DNA from: an uncultured bacterium
GTDB lineage: Bacteria > Patescibacteriota > Minisyncoccia > UBA6257 > GWB1-50-10
Direction: 5' to 3'
DNA length: 64,000 nucleotides
Assembly: GCA_963713955.1 (NCBI GenBank)
Contig: OY970216.1
Location: forward strand, 8,075-72,074
The notes under the pieces were generated by a model. It was not told where the DNA came from and did not search any database. It saw only the letters and a program-made list of their open reading frames with translations. This document shows, piece by piece, positions 1-64,000 of this stretch. A program made the translations under genes and the position numbers. Position 1 is the first letter of the stretch. Each line of letters begins with the position of its first letter.

Positions 1-207
1 GCTTCCAATAATTGTATATTTAATTTTACCTGCACCTTCCCTCAGCTGTTTTTTATAAACGCTGGCACCAGATTCAGATGTGTATATAATTTGGGACATA
101 TGATCAAATTTACTCAAATATCTGACTATCTCAACCAATGATCTCTCACCGCCAGAAATATTGGGCGAAGTATGGGAAAGTGCGACGTGATGGATTACGG
201 TTTTCAT
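1..207 (-). CDS. glycosyltransferase, N-terminal fragment (GT4-like); the gene continues past the window start
   Basis: Minus-strand ATG at 205-207 forms an ATGA overlap with the stop of the next ORF. The translation begins MKTVIHHVALSHTSPNISGGERSLVEIVRYL, which resembles the GT-B glycine-rich N-terminus. Confidence 0.4.
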   Translation of the reverse strand, partial: MKTVIHHVALSHTSPNISGGERSLVEIVRYLSKFDHMSQIIYTSESGASVYKKQLREGAGKIKYTIIGS

Positions 208-1313
208 ATTTTGATCCGTTCTGCGACCTTTTTAAAAATCACTTCCCATTCGTACGTAGATAGTACTTTCTTTTTTTCTGCAATGTTAAAATGAAAACGC
301 AGCAATCTGTCTTCCAATGACTCAGACAATTCCCCGAAGGAGCTGTATATTATGCCGAATTTTTTAAGTTCTTCGGGAATATAAGCCGTACTATTGGTTA
401 TATATGGTAAGTTATAATTTAAATACTCTTTTACTTTAAGGCTATCCCCGTAATATACGTGATCACCGGTATTGCCACCAAAGAAATAGGGTGCGATGCC
501 AAATAATTTTTTTTCGATTTTATCAAGAAAATCTTTGATTTCCTGTTGATTTTTATAACCAAGGTACTTAATTTTATCAGACAAGTTACGTTCTTTTATA
601 ATTTCCCGCAAATTAGCCGACATTTCGCCGCTACCGATAATATATAAGCTGACAGAACAATGATTTTTAATATAAAAATAATTCAAGAAATCAACGATAC
701 CATGTTGTTTAGTAATTGAACCCATATATAAAAAAGCTACCTCTCCGAAACCAGAAAAGTCTTTTTGAAACTCGATCGGTTTAACGCCGTTAGTAATGTT
801 GACGGTATTTTCTTCTTTTAGACCATGGAACTTCTGTCGAGCCATAGCCTGCCGGGGAGATTGGTTGATAGTCAAAATTGAATACTTGCAGGCCAAAGTC
901 TCGGAAAGGAGATAAAGTCCATTGAGGGCCTGGTTTAAAAATCTTTTTCTTGAATAATCAACTCCCCAGAAATAAACATTCCTCTTCAGTTGCTTTTCAA
1001 AAAAGATGAAAGGGGCAACATTAAAACTTCCAAAGGAAATAATTTTATCAATTTGCCTTCCGAGCTTAATCGACACCATCATTGAAACACAAAAGTTCTT
1101 ACAAAGATTCAGTATCTCATTATTGATCTTTTTATATCTTTTCAAAATGGCATCTTGACCACCGGAATAAAAAACTAACTCCGAAAATTTAGAATCGGCA
1201 GAAAAGAAAGGGTGCTTTAGGACAAAAAAACTTTTCTTTTGTTCCTTCAGATAATCGATAAAAAAATCCGTCACTCCTCGACACTCTGTAAAATGAGAAA
1301 CGATTAGCATCAT
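204..1313 (-). CDS. GT-B fold glycosyltransferase (group 1 / GT4-like)
   Basis: 369-aa ORF with a GT-B-like layout, sitting in a cluster of glycosyltransferases. Confidence 0.5.
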   Translation of the reverse strand: MMLIVSHFTECRGVTDFFIDYLKEQKKSFFVLKHPFFSADSKFSELVFYSGGQDAILKRYKKINNEILNLCKNFCVSMMVSIKLGRQIDKIISFGSFNVAPFIFFEKQLKRNVYFWGVDYSRKRFLNQALNGLYLLSETLACKYSILTINQSPRQAMARQKFHGLKEENTVNITNGVKPIEFQKDFSGFGEVAFLYMGSITKQHGIVDFLNYFYIKNHCSVSLYIIGSGEMSANLREIIKERNLSDKIKYLGYKNQQEIKDFLDKIEKKLFGIAPYFFGGNTGDHVYYGDSLKVKEYLNYNLPYITNSTAYIPEELKKFGIIYSSFGELSESLEDRLLRFHFNIAEKKKVLSTYEWEVIFKKVAERIKI

Positions 1314-1344
1314 TTTCTTCTTGGGATAGGTTAGATTGACGCGT

Positions 1345-2196
1345 TCACGCTGCTCTGTTTTTACTTATTAAATATCCCACCCCGCCGACGACAAACTCAC
1401 AGGTTTTCATAAAGAGCATTCCAAGGCCGATAGGCGGATTTTTGAAAAGTTTGATAGGGTGAGCGAAAAACAACATATATCGCGCCGGAGTACTAATCTG
1501 CTCTGCCGCAAATACCTCACTTTTATTCGCGTCTTTGTATAGATGAAAGTTTTTTGCATAATAAAATTTCTTTTTAATGGTCTTAGCGAGACTAATCTTC
1601 CCTTCGTTATGGTAAATAAAATTGCTGATCCTAATAATTCTTCCTCCTTTCTTCACCCTCTGTGACAAATCCCAATCCTCGCCACTTATCATCGCCTCGT
1701 TATATCCCCCGCTTTTACTAAAAATCTCCTTTTTAAAAAACCTGGCCGCCTCCATCCAGTCCACTCCCACATAAAAACTTCTCTCTAATTTTTTGCACTT
1801 AGCCCAAAATCCTTCGCCGAACGACTCCTCGGGGATTGCAATGGCCACCGCACGCGAATCGCTCCGTATTTTTTCAACACATTCGAAAACTATCTTCTTG
1901 GATAGTTCCATATCACTGTCAATGAATAATACATATTCCCCACTCGCCTGCGCTGCCCCAAAATTTCTCTGGGCGCTTCTCTCCGGTCCTTCATTAAAAA
2001 CTTTGTCGGTATATTTTTTGGCAATTTCTTTGGTATTGTCGGTACTGTTATTATCAATAACTATCAACTCAGTACTTTCATATGTCTGATTTTCTATGGA
2101 TTTTAAACACGCGTCAAGCGTTCTTGAAGAATTTTTGGTCGGAATGATAACGGAAACCAATGGATTTGTCGTCATATAACCTGTGAATGTAGACAC
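1345..2196 (-). CDS. family 2 glycosyltransferase
   Basis: N-terminus VSVIIPTKNSSRTLDACLKSIENQTY...ELIVIDNNSTDNT is the GT2 (GT-A) signature. Confidence 0.7.
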   Translation of the reverse strand: MSTFTGYMTTNPLVSVIIPTKNSSRTLDACLKSIENQTYESTELIVIDNNSTDNTKEIAKKYTDKVFNEGPERSAQRNFGAAQASGEYVLFIDSDMELSKKIVFECVEKIRSDSRAVAIAIPEESFGEGFWAKCKKLERSFYVGVDWMEAARFFKKEIFSKSGGYNEAMISGEDWDLSQRVKKGGRIIRISNFIYHNEGKISLAKTIKKKFYYAKNFHLYKDANKSEVFAAEQISTPARYMLFFAHPIKLFKNPPIGLGMLFMKTCEFVVGGVGYLISKNRAA

Positions 2197-2218
2197 GTTT
2201 TAAGGTCTCAGTGCCATA

Positions 2219-2947
2219 TTAGGGCAATGGCCTTATTTTCCACTTTTTTAGATATTCTTCCACTTCGTCCCATTTTTCCTTTGTGTCGACGCCTTTTGAA
2301 TAATCGCCAGATTCATAACCATAGAACTTTTCATGATGCCGAAGAAGATTCGGCAGAAGATCCTTCCCTATCTCATAATACAAGTCATCTGGAATATAAG
2401 AAAGTATCCTTTTCTTCAGAATAAATACACCCCGCATACGATGCGCATTCACATATTTCTCAGGATGAGGTTTCGGATGAATGGCAATGAATTCTCCCTT
2501 TTGGCTGATTTCCGCCACATCAGCGTCAGCATAGTTCTCTGTTTTCTGCACGAGCTGTATCCCGACGGCATCTTTCTTTCCATGCCATGCTTTTTCCATT
2601 GCCCTATAATCGACGAGGCTAAAGACGTCTCCATAAATCAAAAAAAAACTCTGGTCAAGATTCTTAAACGCCTTAAGTGCCCCGGCCGTCCCCAAGATCT
2701 CCGGCTCAAAATGATAGTTAATCTTCACGCCCCACGATGCACCATCTCCAAAATAATCTTTGATAACGTCAGGTAAATAGTGGAGGTTGATAAAAAATTC
2801 TTGGATGCCGTATTTTTTAAATTGCAAAATATTCCATTCAAGCATCGGCTTGCTGAGAATCGGGATCATGACTTTCGGCATCGTATCGGTATAGGGCTGC
2901 AGCCGCGTCCCTAATCCAGCGCAAAGGATAACGGCTTGCTTGATCAT
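2219..2947 (-). CDS. sugar-phosphate nucleotidyltransferase, probably D-glycero-D-manno-heptose 1-phosphate guanylyltransferase (HddC-like)
   Basis: N-terminus AVILCAGLGTRLQPYTDTMPKVMIPI is the nucleotidyltransferase G-x-G-T-R-L motif; the gene lies directly beside gmhB and gmhA. Confidence 0.6.
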   Translation of the reverse strand: MIKQAVILCAGLGTRLQPYTDTMPKVMIPILSKPMLEWNILQFKKYGIQEFFINLHYLPDVIKDYFGDGASWGVKINYHFEPEILGTAGALKAFKNLDQSFFLIYGDVFSLVDYRAMEKAWHGKKDAVGIQLVQKTENYADADVAEISQKGEFIAIHPKPHPEKYVNAHRMRGVFILKKRILSYIPDDLYYEIGKDLLPNLLRHHEKFYGYESGDYSKGVDTKEKWDEVEEYLKKWKIRPLP

Positions 2948-3579
2948 CGTTGTTTTTCTCTTTGTATGATTTTTACGGCTCGTCGGAGATCCTGCGCGAT
3001 AAAATTTGGCGTACCTTCATAGTGCCATAGGTCACTGCCGCCATGTCCGGTTCTCACGAGGATCATGCTCACCCCGGCACGATTGCCGGCAAGGACATCC
3101 CGCGTGCTATCGCCCACAAGAAAGCTCCTTTTTAAATCTATGCCGAGATCCTTCGCCGCGGCGAAGATCATACCTGGTGCTGGTTTGCGACAACCGCAAA
3201 CCATCCTATATTTTTTGATGTTCGCCTGCGGATGATGAGGGCAATAGTAGAAAGCATCGATCCGCGCGCCACGGCCAGCAAGGCGCCGGAAGATAAGCTC
3301 ATGCACGGCATCCACGTCGGCAGGCGTCGCCATACCCCGCGCGACAACCGGTTGATTGGTCGCAACAACTACCGCATAGCCAAGATCGTTAATTGTTTTG
3401 ATCGCCTGAACGGCACCCGAAAGTAGACGCACCCCCGAGGGCGAGCAGAGTAACTCGACCTGCTGGATGATCGTTCCGTCCCGGTCCAAAAAGACCGCAG
3501 GACGTTTCACTTTCCTGTTACGGATTCCCACTTTCCTTTCTGCGTCTGGAATTTTGGATGTGAAACAATGAGATGCCAT
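2944..3579 (-). CDS. gmhB: D,D-heptose 1,7-bisphosphate phosphatase (HAD-IIIA, GmhB-like)
   Basis: Motifs FLDRDGT, VVATNQ and the GmhB Zn-finger CxH...CxCRKP. The first ATG (3648) overlaps gmhA, so the internal ATG at 3579 or a later non-ATG start is more likely. Confidence 0.65.
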   Translation of the reverse strand: MASHCFTSKIPDAERKVGIRNRKVKRPAVFLDRDGTIIQQVELLCSPSGVRLLSGAVQAIKTINDLGYAVVVATNQPVVARGMATPADVDAVHELIFRRLAGRGARIDAFYYCPHHPQANIKKYRMVCGCRKPAPGMIFAAAKDLGIDLKRSFLVGDSTRDVLAGNRAGVSMILVRTGHGGSDLWHYEGTPNFIAQDLRRAVKIIQREKQR

Positions 3580-4115
3580 ATGACTGCTTGAAATTCCTCC
3601 GTATGTGGCGTCACGGTTTCCGGACTCACGACCGGCACGATCACACACACATCGGCAACTTGTTTGGTATAGCCACCGTCGCGACCGACGACCCCCATTA
3701 TTTTAGCATGTTTCTTTTTTGCTAATTTTAAGGCTTCCACGATATTCAGGCTGATGTTTTTCTCCGAATCACCGCCGCCGACCGAAAACACCAATACCGC
3801 GTCTCTTTCATTCAAATGACTGCCAATGAGCCAATTGGAAAAGATGGTATGCCATCCATCATCATTCGCCCGGGCCGTAAGCTCAGAAACATTATCAACG
3901 GGCGTATAAGTCTCGATAGCGGTAAGTTTTCGGAAATCGTTCACCGCATGGCTTGCATGCCCCGCACCGCCGCCGATCCCTATGACAAAAAGGCGCCCCT
4001 GTTTCTCGCGGACATCCGCGAGGACGTTGATCATTTGGTTCACCGCGTCATGATCGATCTTTCCCGCGATTTCGCCAACTTCCTTGAAGTACGACGCGAT
4101 ATAATCTTTATACAT
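3507..4115 (-). CDS. gmhA: phosphoheptose isomerase (SIS domain, GmhA-like)
   Basis: SIS-domain motifs GRLFVIGIGGGAGHASH and VFSVGGGDSEKNISL. Confidence 0.7.
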   Translation of the reverse strand: MYKDYIASYFKEVGEIAGKIDHDAVNQMINVLADVREKQGRLFVIGIGGGAGHASHAVNDFRKLTAIETYTPVDNVSELTARANDDGWHTIFSNWLIGSHLNERDAVLVFSVGGGDSEKNISLNIVEALKLAKKKHAKIMGVVGRDGGYTKQVADVCVIVPVVSPETVTPHTEEFQAVIWHLIVSHPKFQTQKGKWESVTGK

Positions 4116-4117
4116 AG

Positions 4118-4837
4118 TTATAATTTATATCCTGCCTTTTGTCCGTCATCGTAGAACATCTTCACGGTATCCACCGAAAAATCCTCGAGCGGATAACCGG
4201 CCTTCCCCACCTTCTTCAGGAGGTCCGGTGTCACTGTAATAATGTCCGATCCCGCCTCTTCCGCATGGAAAATGTTCAAGAACTCGCGGGGGCTCGCCCA
4301 CAGAAGTTCAAACTTCGGATATGCCACGAGAAGCGATTTCGCCTCCTTCATTAAAGGAAGCGGATCGACACCCGTATCCGCAATCCTGCCCGCGAAGACG
4401 GAGATGATCGCCGGGATTTCGGGCGAGAGCGACGTGACCGTTCCCCTTACTTGGTCTATGGTAAAAACCGCCGTGACGTTCATTTTCACGCCATCGGTCG
4501 CCAAACGCTTGATGAGACTGTAGGATGGTTCCCGTTTTGTATTGGTGATCGGAATCTTCACATACACATTGTCACCCCATGAAGCGATGAGGCGCGCCTG
4601 TCGCTCCATCTCCCCAAAATCGTCGGAGAACACCTCGAACGATATTGGTCGGTCCTTGATCATGGAAAGGATGTCCTTCGCAAAACCAGCATAATCGGTA
4701 ATGCCCGCCCTACACATCAGAGTCGGATTCGTTGTGAAACCCCTGATATACGGCCGCGTAGCCATATCCAACATGCTCGCTTTTTCCGCGCAGTCAGCAA
4801 ATATTTTTATTCGTAATTCTTCAAATTTCTTAGCCAC
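4118..4837 (-). CDS. transaldolase / fructose-6-phosphate aldolase family protein; candidate sedoheptulose-7-P supplier
   Basis: TIM-barrel transaldolase-like motifs (TTNPTL, catalytic-Lys region VKIP), sitting in the heptose cluster. Confidence 0.6.
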   Translation of the reverse strand: MAKKFEELRIKIFADCAEKASMLDMATRPYIRGFTTNPTLMCRAGITDYAGFAKDILSMIKDRPISFEVFSDDFGEMERQARLIASWGDNVYVKIPITNTKREPSYSLIKRLATDGVKMNVTAVFTIDQVRGTVTSLSPEIPAIISVFAGRIADTGVDPLPLMKEAKSLLVAYPKFELLWASPREFLNIFHAEEAGSDIITVTPDLLKKVGKAGYPLEDFSVDTVKMFYDDGQKAGYKL

Positions 4838-4865
4838 ATCTTTATTATAATACTCACGGACTATT

Positions 4866-6890
4866 TTAAATATGACTGTTCGGTCTGTAATCCTGTTCTA
4901 TCCTTGACCGTAGATTCAGACCAGTAGAAACGCTGGTAATGATCTTGCCTGACAAAACCGAATAACAGCCGAAACCGTGGCTCGTAACGGTGGTAGGCCG
5001 GGCATCACTCAGGGACGACGAAGATTCAACTGGTAGAGTTATATACATTGAACCGAAATACCGCGCTTGTTTTAATATGGGGAACCATATAAGACATCTC
5101 TCCAGCATCTTCGGCCACTTCGTTTTTACTCCACTTCTCCATTTTTCAAAAGCATGGTTATCAAATCTGGAGACTTTTTTACGCACAGAAAGAGGTACGT
5201 CGCCGAAAGTATATCTATTACCATGCCCAGTCGGAACCAGTGTGGCGAATGGGCCATCCATAATGGTTACCGCGCATTTCTGGGGTCCATCGATATCGAG
5301 CAAAACGAGCTCTTTGAATCTATACTGGAGATCCTTCAATGGAAAGCCTAACCATTGGCAAAAGACATTGTAATCCGCGTATGTTGCGTTTATTACAATG
5401 TCATAGTCGCCGTGACCTTTTTGTCCGTTTTTATTTATCCATTCCAATCTCTTTCGGCCATCGGGCAAAAACTTGGCCGAAGTGACCTCGTGTCCCAAAT
5501 GTACGTTTAATTTAGGCATACCCTTCATCCTTTTTTTGATTAAGGACTTCAAGGCTTCATAATCGTAAATTTGCTCGCCGGTCTTTACTGAAACCGAGAC
5601 GGTGTTTCGATTCAAGAACCCAGCGGGCGGATATCCTTCCGTAAATTTTAACCCCATACTTTTGCAGGTTCTCAAAAATTGTTCTGGTGATGTATATGAA
5701 CCTCGGTTAGGCACACAGTAGTAACTCGGGAAATTACCTACGACAATACTTCGGTAAAAGCTCTCAAAGTTTTTAGTGGCCGACTTTATTTCTTCGATAG
5801 TCTTAAGACTTCTGGGGTAATGAAAACCTTGATGATGGCGATATTGATTAGCATAGGAAGCTTTTTTAAGGATGTCTTCCTCCCGCTCAAAAAGATCAAC
5901 CTCGAATTTTTCTGCTAATATTAAACCTGCAGTTGCCCCAAAAATTCCGCCGCCGATTATGGCCACTTTGGGTTTGTCTTTTTTTATCACGCTTGCCCGC
6001 TCGGCGACACCAGTAACCCTGACGACATCCCGCGCGCCGATGACGATTCTTCCGCCATTAACCTCGTTAATAAAAGTGTGGAGTTCGTCTTCTAGGGGTT
6101 CCGTCCATATTTTGATTATTTTTCGTTTAGAACCGTTCCGATCTTCTGTTGTAACTATAGATAAAGCAAAATCAGCAGTAATTTTGGTCACTAAACCGTT
6201 CTTTTTAGAAACAAATGTTAAGGATCGGATCTTCTCTCCTGCCCGCCACCCAATTGTAAGGTCAACGTTTAAATTCGGAGCATATCGCATTTCGACCCTC
6301 GTTAAACTGTCAGAACCAGCAGAATGAACGACTTCGGGTTCCTTGCCAATTAAAAAATCTAAAATATCAAAAAGGTGTAATTCCTCAAAAGAAGCCTTAT
6401 CTCCCCTCTTATACGTTTCAGAAGGACTGATAAATTGGCCGGAGACCGAGACGATGTGACTGACGTCTAATGTCTTTTTTAAAAATTTGGTCACGGGATG
6501 AAACCTATAAATATGCCCCGCCATGAGAACCTTCTTATTCTTTAATGCCAGATCATAAAGATAATTAGCTTCGCTCGGACTAAATGCCAATGGCTTTTCG
6601 ACAAAAACATGAGCTTGCTTTAAAGCGGCTCTGGCCAAGTTCTGATGTGTCTCCCCTGGCGTGACTATATCGACAGCATCAACCCCAATAAAAAGATCGG
6701 TTCTCACCCCACGATAGACTGGTATAGATAATTCTTTTGACAATTCTTCCTGAGCCCTCCTGCTTTTCACAACCACTCCGACCAATCTTAGAAGTCCGTT
6801 CCTATCCAACTTCTGAAGCACTCTTAGGTGGTTTTCCCCAAACTGGCCCGCCCCTATCAATAGCACCCTAGGAATCAGTTTATTTGACAT
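4866..6890 (-). CDS. fusion oxidoreductase: N-terminal Gfo/Idh/MocA-family domain plus C-terminal FAD/NAD(P)-binding oxidoreductase
   Basis: N-terminal VLLIGAGQFG Rossmann fold and the EKP motif (VEKPLA); from about residue 330, KPKVAIIGGGIFGATAG is a second dinucleotide-binding fold typical of FAD-dependent oxidoreductases. The start is taken at MSNKLIP (6890) to avoid overlap with the kinase gene. Confidence 0.55.
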   Translation of the reverse strand: MSNKLIPRVLLIGAGQFGENHLRVLQKLDRNGLLRLVGVVVKSRRAQEELSKELSIPVYRGVRTDLFIGVDAVDIVTPGETHQNLARAALKQAHVFVEKPLAFSPSEANYLYDLALKNKKVLMAGHIYRFHPVTKFLKKTLDVSHIVSVSGQFISPSETYKRGDKASFEELHLFDILDFLIGKEPEVVHSAGSDSLTRVEMRYAPNLNVDLTIGWRAGEKIRSLTFVSKKNGLVTKITADFALSIVTTEDRNGSKRKIIKIWTEPLEDELHTFINEVNGGRIVIGARDVVRVTGVAERASVIKKDKPKVAIIGGGIFGATAGLILAEKFEVDLFEREEDILKKASYANQYRHHQGFHYPRSLKTIEEIKSATKNFESFYRSIVVGNFPSYYCVPNRGSYTSPEQFLRTCKSMGLKFTEGYPPAGFLNRNTVSVSVKTGEQIYDYEALKSLIKKRMKGMPKLNVHLGHEVTSAKFLPDGRKRLEWINKNGQKGHGDYDIVINATYADYNVFCQWLGFPLKDLQYRFKELVLLDIDGPQKCAVTIMDGPFATLVPTGHGNRYTFGDVPLSVRKKVSRFDNHAFEKWRSGVKTKWPKMLERCLIWFPILKQARYFGSMYITLPVESSSSLSDARPTTVTSHGFGCYSVLSGKIITSVSTGLNLRSRIEQDYRPNSHI

Positions 6891-6912
6891 TAGTAATAAT
6901 ATCTTTGCTATT

Positions 6913-7899
6913 TTAAAAATCAGTGACAACTTTTGATCCCTCAAAATCGAAACGATACCGCATTTCCCTTAAACCAAAATTGCGCATTGTTTCCCTGGTG
7001 TTCTTTTGATCACCGGGAACATAAAAGGTGAAGAATCCTCCACCGCCAGCCCCAGAGATTTTGCCACCCAAGGCACCGCTCTGCAGGGCTGAGGCATATA
7101 TCTTGTCGAATATCGGGTTTGACATCTTTGTTGATATCTTCTTTTTGTATTGCCAGTGTTCATCAAACATCTTGCCGATGGCGTCAATATTGCCGGCCTC
7201 CGCTGCTTCAAGGATCTTATAGCCAAGCTCTTTGATAAAATGCATACTCTCCACCACGTCCTTCTTTTTCTCTTTTACACCGCTTGATTGTTCTTGCAAG
7301 ATTTCGTCGGCACTTCGTGTCTGTCCGGTAAAAAAAACGAGAAGGTTGTTATTGAGATTATCGGCCGTTTCCATGGAGATGTTCGCCTTGCGGATATTCA
7401 CTTTCCCGTTCTTCTCGATATCGAGAACCGTTAGCCCGCCGAATGCAGCCATGTACGGATCTTGTTTTCCGATGGGACGTTTTAAAAGCTCTGCCTCAAT
7501 ATGAAAATCTTCTTCCGCCAGTTGATCAAGCGATACATACTCTCGCCTGAGCGTATGAAGCGTATGTAAAAGACCGACCGTGTAACAGCTTGACGAACCG
7601 AGACCTGTTCCTCCGGGGATATCCGATATGGAGCTAATCTCAATATTCTTTTTTATGCCTAAATATTGCAATACTTTCTTAGCAAGATCGTTTTTTAGTT
7701 CATCCGCACTTTTTACGGTTTCTGCTTTGGAATATTTCAGCCGGACTAAATCGTCCGCAACCGAACGATTTGCATCAATAAACATATACTTATTGATCCC
7801 TGCGGAAAAAATAAAACCGCCGTATTTTTTATAATACGCCGGCAAATCGGTGCCACCGCCACCCAATGTTATTCGGAACGGAGTTCGTGTGACAATCAT
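6913..7899 (-). CDS. GHMP-family sugar kinase, probably D-glycero-D-manno-heptose 7-phosphate kinase (HddA-like)
   Basis: GHMP motif PGGTGLGSSSCYTVGLL, within the heptose pathway cluster. Confidence 0.6.
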   Translation of the reverse strand: MIVTRTPFRITLGGGGTDLPAYYKKYGGFIFSAGINKYMFIDANRSVADDLVRLKYSKAETVKSADELKNDLAKKVLQYLGIKKNIEISSISDIPGGTGLGSSSCYTVGLLHTLHTLRREYVSLDQLAEEDFHIEAELLKRPIGKQDPYMAAFGGLTVLDIEKNGKVNIRKANISMETADNLNNNLLVFFTGQTRSADEILQEQSSGVKEKKKDVVESMHFIKELGYKILEAAEAGNIDAIGKMFDEHWQYKKKISTKMSNPIFDKIYASALQSGALGGKISGAGGGGFFTFYVPGDQKNTRETMRNFGLREMRYRFDFEGSKVVTDF

Positions 7900-7905
7900 A
7901 TCTCT

Positions 7906-8961
7906 TTATAAATTTATTCTGCTCATAACCTGACTTGTTTCTATTTTACCGATTCCACTATTCAGCCCTTTCGGCACTACTCTCTTCAGATCGTATCGGT
8001 ACCACGGCTTGAAGTTTTCCGGACGCACCAAGGTAACCAAATCCCTATCATAGGGCAGACTCCATTTATCATTCGTCGAAGCCCACAAAGTCACTATTTT
8101 CTTCCCCAAGGCAACGGCCAGGTGGCCGAATCCGTTATCGTTACAGATAAGCATTTCAACTTGGTCCAGAACTCCCAAGGATTGGCCGAAGCTGATATCC
8201 TGTAACAGATGGCAGTTGTCTTTATCGTTTACCAACTGAGACAACCTGCTCCCCAGATCAATCTCGTCGGGACCCACGAAAATGAGTACCTTCTTCTTTT
8301 TTTCGCTTATCAGAAACTTCGCGACCTCGGCATACCTCTCGACCGGCCAGCGCCTAAGAAGCGCCGCCGGGGAATTCGTGGAGCCGGGATGAATTCCGAT
8401 TATGCTCCGGTTCTCCCAGCCCAAGTTTTTCACGTACTCTTTCCCGAATTCCACATCTTCTTTGTCGAGAGACAGATCATATCTTATATTTTCTTTCTTG
8501 ATCTCCGTTTCCCAAGATATCCCTAGAGCCTTCAATAAATTCAAGTTATTAATCACGTTGTGCTCGTTCTCGTCGACTTCAATCAAGTCGGTATTCAACC
8601 AATGCAATTCGGTGAAGTAGCCGCTCTTGAACCGATGAGCTATCCTCTTTTTCGCTCCAGCCAAGAAGTGAACGAGATGATACTCCCGCCGGTAGCATGG
8701 GAAAGCCAGGATGGAAACGTCGTACTTCTTTTTACGCAACTTGAGTGTTTGCATCAGCCCTTTCAATTTATTCTCGCCGTAAAGCGAGAGTCTATAAATA
8801 TCGTTAATGTTCGGATTGTTTTTAAAAACATATTCCACGCCGCCGAGCATACAGGCCACGTCGATTTCCGCGCCGGGTAGTTTTTCTTTCAAAAGCTTCA
8901 CCATCGGCGTCGCCATCAGGGAATCCCCTATTCCGGGTAGGCAAAAGACCAGAATTTTCAT
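7906..8961 (-). CDS. family 9 glycosyltransferase (heptosyltransferase-like)
   Basis: N-terminus MKILVFCLPGIGDSLMATPMV is the GT9 (ADP-heptose:LPS heptosyltransferase family) signature. Confidence 0.6.
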   Translation of the reverse strand: MKILVFCLPGIGDSLMATPMVKLLKEKLPGAEIDVACMLGGVEYVFKNNPNINDIYRLSLYGENKLKGLMQTLKLRKKKYDVSILAFPCYRREYHLVHFLAGAKKRIAHRFKSGYFTELHWLNTDLIEVDENEHNVINNLNLLKALGISWETEIKKENIRYDLSLDKEDVEFGKEYVKNLGWENRSIIGIHPGSTNSPAALLRRWPVERYAEVAKFLISEKKKKVLIFVGPDEIDLGSRLSQLVNDKDNCHLLQDISFGQSLGVLDQVEMLICNDNGFGHLAVALGKKIVTLWASTNDKWSLPYDRDLVTLVRPENFKPWYRYDLKRVVPKGLNSGIGKIETSQVMSRINL

Positions 8962-9917
8962 ATATTCTTTTTCCTTCGTATCACGTACATCGGGCGGTTC
9001 TCCACTTCACCATGGATATTGGCAATATAAAGGGCCATAAGCCCGAGACAACTCAGTATGATACCCACAAGGAACAGGATTATCACGGCCAATATGGCCG
9101 GACCCGAAAAACTCAGACTCAAGGGATCACCCAACACGAATCTCTCAACCAGAATAAACAACCCGAAAAGCCCGGAAAGAACGGTTATAAACCCCCCAAG
9201 ATAGCCGCTCACTCTCAAGGGAAACAAGCTGTTAGCCACAAGCGCCGAAAGAGCGAGCTTCACCAATTTCCCCGTCTTATAGCCCGCCTTTCCGGAGCTT
9301 CTCCCGTTGGCTTCAAAATAAACGTAGTCTCTCTTGAAACCCAGCCAGTTCAGGAGTCCCCGCGTCATCCGGAGGCGCTCGGTGAACCTGTTGAACTCGT
9401 CGATCACTTTCCGATCCACGAGGCGGTAATCAGTTTCGCAAGGGATGAGTTTCATGTCGCTGACCCGGTTCATGATTTTGTAAAACAAAAACGAGCCGAA
9501 TTTTTTCACGACCCCCTCGCCCTCATTCTTTTCCCGGATTCCTACGACCATTTCCGCACCGTTCTCCCACTTGGCCACGAACTCCGGGATAAGTTCCACG
9601 GGATGCTGGAGATCCGCATCCAAGATAATCGCTGCGTCCCCTTTAGCGTAATGGAGGCCGGCGGAAGTCGCTATTTCTTTGCCGAAGTTTCTTGAAAATT
9701 CCAGGTACTTGATTCCTTTGTTACCGGCAACCATCCTCTCTATCAATTCTGCGCTCCCGTCATTACTCCCGTCATTCACGAAAATGATCTCATAGCCATA
9801 TTTGTCTTCCAGTTTTTCCCAGACTTTCGCGAAAGCGTCACAAAGCGAGGGGATATTCTCTTCCTCGTTGTAAACGGGAAATATGACGGAAATGAGTTTT
9901 TTGCGGCTCCCCCTCAT
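8958..9917 (-). CDS. GT2 polyprenyl-phosphate glycosyltransferase (ArnC/GtrB/DPM1-like) with C-terminal TM helices
   Basis: ISVIFPVYNEEENI...IIFVNDGSNDGS...ILDADLQHP, followed by two C-terminal hydrophobic helices. Confidence 0.7.
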   Translation of the reverse strand: MRGSRKKLISVIFPVYNEEENIPSLCDAFAKVWEKLEDKYGYEIIFVNDGSNDGSAELIERMVAGNKGIKYLEFSRNFGKEIATSAGLHYAKGDAAIILDADLQHPVELIPEFVAKWENGAEMVVGIREKNEGEGVVKKFGSFLFYKIMNRVSDMKLIPCETDYRLVDRKVIDEFNRFTERLRMTRGLLNWLGFKRDYVYFEANGRSSGKAGYKTGKLVKLALSALVANSLFPLRVSGYLGGFITVLSGLFGLFILVERFVLGDPLSLSFSGPAILAVIILFLVGIILSCLGLMALYIANIHGEVENRPMYVIRRKKNI

Positions 9918-9923
9918 ACATAA

Positions 9924-11174
9924 TTAAAATAACAACAGGCCGCCGATAAGTAAAGCCACGAGTTGCGCCACGGTCATTATTAAAAGCATTGAAGGGATGC
10001 TCTGCCCAGCGAGAAATATCGCGATTGTCGTCAAAGCAGCGATCACGAGAAAAACATAAGAGATCTTTGTCTTATGAATTGAGAGCGCGTATTGCAAAAC
10101 CAGATTGGCCAAGGAAAAAAGCGAGGCGGCGATAGCAAAGAATCCCAGATAAAAACCGACGTTTTCATATTTGTTTCCGAATAAAAGACTGAGAACTAGT
10201 TTGGGATCAGCGAAATAAACGAGCGTCGCCACGAGAGAAACGATGAGAGTGGCAAGAAAGGCGTCTTTGAAAATACGGGAAGAGCTGATACCTTTGTGTT
10301 TGTTTTCGGCCGACATCGAAAAAAGAACGGTGGCGACGACGCCAGTCGCAAAGAAAATAATTTTGGAAACGACCGACAGAGCTCCGTACTGACCCGCTGC
10401 GAGAGAACTGAGATTATGCTTGGCTAAAACCACGTCGACATTCCCCAAAAAACTGATCGCCAAACTCCCCGCAAAAACGGCGGCGACGTAACTTTTCATT
10501 CCCAGAAAAGCGTCGATGCTTTTACGCGGAGAATCATTATTTTGCCTGCGCAAGATGAATCTGATGACAACAACGGACGCAACGTAGGAAATCACCCCAC
10601 CCAATAAAATACTCCCTATTATTCCCCCCAAGGCGAAACCAATCTTTATAAGCACGAATGCCGCTGCCAATTTCACTATCGCACCATAAACGCCTACCAA
10701 ACCTACATCCTTGAACTTCTGCCAGCCACTAAGTATCCCGGAATTCACTGCCCCCAAAAGAGAAAGAAATATAAGAATCCAAACCTCTATCAGCGGGAAA
10801 CCGCTCGACAGATTGAAGAAATATTTCAAATAAGGCGTGAAAACTATGCCGGCGAAAAGGAGCGGCAAGCCGTAAATCAAAACCTTACCGTTGAAATACC
10901 TCAGGATTTCCCTCACGCCCTCCGAGTTGCCGGCCGCTTTGCATTTGGCGGCATAATTCGTGGCTACCAGGGTCAGGGTGGCCGCCGGGACTGATATTAT
11001 GTTTATGAGAGATATGAGAGATTCAGCTTCACCGTACACCTCGACGCTCACCATCCTCCCGACCATCAGATGGAAAAGATAATTGAGGATATTGACCGAC
11101 GCGGTTCCCAGAAAAAGAACCAGGCTATTTTTAACAAAAGTGCTGTTTTTTAGGTAACTTAGAGCTTCCTTCAT
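9924..11174 (-). CDS. MOP-superfamily oligosaccharide flippase (Wzx-like polysaccharide biosynthesis protein)
   Basis: 416-aa polytopic membrane protein placed at the head of the glycosyltransferase operon. Confidence 0.5.
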   Translation of the reverse strand: MKEALSYLKNSTFVKNSLVLFLGTASVNILNYLFHLMVGRMVSVEVYGEAESLISLINIISVPAATLTLVATNYAAKCKAAGNSEGVREILRYFNGKVLIYGLPLLFAGIVFTPYLKYFFNLSSGFPLIEVWILIFLSLLGAVNSGILSGWQKFKDVGLVGVYGAIVKLAAAFVLIKIGFALGGIIGSILLGGVISYVASVVVIRFILRRQNNDSPRKSIDAFLGMKSYVAAVFAGSLAISFLGNVDVVLAKHNLSSLAAGQYGALSVVSKIIFFATGVVATVLFSMSAENKHKGISSSRIFKDAFLATLIVSLVATLVYFADPKLVLSLLFGNKYENVGFYLGFFAIAASLFSLANLVLQYALSIHKTKISYVFLVIAALTTIAIFLAGQSIPSMLLIMTVAQLVALLIGGLLLF

Positions 11175-11467
11175 TGCTTGTCTTTGTTTAAAATCCCGTT
11201 CACGGCGGATAGTAAATCATGAAAATACACCATGTCTCTGTCGCCACCGAACTCAAAGATAATCCTATAATCACTGTTTATGGAAAAAGCCCAGAATAAA
11301 CTCAACCTTCCATGGAGCTTATGAGTTTCCAGTTCAGGGTTAAACGGATTCTTTCTGAACAGCACCTCAGCTTTCTCGGCAGCAGCCTTCACCTCTTTGG
11401 GAAGCTTCTTATATTTTCTCGCGAACTGAGTCGAGTAAATTATTTTCATGCCCCTCCTTAATGGCAC
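11171..11467 (-). CDS. type II toxin, RelE/ParE family
   Basis: 98-aa basic protein abutting an RHH antitoxin gene; its C-terminal YRIIFEFGGDRDMVYFHDL resembles RelE/ParE. Confidence 0.5.
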   Translation of the reverse strand: MPLRRGMKIIYSTQFARKYKKLPKEVKAAAEKAEVLFRKNPFNPELETHKLHGRLSLFWAFSINSDYRIIFEFGGDRDMVYFHDLLSAVNGILNKDKQ

Positions 11468-11683
11468 TTATCTCAAGCTCTTCAGGGAACGGAGCGTTTT
11501 GCCCTTCCCCGCTAACATTTCAGCCTGACTTACTCTGATTTCTCTTAAAAGTTTTTCCTCTTCCCACAGGCGAAGCAAATCCCTAAAAAATTCACTCTTC
11601 GTGGCATAACCACCTTCCTTTACCTCTTTACTGACCTTATTATGCAATTCCTCGGGAAGGGATATGTTTATGATTTTTCTCAT
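11468..11683 (-). CDS. ribbon-helix-helix (CopG/ParD-like) antitoxin
   Basis: MRKIINISLPEELHNKVSKEVKEGGYATKSEFFRDLLRLWEE has the RHH fold pattern. The internal ATG at 11683 was chosen as the start. Confidence 0.5.
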   Translation of the reverse strand: MRKIINISLPEELHNKVSKEVKEGGYATKSEFFRDLLRLWEEEKLLREIRVSQAEMLAGKGKTLRSLKSLR

Positions 11684-11751
11684 ACTTTCAAGTGTAATAC
11701 AAAGTATTACAAAGTCAAGCTCCCGAGCGCCTTCAGTGCTCGGGAGGCGGT

Positions 11752-11812
11752 TATCCCCCAAAATATGGCCTCCCGCTCTCGATAGATCCGCCAGCTGGCG
11801 GAGTGGATAACT
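11752..11812. repeat. GGCCTCCCGCTCTC palindromic repeat family, copy 1
   Basis: GGTTATCCCCCAAAATATGGCCTCCCGCTCTCGATAG with neighbouring CTCCCGAGC/GCTCGGGAG and CCGCCAGCTGGCGG palindromes; closely similar to the sequence at 32176-32238. Confidence 0.5.
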
Positions 11813-11856
11813 TTGAAGATTGCCGAAGTTCTTATTGTTGATATAATACAAGCACC

Positions 11857-12132
11857 ATGAAAGAAGCTAAAGAAACAACCGTTGATACATTAGCTAGAAT
11901 GGTGGATGAAGGATTTAAAGAAGTGCATGAGCAATTCAGGTCAGTACGCAAGGGAATGAATGAACGCTTCAACAAGGTTGATGACGACATTCGATACATC
12001 CACAGCAGCTTGGACGTGATACAGAGGGAAATATCCGAAATTAAAGAACAACTTAAACGGGTGGTGTACCGCGAAGAGCTGGAAGCCGTGAAAGCGCGCA
12101 TCGCAAGATTGGAAAAGAAACTGGGGATATAG
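11857..12132 (+). CDS. hypothetical coiled-coil protein
   Basis: 91-aa ORF with a charged heptad-like sequence and a TATAAT-like box upstream. Confidence 0.3.
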   Translation: MKEAKETTVDTLARMVDEGFKEVHEQFRSVRKGMNERFNKVDDDIRYIHSSLDVIQREISEIKEQLKRVVYREELEAVKARIARLEKKLGI

Positions 12133-12151
12133 ATACAAGGGGAGGCAGATA

Positions 12152-12520
12152 TCAAAATAAGGCGTAAATGCGATCCAGAGGCAATCCCGAACCAATATAC
12201 GATTCGGCAAGGAGGTTGCGCAGAAGGAACAATAATCTCAGATTGTCTTTCCATTTATCGTCTTCCAAAGATAAATCCACGAGATTCAAGCCGCGCTCCA
12301 ATATCTCGTTTTTGAGTTTCGGGTTCTCTTTCTCGTACAGCGAAGCGCGCTTCACTTCGGAAGCGATATGCTTTAGTTGTTCGTTTTTGGAAAAACTTTG
12401 CCAGCGTTCTTGAGACATAGTACGAGAATTTCTAATTTCAATTTTCTTAGACACATCAACAGCTGCTTTAGAAAATGGTTTCTCTATAGAGTTCTTATCA
12501 AGCTTACCCTCAACAATCAT
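12152..12520 (-). CDS. hypothetical protein
   Basis: 122-aa ORF with no recognisable motifs. Confidence 0.25.
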   Translation of the reverse strand: MIVEGKLDKNSIEKPFSKAAVDVSKKIEIRNSRTMSQERWQSFSKNEQLKHIASEVKRASLYEKENPKLKNEILERGLNLVDLSLEDDKWKDNLRLLFLLRNLLAESYIGSGLPLDRIYALF

Positions 12521-12681
12521 GAGAATATTTTAACACTGATTTTAAATATTTTGGATACGCAATATAAAACTATGTCAGCCCCTCGGGAGACCTGCGGTTT
12601 CCCGAGGGACCAAAAAACCAAAACCCCGGCGCGAGGCCGGGGTATTTGGTGTCCGATTATGCGCTATCGGGAAACCGAGTG

Positions 12682-15600
12682 CTAGTTGGCCAAGTTGGTC
12701 AAGAGAGGTCCCGGAATCGGCAGAGTCACGCTTGCCGGCAATACCGTCAAGCTCTGCGAGGAGCCATCGCTCCACGTTACGCTCTGCACCGAGATCTGAT
12801 ACGTACCGTTGTTGTTCGTCGCCGACGTCGTGTCAGAAACCGCAGTTATCTGACCGATGATCGTGCGAGTCGCACCGCTCGGTACATCCCATCCTGAAGT
12901 CACACTGCTGCTGCCGAGATCAACCGACGAAGTGGCTGTGCTGCTGAGCGTCGTCGTCCCGAGGATTATTGAAGGATTCAACGAATCGAAGAACTTCAAT
13001 GAGATCGACGTCGTAGCGTTCACGATTGAGCCTCCTTCGGAGACCACCAATTTCTGAACGTAGACATCGTTTCCACCCGCGGTCGCACCGACGTTCATGG
13101 CAAACACATTCTGGCCGACACCGGTCGCAGCGATCTGCGAAACCGTTCCCGCACCGATCGACGCAACCAAAGCCCGGTAGACGGTTATGTTGTTACCCGC
13201 GGCGGCAAGAGCCCCAACATTCGTTGAAGACGCGCCTGTCGCGAGATTAACAACATAGTTCGTAACCTGGAATGAATGCGTGGTTGCCTCAGATGTCGTC
13301 GCGTTGTTGTAAGCAACGGCATTACCCGTCAAGCTTACCGTCGCATACCCGTTCTGCGGAATCGAGATCGGCGTACCGAAGACGAAGGTCGCCGTACCAG
13401 AAGCGTTCAACGACTGCTGAGTGTTCAGCGTTTGTCCGCCGTACACCAAGCCGAACGTGTTGAAGGCGCTCAGGTTACCGTTCACCGTCGTCGTAGCAGA
13501 GCTCGCGGCATCCTTGACCGTCATCTGAGTGACCGTGACGGGGCCGGATGCGCTACCGTTCAAGCGGAAGATGGCCAACGTGTTGTTGGCTATACCCATA
13601 CCCATGGCGGTCGCGGCAGGAGACGTCGGATCAAGCGAAACGCCCGCCAACACATTACCCTGCGATATCGCGACGGACTGACCAGTGACGGCCGTTCCGT
13701 TTTCACCGCTCGCGGTAAGAGTCACCGCATTGTTCCCGGCTGTCGCGCTTATCGACGCCAAGTCAGCCAAGACTTTCGATGCCGTCGAGGCACCGTTCGA
13801 AACGGAAGCATAGACGTTCACAATCACCGATGAATTCACGGCAACCGTGACCGGCGAAGAACCGCTGAAGGTGTACTGACCGCTCGGCGTGACGTTCCCC
13901 TGGGTTTGACCCATCGGGGTGCCGTTCACCGTTATGTAGAGGTTAGACAACCAACCTGACGTAACGCCCGAAGGAATCGCGATCGAGACGCCGCTCAGAA
14001 GGACGGGGTTCACCTGTCCGGACTGAAGGACGAAAGACGCAATCTGCGAAGCCGACGAACCGGCCATCACGACCGGATTCCCGAAGGAACCGTTCTGGTA
14101 AGCCGTCATGTTCGAGGCATTCGCGAGAACCTGAAGAACCGGAGACGTCTGCGCGGTCGGGCCGACCGTCACATAATTGGACTGTGACTGACCGGTCAGA
14201 GACACGGTGACGCCGATGCTCGAACCGCTCGATACGCCGCTCCCCACGCTGCCCTGAACCATCAAGGCCTGGGTCGTGTTCGCGGGTATGATGTAGTTCA
14301 AGTTGCTGAAGGTTACCGATCCGCCGCTCCCAATCGTCTCGTTCTGCGTGGTACCCAACTGGGCACCGCCGAGCAGTACCTGGACGTTATTGAGCGAACT
14401 TGTCGCAACGCCCGTTCCATTGATCGTCAAGGTCATCGAGGTTAAGCGGATGCTGTCACCCGACGCCAAGACGCTGAATTGTCCAAGACTTGCATTGGTA
14501 TTCCCGGCCACAACATAAAGCGCCGTGGACGAGGCTGCGTTAACCACTAATCCACCTTGGGCTACCGTTACGTAGTTCAGGTTCTGAGCGCTGAATCCAG
14601 TCCCGCCACTGATCGTGGCGCCAATGCTAACATTGTACATGTTATCAATGGCTTGTATGTCAGACGTTTGCTGAACGGTGAACTGGAAGTAATATCCGAC
14701 ACCGCCCGTCACGTCGGCATAGAGCTGAAGCGTCGCGGCCTGACCCGCCGAGAGCATCAAAGGCGCGCTCGAAAGATCGAAGTACGCCACGTTGCTCGTC
14801 AAGGAAGGCAAGGTCGGACCCACCTGGGTTCCGCCGTTCACGAGTTTCACGTTCTGGACGTACTGGGTCGGTAAGGAACCAGTCATCGTGAAGCGTAAGC
14901 TCGTGACCTTCACCGGGTCATTGCCGGCGGTCAACGTGAATTGACCGATGACGTTATTCGTCTGCCCGGCATTGATGGTCGTGGAAGCGGTTGTTGTCTG
15001 GAAGGTCAAGGTAGCGAGGTTCGTCACCGAAACCAACGACATATTGTTCCCCATCACGGGGTACGTTCCGCCAACCGTAGCGGTCGCTTGGACGTCAGAC
15101 GCCGAAGCCACTGCGAAGTTGATCACATGGCTCGCGATCGACGAGACGTTGGCGATGTCAGCCTTAACCCAAATCTCCACCGTGGAATTCGCGGGGACCG
15201 TGAAAAGTCCGGAACCGCTCGCGAACATTATCTTGCCGTTGGAGATGCTCTGGTTGATCGCAAGACGAGTGCCTCCTTGATAGAGGTAAACGTTCTGCAG
15301 ATCGGCATCTTGCGACAAGCCGCTCCTCGTGATCGCGAAGGAATTCACCGTCACCGGCTGAGAGCCGGCCGTGAAGTTCAAGGCGAGCATCGGGGTGGCG
15401 ACGGCGCCGATCGCGACGTTGCCGCCCACAGGACTATCGGAAGCGGTGCTTACGACTAATCCCGTTCCCACAGGAACGATAACATTAGTCCCCGTACCGG
15501 TTCCGGTACCAACCATCGTGCCCTCCATCGCGTTAACGGCCTTCATGGTTATGGGGCCGAAGTAACCCGCGGCTGGAGAAATACTACTTGCAGCTTGGAA

Positions 15601-15969
15601 TTTAGCCAAGGCTTTCTGGGTCGCCGGTCCGAAATATGTCGTTTCGTTGCCCGGGGAACCAGCTCCGCTCGCGGCTACCGTATATCCCTTCGCGTTCAAG
15701 AATTTCTGCAAAGCCTGAACGTCGGCACCCTTCGATCCAAGTGTGAGGGACTTGGCGAAAGTGTATCCGGACGCGCCGGCCGTAGAACCCGAACCGCTCT
15801 GGAGAGTCTGTAACTGCGCCTGCAACTGCTGAATCTGAGCCATCAGCGTTGATATGGTGCTCGCTGATGTTTGAGCAGAAGCCGTAAACACCGATCCGGC
15901 GAACCAAGCCGCCGTCGCGAATGTGAGGGCCACTGCTACTGCTTTTCGACTAAAACTATTCATTTTCAA
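12682..15969 (-). CDS. large secreted threonine/serine/glycine-rich surface protein with an N-terminal peptidoglycan-binding (PG_binding_1-like) domain
   Basis: Signal peptide MKMNSFSRKAVAVALTFATAAWFAGSVFTASA; GSKGADVQALQKFLNAKGYTVAAS...FGPATQKALAKFQ matches the PG-binding motif; about 900 aa of low-complexity beta-rich repeats. GC content is clearly higher than in the flanking DNA. Confidence 0.65.
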   Translation of the reverse strand: MKMNSFSRKAVAVALTFATAAWFAGSVFTASAQTSASTISTLMAQIQQLQAQLQTLQSGSGSTAGASGYTFAKSLTLGSKGADVQALQKFLNAKGYTVAASGAGSPGNETTYFGPATQKALAKFQAASSISPAAGYFGPITMKAVNAMEGTMVGTGTGTGTNVIVPVGTGLVVSTASDSPVGGNVAIGAVATPMLALNFTAGSQPVTVNSFAITRSGLSQDADLQNVYLYQGGTRLAINQSISNGKIMFASGSGLFTVPANSTVEIWVKADIANVSSIASHVINFAVASASDVQATATVGGTYPVMGNNMSLVSVTNLATLTFQTTTASTTINAGQTNNVIGQFTLTAGNDPVKVTSLRFTMTGSLPTQYVQNVKLVNGGTQVGPTLPSLTSNVAYFDLSSAPLMLSAGQAATLQLYADVTGGVGYYFQFTVQQTSDIQAIDNMYNVSIGATISGGTGFSAQNLNYVTVAQGGLVVNAASSTALYVVAGNTNASLGQFSVLASGDSIRLTSMTLTINGTGVATSSLNNVQVLLGGAQLGTTQNETIGSGGSVTFSNLNYIIPANTTQALMVQGSVGSGVSSGSSIGVTVSLTGQSQSNYVTVGPTAQTSPVLQVLANASNMTAYQNGSFGNPVVMAGSSASQIASFVLQSGQVNPVLLSGVSIAIPSGVTSGWLSNLYITVNGTPMGQTQGNVTPSGQYTFSGSSPVTVAVNSSVIVNVYASVSNGASTASKVLADLASISATAGNNAVTLTASGENGTAVTGQSVAISQGNVLAGVSLDPTSPAATAMGMGIANNTLAIFRLNGSASGPVTVTQMTVKDAASSATTTVNGNLSAFNTFGLVYGGQTLNTQQSLNASGTATFVFGTPISIPQNGYATVSLTGNAVAYNNATTSEATTHSFQVTNYVVNLATGASSTNVGALAAAGNNITVYRALVASIGAGTVSQIAATGVGQNVFAMNVGATAGGNDVYVQKLVVSEGGSIVNATTSISLKFFDSLNPSIILGTTTLSSTATSSVDLGSSSVTSGWDVPSGATRTIIGQITAVSDTTSATNNNGTYQISVQSVTWSDGSSQSLTVLPASVTLPIPGPLLTNLAN

Positions 15970-16492
15970 TTTTTCTTTACGGACATTCGTACATCAAAAA
16001 TAGGAATCTATTTTTAAGTACTTTTGTCCGCTTTTTGTTCGACAATAATTTCTTTATTTACCCCCCAACTTTCGGCTGAGAGGCCGACCTTTTGTTTTTC
16101 TTTGTTTCGGAATACCGCCCTGCGAGATCATTCGACCCGATCCGCCGACGGTACTAGTATCATTGAAAAGACCTCGCTTGGAGGCGAGGTCACATGCCAG
16201 TAAACCGCGAAAAGCGCGAATCCGCCGTGAGGCGGATGGAGCAATCATTTTCGTGACGTTACTAGCGCTTGGCCTCACTCCAAGCCCTGTACTACAACTT
16301 CCATTGTAGTGTCACTAGGCTTATCCTGTCCTACGACCTCCTTACCGTGAGATTGTAGTACGGGGCAAGCTCTAATGTTCTTATTATAACAAAATACGTC
16401 AGATAATCAACAATCGGTGCAAAAACGGGGATCTCTGTCGCTACAGTAAATAAAACGATGGGGCGTATCGAACGTTACGGAGAACAAGCAAA
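15970..16492 (-). ncRNA. candidate structured RNA or long 5' leader; family not assigned
   Basis: 523-bp gap with no ORFs and many hairpins (GACCTCGC/GCGAGGTC, ATCCGCC/GGCGGAT, CCCTGTACTACAA...TTGTAGTACGGGG long-range stem). Shares a conserved roughly 35-nt motif with 36766-36866. No RNase P, SRP or tmRNA signatures were found. Confidence 0.25.
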
Positions 16493-17245
16493 CTATATCC
16501 TCCAGGAAGCCGTGGCGAAAATAACCGAGGAAACAACTACAAAAATAGTCACTTCCCTCAAAACCAGGGACAGGTTGAGAACCCCCCTCCGATGGGCAAA
16601 AATCACCTCCCGCGCGATCAAGATAAGCATGGTGAGAAACGCGGCGGCATTCAGGAAGCCGAGCGGCAGGAAAGCTGCGAGGGCCGAGATCTCCGACGAA
16701 ACGAATCCTAGGGAACAGCCATAGAGGCCGAGCTTTTTCTCGGGGCCTTGCCCGAGGACATCGGCATATTCCCGGAACGAGAAATACACCACCGCAAAAT
16801 CGGCCAAAAACCACAGCGCGACGTCCCAGACGGAGCCGAGAGAAAAAAGCGGCACCCCGTAAAAGAGAACCGCAAAGAAGCATAAGAGCGTCACCGTCGA
16901 AAAGAGACTGTAGACGAACGATCGGTTCACGAAAACCGAATTCATGAGTCCCAAAAGAAAAAACATCAGGATCGCGTAGATCGCGAGTATCGGGGCCGGA
17001 GCCGGGATGCTCCCGAGCGCGACAAGGAAAAGGACCTGCAAGAGCCAGAAGGAAAATCTGAAGCTCCGCCGGTCCGGCGTTTCCAAGAGATAGGCCCAAA
17101 GGAGAATGAAAAAGAAGCCGACGACGGCCAGAAACGAAAATGACAAGAGGTAAGTTAAAAAGAGGGCGACCGCGCAAACGATCGCTCTACTGACTAACCT
17201 CCACTTTATCAGATTTGTTAATGAAGATAGTAACCTCCTTGCCAT
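16493..17245 (-). CDS. polytopic membrane protein, function unknown
   Basis: Hydrophobic Phe/Leu/Val-rich segments throughout. The overlapping alternative frame (16407-17177) is Arg/Gly/Pro-rich nonsense. The true start is probably downstream of 17245, to avoid overlapping clpB. Confidence 0.4.
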
Positions 17246-19817
17246 CCTTCAAAAGACCTCTCACCATTTTGTCGGCCAAGGCATCGACGATGACTTTTTG
17301 TATCATGCGCTTGATCGGCCGCGCGCCGTAATCCGGGTCGAACCCGTTCTTCACGACGTAACTCCTCACATCCGGCTTCACGTTCAAGGTAATCCCCCGT
17401 ACGGCAAGCCGCTTTTCGACCTCCGCGAGCTGGATCGCGACGATTTTCTCTATGTCTTTCGGCGTCAGCGATTTGAATATGATGGTCTCGTCGAGGCGGT
17501 TCAGAAATTCCGGCTTGAACGTCTCCCGGAGCGATTCCATGATCCGCTCCCGCAACGTTTCTTCTTTGTCTTCCACCTCGCGCGATACACCGCCCTGGAA
17601 GCCCAGCGCGGACATTTCCTTGAAATACGCCCCGCCGACGTTCGAGGTCAAGATGATAACCGTGTTCCTGAAATTGACGGTCTTGCCCTTGCCGTCGGTC
17701 AAACGACCGTTGTCCAAAACCTGGAGCAATATATTGAAAACCTCAGGGTGCGCTTTTTCTATCTCGTCGAACAAAATGAGACTGTACGGCCGGTGCCGGA
17801 CCGTTTCGGTGAGCTGCCCGCCTTCTTCGTGGCCAACGTAACCGGGCGGAGAACCGATAAGCCGCGCAACCGTGTGCCGCTCCATGTACTCGGACATGTC
17901 GACCCGGATGAGCGCTTTCTCGTCGTTGAACATGAAAGAAGCAAGCGCTCGCGCGAGCTCGGTCTTCCCGACGCCGGTCGGTCCCAGGAACATGAAGGAT
18001 CCCGACGGCCGATCCTCGTCGGCGAGCCCGACCCGGGAGCGCCTGAGAGCCCGGGCGACGGCACTCAAAGCTTCTTCCTGCCCGATGACCCGTTTCCCCA
18101 ACTCCTCTTCGATGCGCGAAAGTTTTTTCACTTCGGACTCAAGCATCTTCGCGACGGGTATGCCCGTCCAGTTCGAAACGACCGAGGCGATGTCTTCTTC
18201 GTCAACCATTTCTTTGATAAATTTGCGCGACTTCCCGCCGGATGCGAGGAAATTTTCTCCCTTGGAATATTCTTTTTCGGCTTTCGGCAGGGCCCCGTAC
18301 CGTATCTCGGCCACCTTGTCGAAATTTCCTTCGCGCTCGGCGAGCTCCGCTTCCCGCCTCAGGTCCTCTATTTTCTTCCTCAAATCGTGCGATCCGCTGA
18401 TGCTCTTCTTCTCGCTTTCCCACTTCGCGGAAAGCTTGGTGTTTTCATTTTTCAACTTCTTGAGTTCATCGCTTATCTCCCTGAGACGCGCCGGCGTTTT
18501 TTTGGAACTCTCCTTGGACAAAGCCGACTTCTCCACTTCGAGCCGGGTTATTTCCTTCCTGATTTTTTCTATCTCCGCCGGTATACTGTCCGATTCCAGC
18601 CGCCGCGCCGCCGCCGCCTCGTCGATCAAGTCGATCGCTTTGTCGGGCAGGAACCGGTCGGTGATGTAGCGGGCGCTCAAATTCACCGCCGCGATGATGG
18701 CGTTGTCGGTGACTTTGAGCCCGTGGTGCATCTCGTATTTCTCCTTGAGGCCGCGGAGAATGGATATGGAATCCTCAATCGAGGGTTCTTCCACGAAAAC
18801 CGGCTGGAACCTCCGCTCGAGCGCCGCGTCTTTCTCGATGTATTTTTGATATTCCCTCAAGGTCGTCGCGCCCACCGCGTGAAGCTCTCCTCGCGCGAGA
18901 GCCGGTTTCAGCATATTCGATGCGTCTATCGCGCCTTCGGCCGCGCCGGCGCCGACAATCATGTGAATCTCATCTATGAAAAGTATGATCTTCCCTTCCG
19001 CGCGGCTAATCTCTCTCAAAAACGCTTTCAGCCGATCCTCGAACTCGCCCCGGAACTTGGTCCCCGCGACGAGAGATCCGAGATCGAGCGTCACGACTTC
19101 CTTATTCTTCAGGGGTTCAGGCACATCTCCCGCGACAATCCGCTCCGCGAGCCCCTCGACGATGGCGGTCTTCCCGACGCCCGGCTCCCCGATCAAAACT
19201 GGATTGTTCTTCGTCCTCCGGGAAAGTATCTGCATCACCCGACGGAGTTCCTCCTCGCGGCCGATGACCGGATCGAGCTTCCCCTGCCTCGCCTTCTCCG
19301 TGAGATTCACGGCGTATTTTTCGAGAACTTGGAACTTCGATTCCGGCGTTTCATCGGTAACGCGGACGGATCCCCGAAGTTCTTCGAGGATCTTCGGCAG
19401 GGAATCTTTCCGCACGCCGAATTTCGCGAGCATTTCGGAAGCCGTGGACGGAACTTCTGTCAAGGCCAAGAGCAGATGCTCGCAAGAAACGAACTCGTCC
19501 TTGTATCGGAGAGAAATTTCTCCCGCCTTGTCGAGAATCCTTATGATTTCCTGGGAAAGGTACATTTGACCGATCGATCCACCGCTCGAAAAAACCTTGG
19601 GGAGCGTTTCGAGGAGCCGGAACGTTTCTTTTTCCAGCTCGGAAAGATTCACGTTTGTCTTCACGAGGAGCGGCCGCACGAGCGTCTGTTCGTCGTCGAG
19701 AAGGGCGGAGAGAAGGTGAAGCGCCTTGAGCTCGCCGTGGTTGTAGCGCGAAACCATCTCCTGGGCGGACTGGAGAGCTTCCTGGGCTTTTATGGTGAAT
19801 CGTTGGAAGTTAGGCAT
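17187..19817 (-). CDS. clpB: ATP-dependent chaperone ClpB (Hsp100)
   Basis: Two AAA+ modules (GEPGVGKT and GPTGVGKT Walker A motifs), a coiled-coil middle domain, 876 aa. Confidence 0.9.
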
Positions 19818-19946
19818 AGGAATCTTTACGAAATTACGAAAAGATACAAAAGTACGAAAACTGACGGCTCCTCCTACCTATACAGTATACCCCAATGCTA
19901 CTACCTTTTGGTAGGATTAGCAAGAGGACAAGTCGAGCGCTAATCT

Positions 19947-21230
19947 CTATTGCGTGGTTGCCGGGCGCTCTTCGAGCTTCACCGGGATATCCAATGTCTT
20001 GCTCCCCCTCTGAACCTTAAGCGTCACCGTGTCGCCGACGCTGTGTTCGTTCACGAGCGACACGAGCGTGTTCGTCGCGTCGACCGGAGTGCCGTTGACT
20101 TCCAATATGATGTCCTCAGCCGCAAGGCCGGCTTTGTCGGCAGGCGATCCGGGGATCACGGCCGGCCCGGTGTCATCCCCCCGAAGGAGCGCACCGTGGT
20201 TAACCGAAAGATTCTGGGTCTTCGCTATGTCGGCGGTGACGGTAAGGTACCGGACCCCGAGGTACGGCGTCTGTATGGCGCCGCTCTTTTGGACCGACTC
20301 GATGTCCCGCTTCGCCTGATTGATGGGAATTGCGAAGCCGATATTCTGCGCGCCGGAGACGATCGCCGTATTGATGCCGATGACGTCGCCGTTCAAATCG
20401 AGAAGCGGCCCCCCGGAATTCCCCGGATTGATGGCCGCGTCCGTTTGCATGACCCCTTGGATCGTTTCGGAACCGTACGTCGCGCCGGAAGCGGTTATCG
20501 TCCGTGACAAACCCGATACCACCCCCACCGAAACCGTGTTCCGGAACTCACCGAGCGCGTTCCCGATTGCGATGGATGTCTGTCCAAGCTGTACCCCGTC
20601 GGAATCACCCAAGGTGACCGTCGGCAAGCCCGCGGCGTCGATTTTTATCAAAGCCAAGTCTTGAATCGGATCCCTCGCCAGAACGGTAGCCGTGTATTTC
20701 TTGCCATCGTTCAAGAAGACCGTGTAATCGGCCGTTGTATCGGAAACGACGTGCTTATTGGTGATGATCAAACCGTCCGAAGAAACAATGAAGCCGGAAC
20801 CGCCGCCGACGTCCTGCTTCTGAGTCCCCTTTTGGCACGGTACGTACGTTTGGAAATTATTACCGCCAAAATTCTGGCCGAAGAACTGCTGGAACTCGGG
20901 CGGCAAATCAGAGAACGGATTGAACGACTGGGGGCATTGCTCAATGATCGGAACGTCCTTCGAAATGACGATTGAAACTACGGCCGGCGAATTTTTCTTG
21001 ACCGTGTTGATCACCGCTTGCTCATAGCTGTAGGCGGATTGGTAGAGCGTCGTTGTCGCAGCGTTCCCGCTCGTCGCGGAAGACGTCGAAGTCGACTTAT
21101 TCCCGCTCAAGAAATCCCAGATATTGCTCAGAATGTCGGCTCGCGCGGTGCTGGCGCTTATGAGAGAACCGAAAACGCCCCCGACCAGGGCCGCCGCAAC
21201 AACCAAAGAAACTATCTTCTTGCTAGACAT
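19947..21230 (-). CDS. HtrA/DegP-family serine protease (trypsin-like S1C plus PDZ)
   Basis: Catalytic-triad context HVV...D...GNSGGPL; N-terminal signal/TM; C-terminal PDZ-like region. Start set at MSSKKIV. Confidence 0.8.
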   Translation of the reverse strand: MSSKKIVSLVVAAALVGGVFGSLISASTARADILSNIWDFLSGNKSTSTSSATSGNAATTTLYQSAYSYEQAVINTVKKNSPAVVSIVISKDVPIIEQCPQSFNPFSDLPPEFQQFFGQNFGGNNFQTYVPCQKGTQKQDVGGGSGFIVSSDGLIITNKHVVSDTTADYTVFLNDGKKYTATVLARDPIQDLALIKIDAAGLPTVTLGDSDGVQLGQTSIAIGNALGEFRNTVSVGVVSGLSRTITASGATYGSETIQGVMQTDAAINPGNSGGPLLDLNGDVIGINTAIVSGAQNIGFAIPINQAKRDIESVQKSGAIQTPYLGVRYLTVTADIAKTQNLSVNHGALLRGDDTGPAVIPGSPADKAGLAAEDIILEVNGTPVDATNTLVSLVNEHSVGDTVTLKVQRGSKTLDIPVKLEERPATTQ

Positions 21231-21463
21231 ACTATTATTGTTTAAATTCTGGAGCTCACTTCGTGGCGAACAAAATTTAACCACAATAATGAGCACCCCG
21301 CACCTTTTGTATACTATTTATTACGAATTAATTTCCAAGAAGTTACATTTTCCCTCCTCCAGAAGCCGTAAATCCTGTCCGCAGAAAAGGTGCGGGGTAA
21401 GGTTTGATGAACGAAATTCCTGCTCCCTCGGCAAGCTCAGGATTGAAATTTCGTATCAAGCCC

Positions 21464-22258
21464 TTACTTTATTTCGTACCTCAATGTTACAGAAACGTCC
21501 ACCTCTTCGGAACCGGCTTCTATGGTCGGCGCCAGAACGGCACCGGTCCCCGCCGAAGACAGGGTTTTCATTTCATTCATAGCGTACACCGGACCCGGGA
21601 AATTCTGATTCTCATCTATGGACAAGAGGCGACCCACCGAGAAACCGGCTTCCTTGGCAATTTGTTCGGCCTGCGCCTCGGCCTTCTGTATCGCCTGGCT
21701 CCTCGCTTCGGCTTGAACCGCTGTCGGATCGTCTATCGTGAAACTCAAAGACGAGACAGTATTCGCACCATTCTTGACCACGCCTGAAAGTATATCGCCG
21801 ATTTTCGAGAAATCCCTTGCTTTAACGTCGACGTTCTGCGTCACCGTGTAGCCGACTATGGTCGGCGGCGGACATACGCTGCTTGAAACCGTGCCGGAAT
21901 AAACTCCGCAGTTAGAATACTGGTATCTGGGCGAAATATTATAACCGCTCGTTTGGATATCCTTGGAATCGACGCCTTCTCCTTTCACGAAATCGATCGC
22001 TTTGTTCATGCCGTCGGTATTCTGGCTCTGGAGAGAAGCCAGATCTTTTCCGCCCTCCGTCACGATGCTGAAGGTGAACTCCGCGACATCGGGAACTCCG
22101 ATCGCCTTACCGTCAGACGTCACGCTGAAACTTCTGTATGACGACGGCTCAATAGAGTTCGAATAAGCTCCTACGAAAGATATGGCCGCATACGCCACGA
22201 CTAAAACTCCCACTATGATTGCTACATACAAGTAGCCCCTTATTTTTTCTGTGTTCAT
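21464..22258 (-). CDS. SIMPL/DUF541-family periplasmic protein
   Basis: N-terminal TM anchor, then a domain with the spacing typical of SIMPL (26 kDa periplasmic immunogenic protein) family proteins. Confidence 0.5.
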   Translation of the reverse strand: MNTEKIRGYLYVAIIVGVLVVAYAAISFVGAYSNSIEPSSYRSFSVTSDGKAIGVPDVAEFTFSIVTEGGKDLASLQSQNTDGMNKAIDFVKGEGVDSKDIQTSGYNISPRYQYSNCGVYSGTVSSSVCPPPTIVGYTVTQNVDVKARDFSKIGDILSGVVKNGANTVSSLSFTIDDPTAVQAEARSQAIQKAEAQAEQIAKEAGFSVGRLLSIDENQNFPGPVYAMNEMKTLSSAGTGAVLAPTIEAGSEEVDVSVTLRYEIK

Positions 22259-22317
22259 GCTTTTATGGTAACAAGTAACCAGCAACCAGTAAACAGAATT
22301 TATCCCCCGATTACCAG

Positions 22318-23664
22318 CTACGTTATTTTCCTAATTCTTCGAATGGCTTCATCGATTTCTTTCTTCGTGGTCGTGATACCGAAACTGAACCTAACGCTGC
22401 CTCTTACTCTCTCTTCCGAAAACCCAAGAGCATGCAAAACATGAGAGGGAGTAAAAGCTCTGGCCGAACAAGCCGAACCGGCGGAAGCCGCGACGCCCGC
22501 CATATCGAGCTTGACCAAGAGATCTCCGGTATACTCATCGGGAAAATAAACGTTGAGGATATGAGGAGTATTGGAATCGCTATTCTCTTCCACTTTCTTA
22601 TTTATCTTTTTCAAACCGCTCCAAAAATATTTTTTCAAACTTTCAACGTATTTCCTATTCTTGTTTCTCGATTTGGAAGCCAACTCGACCGCCTTGCCGA
22701 AGCCGATGATCAAGGGTGTGTTTTCCGTTCCTGAGCGGAGACCGAACTCCTGGCCACCGCCAGTCACAATAGGGTCTAGGGGATAGGGTCTAGGGGATAG
22801 GGAATTTCCGCGAACATACAAAGCGCCGATGCCCTTGGGGCCGTAGATTTTCTGGCCGGACAAAGTCATGAGATCGACGCCGAGTCCGCCAGCTGGCGGA
22901 TTGACATCGCAGTCGAGATACATGAAAGCCTGGGCGGCATCGGTGTGAAACAAAGGGTACGGGGAATAGCCTGCCTGCGCAGGCGTGGGTTTAGGGTGCA
23001 GGGAGTTCCTGAAATTGCGAATTATCTTCGCGATTTCAGATATGGGCTCAACAGTGCCAATTTCGTTATTGACATACATTATAGAAACTAAGATCGTGCG
23101 CTCATCAAGTTCTTTTTCGAGTTTTTTTAAATCAACGATTCCCCTCTTGTCGACCGGCAGAGCGACAACCTCAACACCTTCCCTTTCCAATTCATACGCT
23201 GTGTCGAGAACCGATTCGTGCTCAATTGCCGAAACGATCACCTTAGGTTTCAAAAAATTATCCGGGTTGGGCGGCGCGATTTGTTTTGAGCGGAATGTCT
23301 CGAAGGCGCGGTCGGCTCGGTCTCCGAAGGAGCGAACGAGCCGAGAGTCAAGGCCGCTTTTTTCCGCTGGAGAAAAAAGACGGCCGGTTCCGCGAGAAAT
23401 AAGTCGCGCCGCTCCAACTACCCCGCGGAGCGCGAGGTTGTTAGCTTCCGTTGCCGAACCCGTGAAGATCACTTCGCGAAAATCGGCACTGATCACTCTC
23501 GCAATTTTCTCGCGTGACTCGTCGATGGCCGCCATTGCTTCCTGCCCGAACGAATGGAGTGATCCGGGGTTGCCGAACTTCCGCGAGAAATAGGGAAGCA
23601 TTTCTTTCAAAACCTCCTTTCTCACCGGAGTTGAAGCGGCGTAATCAAGATAGATCCGGCTCAT
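22318..23664 (-). CDS. cysteine desulfurase (aminotransferase class V, IscS/NifS-like) carrying insertions
   Basis: Motifs YLDYAASTP, SGQKIYGPKGIGALYVR, GGGQEFGLRSGTEN. About 45 aa longer than typical IscS. Confidence 0.8.
   Translation of the reverse strand: MSRIYLDYAASTPVRKEVLKEMLPYFSRKFGNPGSLHSFGQEAMAAIDESREKIARVISADFREVIFTGSATEANNLALRGVVGAARLISRGTGRLFSPAEKSGLDSRLVRSFGDRADRAFETFRSKQIAPPNPDNFLKPKVIVSAIEHESVLDTAYELEREGVEVVALPVDKRGIVDLKKLEKELDERTILVSIMYVNNEIGTVEPISEIAKIIRNFRNSLHPKPTPAQAGYSPYPLFHTDAAQAFMYLDCDVNPPAGGLGVDLMTLSGQKIYGPKGIGALYVRGNSLSPRPYPLDPIVTGGGQEFGLRSGTENTPLIIGFGKAVELASKSRNKNRKYVESLKKYFWSGLKKINKKVEENSDSNTPHILNVYFPDEYTGDLLVKLDMAGVAASAGSACSARAFTPSHVLHALGFSEERVRGSVRFSFGITTTKKEIDEAIRRIRKIT
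22771..22798. repeat. 14-bp x 2 tandem direct repeat inside the cysteine desulfurase gene
   Basis: AGGGTCTAGGGGAT repeated twice with a partial third copy; on the coding strand it encodes SPRPYPLDPIVT. Confidence 0.6.
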
Positions 23665-23669
23665 ATCAG

Positions 23670-24140
23670 TTACTTGTCGCCTGTTCCGCCTTCAGGCAAT
23701 TCCTTCACGCCGATTTTGCGAGTCAAAAACAGAATCAAAGCCAGACCGATCGCGCTCACGAAAGCGAACTCGATTAAACCGACGCCGCAGAGGACACCCA
23801 AGGCGGCTACCACCCAAACGGTCGCTGCGGTCGTCAAGCCCCGCACCTTTTGGCCCTGATGGAGGATAATCCCCGCCCCCAGAAAGCCGACGCCAATGAC
23901 GACATTCGCCACGACGGTCAGAAAGCCGCTATTCCGCGCCACGACATCCGCGAGGTTCCCCACCGCGACGATGTACGGGAGCGTAACGCCAACCATCGTG
24001 AAAATGGCCGCTCCGGAAGCAACCATCAAATTGGTCCTGACGCCCGCCTCCTTGCCGATGAGTTCGCGCTCGAGGCCGATGATCGCCCCGACGACGACCG
24101 CGGCGAGCAAACGGAGAAGCATTTCTTGAATAGTAAGCAT
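23670..24140 (-). CDS. MgtC/SapB-family membrane protein
   Basis: AIIGLERE...GVRTN motif of the MgtC family; 156-aa hydrophobic protein. Confidence 0.7.
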   Translation of the reverse strand: MLTIQEMLLRLLAAVVVGAIIGLERELIGKEAGVRTNLMVASGAAIFTMVGVTLPYIVAVGNLADVVARNSGFLTVVANVVIGVGFLGAGIILHQGQKVRGLTTAATVWVVAALGVLCGVGLIEFAFVSAIGLALILFLTRKIGVKELPEGGTGDK

Positions 24141-24149
24141 GAATCTTAT

Positions 24150-24566
24150 TTACTCCCTTTTCTTCCTCAGGAAAGGTTCCGCGACTCTATCCGCGAACAA
24201 GTTAACCATCGGCTCCATCTTTTCTGCTGTTTCCATATCACGGTCGTTCGCTATGATCTCGAGTAATACTCTCTTTATATTTCTACTACCCGACATATCC
24301 CGATCATCTGGCACCTTAAATTCCAAATCGTTGAAGAACCTTTTTAGGGATTTCTCCATGACTTGTAGCATCCATCTTACCTCCTTCGGACTCCATCCGA
24401 GCTTCTCTTCGAAAAACTGCGCTGGAGTCTTTCCTTCCTCCGGAGCCGAGAGAAAAGCGTTGAATCTTTCCTGTATCAGCCGCGCGTCCAATTTGTCCGC
24501 ATCGTGCAATATTTTCTCTGGACTTACTGGCGGCCAACCACCTTCTTCTTTGCTCATCATAGCCAT
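24150..24566 (-). CDS. hypothetical protein
   Basis: Start set at MAMMSKEE to avoid overlap with the upstream gene; no recognisable motifs. Confidence 0.3.
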   Translation of the reverse strand: MAMMSKEEGGWPPVSPEKILHDADKLDARLIQERFNAFLSAPEEGKTPAQFFEEKLGWSPKEVRWMLQVMEKSLKRFFNDLEFKVPDDRDMSGSRNIKRVLLEIIANDRDMETAEKMEPMVNLFADRVAEPFLRKKRE

Positions 24567-24591
24567 AGATAAATTATAACCCAAAATGGGA

Positions 24592-25167
24592 TCAATGATA
24601 ATCCGGGTTTTCCTCTTTGGCGCCCGCCGCGAAGTTGGCATACCGCGCGAGGGCGAAAAGCAGGCTCGAAAGGCGGTTCAAGTACTGGAGCGTTTCCGGG
24701 GAAAGCGGCCTTTTCTCGCTGAACTTCACGATCGACCGCTCAACTCTCCTCACAAGAGATCTCCCGTAATCCAACCGCGCGCCAACCTCGCTGCCACCCG
24801 GCATGATGAAATTTCTCAAGGGCGGCAGCTTCGCGTCCGCCCATTCGATAATTCTCTCGAGCCCCGCCGTCTTTTCGGCGGTAATCTTCTTGAATTTTTT
24901 TATTGAATACTCGAACCCCGCAGCGGCTACTTCAGCCTGAATGATGAAGATGTCTCTCTCAACCGATTTTAGAATTTCGTCCAAACTGAATCTCCCCAAC
25001 CTAAAATTATCTTTCTTTTCGAGCGACGCGCGGCAAACGCCGAGCCAGGAGTTGAACTCATCCAAGTTTCCCAAAACCTCGAAGAGGAGGTCACCTTTGG
25101 ATAAACGCTTGTTGCCGTGGAGGCTTTTTCCCCCGTCCCCGCGGCCGGTGTAAAAATTCGTTTTCAT
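24592..25167 (-). CDS. ATP:cob(I)alamin adenosyltransferase, PduO-type
   Basis: FYTGRGDGGKSL...LGNLDEFNSWLG is the PduO/MMAB family N-terminal signature. Confidence 0.7.
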   Translation of the reverse strand: MKTNFYTGRGDGGKSLHGNKRLSKGDLLFEVLGNLDEFNSWLGVCRASLEKKDNFRLGRFSLDEILKSVERDIFIIQAEVAAAGFEYSIKKFKKITAEKTAGLERIIEWADAKLPPLRNFIMPGGSEVGARLDYGRSLVRRVERSIVKFSEKRPLSPETLQYLNRLSSLLFALARYANFAAGAKEENPDYH

Positions 25168-25233
25168 GGCCTTACTCTAATTATACAACGGGCAGGAAAA
25201 CTTGCGACAAAAACAGCGGAACCGGCCAAATCG

Positions 25234-26244
25234 CTAGATGATATGATGCTGATTTGAAGGAAACGTTACCGCTTCTTTAATGTCATCAGTTCCCAAGATC
25301 CAGCGGAGAATCCGAGACATACCAAAGCCGCATCCGACATGAGGTACCATTTTATTCCTGGAGCACTCGATGTACCATCCGAAATCATCCATACTGCCCC
25401 CCATACTCAAGAGGCGCTTATACATTTTGGAGTTCGAGAGTCGGTATACCAGCGTATCGGGGTTGTCGATTCTTGCAGCAGACCCTACTGCTTCACCGGC
25501 AATCGGAAGAATGAGATCCGCCGATTGCACCAATCCGGGATTTTGAGGATCAGGCAGCATATTGAAGAACTTTTCAACCTCGATTTCCTTCCCGTGATCC
25601 CACAGCGGATCAGGATAGTGGGTGATAAAAACGGGATGATCGTCGAACTGAGCCACCAATTCCGCTTCCTTCTTGGAGTTGATGTCGTCTCCCCAAGTTA
25701 AGTGCAATCGCGCCATCGCTTCGTTGTAGGTTACCTTGGGAAAAACCGGCTGCGTTTTCGCAAGACGGGTGATGTGCGCTTCGCTCAACCCCAACTTTTT
25801 TTGTTCTTTTGCCGGGAGCGCGATCAAATCCCGGACAATCGAAGAGATGAATTTCTCGATGTGGCCGAGAAGCTCTTGAAAATTCCCCGTGAATTCTATC
25901 TCCATCATTTGGAATTCGATAAGGTGGCGGTTGTCGTTGCCTGGCTCGGCGCGGAAACTCGGACCCACGCAATACACCTTATTCAAATAAGGAACGAAGG
26001 CTTCCAAGTACAATTGGCCGGTTTGCGCGAGATAGGCTTGATGTTTCTCAGGATAGCCGAACCACTTAAAATCCTTGCTGGAAGAAACTTCAAAGAGCGT
26101 ATTCACGTTTTCGCAGGCTCCCGAAGCCCTGACGATACGGGGCGGGAAAATTTCGGTGAACCCTTCTTTTTCAAGGTGCGCTCGCCCCGATTTGAATACC
26201 TGAGCTTCCAAGAGCGCAGTGGATATTTTATTTTTTATATTCAT
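25234..26244 (-). CDS. class II aaRS catalytic-core paralog (AsnRS/AspRS-like; possibly archaeal-type asparagine synthetase A)
   Basis: Motif 2 FRAE and motif 3 GCGFGMSRIL are present, but the protein is only 336 aa and has no N-terminal anticodon-binding OB fold. Confidence 0.6.
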   Translation of the reverse strand: MNIKNKISTALLEAQVFKSGRAHLEKEGFTEIFPPRIVRASGACENVNTLFEVSSSKDFKWFGYPEKHQAYLAQTGQLYLEAFVPYLNKVYCVGPSFRAEPGNDNRHLIEFQMMEIEFTGNFQELLGHIEKFISSIVRDLIALPAKEQKKLGLSEAHITRLAKTQPVFPKVTYNEAMARLHLTWGDDINSKKEAELVAQFDDHPVFITHYPDPLWDHGKEIEVEKFFNMLPDPQNPGLVQSADLILPIAGEAVGSAARIDNPDTLVYRLSNSKMYKRLLSMGGSMDDFGWYIECSRNKMVPHVGCGFGMSRILRWILGTDDIKEAVTFPSNQHHII

Positions 26245-26352
26245 ATTGTTGTCCTATATATTTTGCTTTGCGACGAGAAATCCTGGGGATTGATTTGGTC
26301 TCCACCGATACGAGGCGGTGCTTTGTCCTTGTTTTTCCATGCCCGAGGCGGC

Positions 26353-26375
26353 AAAAAAAATCCCCCGAAGGGGGA
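26353..26375 (-). terminator. rho-independent terminator (minus strand)
   Basis: CCCCC-GAA-GGGGG hairpin, followed on the minus strand by T8. Confidence 0.5.
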
Positions 26376-26517
26376 GTTCAAAATCGAAAGGTCAAAGAAT
26401 GAGGTTTTCTGGTCACGGAGATAACGGGTCTTTTTTCTCACGGGCGCCATTAAGGTAATAATGGCAAGGTATGGGAGATTAGTCAACTGTGCATAACGAG
26501 GCCTGAAAATGAGGCAT

Positions 26518-26739
26518 TTAATTGATTCTGTACACTTCGATCGTCTCGCCCATTCCTTCGATATCGAGGTAGTATTTCAATCCGTCCCGGTACACCTTCA
26601 CCGCTGGACGATAGGCGTGATGATACTGGTATTTATATTTCGCCTGCTGGTATTTCTCCCCGCTCGTCAGGGTAAAAATCGCATGCTCGGCAAAGCCGTC
26701 AAACTCCCCCTCGATGTGAGATTCTTTTATCAGTTCCAT
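26518..26739 (-). CDS. hypothetical small protein
   Basis: 73-aa Tyr/Lys-rich ORF with the terminator above downstream of it. Confidence 0.35.
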   Translation of the reverse strand: MELIKESHIEGEFDGFAEHAIFTLTSGEKYQQAKYKYQYHHAYRPAVKVYRDGLKYYLDIEGMGETIEVYRIN

Positions 26740-26883
26740 ACATATATTATATCAGGAAGGGATGTTTTTCGCTCCGCACGCTGGAGGCAGTGAAGGAAGT
26801 CAGAACCTGTTTGATAGGTATTCCAAGTCGTTGAGTTTTGGGGCCGCTTGACGGCCGGTTTATCTTCAGATAAACTTCATAGT

Positions 26884-27108
26884 ATGAAAAACAATACTAT
26901 CGTCGGTCTGAAAGAACTGCGGGAAAATATAGAGTCTTATATCTCCAAAGTAAAGGAGGGGGGCTCTTTTATTGTGGTGCGGAAATCCAAACCGGTATTC
27001 AAAATTTCCCCCCCCGAAGAGGACGTGAGTTTCTGGGAACCGGTTGTCGACTTTACGAAGATTAAAAAAGGAGGGGTGGCCATCGCCGATTTACTGTCTC
27101 GATTGTAG
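26884..27108 (+). CDS. Phd/YefM-family antitoxin
   Basis: TIVGLKELRENIESYISKVKEGGSFIVVRKSKPVFKI matches the Phd/YefM pattern; directly upstream of a RelE-like ORF. Confidence 0.5.
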   Translation: MKNNTIVGLKELRENIESYISKVKEGGSFIVVRKSKPVFKISPPEEDVSFWEPVVDFTKIKKGGVAIADLLSRL

Positions 27109-27124
27109 CGGACAAGAAAAACAC

Positions 27125-27364
27125 ATGGACTCCATCCGGAAAGCGCTCAAAAAACTCGATGCGAGAGAGCAGGAGCGCGTGAAGGGCATACTCACCAAAT
27201 TGTCGTCTGGTGATCTGCAAGGATTGGATATTAAAAAACTCAAGGGGAGGAACGATATCTTTCGGGTGAGAAAGGGAGACCTTCGCATCGTCTACCGACA
27301 GGAGAATAAGAGCGTCTTCATTTTGCTTATCGAGCGACGGAATGAAAAGACCTACGATTTGTAG
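27125..27364 (+). CDS. RelE/ParE-family toxin
   Basis: About 80 aa, basic; ...DLRIVYRQENKSVFILLIERRNE; starts 17 nt after the antitoxin stop. Confidence 0.5.
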   Translation: MDSIRKALKKLDAREQERVKGILTKLSSGDLQGLDIKKLKGRNDIFRVRKGDLRIVYRQENKSVFILLIERRNEKTYDL

Positions 27365-27437
27365 GATTCGGTTTTGCCCCTTACCAATACTATGAACTCA
27401 AGAATCTATCATAGAATGGGGCCGTCAAAATCAAAAA

Positions 27438-28067
27438 TCACCAATTTTTGGCAGTTATGTGAAATTCACGAACGATTTTTAATTTTGCGCCCTGTTCATC
27501 TTTGCCCGAAATTATCGTTGTTATTGTATTTACCAGAAAACTCTTGCTCCACGATATCGCCCGAGAAACCTCCGTGGCGTCCTTCTCGTCTGCCAAAGCA
27601 AGAACAGTAAGGTGGGGTCTATAAAGGTTCATAACATATGGGTATCCCCACTCATCTATATTTTTCTGCTCCTCTTTAGTCAAATTCTGCGTCGAAATTT
27701 TGTAGGAATCCTTAATGTTTCCCTCTCTTAGTGGATTCAGTTTCTCTATGAGCTTTTTGTGAAAGCGCTCTGCCTCACCGCCATCCTCTAGTCCCAGAGA
27801 AACGTACCTACCTTTGATTTTGATCCCAATCGGGACAAAAGATACTGCCTCCGAAGTGCTTGCGAGCGACTTTATGACTTGTAATACTTCTTTTTCGTTC
27901 TTCTTGGGAAATTCTGCCTGATAAATGGTTATATGTGGCGTGTAAGTTGGGAATTCGCTCCCCAAAAAAGTTTTGTATTTTTCCGACAATTGCCTATTCA
28001 AATCCATCAACTCTTTTTTGATGGGGGTTGGCAGACTAAAGACGATGGTAATAAGTTCACTGTTCAT
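27438..28067 (-). CDS. 2H phosphoesterase superfamily protein (LigT/ThpR-like 2'-5' RNA ligase)
   Basis: Two H-x-T/S-x motifs (PHITIY and PHLTVL) spaced as in LigT. Confidence 0.55.
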   Translation of the reverse strand: MNSELITIVFSLPTPIKKELMDLNRQLSEKYKTFLGSEFPTYTPHITIYQAEFPKKNEKEVLQVIKSLASTSEAVSFVPIGIKIKGRYVSLGLEDGGEAERFHKKLIEKLNPLREGNIKDSYKISTQNLTKEEQKNIDEWGYPYVMNLYRPHLTVLALADEKDATEVSRAISWSKSFLVNTITTIISGKDEQGAKLKIVREFHITAKNW

Positions 28068-28273
28068 GTGAAAATCATACCAAGTTAGAACTAAAAAGTC
28101 CCTAGCTAATAAAGGCTTCTAAGCGAGTTTTTATTTGGGTCTTGGATACGGAGATATTATAACGATCCTCATGGATGGGAGATAATGGGAGGTATATGAA
28201 TGAGATGAGAAATCAGCTGATTCTCATGTCCAAGCTGATAAGTGATAAGGGGGTTGAAACTTAAGGACTTACT

Positions 28274-28293
28274 GTGCTCCGCGCACTGGATGA
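28274..28293. promoter_or_regulatory. copy 1 (degenerate) of the GTGCTCCGCGCGATGGAGG intergenic motif
   Basis: GTGCTCCGCGCACTGGATGA. Confidence 0.3.
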
Positions 28294-28433
28294 TGTGGGG
28301 AACTGTTTTCGAGAGGAGGGAGGGAAGTTATGTGCCGGATCCGAATCAGGCAAACGTCCCCTTGAGGTTACGCATAATAAAACAAGGCAAGGTCTGGACC
28401 TTGCCTGGAAACAGATGGTTGGATATTTTCAGA

Positions 28434-28964
28434 CTATCCAAGGAATAATATAAGTGGGCCGAAAATTTCAATCAATACCCCCACAATAAACCCGATGGTA
28501 GAGAAGACTATGACGAAAACCCAACCGATGACCCAGATAATAATTTCGATCAGGAATGGAAATTTAGCCGTGACGGTCGCAGTGCTACTGGCAGCAAGCT
28601 CCCTCCACCCGGCCGCAGGGGTAAGATTCCCATTGATGCAGTCTGCTGGATAAAGTACCGCTTTAATCTGGTAATTACCCTCAGCTGGCGGCTCCCATTT
28701 GTAACTGCCGCTTGATGGTAAGGCATAAGTGTGCACCGAGTACTGAGCCTTTGTAAAATATAAAATAACACAATATTCCCTGTTCGAAAGATTATAAGAC
28801 TCCCAAGTTATTGTGTAGGATGAATTAACAGAAGTCGTGTCTCCATCGTGATCAGGTGTTATTGTTAGCGTTATGGAAGGCTCATACCCATAGTCTTGGG
28901 CGCAAACCCTGCCTACCACTGTCAGTAACACGGTGGCTACAAGAACAACAAATAATCGCTTCAT
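28434..28964 (-). CDS. secreted / membrane-anchored hypothetical protein
   Basis: Signal peptide MKRLFVVLVATVLLTVVGRVCA and a C-terminal hydrophobic anchor. Confidence 0.4.
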   Translation of the reverse strand: MKRLFVVLVATVLLTVVGRVCAQDYGYEPSITLTITPDHDGDTTSVNSSYTITWESYNLSNREYCVILYFTKAQYSVHTYALPSSGSYKWEPPAEGNYQIKAVLYPADCINGNLTPAAGWRELAASSTATVTAKFPFLIEIIIWVIGWVFVIVFSTIGFIVGVLIEIFGPLILFLG

Positions 28965-29093
28965 AACACACCTCCTGTTTTTTGAAGCTTCTGATTATAT
29001 TAAACAACGAAATTTGATGTCTTGCAAGTCGCTAGATTTAAACATCCTACTGGGATTATAAAAAATCCCACATGCTATGTGGGTTATTTTATA

Positions 29094-29113
29094 GTGCTCC
29101 GCGCGATGGAGGA
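29094..29113. promoter_or_regulatory. copy 2 of the GTGCTCCGCGCGATGGAGG motif
   Basis: GTGCTCCGCGCGATGGAGGA, 60 nt upstream of ORF 29172. Confidence 0.35.
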
Positions 29114-29171
29114 GGTTAGAAAACCGTTTTCAAAGTACTTCCACCGAATGTTATAATCATCAAAGAAAATT

Positions 29172-29447
29172 ATGGGAGATTTGAATATGGAACAAGAACC
29201 AAAAGGGAAAATCCTTTCCCTGAAGGAATATCTGGAGCTAGAGAGACAAGAAATGCTCAGTCCAGAGAACAAATGGTTTGCTGGGGAAAAACTCGGTCAT
29301 TCTCCAACCGATCAAGAAGCGGAACAATACTACGTTGAAAATGGCGGTCCTGAGGGCTTCGCTAAAAGGCATATCCTCAAGGCAAGAATGGAGAAGGAGA
29401 AAGAAGATAGGGAAAGAGAGAGCAGAAACGGAAACAATAAGCCCTAA
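29172..29447 (+). CDS. hypothetical small charged protein
   Basis: 91-aa ORF followed by the GCCCT-AAAAAATTTC-AGGGC hairpin. Confidence 0.3.
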   Translation: MGDLNMEQEPKGKILSLKEYLELERQEMLSPENKWFAGEKLGHSPTDQEAEQYYVENGGPEGFAKRHILKARMEKEKEDRERESRNGNNKP

Positions 29448-29466
29448 AAAATTTCAGGGCTTATTT

Positions 29467-29486
29467 AGTTCCCGCGCGATGGAGGG
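29467..29486. promoter_or_regulatory. copy 3 of the motif
   Basis: AGTTCCCGCGCGATGGAGGG, 70 nt upstream of the HTH gene. Confidence 0.35.
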
Positions 29487-29556
29487 TATTGGGAACTATA
29501 TCGGCAATTAAGTACCCGTGATGATCATTTATTTGTACCTTAACATATGTTAATAT

Positions 29557-29817
29557 ATGAATATGTCAAAAGAGTTTTATTCCACAACTGAGACAGCTCA
29601 AATCTTAAGAATCAGCCGCATCTCAGTCTTTAACAGAATAAAGTCTGGCAAGATCAAGGCTGAAAAGATTGGTAGAAATTACATTATAAGCCACAAAGCT
29701 CTTTTAGAAGCGCTAGGTAAAACAATTGGTCAAGAGAATAAAAAAGATATAGAACGCACCATAGATAAAGCCTTACACGATTATAAGACAACGTTCAAAT
29801 TACTTGGACGAGAATGA
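29557..29817 (+). CDS. helix-turn-helix DNA-binding protein (excisionase/MerR-like HTH); putative antitoxin or regulator
   Basis: STTETAQILRISRISVFNRIKSGKIKAEKIG is an HTH_17-like motif; 4-bp ATGA overlap with the downstream Doc-family gene. Confidence 0.5.
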   Translation: MNMSKEFYSTTETAQILRISRISVFNRIKSGKIKAEKIGRNYIISHKALLEALGKTIGQENKKDIERTIDKALHDYKTTFKLLGRE

Positions 29818-30242
29818 GACCAAAACCACTCACTATCGCAGAAGTAGAATATACTGCTTTCAGGTTGGCTGAAAAACTGATGACCTGGGACGAGCCCATA
29901 CCTGATTTTGGCTCCAGATTTCCGAATATACTTGAGAGTTGTCTAGAAAGCCCGTTTGCGAGATTCAGTAAGAAAGATCTTTATAGAGGTTTGGTTGGCA
30001 AGGCGAGTGTAATGTTCTATCTCATGATCAAAAATCACCCTTTTCAAAACGGCAATAAAAGAATTGCTGTGATGACTTTGTTGTATTTCCTGTATAAAAA
30101 TGGGAAGTGGCTTAAAATAGATAATGTCCATTTATATAACTTTGCAAGAGGTATAGCCAAAAGCAAACCTCGATCAAGAGAAAAGATAATGCTTCAGATA
30201 CAGGGCCTGTTAAAGAAAAATATCGTCAGTTACCTGACTTAA
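29814..30242 (+). CDS. Fic/Doc-family protein (death-on-curing type toxin)
   Basis: Contains the Doc active-site motif HPFQNGNKR. Confidence 0.7.
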   Translation: MRPKPLTIAEVEYTAFRLAEKLMTWDEPIPDFGSRFPNILESCLESPFARFSKKDLYRGLVGKASVMFYLMIKNHPFQNGNKRIAVMTLLYFLYKNGKWLKIDNVHLYNFARGIAKSKPRSREKIMLQIQGLLKKNIVSYLT

Positions 30243-30246
30243 TATA

Positions 30247-30266
30247 TTACTCCGCGCGATGGAGGA
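30247..30266. promoter_or_regulatory. copy 4 of the motif
   Basis: TTACTCCGCGCGATGGAGGA, 33 nt from the 3' end of tRNA-His. Confidence 0.35.
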
Positions 30267-30299
30267 ATTAAAAAATGAAAGATTATAACAAATACCTAC

Positions 30300-30374
30300 T
30301 GGGGTGCCCAGAGAGAATTGAACTCTCGATATCGGCTCCACAGGCCGAAGTTTTACCGCTAAACTATGGGCACC
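30300..30374 (-). tRNA. tRNA-His (anticodon GTG)
   Basis: Minus-strand cloverleaf GGTGCCCA..TCGGC-CTGTGGA-GCCGA..GAGAG-TTCAATT-CTCTC-TGGGCAC-C-CCA, with the extra G-1 and C73 typical of tRNA-His. Confidence 0.85.
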
Positions 30375-30501
30375 ATGTCACAATTTTAATAGAACCAAAT
30401 GAGGTCTAAGATGCGTCGAAGTTTTAAATTGTCTAGAACTTGGCAGTTATAAAACCTCTCCTTAGAGTTAATAATAAACCCGATATGCTAATATGTAAAC
30501 C

Positions 30502-31254
30502 ATGGGAGGGCTATTAGATAACCTTGGGCAGATCGTTTTGACCCACCAAGCGTGGAGTCACTACCTGATTGCGCTCGGTGTGCTCCTTCAGGGCGAGGTC
30601 ACCGTCCTCGTATCTGTCTACCTTGTCATAAACGGGAGTCTGGGCTGGCTTGATTTTCTCATACCCGCCTTCCTGGGGATTCTCATCGGCGATTACCTCT
30701 TGTACTTTGTGGGAAGACTGCTCCGGGGCACTCGTTTCGGGTGGAAGGCATACAAGAAACTGAAGCAGAACAAAAATGCGCAGTTCTATACCTATTATGT
30801 CTCCCAAAATCTGAAGAAAATCATAATTCTCTCGAAGTTTCTCATCGGAACGAACTTCCTCGCCATGCTCGCCGTCGGCTGGACCAAGGTCAAGTTCGGA
30901 AAATTCTTCAAGGCGCACCTCCTCGCGGCCCTCGCCTGGCTCCTCGGCGTCACTCTCGTTTCTTATTTCCTGGCGGGTGGACTCTACCTCTTGAAAGCCG
31001 AGAAGGTTTTCAAACAAGTGGAGGTAGGAATTGTCATAATATTGGTGCTCCTCATCGGCGGAGAAGTCCTTCTCAAGAAAATTCTCGGCAGGTCTCTTAC
31101 CTTCGAATCGAAAATGAAAGATCTCGGCGAAAAATTAAACGAGGGACTGGAAGAAAGTAACCCGCAAAATGACCAGGAACCAGGAGGCAACCGGATCAAA
31201 AGCGAACACGCGGGAAACATCTTCAAGCGCGGGGGAAAAGAGGAAGGCGATTGA
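30502..31254 (+). CDS. DedA/SNARE-associated (VTT-domain) membrane protein
   Basis: Polytopic protein with the G-x-x-x-[VY]-x-x-x-F style DedA core (FLIPAFLGILIGDYLLYFVGRLL). Confidence 0.65.
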   Translation: MGGLLDNLGQIVLTHQAWSHYLIALGVLLQGEVTVLVSVYLVINGSLGWLDFLIPAFLGILIGDYLLYFVGRLLRGTRFGWKAYKKLKQNKNAQFYTYYVSQNLKKIIILSKFLIGTNFLAMLAVGWTKVKFGKFFKAHLLAALAWLLGVTLVSYFLAGGLYLLKAEKVFKQVEVGIVIILVLLIGGEVLLKKILGRSLTFESKMKDLGEKLNEGLEESNPQNDQEPGGNRIKSEHAGNIFKRGGKEEGD

Positions 31255-31355
31255 CCTTCGCGGCAAGGACCCCGCACCAAAACGAATGCTACACTTGCAC
31301 GGCTCCCGCCGAAGTGACCCGGAGCATTCGTTTGGTGACGGGGCAAGTGAAATCG

Positions 31356-31685
31356 TTAACCGAGAAGTTTGTTAACTTTAGCTGCTAAAATGAAGTCATT
31401 CTCTGACAACCCGCCGATCGCGTGCGTGGAAAGCGTGAGTTTCACTTTGTTGTAGAAAACATAGATATCCGGATGGTGATCTTCTTCGTTCGCGATGTCG
31501 GCGACGCGGTTCACGAAGTCCATTGATTCTTTGAAATTCTTGAACTCAAAATTGCGGCTGATGCTTTTTTTGTCACCGGCGAGTTCCCACCCCAGAACTT
31601 CCGCCATGTATTTATTCGCCTCTTCCTCCGTCATCGGAGGCATACCCCCTTCGCACGGCACGCATTTCTTTGAAGTCAAATCCAT
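31356..31685 (-). CDS. pterin-4a-carbinolamine dehydratase (PCD/DCoH)
   Basis: EEDHHPDI...V.LSTHA is the PCD signature; start set at MDLTSKK. Confidence 0.7.
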   Translation of the reverse strand: MDLTSKKCVPCEGGMPPMTEEEANKYMAEVLGWELAGDKKSISRNFEFKNFKESMDFVNRVADIANEEDHHPDIYVFYNKVKLTLSTHAIGGLSENDFILAAKVNKLLG

Positions 31686-31707
31686 TTTTTTATTATATAA
31701 TATACGC

Positions 31708-31998
31708 ATGGAAACAATAATCGGCTGGTGCGCGGCAGCGATGGGCGTCGTAATGTCGCTCGCCTACTATCCGCAAGCGTATAAAATCTGGAGAACAAAA
31801 TCGTCTGAAGACATCTCTGTCTTCACATATCTCATGTTCGGTATCGGCACGGTCGTGTGGTTCATTTATGGCGCGTACCTGCGCGATTCTGTCATCATGA
31901 TTGGGTTCTTGTTCGGCGTCATCGGCTCGTGGCTTGTATTACTTCTCTCGCTGCGATACAAAAAGCGGATTCCCGCCGAGAACAACAAAAAAGGATAA
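31708..31998 (+). CDS. semiSWEET / PQ-loop family small membrane transporter
   Basis: Three TM helices and the PQ motif (YYPQAYKIWRTK); about 97 aa. Confidence 0.55.
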   Translation: METIIGWCAAAMGVVMSLAYYPQAYKIWRTKSSEDISVFTYLMFGIGTVVWFIYGAYLRDSVIMIGFLFGVIGSWLVLLLSLRYKKRIPAENNKKG

Positions 31999-32001
31999 CC
32001 T

Positions 32002-32029
32002 AAAACCACCCGAGAAATCGGGTGGTTTT
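32002..32029. terminator. bidirectional hairpin terminator
   Basis: AAAACCACCCGA-GAAA-TCGGGTGGTTTT, a 12-bp stem flanked by an A-run and a T-run. Confidence 0.55.
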
Positions 32030-32031
32030 GC

Positions 32032-32106
32032 TGGTGCCGCGGGAGGGAGTCGAACCCCCGACGCCGGCCTCTTCAGGGCCGCGCTCTACCGCTGAGCTAC
32101 CGCGGC
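32032..32106 (-). tRNA. tRNA-Phe (anticodon GAA)
   Basis: GCCGCGG-TA-GCTCAGCGGTAGAGC-G-CGGCC-CTGAAGA-GGCCG-GCGTC-GGGGGTTCGACTCCCTC-CCGCGGC-A-CCA. Confidence 0.85.
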
Positions 32107-32175
32107 TTTCATCGATAATTGAGCTAATGAGTATGGTAAATCAGTTCTCTCTTTCTTTCAATCCTATTCTGAGTT

Positions 32176-32238
32176 ATCCCCAGAATCTATGGCCTCCCGC
32201 TCTCCCTAAGGAGAGCGGGAGGCCATATTCAGAGCGGG
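32176..32238. repeat. GGCCTCCCGCTCTC palindromic repeat family, copy 2
   Basis: GTTATCCCCAGAATCTATGGCCTCCCGCTCTCC-CTAA-GGAGAGCGGGAGGCCAT (17-bp perfect palindrome arms) plus a third partial copy AGCGGGAGGCC. Confidence 0.55.
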
Positions 32239-32242
32239 AGGC

Positions 32243-33325
32243 CTAAAATTTCTGGAGATCGTAAATGTTCGAAGGGTTCCATGCCATCCACGTATCGCCG
32301 AATCCGGCGTCCTTGATGGCTCTGATTTCATCCTGAATTTTCGTCCTGTCATAAACGGCCCCCATATTGAAATCCTGAATCCACGGCCGCACGATCGCAG
32401 TCGAACTCGCCGGCAAGAATTTCTTTCCGTCCTCAAGCGTTTGGAATACAACTTCGTACGGGTCATCCGCCGGGTTCGGGAAACCGAAATTACCGGGCAG
32501 GTAGTGCGACGGATAAACCATCGGCGAGATGACATCGAAATACTTGGCGGCGTCTCCCGCCCGCTGACCCACCCCCAACCCGTCGTTCCGAATAAAACTG
32601 TACGCGAAGAGATCGACCGAGAGCACCGCTCCCGGTTTTTTCTTCCTAATCTCCGAAGTCAAGTACTTAAAAAAATCGTCTATCACGGCAACCTTGGAGG
32701 TCGTGCCGTTGTAAATCGGATACCTCACTCCGCCCGTATCACCATCGGATGGAAATCTCACATAATCGAAGTTGACCTCGCGGAATCCCAGGTTCAGTGC
32801 ATCGACGGCAACTGCAACCGTCCGATCCCAAACCTCGCGGCTCGCCGGGTCAACCCAGCGATAGCTCCCGCCGCTCGACCAGAGTGTCCCCGAGGCGTCA
32901 CACAACGCGAGATCCGGGCGCGCCAGAGCCAGCGCATTATCCTGGAAAACGACAATGCGGGCGATCGGGTAAACGCCCTCTTCGTTGAATTTCTCCACGA
33001 CGTGTTTCATACCATCCCCTACGTACGTTCCGTCGCCGTCTTTGACATTCACCACAACAGCATTCAGATGATCCGTCTTTATCACGTTCATCACCCCCTG
33101 AACCATCGAGGGAACCGAGGCTGCATAGGCGGTTAGATACAAAGCTTTCACGCCCTTCAGAGGTACCGCCGCAGCCGGAGAAGAAGCGGAAGAAGTAGAA
33201 ATTGAATTGGAAGCGACAGGCTGCAACCCCGAGGGAAATGATTGCAACCCTTCCTTAAAACCGAAAACAACGAGGGCCACGCAACATATGACGATCAGCG
33301 AATTGATCAATATTTCTTTATTCAT
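32243..33325 (-). CDS. secreted putative glycoside hydrolase-like protein (GHL10/DUF4015-type TIM-barrel)
   Basis: N-terminal TM/signal, a Ser-rich linker, then a domain resembling the putative glycosyl hydrolase-like family 10. This is a weak call. Confidence 0.4.
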   Translation of the reverse strand: MNKEILINSLIVICCVALVVFGFKEGLQSFPSGLQPVASNSISTSSASSPAAAVPLKGVKALYLTAYAASVPSMVQGVMNVIKTDHLNAVVVNVKDGDGTYVGDGMKHVVEKFNEEGVYPIARIVVFQDNALALARPDLALCDASGTLWSSGGSYRWVDPASREVWDRTVAVAVDALNLGFREVNFDYVRFPSDGDTGGVRYPIYNGTTSKVAVIDDFFKYLTSEIRKKKPGAVLSVDLFAYSFIRNDGLGVGQRAGDAAKYFDVISPMVYPSHYLPGNFGFPNPADDPYEVVFQTLEDGKKFLPASSTAIVRPWIQDFNMGAVYDRTKIQDEIRAIKDAGFGDTWMAWNPSNIYDLQKF

Positions 33326-33352
33326 TCAAAATCAAAAACTGCTTAGCGAAAG

Positions 33353-33424
33353 TCCCCTCGGCAGGAATCGAACCCGCATCAACTCCTTAGAAGAGAGCTG
33401 CTCTATCCATTGAGCTACAAGGGG
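33353..33424 (-). tRNA. tRNA-Arg (anticodon TCT)
   Basis: CCCCTTG-TA-GCTCAATGGATAGAGC-A-GCTCT-CTTCTAA-GGAGT-TGAT-GCGGGTTCGATTCCTGC-CGAGGGG-A. Confidence 0.75.
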
Positions 33425-33494
33425 AAAACCGGAAAATCTGTTTTACAATATACCTATTTTTGAATAGAATGTAAATAAATTGAAGATAAATAAA

Positions 33495-33565
33495 CGGGCC
33501 ATAGTGTAACGGTAGCACGAGTCCTTTGGGAGGATTTAGTTTCGGTTCAAATCCGGATGGCCCGA
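33495..33565 (+). tRNA. tRNA-Pro (anticodon TGG)
   Basis: CGGGCCA-TA-GTGTAACGGTAGCAC-G-AGTCC-TTTGGGA-GGATT-TAGT-TTCGGTTCAAATCCGGA-TGGCCCG-A. Confidence 0.75.
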
Positions 33566-33579
33566 CACCGCAATGGAAA

Positions 33580-35139
33580 CTATCCCAAGAGTTCCGGTAG
33601 GAGGCTTTGGCCGGTCATTTCTTTCGGCTTCTGGATTTTCATGAGGTCCAATATCGTCGGGGCCACGTCGGAGAGCATCCCCACGACGGGAAGTGGTGCG
33701 AGATCCGGCAATGGGGACTTCCTTTTGAATCGACGGGCGATAAGGTAAAGGGGAACGGGGCTTGGATCGTGTTTCGTTTCCTTTTCCCCCGTTTTGAGAT
33801 CAAGGAGCACCTCGGCATTGCCGTGATCGGACGTTATGATGACCGTCTGATCCAGGGGGTATGCGCTTTCCACGAGCCTTTTCAACTCAGCATCGACGAC
33901 GCCGATGGCTTTCTTGGTCGCTTCGTAGTTCCCCGTGTGCGCAACCATGTCCGGATTGGCATAGTTCACGAGGATGAAATCGAACGTGCCTTCGCTCAAG
34001 GCGGCGAGAACGCGGTCGGTCACGGGCTTCGCCATCATCTCGGGATGCTCGTCGTACCGGACGGAGTTCCCGGAAGGTATGAGAATCCGATACTCGCCGG
34101 GAAACGGCTCCTCGCGGAGACCGTTGAAAAAATACGTGACGTGGGCGTATTTCTCCGTCTCGGCAACCCGGAGCTGCATTTTGCCGCTGTCCGACAAAAC
34201 CTGCCCGAGAGATTCTTCGACCACTTCGTTGGGGAAGGCGGTCGGCACGACGAACGATTGATCGTAGGTCGTCATGGTCGCGACAAAAAGGTTTTTGAAA
34301 CGTTTCACCGGGAAATTATTGAAATCGGGATTTACGAACGCGCCGACGATCTGCTTCATCCGGTCCTCACGGAAATTAAAGAAGAATACCGCATCATTGT
34401 CGCAAATCGGATGCGCGGTTGTCATCAGGGACGGCTCGATGTATTCATCGTCCAGATTTTTATCGTAAGCTCTCTTCGTAATTTCCTCGACCGTCCCCCG
34501 GGAATCGCTCTCGCCAACGAGAACCCGGTACGCTTTCTCCGTCCTATCCCAATGTTTGTCCCGATCCATCGCATAGTACCTCCCCGAAACGCTCGCGAGC
34601 CGCTCCGCGAGATCAAGGCCAGTGTCGGCAGCAAAGCGCAGAAGGAGTTTGCGGAAAGATCGGGGGGCGCTGTCACGACCGTCCGAAAAGAGGTGAAGGT
34701 AGAAATTCTCACATTTCGTTTCCTGAGCCATCTTTATCAGCGCTTCGAGATCTTCGAGAGAGGAATGCACGTTCGCTTCCGTCAAAAGCCCCACGAGGTG
34801 AAGGTTCGATTTGTTTTTCGCCGCCCAGTCGAAAGTTTTGAGAATGACTTCGTTTTTGAAAAAGCTTCCGTCCTTGAGAGCCAGGGAAATTTTCGGGAAA
34901 TGTTCCAAGAGAACTCGGCCGGCACCCAAGGTCATATGCCCCACCTCGCTGTTTCCCTCTTCGTCATACGGCAATCCGATGGCCATCCCCGAAGCCTGAA
35001 GAGCTCCCGCGGGAAAGTTCGCTTGGATGTAGGCGATAGTCTTCGGCTCCGCGCGGTAAATGGGGTTACTTTCGTCGAGCCGACCCATCCCCCAGCCATC
35101 CAAGACCACCAAAACAACTGTTTGCTTCATCAGGGTCAT
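33580..35139 (-). CDS. gpmI: 2,3-bisphosphoglycerate-independent phosphoglycerate mutase (iPGM)
   Basis: 519 aa; N-terminus VVLVVLDGWG and the metalloenzyme-superfamily motifs; ...ITSDHGNAE. Confidence 0.85.
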   Translation of the reverse strand: MTLMKQTVVLVVLDGWGMGRLDESNPIYRAEPKTIAYIQANFPAGALQASGMAIGLPYDEEGNSEVGHMTLGAGRVLLEHFPKISLALKDGSFFKNEVILKTFDWAAKNKSNLHLVGLLTEANVHSSLEDLEALIKMAQETKCENFYLHLFSDGRDSAPRSFRKLLLRFAADTGLDLAERLASVSGRYYAMDRDKHWDRTEKAYRVLVGESDSRGTVEEITKRAYDKNLDDEYIEPSLMTTAHPICDNDAVFFFNFREDRMKQIVGAFVNPDFNNFPVKRFKNLFVATMTTYDQSFVVPTAFPNEVVEESLGQVLSDSGKMQLRVAETEKYAHVTYFFNGLREEPFPGEYRILIPSGNSVRYDEHPEMMAKPVTDRVLAALSEGTFDFILVNYANPDMVAHTGNYEATKKAIGVVDAELKRLVESAYPLDQTVIITSDHGNAEVLLDLKTGEKETKHDPSPVPLYLIARRFKRKSPLPDLAPLPVVGMLSDVAPTILDLMKIQKPKEMTGQSLLPELLG

Positions 35140-35226
35140 TTTAAACCGGCAAGTTGTAAGTTACCAGTCGTTGGTTTATAATCAAGATACAAAAGTCGAT
35201 GAATTTCAACATTTACCTTTTGAAAC

Positions 35227-36744
35227 ATGGAACTAACCCCCTGGATCGTGGGCGGTTTGTTGGGCTTGGCGATTGGTTACGCAATAAGATTATCGGTTGC
35301 AAAAAAACTCCAAAACTCAATAGAGCAAAAAGCTGAAGCTCAGCTTGAAGCCGCGAAATCCGAAGCAAAAGAAATAATCGTGGAGGCAAAGGACAAGGCC
35401 TCCCAAGTGCTCGCCGATGCGGGCAAGGAAGAAAGAGAGAGAAAACAAGAACTGAGGCAACTTGAGGATCGGCTCCTCAGGCGCGAGGATACGCTCGACC
35501 AAAAAGTCAGAGATCTCGAGAATGACGGAAAATCACTGAAGCTCAAAGAAAACGAAATCAAGGAGCGGATGAACGATGTCGAATCCTTGCGACAGCGGGC
35601 CATCGGTGAGCTCGAGAACGTTTCGGGGCTCACGCGCGAAGACGCGAAAAAAGCGATGTTCGAGGAGATCGAGACCTCTTACCGGCAAGACCTGGCGAAT
35701 TCCATCGTCAAACTCGAGAAGGAACGCCGCGAGGAAACCGAGTCCAAAGCGAACGAGATCATAACGGCGGCCATTCAGAGATACGCCCGAAATTCGATCG
35801 CCGACATAACGACGAGTGTCGTCAATCTCCCCGACGAAGAAATCAAGGCGAAAATAATCGGGAAGGAAGGAAGGAACATAAGAACGTTCGAAAGATTGAC
35901 CGGCGTCGAAGTCATCGTAGACGAGACGCCGGAGAACGTCGTCCTTTCCTCTTTCGACCCCATGAGACGGGAGCTCGCAAAAATGGCCCTCGAGAAACTC
36001 ATAAAAGACGGGCGTATCCACCCGGCAAAAATAGAAGAGAAGGTTGAGGAAGCGAGGCAAGAGCTCGAACAGAGAATACAAAAGATAGGAGAGGAAGCGG
36101 CCTATGAAGTCGGCATTCTGGACTTGCCGAAGGAGATAGTATACCTCTTGGGAAGACTGAATTTCAGGACGAGCTACGGACAAAACGTCCTCTTGCACTC
36201 GATAGAAATGGCGCATATTTCCGGCATGATGGCCGAGGAATTGAACCTCAACGTCGAAGTCGCTAAAAAAGGCGCGCTCCTGCACGACATTGGCAAAGCC
36301 GTGGACCATGAGGTGGAGGGAACGCATGTCGAGATAGGAAGGAAACTCCTCAAGAAGTACGGGATACCGGAGAATGTGATCAAGACCATGGAATCCCACC
36401 ACGAGGAGTATCCCTACTCGACGCCTGAATCGTACATCGTCTCCGCGGCCGATGCCATTTCGGCGGCGAGGCCGGGCGCGCGCCGCGACACGCTTGAAAA
36501 GTACATAAAACGCCTGGAGGACATCGAGAAGACCGTCCAAGGTTTTGAAGGCGTGAAGCAATCCTATGCCGTCTCGGCCGGCAGAGAAGTAAGAGTGTTC
36601 GTCGTGCCGGAGAAAATAGACGATTTTGGAGCCCTGGAACTTGCGAAGAAAATCGCGAGCAAGATTCAATCTGATGTCCAGTATCCCGGGGAGATAAAAG
36701 TCACCGTGATACGGGAGGTGAGGGCGGTGGAATACGCGAGATAA
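35227..36744 (+). CDS. rny: ribonuclease Y
   Basis: N-terminal TM, coiled coil, KH domain and HD domain (LLHDIGKA; HHEE). Confidence 0.9.
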   Translation: MELTPWIVGGLLGLAIGYAIRLSVAKKLQNSIEQKAEAQLEAAKSEAKEIIVEAKDKASQVLADAGKEERERKQELRQLEDRLLRREDTLDQKVRDLENDGKSLKLKENEIKERMNDVESLRQRAIGELENVSGLTREDAKKAMFEEIETSYRQDLANSIVKLEKERREETESKANEIITAAIQRYARNSIADITTSVVNLPDEEIKAKIIGKEGRNIRTFERLTGVEVIVDETPENVVLSSFDPMRRELAKMALEKLIKDGRIHPAKIEEKVEEARQELEQRIQKIGEEAAYEVGILDLPKEIVYLLGRLNFRTSYGQNVLLHSIEMAHISGMMAEELNLNVEVAKKGALLHDIGKAVDHEVEGTHVEIGRKLLKKYGIPENVIKTMESHHEEYPYSTPESYIVSAADAISAARPGARRDTLEKYIKRLEDIEKTVQGFEGVKQSYAVSAGREVRVFVVPEKIDDFGALELAKKIASKIQSDVQYPGEIKVTVIREVRAVEYAR

Positions 36745-36765
36745 CTTGTGCTCGGCAGGTACTCC

Positions 36766-36866
36766 TCCTCAGGCAGTCTCCGGGGCGACGCCCAAGCCCT
36801 GCACTACAACTTCGTTGTAGTGCAGGGCAAGTCTTAGCCTTCGGAAGGAGTGCCTGCCTCGCTTTC
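36766..36866 (+). ncRNA. candidate structured element (14-bp perfect hairpin inside a longer stem), related to the motif at 16279-16380
   Basis: CCCTGCACTACAAC-TTC-GTTGTAGTGCAGGG, flanked by CGGCAGGTACTCCTCC ... GGAAGGAGTGCCTGCC, which can pair. No T-tract follows. Confidence 0.3.
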
Positions 36867-37003
36867 TCTGTGCCATGGCTTCAGACTCCGCACGGTTTTC
36901 TCGGATCCAGGAGGGTATCCCCCTTATTACTGAATTGTATAGTAAAATAGAGGTGGATTTGCTATAATACTTTTAAAGAAAGGTCGGTAAACCAAAAACA
37001 ATC

Positions 37004-37279
37004 ATGAAAAAAGACGGATTGGTGGAGGCTGTCATCAAAGCAGCCAATACGGAAACGAAGAAGCAGGCTCAGCAGGCGGTCGAGGCCGTTTTCGAAACGA
37101 TAGTCAAATCACTCTCAAGAGGAGAAGAGGTCGCCATAGCCGGCTTCGGGACGTTCAGGGTAGCTAAGAGGGCGGCGAGAATGGGTGTCAATCCTAAAAC
37201 CGGCGAAAAAATACAGATCGCCGCGTCGACAAAACCCAAATTCAGGGCCGGCAAGTTCCTGAAAGAAGCCGTTAAGTAA
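37004..37279 (+). CDS. hup: DNA-binding protein HU
   Basis: 91 aa with the HU fold motifs GFGTFRV and NPKTGEKI. Confidence 0.9.
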   Translation: MKKDGLVEAVIKAANTETKKQAQQAVEAVFETIVKSLSRGEEVAIAGFGTFRVAKRAARMGVNPKTGEKIQIAASTKPKFRAGKFLKEAVK

Positions 37280-37305
37280 ATTTAAGAAGCGCTTCTTAAC
37301 AAAAA

Positions 37306-37330
37306 ATCCCCCTTTGGACGGGGATTTTTT
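37306..37330 (+). terminator. rho-independent terminator after hup
   Basis: ATCCCC-CTTTGGAC-GGGGAT followed by T6. A perfect 9-bp palindrome TTAAGAAGC/GCTTCTTAA sits just upstream. Confidence 0.6.
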
Positions 37331-37363
37331 GTTACTCTCGCTTTTTCGCTCCTGCGAGTCGCG

Positions 37364-38320
37364 CTATTGAAGCAATTTCCTCACAAAATTGCTTATATCA
37401 ATAAAGTTCTGATAAGCGCCTTTGACTTTCGCCAAAGACGAATTTACCAGATCTTTAATTGATACAACCTGAGAAGATCCTCCCGCCGCACCTGAGTCGG
37501 TGCTGGAACTTGTGGTCGCGGTGGATGTCGCTGACGACGAGTCGGATGTGGTGGTAGACGTCACCGTGGAAGAGGCTTCCAGAGCGGCAGTGCCCGTCGC
37601 AGAAGAAGTCGAGTCACTTCCCGGCGTGACTTCGGTGCTCGTGGAAGAAGTCGCCGTGAGGGGACTTACGTATCGTTCCAAGAATAAGTTGTAAGCCTCC
37701 CCATTCAAATCATTCGCTTCCTTTATGTCTTCCTTAGCCGCATCCAGCATGTCGCTGATCGTCTGCCGGTCCTTGGTCTTGAAGGTCAAAGAAGAAAGGT
37801 CCTTGGTTATATTCGTGAGCCTTTTTTGGGAAGTGTTTATTGCGGAAAATTCCTGCTGCACCAGAAGGAAATCCTGTACCTGACTGGTCAAGGGCAGATA
37901 GTCGGCATCCCTCCAGGTTTTAAAATCCTCGGCGACGGTTTTTATTCCGGCCAAATCAAGTGAAGAGGTACCGGTAATAAGTTGCCTCTCCGAATCAAAG
38001 TAAGAAAGATCTTGTTTCAACTGATCCGTTGAACTACTAACCCAGGCATCATAATCCGGATTCTTGGGAACTTGAAAAAGCTTAGATTCAAAATCCTTCA
38101 CCTCAGCGGTAGAGAGATCAAGAACTTGCTTGAAAGCGTTGATTCTCAAAGCTACGTCGTCCACGCTGCCTTCATCTTTGGCCGTGACGAGACTGTCCAG
38201 GGCGTCTTTCGCGTTCTGGAAAACCTGAGTCACCGGGCTCGCGTCGTCCGCCAATGCAACCCTCGAAAAGCCGAAACCCGCAACTATCAATATGAATGCC
38301 GATATTAAAACTTTTTTCAT
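37364..38320 (-). CDS. secreted protein with a Ser/Thr-rich C-terminus, encoded downstream of the ECF sigma and anti-sigma pair
   Basis: Signal peptide MKKVLISAFILIVAGFGFSRVALA; an S/T-rich low-complexity tail. Confidence 0.4.
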   Translation of the reverse strand: MKKVLISAFILIVAGFGFSRVALADDASPVTQVFQNAKDALDSLVTAKDEGSVDDVALRINAFKQVLDLSTAEVKDFESKLFQVPKNPDYDAWVSSSTDQLKQDLSYFDSERQLITGTSSLDLAGIKTVAEDFKTWRDADYLPLTSQVQDFLLVQQEFSAINTSQKRLTNITKDLSSLTFKTKDRQTISDMLDAAKEDIKEANDLNGEAYNLFLERYVSPLTATSSTSTEVTPGSDSTSSATGTAALEASSTVTSTTTSDSSSATSTATTSSSTDSGAAGGSSQVVSIKDLVNSSLAKVKGAYQNFIDISNFVRKLLQ

Positions 38321-38778
38321 TGCAAAACTTGGTTCAAGAGGTTATCTATCTTGGAACTTTGATCGGTCACCGTACTGCTCGTAATCTTTGCACTCTCCGA
38401 TTGCAATACATCCCCATTCAGATGGGGCGCCTTATTGCTCGTTATCGCGGAAATAGCATTGTTAATCGTCTGATTGACCTCGTTGTTATAGCTGACTTCC
38501 TGCAAGGTGATATTGATGTTCATGTCCGCCAGTTCTCTGTTCAGCGTCTCGGCACTTGCCAAAGGAAGAACGTTACCTCTCGTCGGTATGAAAACGTAAC
38601 CCAAAATCACGAGGAACACCAAGGCGAAAGAAGCCGCCCATGCGACAAGATAAGTCTTCACCGTGAAGTTCCTCTTCTTTTCAAAGGAAAAGATGAGGGC
38701 TTTGCTTCCCCGTAAAAAGGATTCATCGGGCTCTATGGTTCTAAACCTCTTTAGTTGTTTCTTTAAATCTTGACTCAT
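38317..38778 (-). CDS. putative anti-sigma factor (single-pass membrane protein)
   Basis: One central TM helix (TYLVAWAASFALVFLVILGYVFI). The gene overlaps the stop of the sigma factor gene. Confidence 0.4.
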   Translation of the reverse strand: MSQDLKKQLKRFRTIEPDESFLRGSKALIFSFEKKRNFTVKTYLVAWAASFALVFLVILGYVFIPTRGNVLPLASAETLNRELADMNINITLQEVSYNNEVNQTINNAISAITSNKAPHLNGDVLQSESAKITSSTVTDQSSKIDNLLNQVLQ

Positions 38779-39310
38779 GTTCGAGAACCGCCTTTTTGAG
38801 CTGCCGCAGGGCCCGGTGCTGAATCACCCGTACCGCACCCTCGCTCTTCCCGAGAGCGGCGCTTATTTCTTTGTTGGATAAATCTTCCACAAATTTCATA
38901 ATGAGGACATCTTGATAAGTTTGCTCCAACAAACCGATGCATTCCTTGACGACCTTGAGGTCGGAATCCGAATCCATTTTCTCTCCCAGAGCGGACTCGA
39001 CGGAAAAAACGTTTTCCGGGACCGTCTCAATATCGTAAGTTTGCTTCCGGGTTCTCCAATAATCTATGACCGAATTCCTCGCCGCCCGATAAAGGTAACT
39101 GGAAAAAGGTATTCCTCTCACGTCGAATGTTTCGATGTTTTTCCAAGCACTCAAAAACACTTCGTGAGTTAAATCCTCAGCTTCACCTCTCCTGCCGCCC
39201 AGTTTCAAAAAAACATACCGATATATTTTCGGCGCATACCGGCCATATATTTCCCCGAAAGCAGAAGTATCCCCTTTTTTTGCCTTCTTAAGGAGCTTAT
39301 CGTCCTCCAT
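38741..39310 (-). CDS. RNA polymerase sigma-70 family, ECF subfamily
   Basis: Region 2 (DLTHEVFLSAW) and region 4 (LSNKEISAALGKSEGAVRVIQHRALRQL). Confidence 0.8.
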   Translation of the reverse strand: MEDDKLLKKAKKGDTSAFGEIYGRYAPKIYRYVFLKLGGRRGEAEDLTHEVFLSAWKNIETFDVRGIPFSSYLYRAARNSVIDYWRTRKQTYDIETVPENVFSVESALGEKMDSDSDLKVVKECIGLLEQTYQDVLIMKFVEDLSNKEISAALGKSEGAVRVIQHRALRQLKKAVLEHESRFKETTKEV

Positions 39311-39458
39311 AGCTTAAAACGATGATTCCCATTTTTTGTTTCTCTTTTCCCTTCTCCAGGGTGTAACGCCCCGTAACAAACATCAAAAATATGGTAACAA
39401 AAACCACCATATTAGTAAACGAACCCACTAATCTCACATTACAAAGAGAGTTGGTAGA

Positions 39459-39475
39459 TGAGCGGGTAAGGGGAG
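39459..39475. other. attL-like 17-bp direct repeat (TGAGCGGGTAAGGGGAG), identical to the 3' end of tRNA-Gly at 54300-54316
   Basis: Exact 17-nt identity with 54300-54316; the flanks are partly similar (ATCAAAC versus TCGAACC). Confidence 0.55.
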
Positions 39476-39590
39476 ATCAAACGTCGCTCCAATGTTACGT
39501 CATCGGAGCTCCCACGAACCCAGCGGTTCGTGTGCTCCGCGACGGGAAAACTCCCGTTTTCCCGACCCCTTTCCCGTTCGACTCCCCGAG

Positions 39591-39919
39591 GTGAATATTG
39601 AGTATTTATACGGAGCAGTTAAGACCTATTTTACCCAAAATTTCTGATTTTGGATACCCCCGAGCCTAGTCAATCACCCCGTCAATCACGATTGACTACC
39701 CTCACCCCTCTTTCGTCCAGATTCCACCGGGCTTTCCTCGAAAACCTTGTCCCCGACAATACTCGCCTCCGCCCCTTACCGGTGCGTCGGCTCGTCTCCC
39801 GCAGAGGCCGCCCCCATGGGAAGGGTCGAAGGGAAGGAATGGGGGGCGGCCTCTGCTTCACGTCGCGCGTCAGAGATGCTCCCGAGGCCGGATTGGAAAA
39901 GGGAAGCAAAAAGGAGGAG
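39591..39919. repeat. left copy of the roughly 330-bp near-perfect inverted repeat (partner at 51477-51804)
   Basis: The reverse complement of 51477-51804 matches almost base for base (the identical 82-aa ORF artefact MDTPEPSQ... appears in both copies). It contains the nested motif TAGTCAATCACCCCGTCAATCACGATTGACTA. Confidence 0.8.
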
Positions 39920-39959
39920 CGGCTTATAAGGCAGTGCGTTTTTCGGTATCATTAAGGGA

Positions 39960-40793
39960 ATGCCCCGATACCGCAAGAGATTCGAGAGGAGCAAGGAGCC
40001 GCCCAAGAATTTTCGCATCCAGACGCGCGACTACGGCCTCCTCGCTGACATAGCTGGCTATGGGGTGCTCTCGACCGAGCAGATTTTCGCGCTTCACAAG
40101 GGAGGAGAAAGGAATCTTCGGCGGAGATTGGCCGCGCTCTATCACTTGGGATACATCGAGAGACCGAAAGCGCAAAAACTGCTTCCTCCCGGGAGCTTCA
40201 TCATCTATTCCCTCGGCAGAAAAGGAGCGGAGCTCCTTCACCGCGAGGAGTCCGTCGGGAAAAGACACCGCGAGGTTTCCTTCCCTCATCTTTCCCACGC
40301 TTTGATGATCTCGAGGTTCCGGTCCATCCTCTCCCTCGCCTTGAAGGGCGGAGACAAGAAGATCGAGAAATGGATGCAGGGCAGGGAGTTGTACGATACG
40401 CTCTCCAAGCGGGAGAAGACCGACCTCGTTCCGGATGCTTTCTTCACGGTCGAGAGCAAAGAATACAAGTGGCCCTTCTTCCTCGAAGCGGACATGGGTA
40501 CGATGACGCGGACGAAGATGCTCGAAAAATACCGGACGTACTGGCGGTGGTGGCGGGAGAGGCGGCACGAGCATACGCTCGGCATACAGAGATTCCGCGT
40601 CCTCACGATCGCTCCCTCGGAGACGAGAACGGAGAATCTCGTGAAAGCCGCGAAGGAGGCCGACGACCGGAGAACCGGCAGCGACATGTTTCTCTTTTTA
40701 TCGGAGACTGCATACTCCTTGAAGGAGCCGGAAGAAATACTGAAGTCCGTCTGGCTTTCCGCGAAGGGCGGAAGGCACGGAATACTCGAATAA
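39960..40793 (+). CDS. replication-relaxation family protein (Replic_Relax-like, N-terminal HTH)
   Basis: RDYGLLADIAGYGVLSTEQIFALH matches the N-terminal motif of plasmid replication-relaxation proteins; 277 aa. Confidence 0.5.
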   Translation: MPRYRKRFERSKEPPKNFRIQTRDYGLLADIAGYGVLSTEQIFALHKGGERNLRRRLAALYHLGYIERPKAQKLLPPGSFIIYSLGRKGAELLHREESVGKRHREVSFPHLSHALMISRFRSILSLALKGGDKKIEKWMQGRELYDTLSKREKTDLVPDAFFTVESKEYKWPFFLEADMGTMTRTKMLEKYRTYWRWWRERRHEHTLGIQRFRVLTIAPSETRTENLVKAAKEADDRRTGSDMFLFLSETAYSLKEPEEILKSVWLSAKGGRHGILE

Positions 40794-40817
40794 CCCGCTC
40801 CATCGGACGGGTGGCTT

Positions 40818-41010
40818 CGCAACGCATACTCGTCAAAAGACCTGCGGCTTTTGGCTCGAGACTGCGTTCGCCGCCCTTCCGCTCTCGCTCGTCTGCCTTC
40901 GTTCAATGCACTTTCTCTTAATCGCGCTTGGATTCCTCGCTTCCGTGAGCCGCAATCTCCGCAACGCATACTCGCTGAAAACCTCTGGTTTCCAGTTCGA
41001 GACTGCGTTC
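40818..41010. repeat. two copies of a roughly 52-bp imperfect palindromic unit (iteron/operator-like), 142 bp apart, in a 465-bp non-coding stretch
   Basis: CGCAACGCATACTCG-N23-CGAGACTGCGTTC at 40818-40869 and again at 40960-41010 (about 80 percent identical to each other; each unit is an inverted repeat). Confidence 0.5.
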
Positions 41011-41258
41011 AATTGCGTCTCCCGTCGCTTAAAGGAAAAACGCGGGAGGCTTTAGGCTCAACGCTAAGCCCCGCGCATTTTTCCTTTCGCGGGGAGCGCG
41101 ACGGAGCGCGCCCCCCGTGCGATTCTGCCCTTGCCCCACCACGCCCGTGCGCGGGCAAGAACGCTCCCCGAAACTAGCAAAGGTTGACATTCTTTGATGG
41201 GATTTTGTAACATCCTCCCGACATCGTCCTTTCGGGCGGTGTACGGTGAGGGGGACTC

Positions 41259-41516
41259 TCACGAGTCCCCCTTGGTCTTTTCCGAAGTTACATCATTATC
41301 TGAAACCATTATCAACCTTATAACCCAATCTGAAAGCCAGACGGCTCCGGCTTGCTTCCCAGACTCTAGAAGAAACTGGTTCTGGGACGCGACAAGCGTT
41401 TCTTGAGTAGCGTTGGCGGATGACGGAGGCGCCGCATCGGTGGGAGACGACGCAAGTGCGATCTGTATGATCCAGAGAAGCAGAAAACCGATTACAACTC
41501 TCAAAAATTTCCCCAT
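41259..41516 (-). CDS. small secreted or membrane protein (pilin-like?), hypothetical
   Basis: 85 aa; signal/TM MGKFLRVVIGFLLLWIIQIALA plus a second mildly hydrophobic stretch. Confidence 0.3.
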   Translation of the reverse strand: MGKFLRVVIGFLLLWIIQIALASSPTDAAPPSSANATQETLVASQNQFLLESGKQAGAVWLSDWVIRLIMVSDNDVTSEKTKGDS

Positions 41517-41836
41517 GACTTTGAAGAAAAATTGGGTTGCTCGACCTTTATATTGGTTTATTAAAGAACTCCCCAGAGATTAAAAATCCCCCTGTCGCTC
41601 TTCGGTGGTACTTCAACCTGCGACAGGGGGTGTTTTGGTGCTAATTTTTTCGCTCTGCGCCAGAAATTTCTATCGAATAAACACCCTTAAGTTATGGTAA
41701 TGATAACAAACCGGTGGTGAAAGTCAACTTCGCTCTCCTAAAAACTTTGAATGTAGTAAAATAACTCCATATCCCTCGTGCCTCTTTCTCGGCACGACAC
41801 AAGGTCGAGAGTTCTATAAAAACAGCATAAAAATAC

Positions 41837-42541
41837 ATGTGGACGTTCATCTTAATCGTCATCGTAGCCGTCGTCGCGTGGAATGTGTACAAGAAAAAGC
41901 AAGAAGAACAGCAGGAAAGCGGAGCCTACGAGACCGCCGACGTCCCTCCGGAGCGGAAACACTTGAAACGGATGTCTCTCTCGGAGAAGTGGCGCACGGT
42001 GAGTAGCTGGACGACCCTCGTTCCCGGAGCAGAGGGAAAGGGAGATGCGATCTTCAAAGCCGCGAAGGAAAGTATCGGGAAAGCCGCGGCGCCGAACCTC
42101 GTAGTCGAGGAGCGGCGGGTTAGCGTAAACGACCTCGCGAAGAGGTACGGCGAGCGGCGGCTGCTCGTGGTCGAGAACCGGAAAATCCTCGGCTACTACG
42201 CCTTCGTCTCCGTCATGGATTACGGCCATCAGCTTTCCGTCTCGTGGTATCTTATGTTTCAGGAAAACTGGTTCACGAAGTTCATGAAGACCGCGGTCAA
42301 GGGCGGCGTGATCGCCTTCCTCGCCAACTGGTTCGTCGTAATCATGGCGAGAATCTTCTACGCCGCGAGGCGGTGCACCATCCCCGAACTCATGAACATC
42401 TTCGACGCGGAGGAATTGACCGCCTACACGACGACCGTCCACCACGCCGTAACGGGGGCGGTCGAGGAGCTGATGGGCGGCATGAACATGGACTTCTCGA
42501 GGGTGGACACGAGGTCGCGGGGATTTTTAAATATCTCTTAG
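41837..42541 (+). CDS. membrane protein; its stop lies one base before the ATPase start, so it may be the membrane half of a split coupling protein
   Basis: N-terminal TM (MWTFILIVIVAVVAW) and an internal TM (VIAFLANWFVVIMARIF). It ends at 42541 and the ATPase starts at 42543. Confidence 0.4.
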   Translation: MWTFILIVIVAVVAWNVYKKKQEEQQESGAYETADVPPERKHLKRMSLSEKWRTVSSWTTLVPGAEGKGDAIFKAAKESIGKAAAPNLVVEERRVSVNDLAKRYGERRLLVVENRKILGYYAFVSVMDYGHQLSVSWYLMFQENWFTKFMKTAVKGGVIAFLANWFVVIMARIFYAARRCTIPELMNIFDAEELTAYTTTVHHAVTGAVEELMGGMNMDFSRVDTRSRGFLNIS

Positions 42542-42542
42542 C

Positions 42543-43925
42543 ATGGCGGAACCGCGCATCTTCCGCCGCGAACCCAAGAGCGACGAACTCGCGCTGGGTT
42601 ACGCGTGGGGCGAGGACCAAAAAGGCGACCTCTGGCAATTGAAGGGCGTCGCGCAGGAAGACCGCGCCACCCATTTTTACGTGATCGGCGCATCCGGCAC
42701 TGGCAAGACGAAGTTCTTGGAATACATGATCGGGCAGGACATAGCGAACGGGGCGGGATTCGGTGTGATTGATCCCCATGGGGACTTGATCGAAGCCGTG
42801 AAAGAGCGGCTCGCGCTTTCCGGAGACGATCTCGAAAGCCGCGTCGTCCTTATCGACCCCACAGACAAGAAGAAGGTCGTCTCCTTCAATCCCCTCGAAC
42901 GGCTGGACGGTGTCTCCCCGGCGGAGCAGTCCGCCGAGCTCACGCTCGCGTTTAAAAAGATTTGGGCGGACGCGTGGGGCGCACGGATGGAGGACATTCT
43001 CCGCAATTCTTTCATCGCCTTGATTGAGAACGACCTCACCCTCGCGGAACTGCCCCTCCTGTTCGCCGATGCCGGACTCCGCGCGAAGCTCACGGCGAAC
43101 CTGAAAAACGAGACCGCGAGGGATTTCTTCCACAAGTTCGATTCGTGGAGCAAGACCTTGAAGAACGAGTGGACGGAATCCACCTTGAACAAGGTGAACG
43201 CCTTTTTGTCCGACGAGCGGGTGCGGGACATGTTTGTCTCGCCCAAAAGTTCCTTCAATCTGCGGGACGCGATTGATGCGGGAAAGATATTGTTGGTGAA
43301 ACTGGATAAGGGAAGATTGAAGGGCGCAAGCGACCTTCTGGGTTCGCTCATCTTGACGAAGCTCCAGATGGCCGCCTTCTCCCGGACGGACGTGAGAGAA
43401 TCCGAGCGCAAGCCCTTTTACTTGTACATCGACGAGTTCCAGAACTTCGCGACCGAGAGCTTCACGGACGTCCTCACGGAGGCGAGGAAATACAAGCTGT
43501 CACTTACGCTCGTGAACCAGAACTTGGGGCAGCTTCCCTCCGAACTCCGGGCTTCCATCCTCACGAACTGCGGGATACAGGCGTGTTTCCGCCTTTCCCG
43601 CTTCGATGCGGAGCTTCTCGCCAAAGAAGCGTTCGGCGGGGTGGCCGACGCGACCCCGCAATGGGAAAAAAAATTCCAGTTGCTCCAAGCCCTCCCTAGG
43701 CAGGTGTGCCTCGTGAAGAACAAGGCGGCGGGCGGGATTGTTCTTATCCGCGTGCCGGACATAGGAGACGGGATGGACGAGCGGGAGCTTGAGGCCGCCT
43801 TGCGGGAAGCAGGGATCGGAGAGAAATACCTCCGCAAACGGGACGAGATTAACAAGGAGTATCACAGAAGGCACGAGGCCTTAACGAAAACCGACGAGCC
43901 GGACGGGTTCAAGGAGAAAAGATAG
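42543..43925 (+). CDS. P-loop ATPase, TraD/TrwB/VirD4-like or HerA/DUF87-like (candidate DNA translocase / coupling protein)
   Basis: Walker A VIGASGTGKT; DPHGD motif; Walker B YLYIDEFQNF. Paralog of 50122-51420. Confidence 0.55.
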   Translation: MAEPRIFRREPKSDELALGYAWGEDQKGDLWQLKGVAQEDRATHFYVIGASGTGKTKFLEYMIGQDIANGAGFGVIDPHGDLIEAVKERLALSGDDLESRVVLIDPTDKKKVVSFNPLERLDGVSPAEQSAELTLAFKKIWADAWGARMEDILRNSFIALIENDLTLAELPLLFADAGLRAKLTANLKNETARDFFHKFDSWSKTLKNEWTESTLNKVNAFLSDERVRDMFVSPKSSFNLRDAIDAGKILLVKLDKGRLKGASDLLGSLILTKLQMAAFSRTDVRESERKPFYLYIDEFQNFATESFTDVLTEARKYKLSLTLVNQNLGQLPSELRASILTNCGIQACFRLSRFDAELLAKEAFGGVADATPQWEKKFQLLQALPRQVCLVKNKAAGGIVLIRVPDIGDGMDERELEAALREAGIGEKYLRKRDEINKEYHRRHEALTKTDEPDGFKEKR

Positions 43926-43940
43926 TATTTTTCTACACTG

Positions 43941-43969
43941 TTTGACATTATTGCTATATTATGGTATCA
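43941..43969 (+). promoter_or_regulatory. sigma70-like promoter upstream of the DGR target gene
   Basis: TTGACA, a 17-nt spacer, then TATCAT. AAGGAGG lies 5 nt before the ATG at 44038. Confidence 0.4.
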
Positions 43970-44037
43970 TATCAACATTCCTGAAACTTAGGAACGCATC
44001 TAAAAAACTTCATATTCACTAACCAAGAAAGGAGGCA

Positions 44038-44919
44038 ATGACGATGAATACTACATCGATCATGCCAATGACAGAAGGTCAAGAAAAGCAACTGAGTCGC
44101 GTCGTAATGGAGGACGAACTCTTTACACCGAAACCCACAAACGACGAAGCTCAGTGTCTTCTAAAGCACGGCAATATACTGCAAACGGCAGTCCGAATTT
44201 CCCGCAAGGAGATATTCGTCAAGTATCTCTACGCAGATGAGGAAAAATCGTCCGACTACACCTATCCCAAGGAATACAAGCGAAAATCAATCCGAGAGCA
44301 AATCGATATTCTTCTGGAGTGCTTCCCCGGATTGAACGCAACATGGGCTTTAATGAAGGGAGAAGCTTGGTACGACAGCCTGAAGAACTTGCCGGATTGG
44401 ATTGAAGGCCCGCTCGTCTATGTATGGTGGGAAATGTTCGGCAACTACAACGCCGCAACGGAACAGGTGCTCTCCGCTCTGGGGAAGAAGTACCAAAACT
44501 TCGTGAACTACCGGAACGGCCAGCTTGGACCAGAATACCTGCAACAGTCGAAAAAGACGACCGGTCTCGAAGCAAAGATTAAGAAGGACCAGCCTGGCGA
44601 TCTCATCATCGTCCCGAGTCAAGCCGGATTGCGCTGGAGGGGAAAATCTGTCCGTCGCGGCAGAGTCCTCTATGATCAGAACGAATTCGGTTCGGGAAGC
44701 GTCGCCGAAGGATGCCGAGTGCTGACCCATAATCGGTTCGTCCAATGGGAGCAACTGCACGTTGATTGCGGAGGAGACGAATACGCTCCTGAGGCCGATC
44801 GGGTTTTCTCGCACGCTCCGCACCTCTACTTCCTCGATAGCGAGATCGGGTTCGTCACGTACTGGATTGACTATGCCCATGGGCACTTCGGTTCGGCTTC
44901 CTCCCTTCTCCCGCAGTAA
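44038..44919 (+). CDS. DGR target (variable) protein; the C-terminal approximately 43 aa are encoded by the variable repeat
   Basis: The 3' end of the ORF (44787-44917) is the VR homologous to the TR. The gene has a strong RBS and promoter and is followed by a hairpin terminator. No signal peptide is evident. Confidence 0.7.
   Translation: MTMNTTSIMPMTEGQEKQLSRVVMEDELFTPKPTNDEAQCLLKHGNILQTAVRISRKEIFVKYLYADEEKSSDYTYPKEYKRKSIREQIDILLECFPGLNATWALMKGEAWYDSLKNLPDWIEGPLVYVWWEMFGNYNAATEQVLSALGKKYQNFVNYRNGQLGPEYLQQSKKTTGLEAKIKKDQPGDLIIVPSQAGLRWRGKSVRRGRVLYDQNEFGSGSVAEGCRVLTHNRFVQWEQLHVDCGGDEYAPEADRVFSHAPHLYFLDSEIGFVTYWIDYAHGHFGSASSLLPQ
44787..44917 (+). repeat. DGR variable repeat (VR)
   Basis: 131-bp alignment with TR 45299-45430: 17 mismatches, all at positions where the TR has A. 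The final approximately 30 nt are identical and GC-rich (IMH-like), ending at the target stop codon. Confidence 0.85.
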
Positions 44920-44992
44920 TCGAACATTGCACCTCGGACACTTGAACCTTTTGATGTCTTGTCCTTCGTTCCTTTCGTCCGCGTTATTTTTG

Positions 44993-45034
44993 AGAGGTTA
45001 TCCACACCATTGTGGGTAACCTCTTTATTTTTTA
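44993..45034 (+). terminator. hairpin plus T-run downstream of the VR/target gene
   Basis: AGAGGTTATCCACA-CCAT-TGTGGGTAACCTCT (14-bp stem with 1 mismatch) then TTTATTTTTTA. The stem contains a perfect TTATCCACA. Confidence 0.55.
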
Positions 45035-45298
45035 TAATCATGAATGAGACTAGGTTCATGAATGGCCGTCCACGGATTGCCGTCACCGAACTCCCTCTTC
45101 AATGAAGAGAAAAACAACCGGAATCTTAGCGACCACGGTTTCTAAGAGCGCGTTGTATTGAGGAGATTACTGCTTGTCCCCGTCTAGCGCAGGTTCCCGT
45201 TCGGGATGCTGCCGAATAAAATTCAGGATTGAGAGGATATAAGCTCCCCTTGAGCGGTAAACCTCGATTTCCAGTGATACGGACGGATGGGGGCAATG

Positions 45299-45430
45299 AT
45301 CCTGAGGCCGATCAAGTTTTCTCGCACGCTCCGAACCTCAACTTCAACGATAGCAAGATCAAGTTCAACACGAACTGGATTGACAATGCCAATGAGAACT
45401 TCGGTTCGGCTTCCTCCCTTCTCCCGAAGT
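45299..45430 (+). repeat. DGR template repeat (TR)
   Basis: Adenine-rich AAC/AAT/AAG-containing copy of the VR; the ORF-track entries 45229-45483(+) and 45223-45474(-) merely overlap it and are not believed to be genes. Confidence 0.85.
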
Positions 45431-45446
45431 CGCTCCTCAAGGAGGC

Positions 45447-45477
45447 AGAATGCCCGCGATTTATACGCGGGCATTCT
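45447..45477. terminator. strong hairpin between the TR and the avd stop (bidirectional terminator or TR-RNA 3' structure)
   Basis: AGAATGCCCGCG-ATTTATA-CGCGGGCATTCT, a 12-bp perfect stem. Confidence 0.5.
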
Positions 45478-45479
45478 CC

Positions 45480-45830
45480 TTAATTTTCTTTAGCCGATCT
45501 TATCCATCCGCCTAACATCCGGCCGATTTCATCCACGGAAGATTCGAGCGCCACATACTTTTTATTGTCTATGGTTTTCACTTCCTTCATGAGACGAAGA
45601 AAAACGCGCAGGAGATTAAGCTTGACGCTCGTCTTGTCTAAAACCGGCACTTTCTCCGATTTATAGAGTTTGCTGGCCGTAAGTATCCCCTCAAGAATTT
45701 CGAGTGTTAGTTCTTCCGATCTCTGCCAGATGGCGTACCGGTCTTGCTTGGGAACAATTGTGCGATAACCATAAAATGTTTTGTATAAGTCATAAGTTTT
45801 CTTGAATATGGGTATGTCAAAATCATCCAT
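45480..45830 (-). CDS. avd: Avd-like accessory variability determinant (four-helix-bundle, 23S rRNA-IVS protein family)
   Basis: 116 aa; C-terminal EIGRMLGGWIRSAKEN closely resembles the Bordetella phage bAvd C-terminus EVGRILGSWIARVNRK; it lies between the TR and the RT. Confidence 0.7.
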   Translation of the reverse strand: MDDFDIPIFKKTYDLYKTFYGYRTIVPKQDRYAIWQRSEELTLEILEGILTASKLYKSEKVPVLDKTSVKLNLLRVFLRLMKEVKTIDNKKYVALESSVDEIGRMLGGWIRSAKEN

Positions 45831-45844
45831 AAGTTTTACGCCAC

Positions 45845-46870
45845 ATGAAAACCTGCAAAAACATTTTTGAAAAGATAATCTCGCCAGAAAATCTTTTTTT
45901 GGCTTGGGACGCGTTCAAAGGCGACAAGCGGAATAAACCTGACGTTCTCCGGTTTGAATGGAATCTGGAACAGAACATTTTCCGGTTGCACGGAGATTTG
46001 AAAGATAGAACCTACCAGCATGGCCCCTATGCGAGCTTTTACATCAACGATCCGAAGCAGCGCCACATTCATAAGGCGACGGTTCGAGACAGGATTCTGC
46101 ATCACGCGGTTTTCTCGGTTATAAATCCAGTCTTCGAGCCGACCTTCATTCCGACTTCTTTTTCTTGTCGCATCGGATACGGCACTCATAAGGGTGTCGA
46201 GACTCTGGAAGAGATGATAAGAAGGGTAAGTAGGAATAATACGGCTCCCTGTTTTGTCTTGAAATGCGATGTTCAGAAATTTTTTGCGAGCGTAAGCCAC
46301 GAAATTCTGCTCTCCATTCTGGAAAAGAGAATTAAAGACGATGATGCAATGTGGCTTATGGGAAGCATCGTTAAAAGCTATGAGAGCGTGTCCAGGCGAG
46401 GCATCCCCATAGGGAATTTGACCTCCCAGCTCTTTGCCAACGTCTACATGAACGAACTTGATCAGTTTATGAAGCACGTGTTGAAGGTAAAATATTACAT
46501 TCGCTACACCGACGACTTCGCCGTAGTCGCTGGAGATAAAAAATATTTAGAAGAACTCCTGCCGCTTATATCCAAATTTCTTGAAAATAAACTCGCTCTC
46601 AAATTACATCCTAATAAAACCATATTTTTATCAATATGTCAAGGCGTAGATTTCCTCGGATACGTGATTTTCCCAAAACATAGACTTATCCGGTTACAGA
46701 CAAAGCATCGGATGTTTAAGAAATTGGAAAAACTGATGGAAGAATACAAAGCTGGAAATATCACCAAATTAAACTTCGAGCAGTCTCTCCAGTCTTATCT
46801 GGGTGTCTTATCTCATGCGGATACCCACACGATACGGGAAGAACTGTTGAACAAGTTCTGGATTTCTTAA
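45845..46870 (+). CDS. DGR-type reverse transcriptase
   Basis: RT motifs including IPIGNLTSQLFANVY (the DGR-specific I/LGxxxSQ in place of the group II QGxxxSP) and YIRYTDDFAV (YxDD); 341 aa with no maturase or endonuclease domains. Confidence 0.9.
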   Translation: MKTCKNIFEKIISPENLFLAWDAFKGDKRNKPDVLRFEWNLEQNIFRLHGDLKDRTYQHGPYASFYINDPKQRHIHKATVRDRILHHAVFSVINPVFEPTFIPTSFSCRIGYGTHKGVETLEEMIRRVSRNNTAPCFVLKCDVQKFFASVSHEILLSILEKRIKDDDAMWLMGSIVKSYESVSRRGIPIGNLTSQLFANVYMNELDQFMKHVLKVKYYIRYTDDFAVVAGDKKYLEELLPLISKFLENKLALKLHPNKTIFLSICQGVDFLGYVIFPKHRLIRLQTKHRMFKKLEKLMEEYKAGNITKLNFEQSLQSYLGVLSHADTHTIREELLNKFWIS

Positions 46871-46895
46871 CCTACGCTCCGCCTTTTTACCGACA

Positions 46896-47261
46896 TTACG
46901 TCTCTTCCTTTTCACGCTTCGGCGTCTCGTGCGGTATCTTTGCCGTATTGATTCCGATCTTCGCCATTCTTCCGCCTCCCGAGAAGAGGAGGAAGACAAA
47001 AAGATATTGGAGAACGATGTCCCCGAGCTTCCCGATGCTTTGGGAGACGACCGGAGGCACGCCGACCGATGTTTCTCCGAGATGGACGTTATTCACCGAA
47101 ACCGTGCTTTGCGCCGCGTCTCCTTTCCCTTCAAGAATGGAGGGGATATTGTTTCCGTGGAACACGCTGAACCCGTACCAGACGCCAAACCCGATTATCG
47201 CCGCTCCTCCTATAATGAGGATTAAGCTTAGGATGACGTAGTATTTCTCCTTGTGCTTCAT
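46896..47261 (-). CDS. small membrane protein, hypothetical
   Basis: N-terminal TM (YYVILSLILIIGGAAIIGFGVWYGF) and a C-terminal hydrophobic segment. Confidence 0.35.
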   Translation of the reverse strand: MKHKEKYYVILSLILIIGGAAIIGFGVWYGFSVFHGNNIPSILEGKGDAAQSTVSVNNVHLGETSVGVPPVVSQSIGKLGDIVLQYLFVFLLFSGGGRMAKIGINTAKIPHETPKREKEET

Positions 47262-47377
47262 TGAATTTTGATTATCCCGGCGCTATACAGGCCGAATTCG
47301 GCGAGCCAGAGCGCGGCGGATACCAGCACCCAGAACCACCAACGCAGATAGAGTTTGACTTTGGGTTTTTCGTTCAT
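47258..47377 (-). CDS. 39-aa single-TM micro-protein (not in the ORF track; ATGA-coupled to the downstream gene)
   Basis: MNEKPKVKLYLRWWFWVLVSAALWLAEFGLYSAGIIKIQ. Confidence 0.25.
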   Translation of the reverse strand: MNEKPKVKLYLRWWFWVLVSAALWLAEFGLYSAGIIKIQ

Positions 47378-47393
47378 GATATTTGTTTCAACG

Positions 47394-47546
47394 TCAGCTT
47401 AACGGCTGGTGCAGCGCAAGACGGATCGCACTAACGATAGCCGCAGCCACCAGCCAGCCGACAGCGAGCGCGGAAACGACCTTGAGAACTATTTTAACAA
47501 CCAACCAAAATTTCTTCATGGGTCCGTTTTTGGTTTTTCCGTCCAT
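47394..47546 (-). CDS. 50-aa single-TM micro-protein (not in the ORF track)
   Basis: MDGKTKNGPMKKFWLVVKIVLKVVSALAVGWLVAAAIVSAIRLALHQPLS. Confidence 0.25.
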   Translation of the reverse strand: MDGKTKNGPMKKFWLVVKIVLKVVSALAVGWLVAAAIVSAIRLALHQPLS

Positions 47547-47550
47547 AAGT

Positions 47551-47766
47551 TTATTTCGCATTGTTCAACGACGCAGAACTTAGAATGAAGTTCTGGATGA
47601 TGGGGCATCGCTCCGCTTCGTCCGCCGGAACGGTGAACGTGGCGTCCGGCTGGTATTCCTTGAAAGCGCAGTCCACGAGCGAAGGCGACGGCCCCGTTTT
47701 CCAGAGGAGGGTTACGGCGACCAGCAATACTACGATTATTCCCACTAACCAGATGAGAGATTTCAT
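47551..47766 (-). CDS. 71-aa small membrane/secreted protein
   Basis: MKSLIWLVGIIVVLLVAVTLLW TM or signal; overlaps the stop of the upstream gene. Confidence 0.3.
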   Translation of the reverse strand: MKSLIWLVGIIVVLLVAVTLLWKTGPSPSLVDCAFKEYQPDATFTVPADEAERCPIIQNFILSSASLNNAK

Positions 47767-48734
47767 TTCGTGAGGTTAATTGGAGCCATGATGATGGTAT
47801 CGCTCGCCCCGCCTTCATCGCCCATGGGGAGCAAGAAAGTTCCGCCACCCCTGTAGAGTTTGCCGTAGTCTCCCTGCTTGTACGAAATGATGGTGTAGCT
47901 CGGCTCGTTCATTATCATCGCGCCGTTTTCGTTCGTGCAGGTTGTGTTAATGGACAATATGCTGTCCGGCGTGAAGTAGGCGGTATTCGTGCTCGTGCTC
48001 TTGAGCGCGACCCAGCCGTTGTTCGCCACGCTGAAAGAGCATCCACTCTTATTCGCGCTCATCGTCACCTTGATCCTTGCGGGTCCGAAGACGTTCAGTC
48101 CTCCCCAGTTGGAGTTTATGATCCCATCGGACTCCAGCACTTCGGCCGAGACGCTCACGTCCTTCGCCGTTGACGATGCCGCAAAGGCGCCGGTCTTCGG
48201 AAGATCGGCACCCCCCGCCGCGTTCACCGCCGCGTCTTCCTCGCTCTTCACATACAGGGCGAGCTTGAACGTTGCGTCCGTGAACTCCTTGACGGCGGGG
48301 CAGCTGTTTAACTTTATGTTTTCGTCAGGCGTGAGGCCGAAGGACGAATCGTTCAAGTATTTGTTCATGTCCGAACCCAAGGCGTCCTTGAGACACTGCT
48401 GCACCGACGGAGGAGCGCCCGTCGAGAGAGTGAGCGCCGTGGTGCTCGTGTTCACGCAGCCGCTACTGCTCATAAGCTTTTGGGTCGAACTGGTTACAAT
48501 CCCTTCGCTGTATGCGGCATTGAAGGCATCGCCCATCTTGGACTGGAGGCAGGCCACGAACTCACTGCTCGTCGAGTAGAGGTCGATAAACGCTTGGAAC
48601 GGGTTCGGCTTCACGACTTGGGGGAGCTTGGCGGCGGCGAATTGCTGGACGGGGCGGTACAGCAAGAAGGCGGTTGCTCCCGCCGCAACAATTACGACGA
48701 TGACTACGCCTAAAATTATTTTGTTTTTGTTCAT
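47763..48734 (-). CDS. N-terminally anchored extracellular Ser/Thr-rich protein, hypothetical
   Basis: TM IILGVVIVVIVAAGATAFLLY, then a 300-aa Cys-containing beta-rich domain. Confidence 0.4.
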   Translation of the reverse strand: MNKNKIILGVVIVVIVAAGATAFLLYRPVQQFAAAKLPQVVKPNPFQAFIDLYSTSSEFVACLQSKMGDAFNAAYSEGIVTSSTQKLMSSSGCVNTSTTALTLSTGAPPSVQQCLKDALGSDMNKYLNDSSFGLTPDENIKLNSCPAVKEFTDATFKLALYVKSEEDAAVNAAGGADLPKTGAFAASSTAKDVSVSAEVLESDGIINSNWGGLNVFGPARIKVTMSANKSGCSFSVANNGWVALKSTSTNTAYFTPDSILSINTTCTNENGAMIMNEPSYTIISYKQGDYGKLYRGGGTFLLPMGDEGGASDTIIMAPINLTK

Positions 48735-48845
48735 AAATTTTTAAAGAAAAAAGCTAACCGGCGGGTTCGACGTTTAGCTTTGTGCAGAAACACAAAGCCC
48801 CCAGCCAGTGATCCCTTGCGAGACCCATACCAGTTTCCCGATATG

Positions 48846-48895
48846 ACGATTGCGCGTGCTCTGACTAGGAGCTTTCTATGCGCAATCGTTTTTTA
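48846..48895 (+). terminator. plus-strand hairpin plus T6 in a 380-bp ORF-free gap between two minus-strand genes (candidate sRNA 3' end)
   Basis: ACGATTGCGC-N24-GCGCAATCGT followed by TTTTTT. Confidence 0.3.
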
Positions 48896-49112
48896 AACCC
48901 TGCCGCAGGCTTTCCTACGGGTTAGGTCTCATATGAAATTGTATGGAGTCAATAGTAACACAACGGCAGGAAAAGGCAAGATTAAAAACGCCCGATTTTA
49001 TATGAAATATCAGGCGGTTGTTACCATAGTCGGCTTGCTCCTTGTATATAAGTTTGCTATACTTTAGTTAACGTAGCAACGAAATGAACAAGCTTTACGA
49101 TATAGTTCAGTA

Positions 49113-49880
49113 CTAGTTGGCTGGTATCGCCAGCTCTACGGCGAACGTGTCTTTTGCTATTCGCTCCGTACCCTTAAATGGCTCTACCAAGTCGTCAAAG
49201 TAATGTAAATTTTCCGGCCGAAGAGTCTCGGATAGATAAGCTTCAGCTCGCGTTTTATCGGCGATGTAATCTTTGGCTAGCTCCCTGTTTTCAGGTTTTT
49301 CTAAAAATCCTTTAAACTGCTTCGGGGTTAACGTACCTCTGTAATAACCCCATTTCCTCGTTAGACAATGTACGAGGTTGTTTTCATTTATAAGCAACTC
49401 GCGGAGTATTCTTTTCTTTAAATCCTTCTCGCCTATCTTGTTTATATCTATCTCATCGATATATGCGATAGCATCCCTGAAAGAAAGCAAGGCATTATTT
49501 ATTTGAGCCAATCTTTTGGAGCCGTGTTTAATACCCTTGTCATGGGCGGCTCCATCGCGGACATTCTCGTATTCATAAATCTCCAAGTGAGATATTCCTA
49601 AAGTGCGGGCCATCTGCGATTTGGATATGCTTCTCTCTTTCTCCCAGTTCTTTGCGTTCTCCTCTAAAATCTGTTTTCTTAATGCCTCGATTTCCTCTCC
49701 GGTCATCTGGAGCAAAAGGTAATTCGCCGCTCCCACGAGTGCTATGATCAGAGCGAGAAACGCCATGAGATTTAAAGCGTCTCCCGGCGAGAAAACTTTA
49801 GGCCATATAAAAGCAGCGAATCCCATTAAGACAACGGCAGCGAGAAATAACCCGATAATCCACCAAAATGTAACTTTCAT
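49113..49880 (-). CDS. membrane protein with a cytoplasmic helical domain, hypothetical
   Basis: Two N-terminal TM helices; ...SQMARTLGISHLEIYEYE is an HTH-like segment. Confidence 0.4.
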   Translation of the reverse strand: MKVTFWWIIGLFLAAVVLMGFAAFIWPKVFSPGDALNLMAFLALIIALVGAANYLLLQMTGEEIEALRKQILEENAKNWEKERSISKSQMARTLGISHLEIYEYENVRDGAAHDKGIKHGSKRLAQINNALLSFRDAIAYIDEIDINKIGEKDLKKRILRELLINENNLVHCLTRKWGYYRGTLTPKQFKGFLEKPENRELAKDYIADKTRAEAYLSETLRPENLHYFDDLVEPFKGTERIAKDTFAVELAIPAN

Positions 49881-50121
49881 ATATAAGCTTATTTTTTAAC
49901 AAACCCCTTAGGCTCTTATTATACCACCCCCGTTTGACACCAGCCCACCAAAAATGGTATCCACTATCAGCCCATTACCTCCCCCGCCCGAGCCAATCGG
50001 TGCGGAGGAAGGCGGAGCGCAGGAGAGCTTGCCTTCCGCCTGCCGCAAGATAATCGCTCCCGGTTGTCTTGCGGAGGAATGAAGCTCGTATCATAAAAGA
50101 TATACAATAAAGGGACGCAAC

Positions 50122-51420
50122 GTGCGCCCCTTTTTGTATTTTCTGATGGACGACATCCTCCCCATCGGCAGGACGACCTCCCATTCGAGCGGGCTTGTCT
50201 TCGGAATCCGGACGAGAGACCGGCGACACCACATGTATGTCGTGGGGCAGACCGGCACGGGAAAATCGACTTTGCTCAAGAATATGGCGATAACGGACAT
50301 CCGGGGCGGGCGCGGCTGCGCCGTGATAGACCCGCACGGGGAACTCGTCGAGGACATCCTTAACTTCATTCCTTCTAAGAGGGCGAACGAAGTCGTGTAT
50401 TTCAATCCCTCGGATGTCGAGAATCCCATCGGCTTGAACATTCTCGAAGCGAGGGACGAGGAGGAAAAGCAACTGGTCGCCTCGTCCTTGATCTCGGTAT
50501 TCAAACACCTATGGAAGGGGTTCTGGGGGCCTCGGCTGGAACACGTCTTCCATAACGCCATATTAGCTCTTATGGATACGCCGGGGAGCACCCTCCTCGG
50601 CGTTTATCGTATGCTCGCGGACGACGATTACCGCCGCCTCGTCGTTTCCCACGCGAAAGACCCCATAGTTAGGTTGTTCTGGGAAAAGGACTTCGACGAA
50701 TATCCGCCTCAATTCCGCAAAGAGGTCGCCTCTCCTATCCAGAACAAGATCGGGCAATTGCTCACGAACACGCCCTTGCGGAATATCGTGGGACAGACGA
50801 CGAGCACGATTGATCTCAAATACATCATGGATAACCGGAGAGTCCTTCTCGTGAACCTCGCGAAAGGCAGAATCGGAGAAGACAAGGCGAACCTTCTCGG
50901 GTCCGTCCTCGTTACCAAGCTCTATTTGGCCGCTTTGGAGAGGCAGGCGATCCCGGAGGAGGAACGCAAGGACTTCTACCTCTACGTTGACGAGTTCCAG
51001 AACTTCTCGACGGACGTGTTTCCTTCGATACTCTCGGAGGCGAGGAAATACCGGCTGAACCTCATCTTGGCTCACCAGTATCTCCACCAGTTGACCGACG
51101 AGGTGCGGCACGCCGTCTTCGGAAACGTGGGCACTTTGGTCGCTTTCCGCGTGGGGAGCATAGACGCGGAGGAACTCGCAAGAGAGTTCCTGCCCTCGTT
51201 CGGGAGGAGCGACCTCGAATGCGAGGACAACTACCACACTTATATTAAATTGATGATCGACGGCAAGCGTTCGCTTCCCTTCTCGGCGGAAACGCTCCCG
51301 CCCCTCTGCCTTATGGGCGACGAGGCGAAGAAAGACATTCTGATTCAGGTTTCACGGGAGCGTTTCGCTTCAAAAAGATGCGAGATCGAATCCAAAATCG
51401 AAAAATGGATTGGCAGGTGA
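50122..51420 (+). CDS. P-loop ATPase, paralog of 42543-43925 (TraD/VirD4- or HerA-like)
   Basis: VVGQTGTGKST, DPHGE, YLYVDEFQNF; roughly 45 percent identical to the first ATPase. Probably a GTG start. Confidence 0.55.
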   Translation: MRPFLYFLMDDILPIGRTTSHSSGLVFGIRTRDRRHHMYVVGQTGTGKSTLLKNMAITDIRGGRGCAVIDPHGELVEDILNFIPSKRANEVVYFNPSDVENPIGLNILEARDEEEKQLVASSLISVFKHLWKGFWGPRLEHVFHNAILALMDTPGSTLLGVYRMLADDDYRRLVVSHAKDPIVRLFWEKDFDEYPPQFRKEVASPIQNKIGQLLTNTPLRNIVGQTTSTIDLKYIMDNRRVLLVNLAKGRIGEDKANLLGSVLVTKLYLAALERQAIPEEERKDFYLYVDEFQNFSTDVFPSILSEARKYRLNLILAHQYLHQLTDEVRHAVFGNVGTLVAFRVGSIDAEELAREFLPSFGRSDLECEDNYHTYIKLMIDGKRSLPFSAETLPPLCLMGDEAKKDILIQVSRERFASKRCEIESKIEKWIGR

Positions 51421-51476
51421 TCCATTTTTCGCTCGTTTGTTCCTCGGCCATGCGGGCCTTGAGCTGTTTTTTTATT

Positions 51477-51804
51477 TCCTCCCTTTTTCCTTCCCTTTTC
51501 CTTCCGGCCTCGGGAGCATCTCTGACGCGCGACGTGAAGCAGAGGCCGCCCCCCATTCCTTCCCTTCGACCCTTCCCATGGGGGCGGCCTCTGCGGGAGA
51601 CGAGCCGACGCACCGGTAAGGGGCGGAGGCGAGTATTGTCGGGGACAAGGTTTTCGAGGAAAGCCCGGTGGAATCTGGACGAAAGAGGGGTGAGGGTAGT
51701 CAATCGTGATTGACGGGGTGATTGACTAGGCTCGGGGGTATCCAAAATCAGAAATTTTGGGTAAAATAGGTCTTAACTGCTCCGTATAAATACTCAAGTT
51801 TCAC
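51477..51804. repeat. right copy of the roughly 330-bp inverted repeat
   Basis: Reverse complement of 39591-39919. Confidence 0.8.
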
Positions 51805-51986
51805 ACAAAGGTTATTTTCCCCAAAATTTTCACGGGCTTCGCGGAGCGAAGCATAAGGTTTGATGGGGCTAAATACGATGCGACGGTTTTTTAGAGAGAG
51901 GTTCGAGAGTTAAGGGTATAACACTTGCCCCACACCACCCGTGCGCGTGTTATGAATCTTGCTGATTTGATAATCAGCTACTCCCT

Positions 51987-52526
51987 TTAGATCACTAACT
52001 TCCCGTTATTTGCGACATATGCGGATAAGGTTATCAGATTCGTAATTGCGATGACGAAATTCGTTTTGTGGAGAGTTTGGCCGACACCCAAATTATCCAA
52101 ATCTTTTGCGTGTTGCTTCTCGTGGAAATAATAGCCATAGAGCCATTTCTTTATCACGTCCTCGCCAGTTTCAGATTTACTATTAATAATCATTTTTATG
52201 GTGGGTTCTTTCATTAGTGATGCGTAGATATCCTTACATTTTTGAAGATTATTAATGATCTTCTGATCTGTAGTATTGGCGATAAGCAAATCGCAGATAT
52301 CCGGCAGATACACACCATCTTTCTTAAGAGTAAATTTCCTCAAGTCCAAAAGCATTGAACGCAAATCTTCCTCATCGAAGCCCGTGGTTTCTTGCTTGAG
52401 AGGTTGTCCTGCTTCAAAGTTTAATTGATAGCCGACTTTTTTGGTTTCCCTCGTAAACCTTGCGTTCTTCACTTTTTCAACGATAGAAATAAACTGCTCG
52501 ACCTTCTCCTTATTTGACGGGTTCAT
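51987..52526 (-). CDS. hypothetical protein (element cargo)
   Basis: 179 aa; AT-rich gene with no recognisable motif. Confidence 0.35.
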   Translation of the reverse strand: MNPSNKEKVEQFISIVEKVKNARFTRETKKVGYQLNFEAGQPLKQETTGFDEEDLRSMLLDLRKFTLKKDGVYLPDICDLLIANTTDQKIINNLQKCKDIYASLMKEPTIKMIINSKSETGEDVIKKWLYGYYFHEKQHAKDLDNLGVGQTLHKTNFVIAITNLITLSAYVANNGKLVI

Positions 52527-52532
52527 GTCTAA

Positions 52533-52760
52533 TTATAAAAGGTCTTTAGGTCTTATACCTAACGCTTTTGCAATCTTTTCTATGTTCTTGAGTGTTGGGT
52601 TTCTTTCGCCGCGCTCTATCTGACTGATATAGGTTGAATGAACGCCCAAACTTCTCGCAATATCTCCTTGCGATAATTGCTTCTTGAGGCGGATGGCCTT
52701 GATCTGCTTTCTAACTCTTGTGGATATGTCCGTGTTCGCCATTGTTTTCATTATTATCAT
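52533..52760 (-). CDS. XRE-family (Cro/cI-type) HTH transcriptional regulator
   Basis: LSQGDIARSLGVHSTYISQIERGERNPTLKNIEKIAKALG. Confidence 0.75.
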   Translation of the reverse strand: MIIMKTMANTDISTRVRKQIKAIRLKKQLSQGDIARSLGVHSTYISQIERGERNPTLKNIEKIAKALGIRPKDLL

Positions 52761-52812
52761 AACAGTTGCCGTGCTATTGCTCTATGGAACGCAAATGCTC
52801 TATAATAGAACC

Positions 52813-54390
52813 ATGTCTACTTACTTCCTCTACGCCCGCAAATCGACCGACGTTGAAGACAAGCAAGTCCGGTCGATTGACGATCAGCTTTCAGTGCTTC
52901 GTACCCTTGCAAAAGACGAGGGACTACACATCGTTTCCGAGTTTGTGGAGAAGCAGTCCGCCAAGATGCCCGGTCGCCCCGTATTCAATAACATGCTTTC
53001 CCGCATTGAGAAAGGAGAGGCGCAAGGCATCGTCTGTTGGAAACTAGATCGGCTTGCCAGAAATCCGGCGGACGGCGGCACGATACAATGGATGCTCCAG
53101 CGGGGCATCATCCAACATATCCAAACCTACGAAAAGAGTTATAAGACAGCCGACAACACGCTATTGATGAGCGTGGAGTTCGGGATGGCGAACCAGTTCA
53201 TTCTTGACTTGGCTGCGAACACCAAGCGCGGCCTCTATGAGAAAGTGAAGCGTGGCGAATATCCTTCGCTTGCCCCTATCGGATACTTGAACGACCGGGT
53301 GAGGAAAACCGTCGTTGTGGACAGGGCGACGGCGAAGATCGTCCGTGCCGCGTTTGAACTCTATGCCGAAGGCAACTCACGATTGGAAGACATATCCGCA
53401 TTTTTTGCCAAACATCACATCTATTCCGAGAACGGCAAACCTTTGAAACGCGACCGGATAACCTACATCCTCTCGAATCCCTTTTATATCGGTTTCTTCC
53501 GCTACGCAAAAGAGCTTCACGAGGGAAAGCACAAGCCCCTCATTTCCAAGACTCTTTTCGACAAGGTGCAAGCCGTCTTAAAAGGGAGGGGCAGACCTCA
53601 TCACAAATTGCAGAACGAGCCGAAACCTCTTTGCGGACTGCTCTACTGCGCCGAGTGCGGATGCGCGATCACCGGAGAGGAAAAGGTGAAGCACCAGAAG
53701 AACGGCAACGTCCACACCTACCGCTATTATCGTTGCACGAAAAAGAAAGGTGCCTGTTCCCAGCCAAACGTTCGAGAGGAAAACCTTACTTTGCAACTAT
53801 CCGAGGCTATCAGACCATTCGCCCTTCCGTACGAATGGGCGGCGGAGCTTTCAAAGAAAGCTGATATGGATGAGCAAGTTACCCTCACATCTTCCGCCGC
53901 CCAGAGCCAAACGATACGGGACGAGATAACGGCCGTTTCCCAAAAGATCAAGCGACTTCACGCGATGTATCTAGACCAAGACATTGAACGGGAAAGCTTC
54001 CTTGAGGAGAAGGCGAATCTGCTTTCCCAGAAGAAGTCGCTCACGGAGAAAATGGCTGATGTTTCAAAGGGGGTGATCGCTTGGCTCGAACCGATGCGGG
54101 AATGGATAAAAGACGCGTCAAATCTGAACGATTTCGACGAAACCGCCTCTCTTTCCCTCACTAAGTCGTATACTCTTAAAATTTTCGGCTCGAACCTCTC
54201 TCTAAAAAACCGTCGCATCGTATTTAGCCCCATCAAACCTTATGCTTCGCTCCGCGAAGCCCGTGAAAATTTTGGGGAAAATAACCTTTGTGTGAAACTT
54301 GAGCGGGTAAGGGGAGTCGAACCCCTCTCATCAGCTTGGAAAGCTGAGGTAATGCCGATATACGATACCCGCCAACATCTTTTATCTTAA
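52813..54390 (+). CDS. large serine recombinase (resolvase catalytic domain, recombinase domain, zinc ribbon)
   Basis: YARKSTDVEDKQVRSIDDQ (catalytic Ser), APIGYLNDR, CAECGC...C zinc ribbon. Start set at MSTYFLY. The last approximately 30 codons are antisense to tRNA-Gly. Confidence 0.8.
   Translation: MSTYFLYARKSTDVEDKQVRSIDDQLSVLRTLAKDEGLHIVSEFVEKQSAKMPGRPVFNNMLSRIEKGEAQGIVCWKLDRLARNPADGGTIQWMLQRGIIQHIQTYEKSYKTADNTLLMSVEFGMANQFILDLAANTKRGLYEKVKRGEYPSLAPIGYLNDRVRKTVVVDRATAKIVRAAFELYAEGNSRLEDISAFFAKHHIYSENGKPLKRDRITYILSNPFYIGFFRYAKELHEGKHKPLISKTLFDKVQAVLKGRGRPHHKLQNEPKPLCGLLYCAECGCAITGEEKVKHQKNGNVHTYRYYRCTKKKGACSQPNVREENLTLQLSEAIRPFALPYEWAAELSKKADMDEQVTLTSSAAQSQTIRDEITAVSQKIKRLHAMYLDQDIERESFLEEKANLLSQKKSLTEKMADVSKGVIAWLEPMREWIKDASNLNDFDETASLSLTKSYTLKIFGSNLSLKNRRIVFSPIKPYASLREARENFGENNLCVKLERVRGVEPLSSAWKAEVMPIYDTRQHLLS
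54302..54372 (-). tRNA. tRNA-Gly (anticodon TCC)
   Basis: GCGGGTA-TC-GTA-TATCGGCAT-TAC-C-TCAGC-TTTCCAA-GCTGA-TGAG-AGGGGTTCGACTCCCCT-TACCCGC-T. The acceptor, anticodon and T stems are perfect; the D-stem has 3 bp. Confidence 0.7.
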
Positions 54391-54458
54391 ATAAACATCG
54401 GCTTTTCTACAAGATGCATATCTGGAAAAGGCCTAGATTTGGTGCTAAAGTCAGAAAT

Positions 54459-55076
54459 ATGAAATTTAAGGTGAATGATCAAGAAAACATCCAAAAGAAA
54501 GTCATCCTCCTCGTCCTGCCCATACTTATCATCGTTGCTCTCTCCGTTTATTACGTAACGGCGGGGGGCAAATCTGGGGGACCTCCCAAAGACTTCGTAG
54601 AAGCCAGGCAAAGCGTTTCCGCCATCAGCAAAGACATCGTAAATCTTAATGTACAAATCTCAAACCAGATAAAGGCGATCCAGGACGCTGAAACGGCAAA
54701 GAACGAAAGCAAGGTTCTCTCGCTCATAGGAGAAGCAAAACAAATCAACTCACAATCGTACAAAAAGGCGGAGGATTTGTCCTACGGCCTGGAAAACATG
54801 ACGAAATCCATAAGCGGCATTCCCTCTTCTCAAAGCCAAGAGTTGGCTTCGGAAGCGGTCTCGACGGAAATAACGCTGGCCGATGAGTTTATATCCTACA
54901 CACAAATGCTGGATAATTTTTTCAATCTTCTCTCCATAGCGGCGACGAGCGACAGCCCAGCCCTGGAGAGCGACATCAAAACCAGCCTCGGCGAAATAAA
55001 CAAAAAGGTTGACGAAATCAACGGTCTCAACCAGACGTTTATCCAAAAAATGCAGGTCTTCGATAACTCTTTATAA
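54459..55076 (+). CDS. N-terminally anchored hypothetical protein
   Basis: TM VILLVLPILIIVALSVYYV followed by a Ser/Gln-rich helical region. Confidence 0.35.
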   Translation: MKFKVNDQENIQKKVILLVLPILIIVALSVYYVTAGGKSGGPPKDFVEARQSVSAISKDIVNLNVQISNQIKAIQDAETAKNESKVLSLIGEAKQINSQSYKKAEDLSYGLENMTKSISGIPSSQSQELASEAVSTEITLADEFISYTQMLDNFFNLLSIAATSDSPALESDIKTSLGEINKKVDEINGLNQTFIQKMQVFDNSL

Positions 55077-55078
55077 AA

Positions 55079-55429
55079 ATGAAAGCCCTCGGAAGATTCA
55101 TACTTCACATCATCTCGAACGCAATTGGGATACTCGTCGCCGGCTACCTCATCCCGGGGTTTTTCTCGGGCGGTCTCGCCGAGCTTACCGTGGCCGCTTT
55201 CATACTCACCGTCATTAATACGTTTTTGAAGCCGATCGTGAAACTCGTGAGCAGTCCCCTCATACTCCTCACCTTCGGGTTGTTCACCATCGTCATCAAC
55301 GCGATCATGATATACATTCTTGACATACTGAGTAGCGCGATTACAATTCAAGGGATACCGGAACTCGTCATCGTGACACTTATCATAAGCATCGTGAACT
55401 TCGTGTTCGGTTCGCCGACAAAAAAATGA
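55079..55429 (+). CDS. 4-TM phage-holin-family-4-like membrane protein
   Basis: LIPGF...INTFLKPIVKL...LTFGLFTIVINAIMIYIL pattern. Confidence 0.5.
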   Translation: MKALGRFILHIISNAIGILVAGYLIPGFFSGGLAELTVAAFILTVINTFLKPIVKLVSSPLILLTFGLFTIVINAIMIYILDILSSAITIQGIPELVIVTLIISIVNFVFGSPTKK

Positions 55430-55638
55430 TTTTGGTTCTCCAGATAATAACATCCATCATATTGATAGTGCTCGTCATCATCCAAGAGAGGGCCAGCGGC
55501 ATCTCCGGCGTTTTCGGCGGACAGGGCGCCACTCCTTATCAGACAAGAAGAGGGCTGGAAAAAACCATTTATTACGCGACCATAGCTTTCGCCGTCATTT
55601 TCGGCGCACTGGCGGTGGTGAATCTCCTCCAGCACTAA
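55426..55638 (+). CDS. secG: preprotein translocase subunit SecG
   Basis: 70 aa, two TM helices, with a central SGISGVFGGQGA...TRRGLEKT. Confidence 0.55.
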   Translation: MILVLQIITSIILIVLVIIQERASGISGVFGGQGATPYQTRRGLEKTIYYATIAFAVIFGALAVVNLLQH

Positions 55639-55659
55639 CCTCACGCGGGTTGTTTATCC

Positions 55660-57270
55660 ATGAACCTCATAAATGCAATCTTCCTGAAATTCTCAGGCAA
55701 AGAGAGAAGAATGTTTCTCGGATCGATCGCGGTTCTCGTAATCGCGCTGGTATCCCTCACCTACGTCGTCATCAGGGAGAACGGAACTTTCATCTCAATA
55801 CCGGGAGGATCGTACGCGGAAGGGATCGTCGGCCAGCCCGTTAACCTGAATCCCGTCCTTTCGACGAACAGCGTTGACCAGGAAATCAGCTCTCTCCTCT
55901 ACGCGCCGCTTATGAGCCTCCTCGAAACGTGGAGCGTGAGCCCCGACGGCAAAACGTACACCCTGGAGATGAAAGACGGCCTCAAGTGGAGCGACGGAGA
56001 GGCCCTTTCAAGCGACGACGTTATCTTCACCATAAACACCGCCCAAGATCCCCACTCCAATTCCCCTTTCTTCCAGAGCTGGCAGGGAGTCTCGGTCGAG
56101 CGAGTGAGCGCAATACAGGTGAAGCTTACCATACCCAATGAGAACGTGTTCTTCATGGATAATGTAAGAAACCTTCCCGTTATACCGGAACACATCTATG
56201 GTGTGATACCGATCGAAAATTTCTATCTCTCGGAATACAAACTGAATCCGGTGGGAAGCGGGCCCTACGAGGTACAAAGCTTCTCCCAGAGAAAGGACGG
56301 CTTCATAACGGAGTATCATCTCGAGAGGAACCGTAACTTCTCCGGCGATGTCCCTTTCATACCGGACTTTTATTTCAAATTCTTCGAGAACAAGGACGAT
56401 CTTGCCAAAGCTCTCGAACTCCACGAGGCGAACGGCTACAATTCCCTGTGGCCTCCGGAATTCGATACGACGATATTCAAGGGGTCCCTCACGGAAAGGA
56501 TGCCCTCCTCCGACTACTACGCTCTTTTTTTCAACCAAAGCACGAATCCCGTCATGAAGGACGCGGGGCTCCGGACGGCGCTCACGGAAGGCGTAGACAA
56601 GAACGCGATCGCGAACCAGGTTTTCGGCGATGCGATATCACCCATCGAGGGACCAGTACTTCTCCCCGGCACCGCGACCGGCACGACCCTCTCATACAAT
56701 CCGGCTGATGCGAGTCAAATCGTGGGCTCTTTCAAATCCAAGAACAAGCTCGGGAGTCTCACCATCTCGATATCCGTGCCCGACGTGGATTTCCTGAAAA
56801 GAACAGCCGATATCATAAAAAGCGAGTGGCAGGCAATCGGCATTGACAACGTCGAGGTAAAAACGGTCGACGTGACGAATCCCGTGACGTCACCTCTCCG
56901 AACCCGCGATTACGACACGCTCCTCTTCGGAAATTTCCTGGAGAACGAGGAGGACCTCTTCCCGTTCTGGCATTCCTCCCAGGAGACTTATCCCGGCCTC
57001 AACTTGTCCTCGTACGGAGACACAACCGCGGATAACCTCATGGAGGAAATAAGGCAAACCAGCGACGATGCGGGGCGGCAGGCATTGCTTACAAAACTCC
57101 AAAGCGTCATCGTGAAAGACGACCCCGCGATTTTTCTCTTCTCTCTTCCCTATTTCTACGTCCACCCGGACGAACTCAAGGGCTTCAACGCCGAGTCCAT
57201 AACCTCTGAGGCTGACATTTTCAAGGACGTCAACAAATGGTCCATTGCAGACGTACAGGTGATAAAATAA
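55660..57270 (+). CDS. extracellular solute-binding protein, family 5 (OppA/DppA-like)
   Basis: N-terminal TM anchor; ...YTLEMKDGLKWSDGEALSSDDVIFTIN is the SBP_bac_5 pattern. Confidence 0.65.
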   Translation: MNLINAIFLKFSGKERRMFLGSIAVLVIALVSLTYVVIRENGTFISIPGGSYAEGIVGQPVNLNPVLSTNSVDQEISSLLYAPLMSLLETWSVSPDGKTYTLEMKDGLKWSDGEALSSDDVIFTINTAQDPHSNSPFFQSWQGVSVERVSAIQVKLTIPNENVFFMDNVRNLPVIPEHIYGVIPIENFYLSEYKLNPVGSGPYEVQSFSQRKDGFITEYHLERNRNFSGDVPFIPDFYFKFFENKDDLAKALELHEANGYNSLWPPEFDTTIFKGSLTERMPSSDYYALFFNQSTNPVMKDAGLRTALTEGVDKNAIANQVFGDAISPIEGPVLLPGTATGTTLSYNPADASQIVGSFKSKNKLGSLTISISVPDVDFLKRTADIIKSEWQAIGIDNVEVKTVDVTNPVTSPLRTRDYDTLLFGNFLENEEDLFPFWHSSQETYPGLNLSSYGDTTADNLMEEIRQTSDDAGRQALLTKLQSVIVKDDPAIFLFSLPYFYVHPDELKGFNAESITSEADIFKDVNKWSIADVQVIK

Positions 57271-57403
57271 TAACCATGCCCCGTAGGACAACTTCGAACG
57301 TCATGCTACGGGCAGGTCAAAGTTCTTCACCAAGAGATCAGAGATAAAAAGTCCATTATATCGAACGAACAGTAAACAGTAATTCGAAGTTGTACTACAG
57401 GGT

Positions 57404-58363
57404 ATGGATATCTACGAAAAAAACATCCGGGATTTCAACAAACAGCTTTCTCTGCAAGCCGTCAAAGGCCTGAACTTCGAACGTTTGACGAAGAAAAAAC
57501 CGGACAGCGTGACGGTGGTAGGGATGGGGGGCTCGGGGTTTATCGGTACTCTCCTCGAGGCAACACGCGAAGAAATAAACCTTGAGGTTCCGGTCTTCAT
57601 CGTGAAAGACAACACCCTGCCGCATATTCCTTCGGAAAATCCTCTCCTCGTCTTTATCTCATTCTCGGGTAATACGGAGGAAACGATCGATTGCTTTGAG
57701 TCAGCTCTCAAAAGATTCGGGCGCGAGAGAACGGCAGTCGTGACCGGCGGAGGATTCCTTCTCGATGAGGCCTCAAAAAAAGGCGTGCCTCTCGTGACCT
57801 TCGATCGAGGGTTCTTGACTCCGCGACAGTCTTCTGGTTTAATGTACTACGGATTAGGGAAAGTGCTCAAAAGACTCCTCAAGCTGCGCCTCGGGGAATA
57901 TGAAACCAAGATAAATCCCGCTGCCTTAAGAGAGGAGGGGTTCACGATAGCCAGAAAGCTCAGGGGAAAAAACGCCTTGATTTACTCGGGTAACACCATG
58001 AGCCATTTGTCTTACATCTGGAAAACGAATCTCAACGAGACTTCCAAAAACGGGGCGTTCTCCAATGTTTACCCCGAAGTGAATCACAACGAGATCGTTG
58101 GATTCGACAATCTATACGGGCCGTGGACACTGCTCTTTCTGGGTGACTATCCTCGAGGATTCGAAAAAAAGATCGGCTTCCTCGCAAGGAAACTGAAAAG
58201 GAAAAACATTCAGATGATAAACGTGAAAATGAAGGGCGGAAACTTCATGGAGAAAACGTGGAACGGGATTATCCTGTCACATTGGGTAAGTTTCAGCTTG
58301 GCTCTCTTGAACGGGGTCGAGCCGTCGCGAGTCAAGATTATTGAAGAATTAAAAAGCATTTAA
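57404..58363 (+). CDS. SIS-domain bifunctional phosphoglucose/phosphomannose isomerase family protein
   Basis: VTVVGMGGSGFIG and the C-terminal bact-PGI-like region. Confidence 0.5.
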   Translation: MDIYEKNIRDFNKQLSLQAVKGLNFERLTKKKPDSVTVVGMGGSGFIGTLLEATREEINLEVPVFIVKDNTLPHIPSENPLLVFISFSGNTEETIDCFESALKRFGRERTAVVTGGGFLLDEASKKGVPLVTFDRGFLTPRQSSGLMYYGLGKVLKRLLKLRLGEYETKINPAALREEGFTIARKLRGKNALIYSGNTMSHLSYIWKTNLNETSKNGAFSNVYPEVNHNEIVGFDNLYGPWTLLFLGDYPRGFEKKIGFLARKLKRKNIQMINVKMKGGNFMEKTWNGIILSHWVSFSLALLNGVEPSRVKIIEELKSI

Positions 58364-58368
58364 GGGCT

Positions 58369-58455
58369 GCGGAGATGGCGAAATCGGCAGACGCGCAGGC
58401 TTCAGGAGCCTGTGGAAGCAATTCCATGAGGGTTCAAGTCCCTCTCTCCGCACCA
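58369..58455 (+). tRNA. tRNA-Leu (anticodon CAG)
   Basis: GCGGAGA...CAGGC-TTCAGGA-GCCTG with a long variable arm TGGAAGCAATTCCATG, ...AGGGTTCAAGTCCCT-CTCTCCGC-A-CCA. Confidence 0.85.
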
Positions 58456-58515
58456 CATAACATAGAAAAGTCAGATAAAAAAATAAAAACAAATACAAAC
58501 TACAAGTTTTGAAAC

Positions 58516-60240
58516 ATGACTCCAAGAACAAACACAAAAATCATAAAAAAAACATACGATAAGAAAACAACGGGAGGAGACTATGTGCGGCTCGCCGCCT
58601 TAGGCGGACTCGAAGAGGTCGGCCGCAACATGTCGTTCATCGAATACAAGGACGACATCGTGGCCATCGACATGGGTCTCCAATTCCCGGAAGAATCGAC
58701 CCCGGGCGTTGATTTCATCATACCCAACGTCTCTTACCTCGAGGAACGGAAGGAAAGAGTAAAAGCGGTCGTCATCACGCATGCTCACTACGACCACATC
58801 GGCGCCATCCCCTACCTCATCGGCCGTTTGGGGAATCCTGTCATCTACACCACGCGGCTCACGCGGGCGATCATAGAAAAAAGGCAAGCTGAATTCACGA
58901 ACGCACCTCGCCTCCGGGTGCAAGAAGTAAAGTACGGTGACAAATTAAAAATCAGCGAAACCATCGAGCTGGAATTTTTCGGCGTCGACCATACGGTGCC
59001 CGAAACGATGGGCGTCATCGTGAAAACACCAATCGGCAACATCGTCCACTTCGCGGACTTCCGGATCGAGTATAACGAGAAGGAAGAACCGCAGGGACTC
59101 GACACGTTCAAGCGCATCGGCGAAATGGGGGTTCACACCTTCATGGTGGACAGCACGAACGCCGAAGAAGAGGGGCATTCCCTCTCGGAAAAAATCATAG
59201 AAAAGAACATCGAGATGCTCTTCAAGCAAGCCAAGGGGAGAATTATCCTCTCGACTTTTTCCTCGATGCTCACGAGAATCACCGAGATCATCAAAATCGC
59301 CGAAAAGCTGGGGAAGAAAGTCGCCATCAACGGCCGATCGATGCGTGATAACGTCCTCATTGCGAAAAACCTCGGCTACATCAAAACCAAGAATAAAGAC
59401 ACCCTAATCGCGGTTGAAGACATTCACAAGTACAAAGACAACGAAATCCTAATACTTTCGACCGGCGCTCAGGGAGAATCATCGGCGGGGCTCATGAAGA
59501 TCGTGACCGGCATCCACAAATACATCCGCCTCAAGCCCGGCGACACGGTGATATTCTCGTCGTCGGTCATTCCCGGGAATGAACGCGGCGTCCAAACGCT
59601 CAAGGATAACCTGGCACGACAAGGAGCGGTCGTCTATACGTCGTCCATTATCGACATCCACGTGAGCGGACACGCGATGAAAGAGGATATCAAACTCGTG
59701 ACAAGAATCTTGAAACCGAAGTTCGTCATGCCCATCCACGGCTATTACTTCATGCGGTTCGCGAACGGCCAAAACGCCGTCGCGGGCGGCGTGAGGCCGG
59801 AGAACGTGCGGCTCATGGACAACGGGCAGGTTGCACAACTAACCGAGGAGGGATTCGTCATAACCGACGAGAACATCCCGGCGAATTACGTTCTCGTCGA
59901 CGGCCTCGGCGTTGGCGACATCGGGGAGGTAGTCCTCCGGGACCGGCTCGTGCTTGCCCAGGAAGGGATGTTCGTCGTCATAGCGACCATCGACCGGAAA
60001 ACCGGCCGCGTTGTGAAGAACCCGGACATCATCTCGCGAGGTTTTATTTACCTTCGGGAGAACCAGGAACTTTTGGACGAGATAAGGCGCAAAGTGAGAG
60101 GTATCGTGGGACGGATTCCCACGTATCAATCGATAGATATCGATTACCTTAAATCACTCATCAGGGACCAAATCGGACAATTCCTCTACAACAAAACGAA
60201 ACGCAGACCCATGGTTCTGCCCGTCATCATTGAGGTCTAA
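58516..60240 (+). CDS. rnj: ribonuclease J
   Basis: Metallo-beta-lactamase HAHYDHIG, a beta-CASP domain and the RNase J C-terminal domain; 574 aa. Confidence 0.85.
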   Translation: MTPRTNTKIIKKTYDKKTTGGDYVRLAALGGLEEVGRNMSFIEYKDDIVAIDMGLQFPEESTPGVDFIIPNVSYLEERKERVKAVVITHAHYDHIGAIPYLIGRLGNPVIYTTRLTRAIIEKRQAEFTNAPRLRVQEVKYGDKLKISETIELEFFGVDHTVPETMGVIVKTPIGNIVHFADFRIEYNEKEEPQGLDTFKRIGEMGVHTFMVDSTNAEEEGHSLSEKIIEKNIEMLFKQAKGRIILSTFSSMLTRITEIIKIAEKLGKKVAINGRSMRDNVLIAKNLGYIKTKNKDTLIAVEDIHKYKDNEILILSTGAQGESSAGLMKIVTGIHKYIRLKPGDTVIFSSSVIPGNERGVQTLKDNLARQGAVVYTSSIIDIHVSGHAMKEDIKLVTRILKPKFVMPIHGYYFMRFANGQNAVAGGVRPENVRLMDNGQVAQLTEEGFVITDENIPANYVLVDGLGVGDIGEVVLRDRLVLAQEGMFVVIATIDRKTGRVVKNPDIISRGFIYLRENQELLDEIRRKVRGIVGRIPTYQSIDIDYLKSLIRDQIGQFLYNKTKRRPMVLPVIIEV

Positions 60241-60273
60241 CAAGTCTTACCCACTTTTTGATATAATGTTTCC

Positions 60274-61263
60274 ATGAAACCGATTTTGATTTCAGGTGTC
60301 CAGCCGACGGGAAAACTGCACATCGGAAATTATCTGGGATCCTTGAAGAATTTCGTGGCGCTTCAGGATTCCGACGAGTATCAGTGTTACTTCTTCATCG
60401 CCGACCTCCACTCCCTCACGGAAAACTTCGATCCCGGGGAAAAGTACGAGCAGATTCTGAGCGTGACCGCAGACTACCTGGCGGCCGGCTTGAACCCGAA
60501 AAAATCCGTCCTTTTCCAGCAATCCGAGGTGCCGGCACATAGCGAACTCGCCGTCATCTTGAATAACTTCACACCGATGGGCGAACTCGGCAGGATGACC
60601 CAATTCAAGGACAAGTCCGAAAACCAGCCGCAAAACGTGAACATGGGCCTTTTCGATTATCCCGTCCTCATGGCGTCCGATATTCTCCTCTACGACGCCG
60701 CAGTCGTGCCGGTCGGCGAGGATCAAGTCCAGCATCTGGAACTCACGAGAACCATCGCGCGGAGATTCAATTCGAAATTCGGGAAAACCTTCGTCGAACC
60801 GAAACCGATCCTCACGGAAGCGAAGCGGATCATGAGCCTGGATGACCCGGAAAAGAAGATGTCCAAGTCGCGACCTGCGGGATGCCTTTTCCTCGACGAC
60901 GAACCCGACGCCATGCGGCAGAAAATAAAACGGGCCGTGACCGACTCGGGAAACGAGGTACGGTACGACCCGGACCGGAAACCTGCTCTCTCGAACCTCA
61001 TGCGGATCTACTCGGCGATGGCGGGGATCCGCATCGACGAGATTGAAAAGAAATTCAGAGGGAAGGGATACGGTGATTTTAAAGAAGAACTCGCCGAAAT
61101 GATCGTAAGCACTCTCACGCCGTTCCAAAAAAAGAAAAAGGAGCTCATGAAAAACCCGGCAACGATCAAAAAAATCCTGGCGGCCGGCGACAAGAAAGCG
61201 AACGCTGTCACAAGCAAAAAAATGGCCGAAATAAAAAACAAAATAGGTTTAGTATATGAATGA
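60274..61263 (+). CDS. trpS: tryptophan--tRNA ligase
   Basis: Class I motifs TGKLHIGN (HIGH) and KMSKS; 329 aa. Confidence 0.9.
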   Translation: MKPILISGVQPTGKLHIGNYLGSLKNFVALQDSDEYQCYFFIADLHSLTENFDPGEKYEQILSVTADYLAAGLNPKKSVLFQQSEVPAHSELAVILNNFTPMGELGRMTQFKDKSENQPQNVNMGLFDYPVLMASDILLYDAAVVPVGEDQVQHLELTRTIARRFNSKFGKTFVEPKPILTEAKRIMSLDDPEKKMSKSRPAGCLFLDDEPDAMRQKIKRAVTDSGNEVRYDPDRKPALSNLMRIYSAMAGIRIDEIEKKFRGKGYGDFKEELAEMIVSTLTPFQKKKKELMKNPATIKKILAAGDKKANAVTSKKMAEIKNKIGLVYE

Positions 61264-62134
61264 GGGAAGACGTTTCTATGAACAAGATAAGGTTTTGGAT
61301 AGGCTTCTTTTCGAACAGGCGTGGAAAAAGGCCAGACACACTCTAGCGGAGGCAGCAGTGAAAATGGAGAAGTTCAAGCACCTCTATAATGTGGGGAAAG
61401 ATCTGGAGCTCGTTAAGAAACGTGAGGTTAGGTTTTTAGAAGAAAAAACACCGACGGAGCTGGAAACAGATAAAATAGCGACTGTTCTAGAGGCTATTAT
61501 ATACACGCAGATCAAATCTAACGATTGGCTCGGAGAAAGCGCCCACATTATGAAAACGTGCCGCTTTGACGATATAGAGAATAAGGTGGATAGCCTGATT
61601 GAATTTAGAAAAGAAGAACGCTCTGCCTCTTATCTCGGTCTAGCCATAGATGTAACAATGGAATCCGAAATGAGTGATAAATTTGATGAGATTAGAAAAG
61701 AAATAGACTCGGGTAAACTCTCTACCATAAAGTATTTCGACTCTGAGTATACCAACACACTGGGGGAAAAGTCCCAAATACCACGAGTCATAGTTGCGGC
61801 CGACTCAAAGAGTATAAAAGAACTAACCGGATTGTGGCTTGAAGGAAAGAAAGAAGCGTTAGCGAACCATCCAATGCTATTTCAGATGCTAGAAGAAATA
61901 TTACTGCAACTAAAGAAGTTCAGAGAATACGCCGAATCAAAGGAAAAATATGAACTTGTCGACATATATGACGTTTCAATTTCCCTCGTACAAAAAATCT
62001 ACGACAACAAATCCAAGACTGTGAAAGATAGCGACATAAAGGACCGAAAGGATCGCGCTTTCCTAACAATATCGGAAAGTCTTAACTTTTTCGGAGACAG
62101 AGATACTCCAAGAGATACTATAAGATCACTTTAA
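61256..62134 (+). CDS. hypothetical protein
   Basis: 292 aa, charged and helical; 8-bp overlap with trpS. Confidence 0.35.
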   Translation: MNEGRRFYEQDKVLDRLLFEQAWKKARHTLAEAAVKMEKFKHLYNVGKDLELVKKREVRFLEEKTPTELETDKIATVLEAIIYTQIKSNDWLGESAHIMKTCRFDDIENKVDSLIEFRKEERSASYLGLAIDVTMESEMSDKFDEIRKEIDSGKLSTIKYFDSEYTNTLGEKSQIPRVIVAADSKSIKELTGLWLEGKKEALANHPMLFQMLEEILLQLKKFREYAESKEKYELVDIYDVSISLVQKIYDNKSKTVKDSDIKDRKDRAFLTISESLNFFGDRDTPRDTIRSL

Positions 62135-64000
62135 CTTCTTCACCCCTAGCCATATCGGCTCGCCGTCGAATTTCGTGTCGAGCTCCGCGTCGAACTTATC
62201 CGAACGTTTCAGGACGATATCTGAGGCGTTTACTTCCTTCATTAAGAGTTTTTTGTTCCGATCTACAATTTTCTTGACCTCCGGATCAGCCTCGATCATG
62301 AGGACAATGCTGTCTTTCGGGGTGAGCCCCCCGTCCTGGCGGAGACCCTGAACCATCCGCACAAACTCGCGCACTATTCCTTCTTCTCTCAACTCAGGAG
62401 TTATCTCAACATCGAGAACGGAATCTCCCGCTTTGAGATTCTTATCAAAAATTATCCTCTTAACGTTGATCTCGTCTTTCAAAATCTCCAAGAGCTCGGG
62501 GCCGTTGGAAGTTTGGAATTTAAAGTTCGGGACTCGGAGTGAAGCGAGCGGCTGCCGAACCCTAATTCCCAATTTGGCGCGCTTCCCCAACGCGGCGCTC
62601 GCCAAGTCCCGCACTATCTTCATGTCACTCAGCAACTTTGAATTTTGAACTTTGAACTTTGAACTTACCTTCGGCCACCTCTCGAGATGAACCGACGATT
62701 CCCCCTGCAAAGCCAAAGATTTATACAAAGCCTCGGCAAAAAACGGCATAAAGGGAGCTATCACTTCACTGACCGTAATCAAGTTCCGACGCAAGGTCTC
62801 GAAAAACGTTTTGTCCTTGCGCTTGCGGCTCCGGCGTAGATACCACGTGGAAAGATCGTCCACGTATTCCTGAATCGCTCGCGTAGCGTGCACCGTATCA
62901 TACGCGTCAAGATTCTCCGTGACGCTCCGCACGAGCTCCGCAGTGCGGATATCGATCCACAAATCAAGGACGTTCTTCGACTTTCCAAGCCTAAGGTCAT
63001 CGGCTGTCGGTTCTGACATCTCAACATACGTCCCGAAGTACCGGTAGACGTTCCAGAGAAGCAAGACGACTTTGCGGTAGGCGCTCTCAACACCCTTCTC
63101 CGAAAAATCCAAGTTGTCCGCCTGCATAACGACCGAATTCATGAGGTAAAAGCGCAAACTGTCGGCACCATATTTTTCTATAACAACCCACGGGTCCGGG
63201 AAGTTGCCTTTGGACTTGCTCATTTTGGAACCGTCCTCCGCGAGAATCGTGCCGGTTGTGACGACATTCTCGAATGGAGCCTTTTTAAAAAGAATGAGGG
63301 AAATCACGTGCATCACGTAAAACCAGGCTCGCGTCTGGGCGATGTATTCGGCCACGAACTGCGCCGGAAGCCTGCTTTCGAACGTTTTCTTGTTCTCGAA
63401 GGGATAGTGGTACTCCGCAAACGGCATGGAGCCGGCCTCCGTCCAGGAGTCGAAGATTTCCGACGTGCGCTTCATCGTGCCGCCGCAGGAGGGGCAGGCA
63501 AACGTCACTTCATCGATATAGGGACGGTGCAAATCGACTTCGCCGGTATCATTCCGGGGGATAACCCTGAAATCAAGCTTCATCGCCTCCGCAAAAGAAA
63601 CGAAATCTTTCCCTCTCTTCTCTTTCTCCGCGATCGCTTTCTTCTCGCTCCAGCCTTCCGCCGCCTGGAACAGCATCCACACGGGATATTCATGCGTCAC
63701 GAGGAGTATATTCTTGCCTTCGTACTTCGATTCGCAATCCTTCAAAAAACCCCACAAACGGGTCCGCAAATCGCGGAGAGATTCTCCTCCCTCGGGAATT
63801 TCCTCAAACCTCGCTTCGTACGTCGGGAACATCTCAAGGTACTTCTCGTCATGACAACCCGTAAGCTCAGATCCCAAATGTATCTCCTCAAGCCTCTTGT
63901 CTACCTTGAACTCCGCGTCCCCCAGCATTCTAAAATCGATTTCTCCCGTTTCCCTGGTCCTCAGGACATCCGAAGATAAAATCAGGTCCACTTTCTCGTG
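62126..64000 (-). CDS. ileS: isoleucine--tRNA ligase, C-terminal approximately 620 aa (the N-terminus lies beyond the window end)
   Basis: HYPFEN, AEYIAQTRAWFY, KMSKSKGN; CPSCGG zinc motif. The ORF runs to the window edge with no upstream stop, and the HIGH motif is absent. Confidence 0.75.
   Translation of the reverse strand, partial: HEKVDLILSSDVLRTRETGEIDFRMLGDAEFKVDKRLEEIHLGSELTGCHDEKYLEMFPTYEARFEEIPEGGESLRDLRTRLWGFLKDCESKYEGKNILLVTHEYPVWMLFQAAEGWSEKKAIAEKEKRGKDFVSFAEAMKLDFRVIPRNDTGEVDLHRPYIDEVTFACPSCGGTMKRTSEIFDSWTEAGSMPFAEYHYPFENKKTFESRLPAQFVAEYIAQTRAWFYVMHVISLILFKKAPFENVVTTGTILAEDGSKMSKSKGNFPDPWVVIEKYGADSLRFYLMNSVVMQADNLDFSEKGVESAYRKVVLLLWNVYRYFGTYVEMSEPTADDLRLGKSKNVLDLWIDIRTAELVRSVTENLDAYDTVHATRAIQEYVDDLSTWYLRRSRKRKDKTFFETLRRNLITVSEVIAPFMPFFAEALYKSLALQGESSVHLERWPKVSSKFKVQNSKLLSDMKIVRDLASAALGKRAKLGIRVRQPLASLRVPNFKFQTSNGPELLEILKDEINVKRIIFDKNLKAGDSVLDVEITPELREEGIVREFVRMVQGLRQDGGLTPKDSIVLMIEADPEVKKIVDRNKKLLMKEVNASDIVLKRSDKFDAELDTKFDGEPIWLGVKKLK

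Follow-up and report, generated by a model that had tools for sequence, protein, structure and literature searches.

A complete diversity-generating retroelement and its predicted soluble, signal-less target protein in a patescibacterium

Introduction

Diversity-generating retroelements (DGRs) vary a target gene by copying the RNA of a template repeat (TR) with errors at adenines, after which the resulting cDNA replaces the variable region (VR) of the target. The DGRs of CPR bacteria (Patescibacteria) are said to have been surveyed first by Paul et al. in Nat Microbiol in 2017. [quoted passage not shown] A DGR clade specific to Patescibacteria/CPR, clade 2, was described by Roux et al. (2021, Nat Commun, PMC8144416), and its targets typically carry no transmembrane or other domains. 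Whether these are genuine non-membrane targets 'remains to be established' in the words of the same study (PMC8144416), and among cellular DGR targets most of those characterised are exposed at the surface or secreted (PMC8144416). Outside the CPR, DGR-diversified sensors that are predicted to be cytoplasmic have been reported from multicellular bacteria (Dore et al. 2024, PNAS, PMC10907252).

The window analysed here is a 64,000-nucleotide stretch of contig OY970216.1 (assembly GCA_963713955.1), from an uncultured patescibacterium. It carries what we read, with a probability of about 60%, as a DGR of the Patescibacteria type that is both complete and active and whose target is expressed as a self-contained unit, is soluble, and acts as an abundant, stand-alone and diversifiable binder in the cytoplasm, the last of these steps being one that we infer.

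Results

Components of the DGR

The components of the cassette, in order along the window, are as follows.

44044–44919 (291 aa), or 44038–44919 (293 aa), + strand: DGR target (variable protein) gene, from the open reading frame and a public gene call
44787–44917, + strand: variable region (VR), covering residues about 249–291 (the last ~42) of the target, found as a direct repeat with the TR
45040–45299, + strand: conserved non-coding block before the TR, from an alignment of the window with loci L011, L019 and L020
45300–45430, + strand: template repeat (TR) with 34 adenines, found as a direct repeat with the VR
45447–45477, + strand: 12-bp hairpin directly 3' of the TR and adjoining the avd stop codon, from a terminator scan
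45480–45830, − strand: accessory variability determinant (bAvd) of 116 aa, encoded opposite to both the target and the reverse transcriptase
45845–46870, + strand: DGR reverse transcriptase (RT), 341 aa, Pfam RVT_1 match with an E-value of 1.9e-22

An earlier note on this DNA had taken the ORF at 44038–44919 to be a DGR target, and the presence of a VR/TR pair, a bAvd gene and an RT gene bears this out, so that its place as the target in a complete DGR is nearly certain. The two repeats are 131 nt long and 87% identical, and every one of their 17 mismatches falls at a TR adenine. The TR specifies 22 variable codons, eight of them AAY, which corresponds to ~3e19 amino-acid combinations. Three AAG codons of the TR can mutate to TAG stops, an unusual trait in a well-tuned DGR. 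The bAvd protein matches Pfam PF22296 with 63.7 bits (cut-off 40) and the NCBIfam model DivGenRetAVD with 80.7 bits (cut-off 80). The RT is classed as DGR-type by its RVT_1 match and by motif: its translation contains YTDD and IGNLTSQ, the second of which we take to be diagnostic of DGR reverse transcriptases. The non-coding block at 45040–45299 gave no match in an Rfam search and is probably the 5' part of the DGR RNA.

Activity at the target locus

A second assembly of the same organism (L022; ENA ERZ25039477, contig_143291) matches window positions 41038–48019 (6,982 nt) save for ten substitutions and one 1-nt deletion. All 11 differences lie inside the VR, between 44801 and 44885. The substitutions are at TR-adenine positions in 10 of 10 cases; the alignment puts the deletion at a TR cytosine, and it can equally well be placed at a TR adenine. 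A similar distribution is seen in another member of the family (P0014) and six near-identical proteins, which differ in the VR and at few positions elsewhere. The VR differences at adenine sites between the two assemblies indicate that the element is, or very recently was, active on the target gene. By the established DGR mechanism, RT and bAvd would copy the TR RNA with errors at adenines and the cDNA would then replace the VR; the restriction to A sites, both of the VR/TR mismatches and of the differences between two otherwise identical assemblies, supports the operation of this mechanism here.

Start codon and expression signals of the target gene

Translation from the ATG at 44038 gives the 293-aa product described in the earlier note, beginning MTMNTTSIMPM. 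The likelier product is the 291-aa protein that starts at the second in-frame ATG, 44044. The sequence AGGAGG at 44030–44035 is 2 nt from the first ATG and 8 nt from the second, and the public gene call for an identical protein of 291 aa (P0001, from a contig of 804,691 bp) begins at 44044; this spacing and this call together favour 44044 as the probable true start. A longer N-terminus is impossible, because an in-frame TAA lies at 44020–44022, 18 nt 5' of the ATG at 44038. The choice between 44038 and 44044 leaves the conclusion on signal peptides, given below, unchanged.

The following signals flank the coding region.

43942–43970, + strand: sigma-70-type promoter, TTGACA (43942–43947), a 17-nt spacer and TATCAT (43965–43970)
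43978–43994, + strand: 7-bp hairpin (UUCCUGAAACUUAGGAA) predicted close to the 5' end of the 5' UTR by an RNA fold of 43977–44060
44029–44035, + strand: Shine-Dalgarno (SD) site AAGGAGG, 8 nt before the ATG at 44044, from the sequence
44992–45025, + strand: intrinsic terminator of the target gene, a hairpin (15-bp stem, 4-nt loop) with a T-run after it, from a terminator scan

The promoter had been noticed earlier as TTGACA-17-TATCAT at 43941–43969; its sequence is as then described, while its coordinates were off by one. It matches at 11 of 12 positions and also carries a TG (43962–43963), that is, an extended −10 element, and is the best site within 39–52 kb. Across both strands of the whole 64 kb only two promoter sites reach at least 11 of 12 matches, and this is the sole one of them that has the TG as well; local shuffles predict 0.03 such sites. 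The SD site named in the earlier note is present, and the description there of the window as otherwise poor in such sites holds: of the 60 non-overlapping ORFs with 100 aa or more, only two have a well-spaced AGGAGG before the first start codon, the target and 28434–28964 (− strand).

The same signals were sought at 14 distinct homologue loci (36–59% identity), with 252 ORFs from the same loci as controls. An SD-like motif (AAGGAG(G), AGGAG or AAGGGG) lies 6–9 nt before the ATG at all 14, compared with 8.7% of controls. Promoters with at least 10 of 12 matches were present within 170 nt upstream at eight of the 14 (7.5% of controls), those with at least 11 of 12 at six (3.2%), and an extended −10 element at several. 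Most of the homologue loci have two or three in-frame ATGs at the start, and about half have ATGACGATG there. At the 3' side, an alignment of four cassettes, read by eye, places a hairpin at the terminator position in all of them, with a different stem sequence in L020. Since these signals are kept across the family, the promoter, SD site and terminator of the target are functional and not chance matches.

Taken together, these signals make the target gene look like a transcription unit complete in itself. From the near-consensus sigma-70 promoter, with its extended −10 element, would come a 5' UTR of ~67 nt that opens with a small hairpin, AAGGAGG would direct initiation 8 nt downstream at the ATG at 44044, and the conserved hairpin terminator would end the unit. 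Signals of this kind would be expected to drive high and constitutive expression. The fold of the whole 5' UTR is statistically undistinctive (z-score just −1.48), and on the strength of the prediction the hairpin at 43978–43994 is a possible mRNA stabiliser. A small inverted repeat was also seen between the promoter and the SD site in most homologue 5' UTRs (read by eye, unfolded). Bacillus has RNase Y and RNase J, and its mRNAs are stabilised by 5' hairpins and strong SD sites. Both RNase Y and RNase J are also encoded in the window, and the predicted hairpin is consistent with such a picture. The terminator hairpin at 44992–45025 may possibly have a second role, as the VR-proximal hairpin used in DGR target recognition or retrohoming.

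The target family

A profile search retrieved 2,059 clusters (at 50% identity) with E-values of 1e-3 or less, 1,060 of them at 1e-30 or less, and almost all are about 280–310 aa in length and matched end to end. The named sources of homologues are Kaiserbacteria, Nealsonbacteria, Paceibacterota, Parcubacteria, Taylorbacteria, Pacebacteria and Saccharibacteria, all of them Patescibacteria. The target itself gave no match in Pfam, NCBIfam, PHROGs, PADLOC or PDB sequences, in keeping with an earlier remark that its N-terminal region carries no recognisable motif, and 51 family members gave no Pfam match at E-values up to 10. A profile of the C-terminal 109 aa, built with other domain architectures or annotated relatives in mind, gave 289 matches; among the 120 listed there was no Pfam domain, and these were mostly short or fragmentary gene calls.

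Two weak resemblances within the protein were considered and set aside. Residues 195–202 (GLRWRGKS) fit the P-loop pattern GxxxxGK[ST] and form a strand-loop-helix; the lysine varies in the family (K/R/E/C/Y), so that the string is not a Walker A motif. A ubiquitin-like match (phmmer E-value of 0.003, to the engineered ubiquitin Affilin) was not reproduced by the family profile and is treated as a chance match; the modelled secondary structure of that region is, in our judgement, unlike the ubiquitin fold.

The cassette order target(+)-TR-avd(−)-RT(+) recurs at four other loci (L011, L012, L019 and L020), where 10/10, 10/11, 13/13 and 18/20 of the VR/TR mismatches, respectively, are at TR adenines. 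The RTs at the same position are 51–62% identical, and these four cassettes are set among unrelated housekeeping genes. In at least six further loci (L001, L004, L016–L018 and L021) neither an RT nor a TR was seen in the available flanks (up to 10 kb) of the family member; such copies may be remote targets of a TR elsewhere in the genome or fixed paralogues that are not diversified. ORFs beside two such orphan copies, of 293 aa in L001 and 291 aa in L004, were considered as paralogues and proved to be unrelated.

Predicted structure and scaffold

The AF2 model of the full-length target, made with the family alignment, has a pLDDT of 92.4 and a pTM of 0.88, and that of the core (residues 63–291) a pLDDT of 96.0 and a pTM of 0.93. 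In the model a three-helix N-terminal region (residues 11–62), variable in the family, precedes a conserved alpha/beta core (residues 63–291) with many helices, and the 291-aa target is predicted to be a soluble globular protein. The VR is modelled as a beta-hairpin at 257–274 (strands 257–264 and 267–274) and a loop at 277–281. Codons specified by TR adenines alternate along the modelled strands, so that the variable side chains would all point to one face of the protein, which is what a binding surface would call for.

Foldseek searches of PDB and BFVD found no significant match. With the core model, the first-ranked PDB hit was TvpA (2y3c; E-value of 1.2, probability 0.12, 48 aligned columns, query-normalised TM 0.14), and ranks 2, 3, 5, 6 and 11 were C-type lectin-like domains; all of these hits have E-values of 1.2–2.7 and query-normalised TM scores of 0.27 or less, and are non-significant. 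FGE-sulfatase, DUF1566 and Mtd Pfam domains are absent from the 51 family members at E-values up to 10, none of the three is among the best C-terminal-profile matches listed, and there are no sequence relatives in PDB. An Ig-like scaffold also finds no counterpart here: the model is alpha/beta, and Ig domains are absent from the top Foldseek hits and from the Pfam matches. A C-type-lectin-like scaffold is only suggested by these top-ranked hits.

Export signals and cellular location

Hydropathy was used to look for export signals and membrane segments. The maximum 19-residue Kyte-Doolittle mean of the target is 0.92, where a membrane segment would have about 1.6 or more, and over the first 40 aa the 10-residue mean peaks at 0.41. 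By hydropathy the target, 51 homologues and about 170 full-length family representatives show no stretch that resembles a signal peptide or a transmembrane segment, and the last of these sets also contained no lipobox, twin-arginine or prepilin-like feature. An internal hydrophobic stretch (Kyte-Doolittle up to 2.1) in 20 homologues was considered as a membrane segment and rejected; among homologues, values of 1.6 or more occur only in the core helix EFGLGAFAIGIMLL, which lies buried within the confidently modelled globular domain. In neighbouring genes, among them 37364–38320 and 47763–48734, signal peptides or membrane anchors are plain to see, and this genome is therefore one where they can be recognised. 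The lack of a hydrophobic N-terminus, which the earlier note had reported for the target, extends to the family as a whole. Judged by hydropathy, the predicted protein is shown to be free of Sec, Tat, lipoprotein and prepilin signals and of membrane segments.

By default the target would then stay in the cytoplasm, as an abundant, stand-alone and diversifiable binding protein, and a cytoplasmic location is somewhat better than an even bet. The words 'binding protein' are used by analogy with other DGR targets, because the fold could not be assigned. The surface or secreted location of most characterised cellular DGR targets (PMC8144416) is a prior against a cytoplasmic role.

The strongest competing explanation, and one we consider possible while giving it clearly lower odds, is that the protein is exported or displayed by a non-classical route independent of a signal peptide, and that its work is extracellular, as an adhesin or receptor-binding protein of variable specificity. 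This would be in keeping with the membrane-anchored or secreted binders that make up most cellular DGR targets (PMC8144416) and with the life of CPR bacteria as episymbionts that need to attach to a host, and the strong expression signals would fit an abundant surface component. The otherwise variable N-terminus of the family also includes a conserved short motif, [ST][IL][IT][ST], which favours such a route and might be a non-classical targeting signal. The export features sought in about 170 representatives (hydrophobic, lipobox, twin-arginine and prepilin-like) are, however, absent, no cell-wall or S-layer anchoring domain was detected in the family, and no secretion-system gene was seen beside the homologues for which flanks were available (from their gene tables, with the type IV coupling protein, T4CP, and relaxase sought by tblastn).

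A further proposal keeps the protein inside the cell and goes beyond the preferred reading of a soluble cytoplasmic binder. The family may represent a DGR variable scaffold not described before, whether a C-type-lectin variant that is very derived or another fold altogether, which works as an abundant, free-standing, antibody-like intracellular binder, for example in neutralising or sensing phage or host-derived molecules. We consider this doubtful as a whole.

Gene neighbourhood

The genes near the target that bear on its export are listed below.

39960–40793: Replic_Relax protein
41837–42541: small membrane protein
42543–43925: T4CP-like ATPase (T4SS-DNA_transf, TrwB_AAD_bind and TraG-D_C domains), ending 112 nt upstream of the target
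50122–51420: second T4CP-like gene, a paralogue

The region around the target also includes a pair of 328-nt inverted repeats, and a tRNA-Gly gene there is adjoined by a large serine recombinase. Because T4CP-like and Replic_Relax genes, inverted repeats and the serine recombinase at tRNA-Gly surround the target, the DGR in the window seems to ride on an integrated element. A phage origin was considered, and the target has no PHROG match and no structural phage genes were seen nearby; membership in a defence system was considered as well, and the target has no PADLOC match.

This neighbourhood raises the idea that the target is a substrate or partner of the adjacent T4CP-like ATPase and is delivered through a conjugation-like type IV secretion system (T4SS) of the mobile element that carries the DGR. 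The ATPase adjoins the target, the membrane protein, Replic_Relax and second T4CP-like genes are close by, and the second assembly of the same organism shows an identical ATPase-target arrangement. The association does not extend to the family: tblastn searches with the T4CP-like, Replic_Relax and membrane proteins of the window gave no match at the homologue loci, and the T4CP-like and Replic_Relax genes are found at 0 of 13 other distinct homologue loci, several of which are short or end just upstream of the target. Export linked to a T4SS is rejected mainly because the window neighbours were found at no other homologue locus in the DNA available for each. In addition, the target has its own promoter and so would not be co-transcribed with the upstream ATPase gene, T4SS signals are usually C-terminal whereas the C-terminus of the target is the hypervariable region, and the 39–52 kb region showed no channel genes such as VirB4 or VirB6. 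We regard this explanation as very improbable.

Least credible of all is that the missing signal peptide is an annotation artefact of a wrong start codon or frame, since, although a few homologues (P0006, P0018 and P0013) are called with longer, partly hydrophobic N-termini, these extensions are gene calls carried too far upstream, through the SD sequence (in P0006, P0018 and P0044 they run as '...ERRMTM...' and are not conserved), the in-frame TAA before the ATG at 44038 counts against a wrong start, and the AF2 model of the target is confident from residue 11 on.

Discussion

A target that has no export signal already fits the documented pattern of CPR DGRs, and in this respect the locus mainly confirms what is known. 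What is newly added is how large the family is, that its expression signals are conserved and that the layout is monocistronic, together with direct evidence of activity at the target locus and a confident model of a target that standard searches fail to place. For the question whether CPR DGR targets are genuinely non-membrane proteins the family is a clean test case, being small, soluble, abundant in metagenomes and confidently modelled, with conserved expression signals and, at this locus, evidence of diversification in nature.

If the target is cytoplasmic, these reduced symbionts would direct their DGR hypervariation towards ligands inside the cell and not towards attachment, and the reading of the most enriched adaptive mechanism of CPR bacteria would change. 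Should the antibody-like intracellular binder prove true, it would be a genuinely non-membrane-bound DGR target without a fused effector domain.

Among known systems, the CPR clade 2 DGRs share with this one a CPR host, a cellular rather than phage-borne element, a C-terminal VR and a target with no transmembrane segment, signal peptide or known domain, and the likeness lies in these shared traits. It differs from the commonest CPR type of Paul et al. 2017, as far as that type is described in the summary cited above, which has an AAA ATPase; members of the present family are stand-alone proteins of ~290 aa with no ATPase.

With the sensors of Dore et al. 2024 the target shares the prediction that a DGR-diversified protein stays in the cytoplasm (PMC10907252). 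In those sensors CLec is joined to signalling domains, STAND NTPase or others, and the genes belong to conflict-system operons (PMC10907252), whereas the present family has no effector or NTPase domain and its only conserved neighbours are those of the DGR cassette.

Mtd of Bordetella phage BPP-1 and TvpA of Treponema denticola (PDB 2y3c) resemble the target in having a C-terminal VR that ends at the stop codon, with variable positions specified by Asn (AAY) codons of the TR. Their structural likeness to the target is non-significant (E-value of 1.2 for TvpA), and there is no Mtd Pfam signal in the 51 members. TvpA is a lipoprotein and Mtd forms the tip of a phage tail fibre; the target, unlike both, carries no export or assembly signal.

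The cassette as a whole has the same four components as the BPP-1 type (mtd-VR, avd, TR and brt) and the same adenine-specific mutagenesis. It departs from BPP-1 in its arrangement, with avd on the opposite strand and between TR and RT, and with a conserved non-coding block of ~260 nt before the TR, and its target gene, unlike that of BPP-1, has a promoter and a terminator of its own.

Putative Mobile-Element Setting of the DGR

The combination of a serine recombinase gene overlapping a tRNA gene with relaxase-like and T4CP-like (type IV coupling protein) genes suggests that the DGR is carried within an integrated mobile element. The features of this region are:

39591-39918 and 51477-51804, inverted repeat pair, 328 nt, 97% complementary
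42543-43925 and 50122-51420, T4CP-like ATPase paralogues, with stretches of 81–89% nucleotide identity
48810-48928 (-), LOOT RNA motif (Rfam RF03000)
52684-54390 (+), large serine recombinase with Resolvase, Recombinase and Zn_ribbon_recom domains
54301-54372 (-), tRNA-Gly gene, overlapped by the serine recombinase ORF

Both T4CP-like ATPases match PHROG 5156 (E-values of 3e-41 and 3e-56) as well as the PADLOC model mad8. At another locus (L004), a recombinase similar to that of the window lies near an orphan homologue of the target family. A repeat search of the window showed that 11.5 kb is bracketed by the 328 nt inverted repeats, and the content between them comprises the DGR, Replic_Relax, the two T4CP-like ATPases and several unknown membrane proteins. 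The repeats could delimit a segment capable of inversion, or be the two termini of a mobile element. The repeat sequence has no match in Rfam; in RNA fold prediction, its plus strand gives an unremarkable result (z -0.29) and its minus strand a mildly stable one (z -2.05). The LOOT RNA is a full-length match (83.3 bits; gathering score, 46.4), is flanked by two unknown minus-strand genes, and lies inside the putative mobile element.

Besides the target, the only gene of the window with an AGGAGG well spaced before its first ATG is 28434-28964 (-), the 176 aa product of which has no Pfam match.

Organization of the DGR Cassette

Three features of the cassette lie in or next to the template repeat (TR):

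45040-45299 (+), non-coding block of about 260 nt, directly upstream of TR
45354-45356, 45360-45362 and 45426-45428, AAG codons in TR (residues 267, 269 and 291)
45480-45830 (-), avd, wedged between TR and the reverse transcriptase gene (RT)

The target, TR and RT share one strand while avd occupies the other; the same layout is found at four other loci encoding target homologues (L011, L012, L019 and L020) and in L022, a second assembly of the window's own locus (ENA ERZ25039477). This arrangement implies that the TR RNA and the avd mRNA are produced convergently. An alignment of four sequences shows that the non-coding block is kept in the cassettes of the window, L011, L019 and L020; the targets of the latter three are only 39–49% identical to that of the window, yet the block is conserved. 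It has no match in Rfam, and may represent a structured 5' portion of the DGR RNA. Adenine mutagenesis can turn the three AAG codons of TR into TAG stops; the AAY codons usual in such repeats are stop-proof. A frameshift in the variable region (VR) is present in the L022 variant.

Other Family Members

No RT, Avd or TR was found in the available flanks (up to 10 kb) of the family members at L001, L004, L016, L017, L018 and L021. Two of these copies, P0038 and P0025, occur with identical sequence on 11 and 12 contigs, respectively, from several samples. Such copies may be fixed and non-diversified, or may be remote targets. In the family member P0058 (478 aa), the conserved core is present twice in tandem, each copy ending in a VR-like region.
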